33,495 bases of DNA from Deltaproteobacteria bacterium TL4. GTDB taxonomy: Bacteria > SAR324 > NAC60-12. Location: positions 1 through 33,495 of the forward strand of contig JBBCAX010000103.1 of NCBI GenBank assembly GCA_051382335.1. The letters are read 5' to 3'. The stretch's first letter is position 1, and every line of letters begins with the position of its first letter. Shown here piece by piece: positions 1 through 33,495 of the stretch. The translations under genes were made by a program, and so were the position numbers. Under the pieces are notes generated by a model that did not search any database, had not been told where the DNA came from, and saw only the letters and a list, made by a program, of their open reading frames with translations.

Positions 1-94
1 TAGAAGGGGACCCAATTTCCATTCAGGAGGGGATCATCGCAAAAATTAATTTCCAAGGTAAGACCGAAGTAACCGATCCGATTGACATGAGTTT

Positions 95-662
95 TAAAAG
101 ATCATAAATCCCATAAAGATTAACGGTTCCCTCCTTCAAAGACTCAAAATCATGATCGTAGACTTGAAAAACTTCTTGGGTATAGAAGTTCCCTTCTCGG
201 TACAGATTCCCTAATGCCTCTTTTTTTTTGCGTCGATACTGATAATCGGATTTCCTGCTTTTTCATAGTCTTCCTTCAAACGAGCAATGTTTTCAAACTG
301 TTCATCGCGAAACTCAGATTGACCGATACTCAGCGATTTGCTTGCGGAACGGTAAGAATATCCGTGTTTCTTGAGAAGTTGTTCCACGATCCAGGGACTG
401 ACATCCATGCCTTCAGCTCTCATGAGTTTTGAAATCGAGGGTGCCTTGAAATCTGTCCAAATCACACCTTCTTTCATTGGATCACCTGCCGTTTTTTCTT
501 TGAGAACTTTCAAAAATATTTCATTGATATTCTCGGTGGTTTCAATAATCTTTTTTCTGCCTCCACCAGGATTTCGAATACGACTTTGCTCTGCCTCAGG
601 GATACGCCCTTTTAGTTCATCAAGACCGCGGTAAAGCGTTGATGAATGACAACCTAGAATAT
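95..662 (-). pseudogene. ISAzo13-family (Rhodopirellula-type DDE) transposase fragment, split at an A9 run and truncated at both ends
   Basis: Frame 1 reads ILGCHSSTLYRGLDEL..RIRNPGGGRKK..TAGDPM..W..GYS..RDEQF..GNPIISIDAKKK. The -1 frame continues EALGNLYREG..VYDHDF..YGIYDLL. These are ISAzo13-type motifs. Similarity is lost below ~95 and above ~662. Confidence 0.85.
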
Positions 663-961
663 TACGCGCTGTCCCAATTGGTGCGCTTCCAACAAATATT
701 TTTCAAATTCTGTGTCTGGAAGCGTCAAAATTAGATAATTCTCTGCTTGAATGAATGATTTGTTATTAGGTGTCATATTTCCTCATTTTGAAGTTATTAG
801 CTGTAATTTCAATGGAATATGGCACCTATCCGGTGTAAATATCAATATATTTTTCTGATATAATTTCTTTTCGGCTAAGGTCTAGCTATTAACGTGAGTT
901 CCGAACAAGAATTTTCTTATAATTTGAGTGCTTATCCCCAGGTGGCTGTCCGAGAATGGAG

Positions 962-1050
962 GTAGGGTGTGCTTAAGCGAAGTGAGCGCACCAGAAAGCT
1001 TGCTGTCCCCTTATTTTGGGTGCGCTCGCTTCGCTTAAGCGGCACCCTAT
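962..1050. repeat. GTAG-type REP doublet (inverted pair), same family as the 27420-28041 array
   Basis: GTAGGGTGTGCTTAAGCGAAGTGAGCGCACC (962-992) and inverted GGTGCGCTCGCTTCGCTTAAGCGGCACCCTAT (1019-1050). Flanked by imperfect inverted repeats with core TCCGAGAAT/ATTCTCGGA (944-961, 1062-1079). Confidence 0.85.
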
Positions 1051-1079
1051 TTATACTCAACTTCTATTCTCGGAAGTCC

Positions 1080-1379
1080 CTAGGTCGTAGTATGCAGAAC
1101 CATATCCAGGCCTGTGAGCTGTAATATGCGCTGAACCGTGTCACTAACTGGAGAAAAGGTGATGGTTTTTTGATAATTCCCGATCGATTTATACACCGAC
1201 ACGAGCAGTTGCAATACTGCGGTATCAATAGCAATGACTTGGCTCATATCCACCTGGATATGAGCCAACTCGGAACGGAACAGATCCTCGAAGGCTTGTT
1301 TCAGAGGTTCAATGTTATAGATATACGCCTCTCCCGAAAGAGAAAGGCCTGTTTCCAGAACCTGGATTTCCATTTTCAC
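1080..1379 (-). CDS. STAS-domain protein (anti-sigma factor antagonist-like)
   Basis: 99 aa with LSLSGE..IY, VDMSQV..IDTAVLQLL and V.RIL.LTGL STAS motifs. Overlaps the upstream stop by 4 nt (GTGA); alternative ATG at 1373. Confidence 0.9.
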   Translation of the reverse strand: MKMEIQVLETGLSLSGEAYIYNIEPLKQAFEDLFRSELAHIQVDMSQVIAIDTAVLQLLVSVYKSIGNYQKTITFSPVSDTVQRILQLTGLDMVLHTTT

Positions 1380-2353
1380 ACATCCCTGGCATCCAAATAA
1401 ACCAGCGTCTGATTGAGTAACTGATAGGCAACCTCACCAAAGGTGATGGGGCCAACCATACTACCGGTTTTCTTTCCTTCCAGTTCGGAATAGAGGTAGT
1501 TGAGAATGCAGTTACAGGAAAATACAGGGGTGTTCACCTCTGTCGGAACCAACTGTCGAAATTCCGAGACATAATCGTTAACCGGAGCCGCGATTTTATA
1601 TTCAACGCCCTGGAACACGGGCGCATACAGGTTGACAATACGTTCCTCCACCTTCACTTCCTGAAAGCTGACATTAACCATCGCCCCGCAGTAATCCGCG
1701 ACCAAGGGTAATTTGGTATCGATTTTTTTAGCTAAAATATATTCTGAAAAGTTTCTTTTCGTGCCATTGATGAAACAATCCTTGACAGAAAATCCCTCAG
1801 TTTCAAAAGTGATACTATCTCCGCTGCCTTGCTTGAAGAGATTCACAATCCCAATGGTTGCCTGTTTAGTGTCAGGCAACTGGATGTGCATCACCACCGC
1901 TTTTTGGTCCGAACTTTCCGCAGTCTTCCCGTTAAAGACCTTGGGCGTGATCTTTCCCAAGTTCTCCAGATTGACGCCTGAAATCCAACCAATAATGGGT
2001 TTCAAAAAAATATCTTTGTAATTTGGAGCATTTTGAGCATACGTGATGTGAACTGCGCTGGTCGCAGGAATAATGATGATTGAAAAGCCGTTCTCAGGCG
2101 CATCCTCAGGGATGCTGGGCAGGTTCGCTTCATCATACCACTTGACTTCAGTTTTTCCAATGTAGGCAGGTGCTTCAATGGTAAAGATCTTGTCTTCAGT
2201 AAGCAATCCTCCGGTTTCATCCATAAAGTAGGGGATTGTTCCACCGACCCATGTTCCTTTTGGCAACTGGCGTAATAAGCGCTCATCCCCAGCAAGAAAA
2301 AGAGTCTTGTTTTTCTTAATTTTTTGTCTGGTTTCCTCAACTGTTAATAACAT
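1376..2353 (-). CDS. DUF6976-family / FIST-like sensor protein
   Basis: GTWVGGTIPYFM, PLVADYCGAMVNVSF and FSCNCILNYLYSELEGK..GPITFGEVAYQLLNQT (FIST_C-like SC.C and T.GE..NQT motifs). RBS GAGGAG upstream. Confidence 0.8.
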   Translation of the reverse strand: MLLTVEETRQKIKKNKTLFLAGDERLLRQLPKGTWVGGTIPYFMDETGGLLTEDKIFTIEAPAYIGKTEVKWYDEANLPSIPEDAPENGFSIIIIPATSAVHITYAQNAPNYKDIFLKPIIGWISGVNLENLGKITPKVFNGKTAESSDQKAVVMHIQLPDTKQATIGIVNLFKQGSGDSITFETEGFSVKDCFINGTKRNFSEYILAKKIDTKLPLVADYCGAMVNVSFQEVKVEERIVNLYAPVFQGVEYKIAAPVNDYVSEFRQLVPTEVNTPVFSCNCILNYLYSELEGKKTGSMVGPITFGEVAYQLLNQTLVYLDARDV

Positions 2354-2365
2354 AATCTACTCCTC

Positions 2366-2590
2366 CTACTTAAAGATCGCCTTAATGTCTTCAGTTAACG
2401 TTGACTCATATTTCACAAAGAACGTATGGATTTCCTCAATACATTCGATGCTGGTTGCCTCCGACTGATCTTTCTGGGTTTTTCGAATAAGCCTTGAAAT
2501 TAGCATACTTGCTGGGAAAAAATTAAAGGTATAAGCAACTTTTCCGCTGACTAGCAATTTCCATTTGTTGTTCGATTTTGGTGGAATCAT
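2366..2590 (-). CDS. Small hypothetical protein, first gene of the DUF6976-STAS operon
   Basis: 74 aa ORF with strong RBS GGAGGAG before the ATG; 12-nt gap to the next gene. Confidence 0.75.
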   Translation of the reverse strand: MIPPKSNNKWKLLVSGKVAYTFNFFPASMLISRLIRKTQKDQSEATSIECIEEIHTFFVKYESTLTEDIKAIFK

Positions 2591-3058
2591 ACTACTCCTC
2601 CATTTGTATAATTGTTTCTGACTTTACAGAAGATATTCCCCGCAGTGTGTTTCCAAAGCAAAAACCCACCACTCTTGAGAAAATACTGTGTTCATGTGTT
2701 ATCCTTAATACAAACCAATAGAGACATGCAAATAAAAAAATAAAAAAATAACAGATATTTTTCAGTAGTGGAAAAGGAAGACGTGAATTCACCATTGCAG
2801 AGAAAATGAGCATGTGCCCTCTTTTTTTTGGAAAAATATTTGGGAAGCAAAATTTGAAACGGATTGAAAAGATTAAAGTTTTTTAATGTAAAAAAAATGT
2901 AAAAAAAAAGGATATTTTTTTTTGCTTTTTTCCTATAGATTCGTTATGTGTTTTCTTAGTAGTACCTGGCTAGGGGAATTTTCAGGTATAGACCCGTTAT
3001 CTTTCTGTGAACAGGGGCAAGAAATCGATACTGTTATACGTCTTACCATGGGAGAGTC

Positions 3059-6000
3059 ATGACAATGAAAAAAATAACCGTTCCATTCATATTAACCCTT
3101 CTTTTTTCTCTGCTGCTGCTAGGATGTACGTCCTCAAGTGACGACTCATCGAATAGCAAAAGTGCCGCTCCTGAAAGTTCAGGAGTACAGCTCAAGAATA
3201 CGATGCAGTTCTATCTGTTGACCATTAGTGAGGCTACAGAGAAACAACAAGTGGAAGGCGACTTGGACGCTTTTGAAGCGTTTTTAGTAAAAAAGGAAAT
3301 TACGACAGTTGATGAACTGAACGAAGCTTTCGGAGATGCGCAGTTTGTTAACGAAGTGAATGCGTTTCTTGCTGAAAAAGCAAGTCTTGGAACTCGAGGC
3401 AGTGGGCGTGCCATAGGTACGTTTTGGGATAGTATTAAAGGCTGGTTAGAATTCGTTACAAAGAATTTTTCCGGAATGGTTTCCAACATCATTGCCTATT
3501 TAACGGGGCAAGGCGGGAGTACCGCTTTAAAAATTAACAGTGCGATTCGTGCCAGTGTGAGTTCCATTGTCGCCGGTCAGGCAACGGCTGTCACCTTTGA
3601 AGTGGACATTCAGGGGACACCGATCTCAGCCGAATTATGGCAACTCAATGAAGCAGGGGCACCAATCAGGCAACTGTCCTCGCTGGCAGATGGCGGTAGC
3701 AATGGAGATACCAAAGCCTCTGATGGGACGTATAGTGGCGCGGTCTCCTTCAACGAAGCACAACAGGGAGTGATTATTGTGCAAGCTATTGTCAAAGGGA
3801 CAAGTGAGCAGGGGACTTTGGCAAGTAAGGAATTCTTTCTTTCGGTAACCTCAAATTCGGGAATAGCCCAAAGTTATTTGTTATGTCGAGATCCAGGGGA
3901 TCCGTCTACAACCGGGGATAGTACCGTTTACTGTAATGCTAAAACCCAAGGCTGTAACGATTTAAAGGATCCTCAAATTGGGGAATACAACGATTTAGCG
4001 GCTTGCAGTCGAAGTTGTCGTGATCTTGTAGGACTAACGGTTAAAAATAGTTCCTCTGCGGATGAAGTCATTGCCCGATGTGTGGTAGGAAGTGATAGTG
4101 GAACGACTCCAGGCTCAGGAGGAATTGTTGATGGTCAGGTTGTCGACAGTTTGAATCAGGCGATCAAAGGCGTGATTGCAACCGTTGATTTGAAAGGTAT
4201 TGCTTATCAAGCCACAACTGCTGAGGATGGAAGGTTTTCTTTAACGATTCCTGAGGCACAGAGAAAAGAGGGTTATAATGTTCAGTTTTTCAAAGAAGGG
4301 TATGAGTTAGCATCTCAGCCTGCTGTTTTTGATTTAGAAAACTTAAAAGTGGCATTAGGGGTGATTGTCTTAAAAGTATCGTCGATAGGTAATAAAAATA
4401 CTCGTGTGATTTCTGGTAAAGTTGTTGATGCTTCGACGCAATCGAGTCTGGGTGAGGTGTTGATTACCGTGACTGACGCAAAGAGTAACCTTAGAGTGAC
4501 GTCAACCAACGCTGAAGGGAATTTCACTATGAGTGGTGAGGCCTTTGAGCTCAACGCCACATACACTTTAAACCTAACAAAGACGGGTTATGAGCGCAGA
4601 AATGATGTGAGTATCACCATTTCTGGTGTTTCCAATTCCGTTATTCCCGTGATTACTTTAACCCAGCAAACTGGAACGACCCTTACAGGAACGGTAGAAG
4701 ATAGTTCAAACGCCCTCCTTTTGGGAGAAATACAAGTCAAAGTAACCGATGCGCAAAGTCTTGAGCAAAGTGCGGTTACGGATGCAAGTGGAAATTTTAG
4801 TGTCGCTGGAAACTTCACCAATGGTTCTTCGTATACCCTTGCGTTTGAGGGCACAGGCTATACCAGTGGAACGTCCCAAGTGAGTATTACTAACGATGGG
4901 GGGGCCAATGCACTTGGCAGTCCTGTAAAGTTGGTACCGGTTGCAGAGTCCCCATTGAAAACGATTATAGGGCAAGTGCTCAATAGTTCTTCATCCGCTC
5001 CTGTTGTTGGTGCGCAGGTGACGATTCGTGACGCAAAGGGGAATCTACTCAAAGAATCCAGTTCCAATGCCAGCGGTTCTTTTTATCTGGTTTCCTCAAA
5101 TCTTCTCAAGGAAACGACCTATTCCCTAGAAGCGAATGCCGCAGGTTACTATACCGCTTCAACCACAGTCACTATACCGAGCGGGGCGGTGTATAACATT
5201 CCTGAGTTTATCAGCTTGGTCAGCACAGATACGATCTTTTCAATTACGGGAGAGGTTGTCGACGGCCTGGGTTCTGCGGGTCTTAAAGGGGTAAAAGTTA
5301 CGTTGCAGGATTCGAAATTGACGACGCAGTTTGGGGTGACTGGAGAGGATGGAGCGTTTAAACTGACTTCCAGCAATTTCAAAAAAGATAGCAGTTATGT
5401 TCTGACTCTGGAAAAAGAAGGGTATGTGACTCGCTCCGATGTGCTTGTAACCATCAAAGAAGAAAATAATGAAATTGATGGCGGAACTGCCCATCTGTTC
5501 AAACATGTAGGTTCTATCACAGGAATGGTTCAGGATGATGCCGGTGTGGTTTTATCAGGTGTGGAGGTTTCCACTCTGGATACCGCGGGCGAAACAATCT
5601 CTGGATCCACAGACAATAGTGGAAGCTTCACTTTGGAAAGTGATTTTTTCTTCCTTGGACAAAAATATGGTTTGTCGTTTTCCAAAGCAAACTATTACTC
5701 ACTCAGTGCGGATGCGGAAATCGTGATTCCCTCAGCAAATAGAATCACAACAGTTCAATTGACGATGAAAGCCACGATTTCAGGCAGTGTTGCGGATTCC
5801 AAAACCAATGCGGCACTTGCCGGTGTAACAGTTGCGGCTTTGAATGCTTCCAATCAGGAAGTGACCCAAGCTCAAACCGGCAGTGATGGGAAATTTACAT
5901 TGGATCATACGGGGCTGGTTCGGAATAAATCCTATAAGATTAAAATCCAAAAATCCGATTATCTTTCACAGGAAGTGACCTATCCCGTAAGTGGGAAGAG

Positions 6001-7210
6001 TTTGACACCTGGCGATAATCTTATGAACTCTGTCCTTTTGGTCTCTGTATTACCAGGACCTGTGACCATTCGGGGAAAAGTCGTGGATTACTGGAAGAAC
6101 AGCGCAGGTATCGCTGCCGCGAGCATTGCGGGTGCTTCAGTTAGCATCCTTGACGAAGAAGGTGTTGTCCGCGAAACAACAACGGGGTCCACGGGTGATT
6201 TTGAAGTCCATGGTACGTTCGCTCTGAATAAGTCTTATGATCTGAAAGTCAGTAAAACTGGGTACACCGGAGAAAACGATGTTTTCATAACGACTATCAA
6301 AGGCACAACGACGGAGCTAGACGCTGGTATCTACAATCTGTATCCAGTCGGTATTTTTGTTACTTACCAACGTTGTAAGAATGATGTCTGTGACGATGTC
6401 CTCTCGAAAAGCTTCGAATTTCGCAAGCAGCAGAGCTATGAAAATTTCTTGACAGGCAAGATTGGTTTCACGTTGACATTACGTGATACCGAGACGATTG
6501 CCGCGGCAGATAGTTTTTATCTGCATCTTGATGATACAAGCTTCCCTCCAACCTTACCTTCAGGCAGTAAAATATCGAACTATGTTGCGGTTGGAGGAGG
6601 TGCTGTCCGTGGTGTTCTCGGAGAGCAATTAGGTCAGGAAAGCAGAGAGGTACTGTGGAATGTCAAAGATTTTGTGATGTATCACTTCTATGCAAGTCAG
6701 ACGGGGAGTTACAGTATTGACCTCAGCGACCTTTCAAATACAGAAATGAAACTCTATAACTATGCGGGGACCGAGTTGAGTCATCAGGATGGAAAAACGG
6801 ATTTTGACAGCAAGCGGGTTCATTCCATTACTCCGAACGCGAGTGATCCTTCCAAGAACTGGTATTTTGTGAGGGTTCGTGGACGGACAAATAGTGTCTA
6901 TGGTTTCTATAATCTCAAAGTTTTGGGACCTGCACTATCAAACCAATTGGGAAGCCTGCCCCAGACTTATGATGTAACCAATACGGAAAAAGGAGGGGTG
7001 ATTTCCTGGTTTGATCAGACCAATAACCGTCTGTATATTGCGGCGCCGAACGAAAATACCTCTTCAGGATCAATCAAGATTGATCAGTTTGGGTCCGTCG
7101 GAGGACTCGTCCGAAGTACAAATTTTAGTGGGACGTTACGAGCGGTAGACACGACAGGAGATACTGCGAAAATTGTCAAAGGATACTTTAACATCATCAG
7201 GAGCGAGTAG
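3059..7210 (+). CDS. Large surface lipoprotein with ~8 carboxypeptidase-regulatory-like (Cna-B/prealbumin-fold) repeats
   Basis: Lipobox LLLGC (Cys23). LADGGSNGDTKASDGTYSG (choice-of-anchor-X-like). Six-Cys insert. Eight ~90-aa units (I.G.V.D...L.GV.V......T...G.F......Y.L...K.GY). PPC-like beta domain near the C-terminus (GSYSIDL..TEMKLY..WYFVRVRG). Confidence 0.85.
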   Translation: MTMKKITVPFILTLLFSLLLLGCTSSSDDSSNSKSAAPESSGVQLKNTMQFYLLTISEATEKQQVEGDLDAFEAFLVKKEITTVDELNEAFGDAQFVNEVNAFLAEKASLGTRGSGRAIGTFWDSIKGWLEFVTKNFSGMVSNIIAYLTGQGGSTALKINSAIRASVSSIVAGQATAVTFEVDIQGTPISAELWQLNEAGAPIRQLSSLADGGSNGDTKASDGTYSGAVSFNEAQQGVIIVQAIVKGTSEQGTLASKEFFLSVTSNSGIAQSYLLCRDPGDPSTTGDSTVYCNAKTQGCNDLKDPQIGEYNDLAACSRSCRDLVGLTVKNSSSADEVIARCVVGSDSGTTPGSGGIVDGQVVDSLNQAIKGVIATVDLKGIAYQATTAEDGRFSLTIPEAQRKEGYNVQFFKEGYELASQPAVFDLENLKVALGVIVLKVSSIGNKNTRVISGKVVDASTQSSLGEVLITVTDAKSNLRVTSTNAEGNFTMSGEAFELNATYTLNLTKTGYERRNDVSITISGVSNSVIPVITLTQQTGTTLTGTVEDSSNALLLGEIQVKVTDAQSLEQSAVTDASGNFSVAGNFTNGSSYTLAFEGTGYTSGTSQVSITNDGGANALGSPVKLVPVAESPLKTIIGQVLNSSSSAPVVGAQVTIRDAKGNLLKESSSNASGSFYLVSSNLLKETTYSLEANAAGYYTASTTVTIPSGAVYNIPEFISLVSTDTIFSITGEVVDGLGSAGLKGVKVTLQDSKLTTQFGVTGEDGAFKLTSSNFKKDSSYVLTLEKEGYVTRSDVLVTIKEENNEIDGGTAHLFKHVGSITGMVQDDAGVVLSGVEVSTLDTAGETISGSTDNSGSFTLESDFFFLGQKYGLSFSKANYYSLSADAEIVIPSANRITTVQLTMKATISGSVADSKTNAALAGVTVAALNASNQEVTQAQTGSDGKFTLDHTGLVRNKSYKIKIQKSDYLSQEVTYPVSGKSLTPGDNLMNSVLLVSVLPGPVTIRGKVVDYWKNSAGIAAASIAGASVSILDEEGVVRETTTGSTGDFEVHGTFALNKSYDLKVSKTGYTGENDVFITTIKGTTTELDAGIYNLYPVGIFVTYQRCKNDVCDDVLSKSFEFRKQQSYENFLTGKIGFTLTLRDTETIAAADSFYLHLDDTSFPPTLPSGSKISNYVAVGGGAVRGVLGEQLGQESREVLWNVKDFVMYHFYASQTGSYSIDLSDLSNTEMKLYNYAGTELSHQDGKTDFDSKRVHSITPNASDPSKNWYFVRVRGRTNSVYGFYNLKVLGPALSNQLGSLPQTYDVTNTEKGGVISWFDQTNNRLYIAAPNENTSSGSIKIDQFGSVGGLVRSTNFSGTLRAVDTTGDTAKIVKGYFNIIRSE

Positions 7211-7213
7211 ACT

Positions 7214-7885
7214 ATGAAAGCGATAATCAATTTCAAAAAAATAGGTGCAATTTTTTTGCTTGCGTCTCTCTTTGGGTTCTCTCCTCTATGGGGAGCGGAT
7301 CCTTCTCAGTTGGCAATAGGGTCACTCCAATTTAAAATTGGAGATCAGTCCTATTCTATGGATAAGGCGATTGGTGTTGTAACTCAGGAAGGAACCCAAC
7401 AGACGATTACGGTTGCCTTGAGTGATGCAGAAAAGAAAATAGAAGTTGCTATCAATGCTTCAGTTCCCAATGCGAGTGTTGATAGGCGCTTGAATACCGA
7501 ATATCATGATATTTCTTTTTTGGTAAAAACCACTGCAATTTCCGTTTATGTGATGCCTGAAGTACAGTTAGCCAAATATAGCGGATTACTTTATACGGAG
7601 CGTCAAGGAGAGGGAAGGAATGAGCGGTTCGAGCGAAAGGCGCCCGAGTGGGTTTCAATGACTCGGGCTCAACGCATTGCGACAGGACAGGGTGTGATTC
7701 GTAATAAAACGATGGAAGGTACCGATTTTCAACTGAATCTTGCTCCAGTACTGTTAAATGGAAAAATTATTGAGCTCAAAGGAACTTTTGCCGGAATTGT
7801 CAAGCTTGGAGATAACAGTACGGGAGAGGTTTCTCAACAAGTTTTAAACGATGGTGCTTTTCGTGTAAGCGTGCACCAACCATAA
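7214..7885 (+). CDS. Exported hypothetical protein
   Basis: 223 aa with an N-terminal signal-like segment; starts 3 nt after the lipoprotein stop. Confidence 0.75.
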   Translation: MKAIINFKKIGAIFLLASLFGFSPLWGADPSQLAIGSLQFKIGDQSYSMDKAIGVVTQEGTQQTITVALSDAEKKIEVAINASVPNASVDRRLNTEYHDISFLVKTTAISVYVMPEVQLAKYSGLLYTERQGEGRNERFERKAPEWVSMTRAQRIATGQGVIRNKTMEGTDFQLNLAPVLLNGKIIELKGTFAGIVKLGDNSTGEVSQQVLNDGAFRVSVHQP

Positions 7886-7910
7886 GTAACTTTATACAAG
7901 GGGTAAGGCT

Positions 7911-9326
7911 ATGAAAAGTTTAAATTATTGTATATTCTTCGTCTTCGGAGTATTCCTGCTGCTCCCATCCTATGGCTTCGCCTATACTTATCAGGCTCAT
8001 CAAAATACCTCGGAAGACGCATTTTTGTTTATGGAAACGAAGGGGACCATCCAAATGCGTTGGGTTTCAGACTATCTGAAAGCCAAAGCCGGAGGACGTT
8101 ATACGGGGCACTGTGAGCAAAAAACGGATTTGATCAGCGATTTATCAGAAGCTGACAAGAATACACAAAGTGGATGTGGCGCAGTTGGAATTATGAGAGT
8201 GGGCGGGGTAAAACCCGATTATTTCCGTGATGCCTTTTGGGACGATTTGATCAAATATGGCTGGAATTTTAATGTGCCCTTTTTAAAGAATAACTTTACT
8301 TCCTGGTATCACTTTATTAACTTGTTACCAGGAAAAGCGGATGCGGGTCATACGTTGAAAACGGATGTGTATAACGATTATGACGGGTATTCCTGGCAAG
8401 CCAGTTATGGATTTCCCGATGTCGGACTTGATTATGGCTCTGCCGCTTTCATGAATAATGCGTGGATGACGGTTGATTTACCTAACTGTACAGATAGCGC
8501 TTGCAGTGAACGATACTCGGTGGTACCTCAAGGCAATCCCGCCTTGGATTATAAGCAAAATAGAGCGACTACCTCGGTAGGTCAGCCCCATGGCGCAAAG
8601 AAAATAGGCAGTGATGACCGCACCAATTATAACTGTTTTTCCGATACACGAATTACAGGAAATTGTCCGGATGTTGGGGCAAAAGTAAAAAGTGGGGACT
8701 ATCACTATCAAATTCCGAATGTGAGCAAAGCGGATAATTCGGTTTTTAGTTCGAGTTATTATTACTCCAACGAAGACTGGGTGATCTATGAGCCTGCGGA
8801 CAATGCCGCAACCTTCTATTACAACGAGTTTTTCCTGGAAGGGGGCCAAACACGAAATTCGGTTCTGGATAAGAGTTCGATTGCCGGACGGTACTATTCC
8901 CTGAAGGCCGATGAAATTATTTATCTCGGAGTGGTCATGCACTGGGCTACGGATATCAACCATATTGCTCATATCTGGAGTACCTTAGGGTATAATCATG
9001 GAGAGTATGAAACCTGGTCTGATGAATGGTATGGAAATCGGAAGGTTAATGGAACTCAGCCGCAAAATTTCGAAAATTTTGATGAGGCCCGAGCTTATCT
9101 TGACGCGCGTCAAAACCGTTATCAGAACGGGGTTTCTTTGGAAACGGCCTTTATGGAACAAGCTTTTCATACTTACCATATACGGACACGGAGCGGGTAT
9201 GATATTTTGACCAACTCAGACGATGGAACACGAAAGACTTTTGGAAAATGGTCCATTAATAATTCGATTGCCTTTACTGCCGCTTTATTTGAAAAAGGGG
9301 TTCTTGATCTCAGAAATAATAAATGA
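7911..9326 (+). CDS. Secreted zinc-dependent phospholipase C / S1-P1 nuclease-fold protein
   Basis: Signal peptide ending GFA, mature start YTYQAH, then PDYFRD, WYHF, LGVVMHWATDINHIAH and HGEYE: the ordered Zn-ligand pattern of the PLC/P1 fold. Confidence 0.75.
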   Translation: MKSLNYCIFFVFGVFLLLPSYGFAYTYQAHQNTSEDAFLFMETKGTIQMRWVSDYLKAKAGGRYTGHCEQKTDLISDLSEADKNTQSGCGAVGIMRVGGVKPDYFRDAFWDDLIKYGWNFNVPFLKNNFTSWYHFINLLPGKADAGHTLKTDVYNDYDGYSWQASYGFPDVGLDYGSAAFMNNAWMTVDLPNCTDSACSERYSVVPQGNPALDYKQNRATTSVGQPHGAKKIGSDDRTNYNCFSDTRITGNCPDVGAKVKSGDYHYQIPNVSKADNSVFSSSYYYSNEDWVIYEPADNAATFYYNEFFLEGGQTRNSVLDKSSIAGRYYSLKADEIIYLGVVMHWATDINHIAHIWSTLGYNHGEYETWSDEWYGNRKVNGTQPQNFENFDEARAYLDARQNRYQNGVSLETAFMEQAFHTYHIRTRSGYDILTNSDDGTRKTFGKWSINNSIAFTAALFEKGVLDLRNNK

Positions 9327-10639
9327 ACCGACTTCAATTATTGAGTCATAAAATCCTCCAAGGGGTTTTTATGACTCTTTTCATTTTATACCTCCCTGTT
9401 TTGGCCATTGCGGAGCCTGTCTTAAAGTTCCGTGGTGGTCAAATCTCGCCAGGAACCTTCCAATTGCTTTATCAAAGCGACTTTGCGAGTCAAAAAGATC
9501 CCAACCTGGTTGTGGAATTACTCGAAAAAAGAGAAACCAAGGGCGCTCTTGCGACAAAAAGAGGTTTGAATGAGGATCGCAACTATGCTTTGTTTTTTAT
9601 CCTAAAAAAACGGAGCCGCATTGCGCGACAGGCTCAGTTGACGTGGCGCAATTTACATCCTTCCCATAATGAAAAAAACTTTGAATATGTGCGCATTTGG
9701 CGTTATTTGGAATTTGATATTGATTTAAATCGCCTGACTCAACAGCTTTCTGCTTATCTTGATAAGACAGGGATTCATACGCGCCTGACGATTGATCCAG
9801 AAAAATTGAATATAGGGTCCTGGAGTGAAGGAACCATCACGTTGGCAATGCTCCAGAAAGAAATGTTGCCGGAAAAATGGGAAAGGATGTTGAGTTATCA
9901 TTCGATTCCTCAACGTCAGTCCTTGCAGGAAAGTTTGGAATTGTGGACGAATGAAATTCTGAGTCAGAAAGCGGTGGAACATTTTAAAGCGGATGAACAA
10001 GAGTTAGCTCGTCAAGATCACAATAGTGTCGCGGACTCTTATTTAACGATGAAATACGCGCAAGGCTGGAAGGGGATTTATCCGGTAAAACCCATTGAAA
10101 TTCCTTTTCAACCTACAGAGTTACTCGAACATTTTTTAAAAATGAAAAATACTATCCAAAAAATAGAATGGGTTGAATATCGCTATACGATTGTTAAAGA
10201 TGCGGCTGCCGCTAAGTCTTTTCGAGACGCGCTCAAAAAAAATAATGATTTTATGGACTTAGCCCGCCAGTATGCGGTGAGTCCTCACTATGTTGAAACC
10301 GCGAAAAAACAGCGTGTTCCTCGTATCCATCCCAAGTATGGTCCCGAACAGGATCATCTCCGACCTTTTATTGAGAGGCAAGTCCTGGCTTTTGCAAAAA
10401 CGGAAAACCTTGATATTCAGCAAATGCCTTCAGAAGAAGGGATCAAACTGATTCAAATTCTCAACATCCAAAAAGAAAACAAGGAGGTTCAGTTTGCTGA
10501 TTATCGGACGCTGGTCAGAATGGATTTGCAGAAGAAAATTCTAACGCGTCAATTACCTATTGAACTGCAAGACGTTCAGAATGAACTTCATTTTCAGGTG
10601 AACTTATCGTACGATGCGTCTCAATTTCACTGGAAATAA
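9323..10639 (+). CDS. Exported PpiC/SurA-like peptidyl-prolyl isomerase/foldase (divergent)
   Basis: Signal-like N-terminus. C-terminal IVKDAAAAKSFRDALKKNNDFMDLARQYA and SEEGIKLIQI resemble parvulin motifs. ATGA overlap with the PLC gene. Confidence 0.6.
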   Translation: MNRLQLLSHKILQGVFMTLFILYLPVLAIAEPVLKFRGGQISPGTFQLLYQSDFASQKDPNLVVELLEKRETKGALATKRGLNEDRNYALFFILKKRSRIARQAQLTWRNLHPSHNEKNFEYVRIWRYLEFDIDLNRLTQQLSAYLDKTGIHTRLTIDPEKLNIGSWSEGTITLAMLQKEMLPEKWERMLSYHSIPQRQSLQESLELWTNEILSQKAVEHFKADEQELARQDHNSVADSYLTMKYAQGWKGIYPVKPIEIPFQPTELLEHFLKMKNTIQKIEWVEYRYTIVKDAAAAKSFRDALKKNNDFMDLARQYAVSPHYVETAKKQRVPRIHPKYGPEQDHLRPFIERQVLAFAKTENLDIQQMPSEEGIKLIQILNIQKENKEVQFADYRTLVRMDLQKKILTRQLPIELQDVQNELHFQVNLSYDASQFHWK

Positions 10640-10648
10640 AAAAGGAAG

Positions 10649-10680
10649 GGACACACCCTGTCTCCAAAGACAAGGTGTCC
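10649..10680. terminator. Imperfect hairpin between convergent genes
   Basis: GGACACACCCTGTCT-CCAA-AGACAAGGTGTCC lies between stops at 10639 and 10691; an A-run precedes it (U-tail for the minus strand). Confidence 0.45.
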
Positions 10681-10690
10681 TGGGTGACGC

Positions 10691-12028
10691 TTATTCAAGG
10701 AAAAGGTAATCGGTCCGATCTTGGTGTTTTTCCATAGCGAAGGCTTCTTTGGATTTATAGATTTTATCCACGAGTTGAATGTATCGTTTGATTCGGGGTG
10801 CGATTTCAGGAGTGATTTCATCGGAATGTTCTTGGTAATACTTGATCATTAGAGCAATAGAAGCCTTGGCGGAAGAGTGCTCGCCTAAGTAGACGCCTAA
10901 GGCGACCACACGGAAACAACACCGGAAAAAGTGCTCCCCTGTGGCACTAGGTAATATCTTACGGTAAGCGCCTAAAGCCACACTCAAAAACTCGTGTTCG
11001 CGGTCCATTGATTTTTCGATCTTTGACAGCAACGCCGCCTTTAGTGAATACTCTCCAATTTTGTGTATTTCTCCTTCAAAATTATGCTCGTCATATTTGT
11101 AAAGAAGTTCAGAGGTTCGCATTGCGAGCTGATACGCCAGTATTCCATTTTCAATGGTCCGTTCTATCTTGTACATGGAGTCCGGAAGATTTCCCATCAT
11201 CTCTTTCATTTCTGCCAATTGAGGGAGTAAGGCTTTTTGTAACGCTTTATCTTCCAGAATACTATGTGAGGGATTTTGAGAGTGTCTGAACGCATTGATG
11301 GTATTGCTCGCAAAAAAAGTTTCTGGGCAAACACTCACTTCCAAGGCCGTAAAGTTGCAGAAATCATGATTTGAGGTAGGTCCGACATACTCCGGAATCA
11401 AGAAAAAGTTAGGTTTCATGATCTGGCTGTTGGGTTTCAAAGCGTAACTTTTGAAAGTTGGCAGATCGGAGCCTAAAAAGCAGCTTAATTTAATGGCAAC
11501 CAAAGATTTGTTACTCGCCTTGATTGCCGCTTTCTTCTGGTTTTCCTTGGATTCATCAAAGTACTGCTCAGAACTAAAACAAGCTTCAACACTAAACATA
11601 CCGTCATCCGTCTTAAACGGAATGACTGCGACCGGCCCTTTGGCTGGATGTTCTATTAGGTGACCTTCTCCCCTCAAGATTTGAGGAATACCAGCCTTAA
11701 AAACGTATCCTTCTTCTGCAAGCGTTCTACGGGCTTCTCCAGAGATCATGTTTGTTAATTCACCTACAGCATCCGCAACATCGTCATTCAGCTTCGTGTA
11801 CGACTCTCCAAGCATATTATTCACAATGCCAACAATCGCAGGTTCACTGAAGGTCAAACTGATGCTTCCATTGGTGCCTCCACTCAGGCCAATGATTGCG
11901 GAAATGATACCCGTGGCTTCCTGACCCTCTTTTTTGTAAGGTCGACCAGGTTTCGCTTCGGTTTGTGCCATTGTCTTCAACACCTTCATGGTTGAAGCCA
12001 GAAAAGGATTGATGTATTCTATTTGCAT
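10691..12028 (-). CDS. CheX-family chemotaxis phosphatase domain fused to an unknown ~290-aa C-terminal region
   Basis: N-terminal EYINPF..ISAIIGLSG..GSISLTF..DAVGELTNMISG (ExxN motif)..IPF..G.F.VE covers ~150 aa; the remainder is not recognised. Confidence 0.85.
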   Translation of the reverse strand: MQIEYINPFLASTMKVLKTMAQTEAKPGRPYKKEGQEATGIISAIIGLSGGTNGSISLTFSEPAIVGIVNNMLGESYTKLNDDVADAVGELTNMISGEARRTLAEEGYVFKAGIPQILRGEGHLIEHPAKGPVAVIPFKTDDGMFSVEACFSSEQYFDESKENQKKAAIKASNKSLVAIKLSCFLGSDLPTFKSYALKPNSQIMKPNFFLIPEYVGPTSNHDFCNFTALEVSVCPETFFASNTINAFRHSQNPSHSILEDKALQKALLPQLAEMKEMMGNLPDSMYKIERTIENGILAYQLAMRTSELLYKYDEHNFEGEIHKIGEYSLKAALLSKIEKSMDREHEFLSVALGAYRKILPSATGEHFFRCCFRVVALGVYLGEHSSAKASIALMIKYYQEHSDEITPEIAPRIKRYIQLVDKIYKSKEAFAMEKHQDRTDYLFLE

Positions 12029-12535
12029 TCGACTCTTTCTAAGAACCCATTATGCTCTGTGCACAGAACTAAGGGAACCCTTATTTGCATGGAGCTCCCT
12101 AATATGGTTTAAAGTACGAAAATGACTGGATTCACTTTTATTTTTGTTTTACGATAGACGGACTTTTATCAGATAATCATAAACTCGTTGACTCAATCAC
12201 AACAGGTCTGAGTCTGAATGTAGTATTCTTTGCTCTTCAGTACCATCTCAAGCGAAGTGAAATACTTTCATCTAGAGTATTTCACAAATTAGGGATAAAG
12301 AGTCAAACCTTTTTGACTGTTACAGCTATTTAATTATTTTTGTTCCTATGAGGACGCTCTACAAAAGCCAAAGAGATGCGTTTATATCTGGTAGAAACAC
12401 TTAAAAAAGTGTATACATATGCCATACCTGTTTGTGTCTTGTCCAATTAAAAATAATACGCAATAGCTTGATCTTTTTGTTAAAATGAATTCTGCTCCGG
12501 GCAGAAAAGTCTAAAAATAAGTCCTTTGTGCGTCT

Positions 12536-12961
12536 ATGCGAAAAATAATTGTAATGAGTAGTCTCTTTCTTACCTTATCGGGTTTTGTTTTATTGTACCG
12601 TACTGAAATTGTTTGGGAAAGTTCAGTATCGTTAATGTCGGTTCTACATCTTTGGACAGGGATGTTCTTTATCGTTATTTTTCCAATGTATACCTGGGAT
12701 CATGTTCGGACGCTAAAGCAGCTTTCCTGGATCTCATTTTCAGGTGTTGTTCAGTGGGTTGCAGGGATAGTGTTGATATTATCGGGGGTTGTCTTGATGT
12801 TATATGGAGCAGAATCGTTATCGCTTCCTACCAAAATTCATACGATCTTCACCTTTGTCTTGATATCCGGTTTGATCGTTCACTCTGTGTTTGTCAGGAA
12901 TTTTTTTTTAAAAAAAGGAGATCCCGTCCATACGGAAGGCGAAAAGAGGGCATCCTCATAG
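12536..12961 (+). CDS. Small membrane protein with four His in or near TM helices (cytochrome b-like)
   Basis: Four hydrophobic segments; His in VLHLW, WDHV, KIHT and IVHS. Confidence 0.6.
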   Translation: MRKIIVMSSLFLTLSGFVLLYRTEIVWESSVSLMSVLHLWTGMFFIVIFPMYTWDHVRTLKQLSWISFSGVVQWVAGIVLILSGVVLMLYGAESLSLPTKIHTIFTFVLISGLIVHSVFVRNFFLKKGDPVHTEGEKRASS

Positions 12962-13002
12962 CTTGCCATTTTTTCAGTCCCATGAATAAAGCCATTTAAA
13001 AG

Positions 13003-14589
13003 GTGTTTATGAATTTAAATGATCGGTTTGTAGAAATCATGGATACAACCTTGAGGGATGGTGAACAAACTCAAGGTGTTTCTTTTACACCCGCAGAGAA
13101 AACGAACATTGCGAAAGCACTATTGAAAAAACTACACGTTGATCGAATTGAAGTTGCCTCCGCCAGGGTCTCAGAAGGAGAGCAAGAGGCGGTTAGGAAT
13201 ATTACCTCCTGGGCCCAAAGTGAAGGTTTTTTGGATAAAATCGAAGTCTTGGGCTTTATTGATCATCAAATTAGTGTGGATTGGATCGTTGACGCAGGAG
13301 GAACAACTCTCAATTTATTGACTAAGGGCAGTGAGCGTCACTGTGTCCAACAGTTAAGAAAAAATTTAGACACCCATATCAAGGACATTCGTCAAACGAT
13401 TAAGTATGCCCAAAAGAAAGGCCTGTCAATCAACGTCTATTTAGAAGACTGGTCTAATGGTTACCGTGATAAAGTGGAATATGTGTATTCATTTATGGAC
13501 CAATTGAAGGATCATGGTATTTTAAGGTTTATGTTGCCAGATACCTTAGGGGTGATGTCTCCGGATGAAGTGTATACCAGTCTCACGGATATGGTTGCCC
13601 GTTTTCCCTGGGCCCATTTTGATTTTCATCCCCATAATGATTATGGACTTGGAACCGCTAATGTTTTGTTTGCGGTCAAGGCCGGCGTGAGGAGTGTGCA
13701 TTGTACGATGAACTGTCTGGGTGAACGTGCTGGAAACGCCTCTCTTGCAGAAGTTTGTGTTGCGTTAAAAGATAAATTAGGGATGGAGTTGTCTATTGAT
13801 GAAAGCAAGTTATCGTCTTTAAGTGAAATGCTTGAAAGTTTTTCTGGAAAACGGGTTGCTGCCAATACTCCCATCGTCGGCGATGATGTGTTTACGCAAA
13901 CCAGCGGCATCCATGCGGACGGAGACAATAAAGCAAGGTTGTATGAAAATCCCATTCATCCAGAGCGCTTTGGACGGAAACGCAGTTATGCCCTCGGGAA
14001 AATGAGTGGAAAAGCGTCTTTGGTTAACAATTTGGAGCAGTTAGGTCTTCAGCTTTCGGATGAAAATATAAGAAAAGTGTTAGCCAAAGTTGTTGAATTG
14101 GGAGATTCCAAAAAGATTGTGACTCAGGCTGACCTCCCTTTCATCATTACTGATGTTCTTGAGAGTAGTGAGCAAAACCGAGTTCGATTAGTCAATAGTT
14201 CCATAACCAGTGGCCTTGGTTTGCAAGCGGTGGCAACGATTTGTGTGGCTATTGATGGGAAAATATATTCAGAGGCCGGTAGTGGCAATGGCGGGTATGA
14301 TGCGTTCATGACGGCAATTAAAAAAATATTAGTACGGCGCAAGATTCCCTGTCCCGTACTGGCTAATTATGAAATCCATATTCCTCGGGGTGGAAAAACC
14401 AGTGCTTTGACTGAAGCGACCATTACCTGGGAACGAGAGGGAAAACAATTAAAAACAGTAGGAATCGATTCGGATCAAGTCATTGCCGCTGTGAATGCAA
14501 CCTTGAAAATGATTAATCTTCAACTGATGAATCTTGAAAATACCAAGAAGAGTAGGGAAGATACCCCTTTAAAAGGAGCAACAGCTTGA
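13003..14589 (+). CDS. cimA: (R)-citramalate synthase (LeuA/CimA family, Leptospira/Bacteroides-type)
   Basis: DTTLRDGEQ, LNLLTKGS, VYLEDWSNG, LPDTLG, HPHND, GERAGN and a C-terminal LeuA regulatory domain. The start may be the ATG at 13009. Confidence 0.85.
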   Translation: MFMNLNDRFVEIMDTTLRDGEQTQGVSFTPAEKTNIAKALLKKLHVDRIEVASARVSEGEQEAVRNITSWAQSEGFLDKIEVLGFIDHQISVDWIVDAGGTTLNLLTKGSERHCVQQLRKNLDTHIKDIRQTIKYAQKKGLSINVYLEDWSNGYRDKVEYVYSFMDQLKDHGILRFMLPDTLGVMSPDEVYTSLTDMVARFPWAHFDFHPHNDYGLGTANVLFAVKAGVRSVHCTMNCLGERAGNASLAEVCVALKDKLGMELSIDESKLSSLSEMLESFSGKRVAANTPIVGDDVFTQTSGIHADGDNKARLYENPIHPERFGRKRSYALGKMSGKASLVNNLEQLGLQLSDENIRKVLAKVVELGDSKKIVTQADLPFIITDVLESSEQNRVRLVNSSITSGLGLQAVATICVAIDGKIYSEAGSGNGGYDAFMTAIKKILVRRKIPCPVLANYEIHIPRGGKTSALTEATITWEREGKQLKTVGIDSDQVIAAVNATLKMINLQLMNLENTKKSREDTPLKGATA

Positions 14590-14666
14590 CAGCGTTGTTT
14601 TTGAGAGTCACCTTATAGTGATCTCGGAACTCCTGTTTGTCCTGGCATGAAAATCCAACTTCGATT

Positions 14667-14745
14667 ATCGTTCCTGCGAAGGCAGGAATTCATTCGGTTT
14701 CAAGGGTTATCCGCGGGACAGGATCCGCGCTTTTGCAGGCATGAC
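14667..14745. repeat. Degenerate (C)GTC-type REP doublet between cimA and purC
   Basis: ATCGTTCCTGCGAAGGCAGGAATTC and inverted GGATCCGCGCTTTTGCAGGCATGAC resemble the GTCATTCCNGCGAANGCNGGAATCC palindrome type. Confidence 0.65.
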
Positions 14746-14822
14746 ATAAGGAAAAAACTCTGCCCGAAACCACTTGTGTCACTCTACTATAAGTCTTATA
14801 ATCATTTAGAAATAAGGATAGT

Positions 14823-15716
14823 ATGTTATTAGAAGGCAAAACTAAAAGATTAGTACCTGGTCCCGTGGCAGGATCAGTAGTTTTAGAAACCAAAGATGAA
14901 CTCACCGCAGGAGATGCTGCCAAAAAAGCGACCATTGAAGGGCTTGCTCACCATAAAACGGTTCAATGCGCCAATGTGTTTTCCTTATTGCAAGCCCAGG
15001 GTATTCCAACCGCCTTTATTGAACAACACAGTGATTGCGCGCTCCTTTGCTACGACTGTGATATGCTTCCTCTGGAGTTGGTCACTAGGCGTTATGCTTG
15101 GGGAAGCGTTTTGAAACGAGAGCCTCAATTAATACAGAAGGATGGGGCTCCTTTTCGATTTAAAGACCTTCGCTGTGAATTTTATCACAAGTGGGCTGTG
15201 ATTATGCCTCCACTCACGGAGGTTCCCATTCAAATGCAGGAAGGCAAAGCCAGGGCGCTTTATTTGAAAGACGGAATCTGGGCCAGCGGAATTTACACTG
15301 ATCCGTATGTACATATCAAACAAGGCCAGTGGAGTTTGCATTCTCCCAAAATTCCTTTGGAGGCTTCTAAGCCTTTAATGACGATTGATCCGGTGTGTGA
15401 TGAAAAGGAAAGAAACTATATCTTGAAAGAACTGATGATTCCTTGCTTTGAAACCTTAGAAAAGGCATGGCAAAAGGTAAACACTGAGTTTGGAAAAGTG
15501 GCTTTAGCGGACATTAAAATTGAAGTGGGTCGTCGAAAAAAGGATGGTGTTTTAGTTATTGCCGATGTGATTGATAATGACAGCTGGCGTATTTGGCCTG
15601 GTGCGGATCCTAAACGACAGTTGGATAAACAAAACTTTCGAGATGGGCACCCCTTAAGTGTGGTTTCCGATAACTATGCGCTGGTCGCAGAGCTGACTCG
15701 TGAGTTTTTAATCTAA
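14823..15716 (+). CDS. purC: SAICAR synthetase (PAICS-like PurC subtype)
   Basis: EGKTK, KDELTAGDA, MLPLELVTRRYAWGS.LKR.P, DIKIEVG, ADVIDNDSWRIWP and LDKQ.FRD. Confidence 0.9.
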   Translation: MLLEGKTKRLVPGPVAGSVVLETKDELTAGDAAKKATIEGLAHHKTVQCANVFSLLQAQGIPTAFIEQHSDCALLCYDCDMLPLELVTRRYAWGSVLKREPQLIQKDGAPFRFKDLRCEFYHKWAVIMPPLTEVPIQMQEGKARALYLKDGIWASGIYTDPYVHIKQGQWSLHSPKIPLEASKPLMTIDPVCDEKERNYILKELMIPCFETLEKAWQKVNTEFGKVALADIKIEVGRRKKDGVLVIADVIDNDSWRIWPGADPKRQLDKQNFRDGHPLSVVSDNYALVAELTREFLI

Positions 15717-15736
15717 TTCTATATAGAAGAAAAGCA

Positions 15737-17071
15737 ATGGCACGAACAAACAAGAATAGTCCAATTCCCTTATACAATCTGGAAAATACAGCTTTTTTAT
15801 TACTGACCGCAAATCCCGCGGGTTTTCATCATTTAATGCTTGCGGAGTGTGCCTTACGTCAGATGCCTGAGCTTAAAAAAATAGTGTTTGTTATTTCTAA
15901 TGGGAAGCATCCTGATCCAACTAAGACAACCCTCATTCCTGAGAAGCACTTGCGTTTGGAGATCTTGCGGTCTTTGCTAAAAGAATATAAGGATCCTCAA
16001 AAAAGTTACTTAGCTCAGTTGGCAAAAGAAAGGGAGGAGTTTCTGCGTCTCTATGATGCAGTGCTGGAAATATCGACGATTGAATTTGACCAGGATTTAG
16101 CTTTTCGCTTGAGTGACCACCTACGTTTTATCCGCAAGCAATCTCATTTTAGCTCGCATTCTCAAGCGATTAAGATTATTGTTGGCGCAGACTTGTTAAA
16201 TCGTATCAATAATCCCAATATCTTTTCTGACATGGATCTTGAGGAGTTGCAGAGTTCAGGAGAATTTCTGGCGTTACCAAGAGACCATTATGATATTGAT
16301 CAAGAACTGCTTCAAATTCAAAAAGGCCGTAAAACAACCCTCCAGTATGATAAGTTAGATGCTGAATTGTTGCCAGAGTCTTTAAGGATTTTTCTGAAGC
16401 TTTCTTCAACGCAATTGCGCTGTACGGTTCAAGCCGGCCATTCCCTCAAGTGTTACTTGCCCACCTCTACAGCAGAGATGTTGTATTCTTTTGATCTCTA
16501 TCGGGAAGGCGTCGATGATGTATCCATGACTGAGTGGAATCGTCGTTGCTGGCAGTTTGAACAGGAACTTGATAAATTGATCGCCCACTTGAAAAGGGTT
16601 CTGGATGAACGAGCTCGTCAAGGGTTGTCCCATACCCTGGCCATCGTTGAAACGTCAACAGGAGGAAAAATCGCTTCTGCCTTCACTAGTTGGCCTGGGG
16701 CCTCAGCGCATTTCAAAGAAAGTCTGATTCCCTATGATTATGACGCAAAAGCACGCTTATTGAGACAAGCACCCACCCAAGAAGCCATTGTTTCCAAGGC
16801 TATGGCAATGGGCTTAGCGCAGGCTTATCAAGCGCAAACTAATGCAGATATCGTCTTGGCAGAGACCGGAATGGCAGGTCCGCCTGATGGGTATCATCGA
16901 AGCAGTAAAAATGGCCAGTGTTGTCTGGCCTTAATGGTAAAAGGTGTTCCCTATCACACGCTAATACAAAGCAATCCTTTTCTGAGTAAGAAGGAACATC
17001 AATTACAATTTTCGGCATGTGCCGCTCAATGGGTCGCAAGGGTTTTGGAATCGCTGGAAGACACTGATTGA
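15737..17071 (+). CDS. NadD-like nucleotidyltransferase fused to a CinA/PncC (NMN deamidase-like) domain
   Basis: N-terminal ANPAGFHHL..A, RLEIL, ISTIE, IIVGADL and LSSTQLR. C-terminal AIVETSTGG.IAS, GASAHF, Y..DAK, VS..MA..LA and ETGMAGP. Confidence 0.8.
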   Translation: MARTNKNSPIPLYNLENTAFLLLTANPAGFHHLMLAECALRQMPELKKIVFVISNGKHPDPTKTTLIPEKHLRLEILRSLLKEYKDPQKSYLAQLAKEREEFLRLYDAVLEISTIEFDQDLAFRLSDHLRFIRKQSHFSSHSQAIKIIVGADLLNRINNPNIFSDMDLEELQSSGEFLALPRDHYDIDQELLQIQKGRKTTLQYDKLDAELLPESLRIFLKLSSTQLRCTVQAGHSLKCYLPTSTAEMLYSFDLYREGVDDVSMTEWNRRCWQFEQELDKLIAHLKRVLDERARQGLSHTLAIVETSTGGKIASAFTSWPGASAHFKESLIPYDYDAKARLLRQAPTQEAIVSKAMAMGLAQAYQAQTNADIVLAETGMAGPPDGYHRSSKNGQCCLALMVKGVPYHTLIQSNPFLSKKEHQLQFSACAAQWVARVLESLEDTD

Positions 17072-17235
17072 GATATTTAAACCTTATACTGTGGCGGTGT
17101 GTTTTCCGCAATTTTTAACAAGCGTTTCCTGCGTTTGTTAATCTTGGAATATTCTAGACTCCACTCCATGAGTTGTGTGTTCATCATGGGTGGAATCCCA
17201 AGCTTCTCTCCCCACATCAGTTCAGAAGAATAATT

Positions 17236-17272
17236 ACGAGCTTCAACTCACACGAGGTGAGTTGAAGCTCGT
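17236..17272. terminator. Perfect 16-bp hairpin just downstream of pntB (convergent junction)
   Basis: ACGAGCTTCAACTCAC-ACGAG-GTGAGTTGAAGCTCGT. Confidence 0.75.
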
Positions 17273-17277
17273 TGATG

Positions 17278-18669
17278 TTAGAGTTCTTTAACTGACACAA
17301 TGAGCTTTTGGAGTACATCTTTAGCGTCTCCAAACACCATTAAGGAGTTATTATTGATAAATAGCGGATTCGGGACTCCCGCGAATCCCGGACTTAAACT
17401 ACGTTTGACAATCACCACCGTTTTGGCCTTATCTACGTCGAGGATCGGCATTCCATAAATGGGACTGCTTTGGTCATCTCGTGCGGCAGGATTGGTCACG
17501 TCGTTAGCACCCAAGACGATGGCAACGTCTGTTTGAGCAAATTCCGGATTGATGACATCCATTTCCAGCAATTGCTCATAGGGGACCTCTGCTTCTGCAA
17601 GCAAGACATTCATGTGTCCCGGCATTCTTCCTGCGACGGGATGAATGGCATATTTGACTTCAACGCCTCTTTTGGTAAGCAAATCGGCCAATTCACGAGT
17701 GGCATGCTGGGCCTGAGCAACAGCCAGTCCATATCCAGGTACAAAAACCACTTTCTGCGCCGTTTCAAGAATCATTGCAATTTCATCGGTATCGGCACTG
17801 GATATTTTCCCTTCATAAAATTCCTTGCCTGGAATTGATTTTTGAGCTTCTTGACTGACGATTGCGCCTCCAAAGAGGACATTCGTCAACGAACGATTCA
17901 TCGCTTTACACATAATGTTAGTGAGAATCAATCCTGAGGCTCCAACCAGCGAACCGCTAATAATCAGACCATTGTTCACCAAAACGAATCCAGTTGCAGT
18001 GGCGGCAAGTCCTGAATAGGAATTGAGTAATGAAATCACCACAGGCATATCGGCACCGCCGATAGCAATCACTAAAAGCACCCCAAGCACGAGAGACACA
18101 ATGATGATGAGGTAAAAACTGAAGGCACTAGTAAGTGGCGCGAACAATACAATGAGGGATAACACACCTATCGCCGCAGCCACGCTCCGGATGATCAAGT
18201 TATGTTTGGGTAAAGTAAATGAGTTTTCAACAAAGCCGTTCAGCTTTCCAAAGGCCATCAAACTTCCGGAGAAGGTAACCGAACCAATGATTGCGCTGAG
18301 AATCAACGCCACAGTCCAATCCAGGCTTGGCGAATCATTGACTAAGACGTTAGACTTTTCAGTAAGAGCGGCAATAGCGACCAACAGAGAAGCACCTCCT
18401 CCAAATCCATTCAGCAGGGCAACCATTTGAGGCATTTCCGTCATTTGTACTTTTTTTGCTACATAAGCGCCAATGGCAGAACCAATCAAAATCCCAATCA
18501 AAATCCAGCCGTAGCTGACAACATTACGATCCAATAACGTGGCAATCAAAGCAATAAGCATCCCGACTGCTCCCATCATATTTCCGCGAGGAGCACTCTT
18601 GGGAGAACTTAAACCTTTTAACCCCATAATAAAGAGGATTGCCGCAATCAAATAAGCGAATTGCTCCAT
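17278..18669 (-). CDS. pntB: NAD(P) transhydrogenase subunit beta
   Basis: MTEMPQMVALLNGFGG, IGGADMPVVISLLNSYSG, PGYGLAVAQAQ, IHPVAGRMPGHMNVLLAEA and GANDVTNPAA. Confidence 0.97.
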   Translation of the reverse strand: MEQFAYLIAAILFIMGLKGLSSPKSAPRGNMMGAVGMLIALIATLLDRNVVSYGWILIGILIGSAIGAYVAKKVQMTEMPQMVALLNGFGGGASLLVAIAALTEKSNVLVNDSPSLDWTVALILSAIIGSVTFSGSLMAFGKLNGFVENSFTLPKHNLIIRSVAAAIGVLSLIVLFAPLTSAFSFYLIIIVSLVLGVLLVIAIGGADMPVVISLLNSYSGLAATATGFVLVNNGLIISGSLVGASGLILTNIMCKAMNRSLTNVLFGGAIVSQEAQKSIPGKEFYEGKISSADTDEIAMILETAQKVVFVPGYGLAVAQAQHATRELADLLTKRGVEVKYAIHPVAGRMPGHMNVLLAEAEVPYEQLLEMDVINPEFAQTDVAIVLGANDVTNPAARDDQSSPIYGMPILDVDKAKTVVIVKRSLSPGFAGVPNPLFINNNSLMVFGDAKDVLQKLIVSVKEL

Positions 18670-18672
18670 GGA

Positions 18673-18963
18673 CTATCCTTTCTTTTGTTTGAACATGTGT
18701 AACATTCTGTCAGTTACCATAAATCCTCCCACAACGTTGATCATTGCGAAAATGATGGCAACCACGCCCAAAAATGTAGAAAAACCTGTACTTCCTTCCG
18801 CGCCCCCCGAGCTTAATATTGCTCCAATGACTGAGATTCCCGAAATTGCGTTAGAACCACTCATCAATGGAGTATGCAGGGTAGGAGGGACTTTGGTAAT
18901 CACCTCATATCCAACAACGATGGCCAGCACAAAAATAGTAAGTGAAATGATCAATGTTTCCAT
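18673..18963 (-). CDS. pntAB: NAD(P) transhydrogenase alpha subunit part 2 (membrane)
   Basis: VPPTLHTPLMSGSNAISG and INVVGGFMVTDRML.MF. Confidence 0.95.
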   Translation of the reverse strand: METLIISLTIFVLAIVVGYEVITKVPPTLHTPLMSGSNAISGISVIGAILSSGGAEGSTGFSTFLGVVAIIFAMINVVGGFMVTDRMLHMFKQKKG

Positions 18964-18976
18964 AAATCCTCTTTTG

Positions 18977-20134
18977 TTAAGATGTCGATGAATCTTTTAG
19001 AAGTGCTTGAAGCGTTTCAGGAATCACTTTTCCTTCATGAGTTACGAGAGAATCAGCAATAATTTGATCTTCAAGATTCAAGTTAAGCTGCCCACCCTTA
19101 CAAAGATTGAGCAGAAACATACTGATATTCTTAGAATACAGTTGTGACGCATGAACTGACTTGCGGGAAGGATAGTCAATATATCCAACGATAGTAACAC
19201 CATGTTTAACGACGACTTTCCCTACTTCCGTTCCTTCGACATTTCCTCCTCGTTCTGCGGCCAAATCCACAATGACAGAGCCGGGAGTCATTCCCTGGAG
19301 CATTGAGTCTGTAATTAAAACTGGGGATTTTTTTCCTGGAATTGCCGCTGTCGTGATCACGACATCCACATGAGACACTTTGGCGGCCATCTGCTCTTGT
19401 TGTCTCTTATAAAAATCATCAGATTGAGCCTTGGCATATCCCCCCTTGCCTTCCGCATCTTCGGTTTTCAGATCAAATTCCACAAATTTTGCGCCAACAC
19501 TTTCAACCTGTTCTTTGACCACAGGGCGGGTATCATAGGCCTCCACAACTGCGCCAAGACGCTTGGCTGTGGAAATTGCCATCAAGCCAGCGACTCCGGC
19601 ACCAATAACAAAGACTTTCGACGGCAGAATTGTACCTGCGGAAGTCATGAGCATGGGGAAGTACCTAGGCAAGTGGGCAGCGGCTTCGATAACCGCGCTA
19701 TAACCGGAAATAGCCGCCATGGAGCTCAGTACATCCATACTTTGCGCACGGGAAATTCGAGGTATGAATTCCATCCCGAAACTCGTAATTCCCTTCGCGG
19801 CCATCTGTTGGACCAAATCAAGATTAAAGGCGGCATCAAGAAGTGAGATGACTACCGTCTTTTTTTCAATTAACGCTAATTCATTTGTTGTTTTACTCAG
19901 GACAAGGGGACGGATTTTCAACAGGACATCCGCCTGTTGATAAAGCTCACTGGCATTTTTTACCAGCGAGGCCCCTGCGTCTTTGTAGGCTGCATCGGAA
20001 ATAAAGGAGCCTAGACCCGCACCTTGCTGGACGATCACTTCAAGTCCTGCTTTTTTTAAGGAGGCAATCGTTGCGGGAATTAATGCGACTCTCTGCTCTC
20101 CTTCTATAATTTCTTTTGGAACTGCAACTATCAT
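18977..20134 (-). CDS. pntAA: NAD(P) transhydrogenase alpha subunit part 1 (dI)
   Basis: VPKE..GEQRVA, PRISRAQSMDVLSS, GAGVAGL, GGYAK and DLAAERGGN. Confidence 0.95.
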   Translation of the reverse strand: MIVAVPKEIIEGEQRVALIPATIASLKKAGLEVIVQQGAGLGSFISDAAYKDAGASLVKNASELYQQADVLLKIRPLVLSKTTNELALIEKKTVVISLLDAAFNLDLVQQMAAKGITSFGMEFIPRISRAQSMDVLSSMAAISGYSAVIEAAAHLPRYFPMLMTSAGTILPSKVFVIGAGVAGLMAISTAKRLGAVVEAYDTRPVVKEQVESVGAKFVEFDLKTEDAEGKGGYAKAQSDDFYKRQQEQMAAKVSHVDVVITTAAIPGKKSPVLITDSMLQGMTPGSVIVDLAAERGGNVEGTEVGKVVVKHGVTIVGYIDYPSRKSVHASQLYSKNISMFLLNLCKGGQLNLNLEDQIIADSLVTHEGKVIPETLQALLKDSSTS

Positions 20135-20426
20135 AAGCTACCCATATGAATATGAGACATCCGGATTATATTGTTTCTACCAGTGTTCAAAATGAACTGA
20201 TAAACCAAGTAAGAAGGAACAGACAAAGCCTCCCTTTCAGGCGAGCCAGTATCTGAACGAAAAGCTGTTTACGTAAACACGGTCACTGTCAAAACACTCG
20301 CCTCAACATCTAAAACTTAAATCCCAACTTCAGAAACAAGTGCTTTAAACTTCAAAAGAATCTAGCATAAAAAAGTTTCTGTTCCATTGATGATAAACAC
20401 AAAATCTCATGAATCAATATTAAAAT

Positions 20427-21710
20427 TTACAGACTCCAGTAAAATATATTTTCTTGAAAATCTTTGGGATGATAGTAAGACTTAATATCGACAACAACGC
20501 TTTTCCCCTTTGGCGTCAACCACTGCTTGACGGCATTGGAGCCCTCTTGAACAAACTTCCGATGGGGAACCGCTAAAATAACGGCATCATAATGCTGGGC
20601 CTTGGGAGCTTCAAGCAAGGTGAGTCCATACTCTTCAAGCGTATCTTCCTTGTCCGCAACAGGGTCATGAACATCAACGCTACATCCCCAACCCCTGAGG
20701 TCATCATAAATATCAATAACTTTGGTATTGCGAGTGTCAGGAATGTTTTCCTTGAAGGTAAAACCAAGAATCAATACTTTTGCCTCTGTGATGGTATGTC
20801 CCGCACCAACTAATAATCGGATGGTTTTGGTTGAAATATCCTTGGCCATGGAATCATTGATTCGCCGGCCTGCAAGAATCATTGCCGGGTGATAGCCTAA
20901 TTCCAACGATTTATGTGTTAAATAATAGGGGTCAACCCCGATACAGTGTCCCCCCACCAGACCTGGCGAAAATTTTAAAAAATTCCATTTAGTTCCTGCT
21001 GCTTCCAAAACGTCTTTCGTTCGAATATGGAGCTTGTCAAAAATCAAAGCGAGTTCATTCATTAAAGCAATATTCAGATCTCGCTGTGTATTTTCGATCA
21101 CTTTGGCAGCTTCTGCAACTTTAATGGACGTCGCTTTGAAAACTCCCACTCTAATAATACTGCCATAAAGCTGGGCAATACGTTCCAAACTCTCTTCATC
21201 CATGCCTGAAACTACTTTGGTGATTTTTGAAAGGGTGTGTTCATGATCTCCGGGGTTGATCCGTTCAGGAGAATACCCTACTTTAAAATCTCGACCGCAT
21301 TTTAAACCGGAACCCTGTTCCAAAACAGGAACACATTCCTCTTCAGTAACCCCAGGGTAAACGGTGGATTCGTAGACCACAATACTTCCCTGTTTCAAAT
21401 AAGGGGCAATGCTTTTGGAGGCACTCAACAAAGGTTTTAAATCCGGCGTTTTACTAGAGGTGACAGGTGTGGGTACAGCGACTATGATAAAACTGCATTG
21501 GGTAATCTCATGAGGATCCCAAGTGTAGTTAATCGACACTTTTTTTAATTCTTCATCGGAAATTTCTCGTGTCCGATCATGTCCTTGACGTAATTCTTCA
21601 ACACGTCTTTGTTTTACATCAAAACCAATAACTTCATATTTTTTTGAAAATTCAACCGCTAAGGGTAAGCCAACGTACCCTAGTCCAACAACACATATTT
21701 TATCAGCCAT
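20427..21710 (-). CDS. UDP-N-acetylhexosamine 6-dehydrogenase (TviB/WbpO-like nucleotide sugar dehydrogenase)
   Basis: GLGYVGLPLA, VPTP, ESTVYPG, YSPERINPG, AKVIENTQRD, GLVGGHCIGVDPYY and FKEN.PD.RN. Confidence 0.92.
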   Translation of the reverse strand: MADKICVVGLGYVGLPLAVEFSKKYEVIGFDVKQRRVEELRQGHDRTREISDEELKKVSINYTWDPHEITQCSFIIVAVPTPVTSSKTPDLKPLLSASKSIAPYLKQGSIVVYESTVYPGVTEEECVPVLEQGSGLKCGRDFKVGYSPERINPGDHEHTLSKITKVVSGMDEESLERIAQLYGSIIRVGVFKATSIKVAEAAKVIENTQRDLNIALMNELALIFDKLHIRTKDVLEAAGTKWNFLKFSPGLVGGHCIGVDPYYLTHKSLELGYHPAMILAGRRINDSMAKDISTKTIRLLVGAGHTITEAKVLILGFTFKENIPDTRNTKVIDIYDDLRGWGCSVDVHDPVADKEDTLEEYGLTLLEAPKAQHYDAVILAVPHRKFVQEGSNAVKQWLTPKGKSVVVDIKSYYHPKDFQENIFYWSL

Positions 21711-21961
21711 TTTCGTTCTTTGAAGAGGGGATGTGATTCACGTGGAAATCAAATCAATTTGTAGATCATAGAATGCAAAACCGAATCCTACCATCGTTTC
21801 ATTGCTGCACAGCAGCCTAAGATTAGGCTGAACCATAAAAAAGCACCCTCTAAAGTGCAAGTTTAATTGTAGGGGATCTGCATGGAACTCTTGATCATTC
21901 ATTATTTTTTTGACATCTGAAAAGTAAAATGATCTTTGATGTTTTTAGAAAATGAGGTCCC

Positions 21962-24900
21962 ATGCTAAAATTGAAAGAATATCAAATTACCGAAGAGCTC
22001 TATCATAGTGAAGGAACGATTGTTTATCGTGGAATTCGTCAAAGTGATGGCGCTCAGGTTATTTTGAAATACCTGAACGAAGAATTTCCTTCCCCTATCA
22101 GTTTAGGACGTTTTCAAAGTGAATATGAACTCCTCAAGGAACTGGAAGGTCACGGCGTTCCCCAAGTTTATGCTTTAGAGAAGGTGGAACAGTCCGTTCT
22201 TTTGGTAATGCGGGATGATCAGGCAACGTTTTCTTTGAAACAGCTCATTGAACGACAGACTTTGTCCTTGGCTCAAATGCTGGATTATGCGATTCAAATT
22301 GCCGAGACTCTGGGGAAAATCCATAAAAAGGGCATCATTCACAAAGACATCAAGCCTCACAATATTGTTTTAATTTCTGAAAGCTCTCAGCTCATACTGA
22401 TCGACTTTGGCATCGCAACCCGTTTGAAGGAGGAAACGACGGATATTGACATAAGCACTGCCGTTGAAGGAACAATGGCTTATATTTCTCCCGAACAAAC
22501 AGGACGGATGAATCGATGTGTGGATTATCGGACGGACTTATACTCTCTGGGGGTGACCTTTTATGAGCTGTTTGGTAAGGAACTTCCTTTTCAGGCGAAA
22601 GACTCCATGGGGTGGATTCATTGCCATATTGCCCAAGCGCCTCAGCGCCTTGCTGAAAAAAATCTCCAAATTCCTGGGATACTGTCTGATATCATCCAGA
22701 AACTATTGAATAAAAATGCTGAAGATCGATATCAAAGCGCCTATGGATTAAAAACCGACTTAGAGATATGTTTAAGACAACTCAGGGATTTGGGTACCAT
22801 AGCACCGTTTGAACTTGCAGAAAGAGATGTTTCTGAGCGTTTTCAATTACCACAAAAACTCTATGGCCGTGAGGGGCAGGTGAAGGAGTTGCTACAGGTT
22901 TTCAACCGGGTAACTCAAGGAAATCAAGAGTTAATCATTGTAACAGGCAATGCGGGTATTGGTAAGTCCTCTGTAGTTCGGGAAATGACTAAAGCTTTGG
23001 TGCCTGGCGGAGGTTTTTTTATTTCAGGAAAATATGATGAGTTCAAGCGGAATGATCCTTACTCTGGAATCGTACAAGCGTTTAGTGAATTAATCCAAGA
23101 ACTCCTGACTCAGTCAGACGCCGAATTGACGAGATGGAAAGAGAACCTTCAGGAAGCCTTGGGTGTTAATGGCAAGGTGATCAGTGAGATTATTCCGGAC
23201 CTTGAACTGATCATTGGTCCTCAACCTGCTATTCCTAAACTGGAACCGGTGGAGACTCAGAACCGCTTTCAAGTGATGTTTCGACAATTCATCAATGTCT
23301 TTACTCAAAAAGGCTATCCTTTGGTGATCTTTTTGGATGATGTCCATTGTTCTGATACGCCAAGCTTGAACCTGTTGAGCCTTCTGCTTTCGGACCCTGA
23401 TATCAAGTATCTCTTGACGATTGTTGCCTTTCGAGAGCAAGCGGTTGAACAAAATCACCCTTTCAAAGAAATCTTGAAGCAAATTGAGCAAAAAATTCAC
23501 CATGTCTGTAACCTTGTGGTTTCTTCCTTGGAACAGATCTCACTCAATCAATTGATTGCGGATACAACACATCAGAGCGTTGACGCAACTCAGGAACTTG
23601 CCAAAATTGTAATGCAAAAAACAGGAGGTAATCCTTTTTTTATCAGAGAGTTTCTTAAAACGATTCATGGGGAAAAACTCTTGGTTTTTGATCATGAACA
23701 GATGCTTTGGACATGGGATATGGCCAAAATCGAAGCACAAGAAACGACAGGCAATGTTGTGGAGTTAATGATTGGGAAAATCAGGAAACTTCCGGAACGT
23801 ACCCAGGCAGCCTTAAGGCTAGGAGCTTGTATTGGACCTTCCTTTGATTTGCAAATGCTGGCTATTATCGCAAATCGAACGCTCCTCCAAATTGCGGACG
23901 ATCTTTGGCCGGCGGTTGAAGGGGGCTTATTAATGCCGGTTGGGGAAGGGCATCGACTTTTCAAAGAAGTCAGCGATCATGCTGAGGGAGAGCTCATCAA
24001 TCCATCTTCAACACAGGGGCCTCGAAAAATCATAGATAAGTTCACTCATGGCCGTGTTCAGAAAGCCGCGTATGGGTTGATCCCGGAAGACGAACGACAA
24101 GGTGTTCATCTCCAAATTGGAAGAATGCTTTGGGCCAACCTTAAAGAAGAAACGCTTGGGGATGACATTTTTTACCTGTTATCTCAACTCAATCCAGGTC
24201 GAAGGTTAATTGAAAGTACTGAGGAAAAGGTACGTTTATCTCAATTAAACCTGAAAGCCTGCCTGAAAGCCAAAGCCTTGACAGCCTATGGACCTGCAAT
24301 GGGACATGCTCTCATTGGAGTGGACTCTCTCCCGGAAGCTTGTTGGACAACACACTATGAACTGACCTTAGCTTTGTACAATCAAGTTATCGAAACTTCT
24401 TATCTGAATATCGAAACCGAGCAAATGAATCGGTTTTTTAATGAGTTGCTTCAACGGGCAAAAACACACTTGGACACGGTTGAGGCGTATGAAGTTCTCA
24501 TACAGGCTTTTGCCGCACAAAATCAATTTCAGAAAGCGGTTGTGACCAGTTTGTCGGTCTTAAAACATCTTGGAGTTTCGATGCCTGCCAACCCGACGGC
24601 GATCCATGTTGGGATCTCTCTGCTCCAAACTAAATGGGCCTTGAGAAAAAAAACGCATGAAGCATTGCTAAATCTCCCGTTAATGACAGATCAAAAAAAG
24701 TTGATCCTGATGCGCATTCTATTCCGAAGCATTCCTGCGGCTTATGTCGCAAGCGCAAACCTGTTCGCGCTGGTTATTTTTCAAATGGTCCGGCTGGCTG
24801 TAAAACAGGGAAACTGCGGTCCTGCCGCTTTTGCGTATAGTGCTTACGGGGCCATCCACTCAGGAGCCTTAGGTGATTTTCGAACAGGGTATGCTTTTGG

Positions 24901-27262
24901 GGAATTGGCTATAAAATTAGCCGAAAAGCTGGAGGCTAAAGAGGCTAAAGTCAAAATCATTTTTGCGAATGCCGCCGGAATTCTCCAATGGCAGGTCCAT
25001 CTGAAAGAATCCCTTCTTCTCTTGGCGGAAGGAATTCAAATCGGATGGGATATCAGTGATTTGGAATATGCCCTATATGCCTGTTCCACTTATTGTAATC
25101 ATCAGCTTTTTCTGGGAGAACCCTTACCAGAACTTAGGGAGAGATATCGCAAAGATATTGGTCTGGCCTTTAAATACAAACAGAGACATACCCCGTATTA
25201 CATGAACTCTTATGCCCAATGGGTTCAAAATCTGCTGGAAGTTACAGAAAATCCCAGTCGGTTTAAGGGGGAATTCTTTGATGAAGATACGATGTTCCCC
25301 TTGATGCTCAAAAATGAAAATTTCACAGGATTGTTCTTTGCGTATAAGTCCAAAGCCATGATGAACTATCTGTTTCGTGACTACGATTCCGCGCTCAACA
25401 ATCTTAAGGAAGCCAGGAAATACCTGGAAAATGTACTTGGAATGATGGGAACGGTCTATTACAACTTTTATTCATCGCTGGTGTGGATCGCCCGCATTCG
25501 GGAAGGAACAACAAAACGCTTTTGGGGGAAACTGTGGGTGCATTTCAATCAAAGAAAAATGAAAACCTGGATGAAACATTCCCCTGAAAATTTCACACAT
25601 AAGTATTTTTTGATTGAGGCGGAAAAGGCCAGAATTGATGGTGAAATTCGAAAAGCCATGGATTATTACGAATTAGCCATCAATGCGGCGGCCGAGTCTG
25701 AATATATTATAGAAGAAGCGTTGGGAAATGAGCTGGCAGGGGAATTTTATCTTTCCCTTGAAAAAGGAAGAATTGCTCAATCGTACCTCATCAAAGCCTG
25801 GTATTTGTATGGAAAGTGGGGCGCTGCCAATAAACAGCAGGATTTAGAAAAGCGTTATTCCTATTTGCTGAAACAACGACAAACCAACACGGCGGTCACT
25901 AATTTAAACTCACCGGCTGAAATGACGACCATGGCGACCAGTTATAAAACCGTGATGGCCACAACCGTACAGAGTCTTGATTTAGATACAGTGATGAAGG
26001 CCTCTCAAGCCATTTCAGGTGAGATTGAATTAGGCACATTGCTCCGTAAATTAATGACGATTGTTGTTGAAAATGCTGGTGCGGATAAAGCTCTTTTGAT
26101 ACTCAAAGCGGAAGCTTCAGGTGAATTTTTTATTCAAGCGGAGTATTTCATAGACCGTGAAAAAATAGAGGTTCTTCAAAAGACCTCTATTTTCAAATAC
26201 GACCAGATCCCCATTTCGGTGATACAATATGCCATCCGGACCCAAGACGATGTGGTTCTGAATGATGCGATGCATGAAGGCAATTTCACCAGGGATGCTT
26301 ATATTCTAAAGCAACAACCAAAATCGGTTCTTTGCGCTCCCATCCTCAACCATGGGAATCTGACAGGACTGTTGTATCTTGAAAATAATCTGACAGTGGG
26401 TGCGTTCACACGAAATCATTTGAAAGTTCTCAATATGCTGTCTTCTCAAGCGGCCATTTCTATCGAAAATGCGGTACTCTACGCCAATCTTGCGGACAAT
26501 GTTCGTCGAGAGCAGGAACTTAAAACAGCGGCCGCGATACAGAAAGCCCTTTTGCCGAAAAGACTGCCTCAGATTAGGAACATGGATATTGCCAGTCGTT
26601 TTACCTCGGCCTCAGAAACTGGAGGCGATTGGTATGGTTTTATCACCAAAATACAAAATACCCTGGCGCTGCTTATTGGCGATGTGACAGGGCATGGAAC
26701 GCCCGCGGCCTTAGTGACGGCAACGGCAAGCGCAACCTGTTTAGTTCTGGAAAATCTCTACGCACATCAACCTTGTTTGAAGGATCTCTCTCCATCGATT
26801 ATCTTGAAACACCTCAATGAAGCCGTTTTTGAATCAGGATCTCCCAATTACTTGATGACCTTCTTTGCGGGCTGCCTCGATTTGAAAACGGGAACTATGC
26901 GTTATGCGAATGCTTCTCATAACTTCCCTCTCTTGATTCAAAAAGACGACAAGGTTAAACGCTTATTGAATAAAGGCAGTCGCTTGGGGCATTTTCAAGA
27001 TTCAGCTTATCAAGAAAAAGAAGTGCAATTAGAACAGGGGGATCTGCTCTTTTTTTATACGGATGGCTTGACTGAAAATGAAAGCCCTGATGGAGAACAG
27101 TGGGGAGAAAGACAATTGATCCAATACCTTAAACAGAATAAGAAGCAAACTTCTCAAAAAATCGTTGATGGTTTGATGGAAAAAGTAGTTGAATTTAATG
27201 GGGGGACCCCCTTGAATGATGATGTGACCATGACGGTATGCCGCATCCTTGCACCTTTTTGA
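21962..27262 (+). CDS. Multidomain Ser/Thr kinase - AAA ATPase - helical repeats - GAF - PP2C/SpoIIE phosphatase
   Basis: HKDIKPHN, IDFG and GTMAYISPEQTGRMNR (kinase); LYGRE, GNAGIGKS and VIFLDD (AAA); KSVLCAPI..LYLENN..AF (GAF); GGDWY, IGDVTGHG, YTDGL and DDVT (PP2C). Confidence 0.93.
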   Translation: MLKLKEYQITEELYHSEGTIVYRGIRQSDGAQVILKYLNEEFPSPISLGRFQSEYELLKELEGHGVPQVYALEKVEQSVLLVMRDDQATFSLKQLIERQTLSLAQMLDYAIQIAETLGKIHKKGIIHKDIKPHNIVLISESSQLILIDFGIATRLKEETTDIDISTAVEGTMAYISPEQTGRMNRCVDYRTDLYSLGVTFYELFGKELPFQAKDSMGWIHCHIAQAPQRLAEKNLQIPGILSDIIQKLLNKNAEDRYQSAYGLKTDLEICLRQLRDLGTIAPFELAERDVSERFQLPQKLYGREGQVKELLQVFNRVTQGNQELIIVTGNAGIGKSSVVREMTKALVPGGGFFISGKYDEFKRNDPYSGIVQAFSELIQELLTQSDAELTRWKENLQEALGVNGKVISEIIPDLELIIGPQPAIPKLEPVETQNRFQVMFRQFINVFTQKGYPLVIFLDDVHCSDTPSLNLLSLLLSDPDIKYLLTIVAFREQAVEQNHPFKEILKQIEQKIHHVCNLVVSSLEQISLNQLIADTTHQSVDATQELAKIVMQKTGGNPFFIREFLKTIHGEKLLVFDHEQMLWTWDMAKIEAQETTGNVVELMIGKIRKLPERTQAALRLGACIGPSFDLQMLAIIANRTLLQIADDLWPAVEGGLLMPVGEGHRLFKEVSDHAEGELINPSSTQGPRKIIDKFTHGRVQKAAYGLIPEDERQGVHLQIGRMLWANLKEETLGDDIFYLLSQLNPGRRLIESTEEKVRLSQLNLKACLKAKALTAYGPAMGHALIGVDSLPEACWTTHYELTLALYNQVIETSYLNIETEQMNRFFNELLQRAKTHLDTVEAYEVLIQAFAAQNQFQKAVVTSLSVLKHLGVSMPANPTAIHVGISLLQTKWALRKKTHEALLNLPLMTDQKKLILMRILFRSIPAAYVASANLFALVIFQMVRLAVKQGNCGPAAFAYSAYGAIHSGALGDFRTGYAFGELAIKLAEKLEAKEAKVKIIFANAAGILQWQVHLKESLLLLAEGIQIGWDISDLEYALYACSTYCNHQLFLGEPLPELRERYRKDIGLAFKYKQRHTPYYMNSYAQWVQNLLEVTENPSRFKGEFFDEDTMFPLMLKNENFTGLFFAYKSKAMMNYLFRDYDSALNNLKEARKYLENVLGMMGTVYYNFYSSLVWIARIREGTTKRFWGKLWVHFNQRKMKTWMKHSPENFTHKYFLIEAEKARIDGEIRKAMDYYELAINAAAESEYIIEEALGNELAGEFYLSLEKGRIAQSYLIKAWYLYGKWGAANKQQDLEKRYSYLLKQRQTNTAVTNLNSPAEMTTMATSYKTVMATTVQSLDLDTVMKASQAISGEIELGTLLRKLMTIVVENAGADKALLILKAEASGEFFIQAEYFIDREKIEVLQKTSIFKYDQIPISVIQYAIRTQDDVVLNDAMHEGNFTRDAYILKQQPKSVLCAPILNHGNLTGLLYLENNLTVGAFTRNHLKVLNMLSSQAAISIENAVLYANLADNVRREQELKTAAAIQKALLPKRLPQIRNMDIASRFTSASETGGDWYGFITKIQNTLALLIGDVTGHGTPAALVTATASATCLVLENLYAHQPCLKDLSPSIILKHLNEAVFESGSPNYLMTFFAGCLDLKTGTMRYANASHNFPLLIQKDDKVKRLLNKGSRLGHFQDSAYQEKEVQLEQGDLLFFYTDGLTENESPDGEQWGERQLIQYLKQNKKQTSQKIVDGLMEKVVEFNGGTPLNDDVTMTVCRILAPF

Positions 27263-27290
27263 GCTGTTTTTTACTTAATAGACATCTTTC

Positions 27291-27420
27291 CTAGTACACT
27301 GTCAGCCTTTAAATTTGTGGTAAATCGGGACTACGTGCCCGATAAAAACAACGTTCGCAAAAGCTGGGCATGTAATCCCAGCCTACCGAATCCGAAAAAT
27401 AAAAGCTGACTATGTACTAG
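27291..27420. mobile_element. 130-bp MITE-like element (CTAG...CTAG ends) enclosing a REP doublet
   Basis: Inverted repeats CTAGTACACTGTCAGCCTTTA / TAAAAGCTGACTATGTACTAG (18/21). Internal GTAAATCGGGACTACGTGCCCGA (27320-27342) and CTGGGCATGTAATCCCAGCCTAC (27364-27386). Confidence 0.7.
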
Positions 27421-28041
27421 TGCCGCTTAAGCGAAGCGAGCGTACCACTCAAGGTAGGGTGCCGCTTAAGCGAAGCGAGCGCACTACTCAAGGTAGGGTA
27501 AGCGAAGCGAGCGCACCACTCAAGGTAGGGTGCCGCTTAAGCGAAGCGAGCGCACCACTCAAGGTAGGATGTCGCTTAAGCGAAGTGAGCGCACCACTTA
27601 AGGTAGGGTGCCGCTTAAGCGAAGCGAGCGCACTACTCAAGGTAGGGTGCCGCTTAAGCGAAGCGAGCGCACCAGAAAACCGCCGTTCCCTTATTTATGG
27701 TGCGCTCGCTTCGCTTAAGCGACACCCTACTGGCTCAACTCTTATCGCCACGGCTGGATTTGTGGTGCGCTCGCTTCGCTTAAGCGGCACCCTACTGGCT
27801 CAACTCTTATCGCCACGGCTGGATTTATGGTGCGCTCGCTTCGCTTAAGCGGCACCCTACTGGCTCAACTCTTATCGCCACGGCTGGATTTATGGTGCGC
27901 TCGCTTCGCTTAAGCGGCACCCTACTGACTCTTATAGTCGGCTGGATTTATGGTGCGCTCGCTTCGCTTAAGCGGCACCCTACTGACTCTTATAGTCGGC
28001 TGGATTTATGGTGCGCTCGCTTCGCTTAAGCGGCACCCTAC
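27420..28041. repeat. Amplified GTAG-REP array: 7 forward and 6 inverted copies of GTAGGGTGCCGCTTAAGCGAAGCGAGCGCACC
   Basis: Forward units have a 39-nt period (linker ACTCAAG; first copy 5'-truncated, third with an internal deletion). Central spacer ~27674-27698. Inverted units have 65-nt (x3) and 58-nt (x2) periods with repeated linkers. Confidence 0.93.
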
Positions 28042-28111
28042 TGGCTCAACTCCTATCGGCAGCGCTGGGTTCCCTCCCAACGAAGGTGGAACAGGGTTCC
28101 CTTGTTTTGAA

Positions 28112-28143
28112 CCACGTTCCCAAGCCGCGGCTTGGGAACGTGG
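28112..28143. repeat. Perfect 32-bp palindrome (REP-like)
   Basis: CCACGTTCCCAAGCCG|CGGCTTGGGAACGTGG. Confidence 0.8.
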
Positions 28144-28192
28144 AGAAACGAAGCGGCGTACCTTGACAACTTATAAAAAAAAAAAATCGACA

Positions 28193-28206
28193 AGGGGCAA
28201 GCCCCT
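28193..28206 (-). promoter_or_regulatory. GC-rich hairpin ~40 nt downstream of the DUF1566 stop; candidate DGR target-recognition hairpin
   Basis: AGGGGC-AA-GCCCCT, within the minus-strand sequence GCGGGGTACAGGGGCTTGCCCCTTG. Confidence 0.55.
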
Positions 28207-28244
28207 GTACCCCGCTTTTTTAAATAATCAAATCCCCTAATAAC

Positions 28245-28790
28245 CTATTGTCCGCCTCGAACACACCGAACATAGTAGCTATACGTCTTATAGTAGTAGT
28301 TGACGTAGCCGTAGTAGAAGTACACGTACCATGCGTCGGACGTGTTATCGGCGGACGTCGTAGACGACCAATAATTCGAGGAGGAAGTATTGAGGAAATA
28401 CGTCGTATTGATCGCGGGAGCATAAGTCGAATCACTCGTAATTGATTCCAGTTCCCGCACATTCGGCAGTCTCCAATCACTATACCCGCCCAAACTTAAG
28501 GCTTCACAATAGCTAATGGCAGCTTCCCACGTTCGAGACGTTCCATCATCCTGTCGTTGCCACATCAACCCACGCGACCGATCCAAGACCGTGTCGGAGT
28601 TAGCCAAATAACCCAAGGACCAAATTCCCAATTGTCCACCTCGGACGCAACGGACATAGTGGCTACCGAACCTACTGTAGCCATAGGCGCCGCCGCTGTA
28701 GACTCGGCCGGCGCTGAAGTCCACGCCCCACATGCTAAACATGTAATTGGCGTACATTGTAGACGACCAATAACCCGAGGAGGAAGTATA
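28245..28790 (-). pseudogene. 5'-truncated tandem DUF1566 (Lcl C-terminal, CLec-fold) protein; probable DGR target with two VR-like cassettes
   Basis: DTVLDRSRGLMWQ, TWEAAISYCEAL.LGGYSDWRLPN..EL.SI and YWSST...AW.V.F..G.V....K....YVRCVRGG. The YWSST..YVRCVRGGQ module occurs twice (28632-28790 and 28245-28391). ORF-track residues upstream of 28790 derive from the inserted palindrome. Confidence 0.85.
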
Positions 28791-28863
28791 TAGCTGTCCA
28801 GGAAAGTTTTTTCCCTGGGAGCGAGGGTATCTTGCCCTCACCGGAGGGCAAGATGCCCTCGCT
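28789..28863. repeat. REP-like palindromic element, copy 1 (left part; interrupted by the intron and resuming at 29524)
   Basis: TATAGCTGTCCAGGAAAGTTTT..CTGGGAGCGAGGGTATCTTGCCCTC-ACCG-GAGGGCAAGATGCCCTCGCT | CCCAAGACAAA. Removing 28864-29523 restores the palindrome. Confidence 0.85.
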
Positions 28864-29523
28864 GTGCGCCTGCCATGGCGTTTAACTTGGTGGTGAAAGT
28901 CCACTCATTACCCCGACAGGAGGGAAAATGTAGTCAGAGTCAAGGGTGTCTAAAGAAACTTGGGACAGGCGCCTCAACAGAGGGAACCAACGAGTGTCGC
29001 AAGCCAATGAGGAATCTGAAGGAAGACCGAGACAAATCTGCCGTCTAAACTAGGTGTGAATCTCCGGGAGGCGGAGGCAAGGGATGAGGTAGCAGCGATT
29101 ACTAAAGTCTAATATCCTGAACGTAACTTGCAGACGTAGAAGAGGTAGGCGGGCAGAGAAAGTGAAACGAATTACCCAGGGAAGAGCCGACAGACTGGCG
29201 GACATCATAACTACGATGCTTGCCTCCGCTCAGCGACTGTGAAGACACAGAAGCGCATATTTGTGGGTTTTCAGAGGAAGCCCTAGTAGTCGTAAAGTAT
29301 CCTGCCAAGGAAGAGGTGGGCGACCCATCGGAGGAGAAAACAGGATACAAGCAGCTGGAACAATGAATGGTTCCGACTCCAGGGACTGAAGTGTATCTCC
29401 GACTTTGCTTTACCCCACTGGCTTCTTTTATCCGTAGGGAAGACCGTATTGTGAGGAGCCGTGTACGGACCCGTAAGCACGGTTCTGTGAGCGGACGGCT
29501 CCGAGAGGAGCCTCCGACTCGAT
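28864..29523 (+). mobile_element. Group II intron ribozyme, 660 nt, with the RT/maturase ORF deleted (non-autonomous)
   Basis: 5' GTGCG at 28864. Short domain V GGAGCCGTGTACGGACCCGTAAGCACGGTTCT (29455-29486, AGC triad). Domain VI hairpin with bulged A at 29517 (-7) and 3' end AT. EBS1-like loop AGCGA (29094-29098) complementary to exon TCGCT (28859-28863). Confidence 0.9.
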
Positions 29524-29760
29524 CCCAAGACAAATTAGGAAACCCCCTTAGGTTCTCAAGACACTCCCCCATCGGTTGGACGCGCCCCCTGTTAAATTTT
29601 CCATTAGCATTACAAAAACGCTATGTCAAACGATAATGGCCTTCTTCAAATTTTAATTTTTCGGAACAGTTGGTTTTTGGATGCTGTCCCTTGCTGAGCC
29701 TCCAAGCGGTTTTTCTTTTTCTTCCTTGCGTCTTTTTTTAAGACTTGAGCACTTATTAAG

Positions 29761-29862
29761 TATAGTGCTCAAGGAAAGTTTGTCCTGGGAGCGAGGGCCT
29801 CTTGCCCTCACCGGAGGGTGGGACGCCCTCCCCCCGAGACAAAATTTTTCTGGACATCTATA
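29761..29862. repeat. REP-like palindromic element, copy 2 (uninterrupted)
   Basis: TATAGTGCTCAAGGAAAGTTTGTCCTGGGAGCGAGGGCCTCTTGCCCTCACCGGAGGGTGGGACGCCCTCCCCCCGAGACAAAATTTTTCTGGACATCTATA. The right end is a 19/22 inverted match to 28789-28810. Confidence 0.85.
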
Positions 29863-29900
29863 ATATTGGTGACGGCTTTGCGCAGGTTTTTGAATTTTTT

Positions 29901-30060
29901 GGGATTGGTCACATTTTCGGCCATGTGTCAAAAAACGGTCTTTGATTTACCACCTGGTTTGGGTTTTGTTCCGTAGGGGCAGACCTGTGTGTCTGCCCGG
30001 GATTAGGGCGAACACACAGGTTCGCCCCTACAATTTGTGGCCGAAAATGTGACCAACCCC
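29901..30060. mobile_element. 160-bp MITE with 23-bp TIRs and an 8-bp target duplication, carrying a GTAG-REP doublet
   Basis: TIRs GGGATTGGTCACATTTTCGGCCA / TGGCCGAAAATGTGACCAACCCC (22/23). AATTTTTT directly repeated at 29893-29900 and 30061-30068. REPs at 29973-29998 and 30006-30031. Confidence 0.85.
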
Positions 30061-30183
30061 AATTTTTTCAAAGAGATCCCTGTTTCTCGTGTAAATTTCT
30101 CAGGTTTTTGGATTCTCAGTCGAAAACGTAACGTTTATCCTGCTTTCAAGTGGTCGCGCAGGCAAAATAACTCATGAGAAGTA

Positions 30184-33066
30184 ATGGACTCCAGCACAAT
30201 CACAGCACATCTTTCTTCAAAACTAAAAGAATTTCATACCAGTCTTTTTGAAATTCAGGATAAGGAGCTATGGATCTTCTTCCTGTCGGTCCGCATTGCG
30301 GAGAAATTCCTGTCCATCCATTTTACCACCCGGAGAGATTCCTGGATCGCGTTCCTACTACAGCATTTCTATTTATTTCCGATGGAGGTTACCGAAGTTT
30401 TGGTGCGTGAAAGCTTGGCGTTAACCGCACCTTTCAATAATGAACAATTGCTGGAGGCTTTTTTATCTTCCGCCCATTCCGATGATCGTTATTTATTAAT
30501 TGAAGTGATTCGGGAACTCCTCAGTTCAAGAACCCAGGTTCCTAAAGAAGACATTGATCTTTTTATGGGAATTGTCAAAAATCGGAGGACCTTGCACCTG
30601 ATTAGTCCGGAACAAAGTTTCAAAAATGAGCAAAGGATCTCTGTGGGAACGTCCCCGGAAAACGACTTGGTGTTGCCTCCAGATTTTATCAACGAACAAC
30701 AATGTATCATCTATTTTGAGGAAGATCATTTTACGATTCGTGGGCAAGGCGATACGGTTCTATATATCAAAGGTGAGAAATTTCAGGAGTATGAAGGCTC
30801 GATCAGCTTTTTGGAATTTCAAATTGAACACACCCCTTTGTATTTCTTTTTCCATGAAAGGGTTTTGTTTTACGAAGATTCTGTCAGTCACTACCTTTCC
30901 CTTCATCAATATTCGGTTTTCATCGCTGAAACACAACGGTATCCCCGGTTTTTATTTTGGAAAGAAGTTCCTAAAAAGGAAATCATCAAAGACCTGAATG
31001 TTGTTTTCCGCTCTGGAGAATTTGTTGGAATTTTCGGTCCTACCGGTTCAGGAAAATCGACTTTTTTGCTTTCGTTACTCAATCGTTTTGAAACCAAAGG
31101 CGAGCTGTGGGTTGATGGCATCGCGTATCGGCCCTATTACCAGCAGCACTATTATGAAATAGGCTATGTCCCTCAGGATGATCTTTTACATCGTGAACTG
31201 ACGGTTGAAGAAACATTCCGCTATTCTTTGGAGCTGAGAGGCTTGGCAAAAACCAGGCAGGAACTCGCACACCTCATCCAACACACGGTCGAACGTCTGG
31301 GCTTGGAATCGACCCTTGATATTCTCATTGGAGATGAAAATTTTAAAGGAGTCAGTGGCGGACAACGTAAACGAGTCAACCTGGGATTGGAGTTACTGTC
31401 TTCAAATTTATACCTGCTCATGTTGGATGAACCCACCTCCGGTTTAGATCCCGCGACAGAGCTTCAAATCCATCGATTACTTAAAGAATTGGCAATCCAG
31501 GGATTGACTGTGATCATTGTCTCACACAGCTTGTATGAAACCCTGACGTTCATCATGGACAAAGTGGTAATCCTCACCAATCAGGGCGAGTTGGCTTATT
31601 TTGGACCCGCGCAAAAGGTCGCGAGTTATTTTCAAGTTGAGAATATTACCGAAGTGTTCGAAGTCCTGGCCACTAAACCTTCAGCCTATTGGAAAAGTAA
31701 ATTTTGCACCATCAATAATTTTCACTATAGAAAATTCGTGCTTACCCGTCAAAATTTAAATAGCGCCAAAGTGATCAGCGATCATAAGAAGGAAGAACGA
31801 TACACCCCCAGAAAATACCGATCAGCCGCAGATGTTCATGTAGAAGTTGGGGTTTTAAAACAATTTTGGGTCTTTTCCAAACGTTTATTTCAAAGACAGT
31901 TTCGGGATCTGCAAATGCTGTCTTGGCGTTTTGGTCAATGGGGGTTATTGGCCGTTTTGATGAGTTTTGTTTACACGGCGCCCGAAAATGGCTTACTGAC
32001 CTTACTGAGCATTCTTCCGTTCTGGATGGGCTCCGCCATGACCGTCCGTTCCATCAATCACGAAAGAGCCCTTTTTCGCAGGGAACTCAGGTATCGCTTA
32101 AAAATCACACCCTATGTCCTCTCGATATTTTTTGTAAACGCCGTGATGACGCTCTTTCAAACCCTGTTATTCATGATCATCCTGTACCAACTCATGTATT
32201 TTGGCCCTCCTTTTAATTTCGGCTTTATGCTGCTGTGGCAAACCCTGTACCTCTCGTCGCTGGTGGGAATTGCTTTTGGGATGTGGATTTCCGCGCTCTT
32301 TAATTCTCAACAAGCGGCGGTGACCATCCTTCCAGGAGCCTTGGTCGTCATGATCCTTTTTGGAGGAGGCGTGTTCCCTGTGAATTTAATGAAAGAAACC
32401 GCCTATCAAATTTCAAATATTGTCGCGCCCACTCGCTGGACCTTGGAAAGCCTGGTTTATCAAGGACAATGTATGGCACAGGTCACGCCCATCAAAAGCC
32501 CTATGCATTCACGAAAGTGTCTTTTGGCCGCGATCAGTCCGTCTTTTCAATCGATATTTCAGGATTACGCGGTTGAGCCTTATGAAATTTTGAATAACCT
32601 TCAAGCTCAGGAAATTGAAACCTTAAAGGCGACCTTTGAACCTCAGACAACCCCGAAACCTGAAAATTTAAACCCTGATTTTAAAGAGTTAATGGAGGGA
32701 CGGGGATTGGAGTGGAAGCAATTCATCTCCAAAGTCACACCCCAGGATTTGAAAATCTTCGGTCAAATCAAAAAACTCGATGTCCTGATTGACGAAAACT
32801 CGCCTCCCGTTTGGGAAACCACCTGGTTTTCCCAGCTTTTCTCACAGAAACCCAAACCCAGAGCCGGTGCGGGAATGGAAGCCATGGGGTTTTACAGAGG
32901 AACCGTGGACGAATGCCTGGCAAAGTATCACTTCGATATCAACGCGCCCTGTCCTCAAGCCTTGATACACCCCGAGCAGATCCAATTCATCCTGATGTTA
33001 TATGTCATCACCTTACTTGGAGCCTGTATTACGGCGCTTGCTTATATAGGCGGCAAAGGGGCTTAG
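30184..33066 (+). CDS. ABCG-like fused ABC transporter (N-terminal extension with degenerate FHA-like domain, NBD, ABC-2 permease)
   Basis: RISVGTSPENDLVL (FHA-like), GPTGSGKST, GYVPQDD, GVSGGQRKRVN, LMLDEPTSGLD, VSH, then ABC-2 TM helices with ERALFRRE. Confidence 0.9.
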   Translation: MDSSTITAHLSSKLKEFHTSLFEIQDKELWIFFLSVRIAEKFLSIHFTTRRDSWIAFLLQHFYLFPMEVTEVLVRESLALTAPFNNEQLLEAFLSSAHSDDRYLLIEVIRELLSSRTQVPKEDIDLFMGIVKNRRTLHLISPEQSFKNEQRISVGTSPENDLVLPPDFINEQQCIIYFEEDHFTIRGQGDTVLYIKGEKFQEYEGSISFLEFQIEHTPLYFFFHERVLFYEDSVSHYLSLHQYSVFIAETQRYPRFLFWKEVPKKEIIKDLNVVFRSGEFVGIFGPTGSGKSTFLLSLLNRFETKGELWVDGIAYRPYYQQHYYEIGYVPQDDLLHRELTVEETFRYSLELRGLAKTRQELAHLIQHTVERLGLESTLDILIGDENFKGVSGGQRKRVNLGLELLSSNLYLLMLDEPTSGLDPATELQIHRLLKELAIQGLTVIIVSHSLYETLTFIMDKVVILTNQGELAYFGPAQKVASYFQVENITEVFEVLATKPSAYWKSKFCTINNFHYRKFVLTRQNLNSAKVISDHKKEERYTPRKYRSAADVHVEVGVLKQFWVFSKRLFQRQFRDLQMLSWRFGQWGLLAVLMSFVYTAPENGLLTLLSILPFWMGSAMTVRSINHERALFRRELRYRLKITPYVLSIFFVNAVMTLFQTLLFMIILYQLMYFGPPFNFGFMLLWQTLYLSSLVGIAFGMWISALFNSQQAAVTILPGALVVMILFGGGVFPVNLMKETAYQISNIVAPTRWTLESLVYQGQCMAQVTPIKSPMHSRKCLLAAISPSFQSIFQDYAVEPYEILNNLQAQEIETLKATFEPQTTPKPENLNPDFKELMEGRGLEWKQFISKVTPQDLKIFGQIKKLDVLIDENSPPVWETTWFSQLFSQKPKPRAGAGMEAMGFYRGTVDECLAKYHFDINAPCPQALIHPEQIQFILMLYVITLLGACITALAYIGGKGA

Positions 33067-33182
33067 GAACTCACTTTCGACAGTAGTTTTTCTAAAAAAG
33101 GGATTTAGAGGACTTGGCATTGGATCTGTGCTGATGGTAGGTTATCTGCTTTTGGCAATAACCCTTCAGAAGGAGCAGAACG

Positions 33183-33404
33183 ATGAATCTATTGAATGAG
33201 TATAGCACTAAAGATTTGGGGCACTTGGGCTTGGTAGCGGGAATGTGTAAGGAACCAGGAATTCAACGGATCATAAACGAAGCGATTCCCATCGGAGGGA
33301 GAGTGTTGTCTCATGGGGAAGCGGTAGTGGGGATGATTCTGAATGGATTAGGGTTTGTCAATCAGCGGATGTATTTGACGCAGAAGTTTCCTGATTGTTC
33401 CTAA
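33183..33404 (+). pseudogene. IS1634-family transposase N-terminal fragment (DUF4277)
   Basis: TKDLGHLGLVAGMC...I..A....R.LSHGEAV.GMILNGLGF....YL. Truncated after ~69 aa and followed by a short hairpin (GGGAGGG..CCCTCCC). A possible IS end lies near 33069. Confidence 0.8.
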
Positions 33405-33495
33405 TTTTGGGGAGGGCCTCGGAACCCTCCCAATGAGGCAGAAATAAACAGATTCTGCAACCAACACTCGTGCTATTGAAATTGATTTAATCGCT

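Follow-up and report, generated by a model that had tools for sequence, protein, structure and literature searches.

The window (the whole stretch analysed, 33,495 nt of contig JBBCAX010000103.1 from Deltaproteobacteria bacterium TL4; contig C103 below) carries a gene cut by a MITE that is itself interrupted by a group II intron. The gene, of the Lcl_C (DUF1566) type, is represented by its 3' part on the reverse strand (28245–28790), with the 5' part outside the window. Next to it lie the left 73 nt of the MITE (28791–28863, forward strand), delimited by comparison of MITE copies, with a TAG end and a TA duplication at 28789–28790. They include a palindrome core (28817–28863) with a left arm at 28817–28839, a spacer at 28840–28843 and a right arm at 28844–28863, which is continued beyond the intron by CCC at 29524–29526. 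The intron occupies 28864–29523 on the forward strand, and in its 3' exon the right arm of the MITE continues for about ten bases (29524–29533, same strand) before another dispersed repeat begins, the right end of the MITE being missing. An intact sister MITE (29761–29864), found by nhmmer, with TA on both sides and an empty site with one TA on contig C296, begins 238 nt past the intron end, where an initial annotation made from the sequence alone had recorded an uninterrupted sister palindrome. That annotation had also regarded the palindrome as an extragenic landing pad, a description that does not hold at this site, where the MITE cuts the Lcl_C gene.

A non-coding dispersed repeat of ~330 nt, with around ten copies, covers 29532–29900 of the window and often carries the MITE at one TA. 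Between a kinase/SpoIIE gene and the Lcl_C fragment, an array of GTAG-headed REP-like units of 39, 58 and 65 nt, in both orientations, extends over 27421–28054. The Lcl_C fragment contains tandem domains with a fold typical of diversity-generating retroelement targets, and RT genes on contigs C34 and C135 adjoin Lcl_C paralogues. Compared to the fragment, C135:19489–19620 displayed adenine-biased differences (15 vs 1), as the template repeat of a related gene might show; no candidate template repeat with sufficient adenine bias was found for the cut Lcl_C gene.

Structure of the 660-nt intron and its guide pairings

The RT-less group II intron of the initial annotation was confirmed by its ends and by two Rfam matches above gathering: domain I (RF02001; 28997–29172, 74.9 bits against a gathering score of 32) and domains V–VI (RF00029; 29454–29523, 48.4 bits against 40). 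The 660 nt begin with GTGCG and end with AT, in agreement with the group II GUGYG...AY ends, and contain the catalytic triad of domain V and the bulged A of domain VI. A comparative structure of 33 introns placed domain I at 28869–29180, a branched domain II of ~87 nt at 29184–29270 and the 5' part of domain III at 29280–29355, all on the forward strand. These are followed by a domain IV remnant (29356–29455) made up of the final codons of the lost RT/maturase ORF. Domain V (29456–29485, from Rfam and relatives) is 30 nt long, the same size as in CGC class C relatives, with an AGC triad and an AA bulge that marks the intron family of the window, compared to AC in 109 of 111 relatives. Domain VI (29489–29521, from Rfam) has its bulged A at 29517.

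Comparison with other copies indicated that the ORF was lost through an internal deletion with its junction at ~29355/29356. In the comparative structure domain III covers intron positions 417–513 and has two basal stems, with 98 of 99 cells paired in each. The ORF-removing deletion starts inside this domain, at about intron position 492, and the closing strand is absent as a consequence: the 3' strand of both basal stems has been removed, and the start of domain IV is missing as well. Free folding of the 660-nt copy gave only a non-conserved alternative pairing for domain III, a domain described as a catalytic effector (PMC9275481, excerpted text). A private G-to-C change at 28873 disrupts one base pair at the base of domain I, in a stem paired in 165 of 165 cells in relatives. 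Of the six closed domains of a group II intron, the window copy lacks a closed domain III, whereas all six are present in a sister copy on contig C396. The broken domain III and the domain I change, together with the single copy and the differing deletions of sister copies described below, lead us to read the window copy as probably a decayed, crippled and fossil-like intron. Folded as a single sequence, the intron gave no useful signal (z = -0.5), and a promoter scan found four sites (2.0 ± 1.5 expected), none of them upstream of the intron on its own strand.

The guide sequences of the intron could be assigned by covariation with the exons of its relatives. EBS1 (AGCG, 29094–29097) lies in the loop of a GGTA/TACT stem (29088–29091/29100–29103) and faces IBS1 (CGCT, 28860–28863), located inside the 3' arm of the palindrome. 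The stem was paired in 130 of 132 cells of the comparative structure, and domain I folds with AGCG(A) (29094–29098) in the EBS1 loop. A search with the protein of a second intron family of this genome (family B, below) as query gave 80 loci (43 in a close group, 30 of these 43 with a whole 5' part); a set of 32 introns resulted once the copies of this genome and of genome G009 had been added and C396, along with two loci whose exon was <6 nt, excluded. EBS1 formed 99 of 128 possible Watson–Crick pairs with exon positions -1 to -4 in this set (permuted mean 39; 0/5000 permutations), with 31, 23, 29, 16 and 6 of the 32 introns paired at positions -1 to -5, respectively, and 13 other registers at chance. 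A domain V scan of metagenomes yielded an independent set of 80 loci; 24 of these had a 5' end, and the 21 used formed 56 of 84 pairs (permuted 30; 0/5000), with 16, 18, 16, 6 and 4 of the 21 paired at -1 to -5, position -4 being weak. The pairing originally proposed was one of five bases, loop AGCGA with exon TCGCT; its stem and 3–4 of its bases covary, and the fifth pair, at -5, is probably incidental on these counts (6/32 and 4/21).

EBS3 (G, 29139) pairs with IBS3, the C at 29524 (17/24 Watson–Crick, the top of 315 columns). No column rose above background for an EBS2 against exon positions -5 to -16, a scan in which a shifting register could be missed; the best EBS2-like excess, 14.5, compares with an EBS1 value of 59.7 and with 13.1 in the background column ranked next. 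Recognition is of the IIC type, with a 3–4 bp EBS1, an EBS3 and no EBS2 signal, the pattern that PMC7923331 describes for IIC introns in its excerpted text. The class C-like hairpin targeting envisaged at the outset is supported.

The host MITE and intron copies in the genome

With the intron excised, CGCT abuts CCC and the palindrome arm is whole again, exactly as first described, and the rebuilt 70-nt empty site folded far better than its shuffles (z = -5.2). A MITE of ~100 bp, flanked by TA, has this palindrome as its core, and iterated nhmmer searches returned 186 matches to the MITE in the genome, 131 of them full length. TA was present on both sides in 100 of the 129 full copies with flanks. 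Matches to the rejoined site were obtained for 31 of these 100; by manual reading of the match output, 14 of the 31 were gap-free on another contig, among them the C296 empty site of the sister MITE, and the rest were self or gapped matches. The element is short, non-coding and present in many copies, with terminal inverted repeats and a target duplication, as expected of a MITE, and its core consists of two short hairpins in an inverted layout. In size and doublet layout this core is REP-like, and to that extent the initial description stands, yet it lies inside a TA-duplicating 100-bp unit and is not a free REP (GTAG/CGTC head, 20–40 bp, no target duplication, RAYT-linked). Twelve Y1_Tnp matches occur in the genome. 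TA duplication is an IS630-type trait (PMC4853749, in part) and the one feature of the MITE that suggests an IS630-type helper; the MITE end motif was not found near the transposases at the eight DDE_3 matches in the genome. MITE-related elements were detected in one (G009) of 87 other genomes of the phylum.

The sister copy on C396 is 1246 nt long, is 98.6% identical to the window intron and has domain III intact, with scraps of RT0, RT4 and the X-domain retained. Further copies of this family (family A) are partial: C222 carries a 5' end and a 3' end, and C42 a 5' end. All assembled family A junctions (4/4 5' and 3/3 3') fall at CGCT|CCCA within the MITE; the same hairpin arm, followed by CGCT, precedes every 5' junction. 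This bears out the expectation of copies at one register in a multicopy palindrome. The insertion on C42 is in an ordinary arm of another MITE subfamily. Interrupted ORF pieces joined to other elements occur on C200 and C74, and C431 carries a related intron with a deletion starting within domain II. No intact family A ORF was present among the 20 RT matches of the genome, in which several intron ends fall at contig breaks. The 660-nt deletion form was assembled once and its sister copies have different deletions or interruptions; as three intron ends coincide with contig ends, the assembly could conceal further 660-nt copies or an intact parent.

Family B is 70% identical to family A, and the hairpins that precede its copies belong to the same MITE family or to a different repeat. 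Its copies are truncated, deleted or MITE-interrupted, and the ORFs of C120 and C237 are truncated or MITE-interrupted. Identity of the family A X-domain scrap is 58% with the family B protein and does not exceed 32.5% with any class C row. On C237 (~10630–10740) the same MITE is inserted in the family B maturase ORF, with a CRISPR array just upstream, so MITE and intron invade each other. Four of the five family B 5' junctions (C120, C183, C365 and C69; not C431) are one base short of the EBS1-loop register. Three 97-nt fragments considered as a third family proved to be truncated 5' ends of intron B. Genome-wide, domain V/VI is matched 51 times and RT 20 times; several intron families are represented, many of them nested in or broken by other elements.

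The initial annotation had taken the intron for a non-autonomous element mobilised in trans, a claim that the assembly does not sustain, with a single copy cut in domain III, sister copies with differing deletions and no intact cognate ORF. In such a reading the 660-nt RNA would be a functional ribozyme moved by a related RT, supplied by a hidden parent or by the intron B protein of C120/C237. Domains I, II, V and VI and EBS1/EBS3 are intact, the identity to C396 indicates a recent origin, and an RT of the same clade is encoded in the genome (58% identity over the X-domain piece). ORF-less introns moved in trans are also known (PMC2882425 and PMC4424553, both in part), and two ORF-less relatives keep domain III (757 and 792 nt, below). 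The one assembled copy, however, compares with 17 Thermosynechococcus ORF-less introns that share one breakpoint (PMC2882425, in part); the conserved fold of domain III cannot be completed, the private change in domain I leaves a mismatch in its basal stem, the start of domain IV is gone, and as assembled the ORFs of intron B are either truncated or split by the MITE. Mobilisation in trans is on balance unlikely. The window copy is probably best explained as a decayed copy of a retro-mobile, class C-sister intron that homed into the hairpin palindrome of the MITE core, and it matters chiefly as a marker of that intron lineage.

The 5' exons present an anomaly. Of the 117 two-hairpin MITE cores in the genome, three are symmetric in both hairpin loops and none of the other 114 is; all three carry a family A intron (Fisher 1.5e-5 if independent, although three of the four 5' junctions share ~60 nt of 5' exon and may not be independent). 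An intron-free single-hairpin MITE on C188 is also fully symmetric, so symmetrisation can occur without an intron. The C396 insertion is a mosaic: a MITE in reverse orientation supplies its outer left end and its 3' exon, and the inner 60 nt are of the C103 type. The three 3' exons derive from three different MITE ends and diverge within 4–6 nt of the intron. Two copies in one other genome (L057 and L059) share no 5' exon. Co-transfer of the donor 5' exon, hairpin template switching, a preference for rare perfect hairpins, or spread at the DNA level may each account for the symmetric cores, and three cases are too few to choose among them.

Spread at the DNA level would require one insertion in a rare symmetric MITE, followed by dispersal with its 5' exon through MITE transposition or gene conversion; in that case the copies would owe their common register to descent from one insertion, not to repeated homing. 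The divergence of the three distinct 3' exons so close to the intron fits reverse splicing instead, C42 lies in an ordinary arm of another MITE subfamily, and relatives in many phyla occupy unrelated hairpins with matching EBS1. Even with a symmetric core in three of four 5' junctions and in none of the 114 other cores, and with the mosaic ends of C396 around a C103-type inner 60 nt, we regard this history as quite unlikely. A more tentative extension of the homing explanation, which we would not expect to hold in full, is that the clade targets REP/MITE palindromes with IBS1 in the stem and that insertion rewrites the 5' exon, through donor co-transfer or perfection of the palindrome; such rewriting would explain why the only three symmetric cores all carry the intron. 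Upstream co-conversion occurs in yeast mitochondria. To our knowledge, one-sided co-conversion is not expected for bacterial retrohoming. The excerpted text of PMC8393795 contains nothing on group II co-conversion. The symmetric exons provide a small, testable hint of exon remodelling at integration.

Lineage of the intron and target sites of its relatives

A quick tree of 77 rows was built, leaving out 16 near-duplicate, short or distant rows, with the family B protein as a proxy for family A, which has no whole ORF. In this tree 38 close relatives formed one clade (SH-aLRT 100) that joined CGC-triad class C at 97. The references for g1, g2, g3 and g6, one each and all long-branch, fell outside the node uniting the clade and class C; the tree held no reference for g4, g5, U1 or U2. 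The nearest solved structures to the clade protein were class C RTs. Clade members mostly have a FADD RT without endonuclease, with an AGC triad wherever domain V was found. Variety g2 of class F, suggested by the FADD motif, was rejected: B.th.I3 grouped with the g3 reference, at a path of >2.7 from the clade. D.p.I1, the single long-branch reference of variety g6, did not cluster with the clade.

When compared to strict class C (definitions of PMC7923331 and PMC4424553, both in part), the RT is sister to the class and not nested in it in the 77-row quick tree, and the CGC triad is absent, with AGC both in the window intron and in the clade loci with domain V found. A hairpin is present, with no terminator T-tail and no attC seen, and the site lies at or in the stem. 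The AGC triad is no argument against an IIC-type RNA because a short AGC domain V also occurs in D.p.I1, the g6 reference. The initial annotation had left the class undecided, and strict class C indeed does not fit in triad or nesting; with an IIC-type RNA and a clade next to class C, the sequences point to a class C sister with IIC-type RNA recognition, and the class question is largely resolved. The clade is already sampled in a 2022 survey (PMC8919778, in part), where it is lumped with class C and not set apart: Table 3 of that survey types as C the introns of matching length from Methylomonas methanica MC09, a protein of which clusters at 90% with a clade member. Five clade contigs do not appear in the tables of PMC8919778. 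The clade may already have a published name.

Hairpins were modestly enriched at the insertion sites of the relatives. Rebuilt empty sites beat their shuffles in 14 of 32 relatives compared to 6 of 66 control windows (p = 9e-6, overstated by kinship among relatives, which are not independent); family A copies of this genome, one near-duplicate and one tandem insertion were left out of the 32, and the other 18 sites were without clear structure. Clade 5' exons reached z <= -2 in 6 of 28 (controls 3/49) and 6 of 18 (controls 4/28) cases, compared to 15 of 18 for class C. Among structured sites the insertion point lay <=2 nt from the last paired base in 14 of 17 for the clade and 5 of 16 for class C (Fisher p = 0.005, likewise overstated by kinship). 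Several relatives target palindromes with a GTAG head or of another REP-like kind.

Full-length relatives measure ~2.03–2.07 kb, and 19 of the 21 metagenome introns with both ends are full length. The closest relative (86% identical; G009:C40, L017 1501–2257) is ORF-less, 757 nt long and intact in domain III; it lies outside any MITE with only three EBS1 bases paired, and no same-clade RT was found in G009, where the single weak match had 31% identity. A second ORF-less relative that keeps domain III, at L213, has 792 nt. Exact-pattern scans for the intron 5' end found no match in metagenome or viral contigs. The intron at L043 is flanked on either side (~817 and the intron 3' end) by the same 8 nt of the palindrome arm, in the manner of a target duplication. 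Four loci (L061, L086, L108 and L151) carry tandem introns, the second starting directly at the 3' end of the first.

The structured sites bear on a further explanation, in which EBS1/EBS3 and local single-strandedness alone direct insertion and the palindrome is incidental. In agreement with such a view, strong structure is absent from more than half of the sites in relatives. A match of five bases is nevertheless too unspecific: CGCTC occurs at 8871 sites genome-wide, of which only 199 (2%) are in MITE matches, so a 3–4 base pairing alone is inadequate for target choice. Together with the enrichment of site folding over flanking controls, this makes an incidental palindrome highly improbable. 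In the homing explanation that we prefer, a full-length parent, ~2.03–2.07 kb if like its relatives, would have reverse-spliced into the palindrome of the 100-bp TA-duplicating MITE, with the insertion base chosen by the 4-nt EBS1 (AGCG on CGCT) and by EBS3 (G on C). The intron protein most likely would have read the hairpin in single-stranded DNA at a replication fork, a dependence carried over from the class C literature. One later deletion would have removed the ORF together with the closing strand of domain III, presumably with loss of activity, and the MITE would have lost its right end.

Comparison with known systems

A hairpin combined with 3–4 matching bases is a variation on a known class C habit. 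In the literature covered, with most subscription journals and Simon 2008 outside that coverage, there was no account of a group II intron that homes into a REP or a MITE core. To terminators and attC sites, the hairpins so far known as targets of IIC-type introns, the present sites add MITE and REP-like palindromes. The distinct geometry of the lineage, with guide pairing inside the stem, bears on the respective roles of the protein and the 4-nt guide in targeting, and the lineage is also relevant to ORF-less IIC ribozyme tools.

The class C terminator introns (B.h.I1, GsI-IIC and the E.r. intron) share with the clade a 3–4 bp EBS1, an EBS3 and no EBS2, a short domain V, an En-minus RT of ~435 aa, hairpin-linked sites and the nearest PDB matches. 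The clade differs from them in its AGC instead of CGC triad, its mostly FADD RTs, its length of ~2.03–2.07 kb, the lack of a T-tail, its separate position in the tree and sites that are usually at or inside the hairpin stem. Class C-attC introns of the S.ma.I2 type resemble it in using as target a non-terminator DNA stem-loop that belongs to another mobile system; however, the integron-linked reference (L111) falls inside class C and not in the clade, and the target here is a MITE core. Variety g6 (D.p.I1) has the short AGC domain V, a class C-like RNA (PMC4244168, in part) and frequent proximity to terminators (PMC8919778, in part). D.p.I1, as one long-branch reference, differs in its YADD motif, a best identity of 40% and a position outside the node of the clade and class C (97).

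In being ORF-deleted, with edge remnants and a length of ~0.6 kb, the window copy is similar to the ORF-less TeI3 introns of Thermosynechococcus and to ORF-less IIC introns used as HYERs (PMC11754743, in part). The excerpted text of PMC2882425 describes the 17 TeI3 copies as mobilised in trans, with one shared breakpoint in domain IV. There the deletion form was multiplied, whereas the breakpoint in the window cuts domain III in a form seen once. Finally, RmInt2 homes into the inverted repeats of ISRm17 (PMC5894124, in part) and similarly uses the repeats of another mobile element as a multicopy target. RmInt2 is a class D intron with EBS1 and EBS2 in an autonomous IS host, in contrast to the IIC-type recognition of a non-autonomous 100-bp MITE described here.
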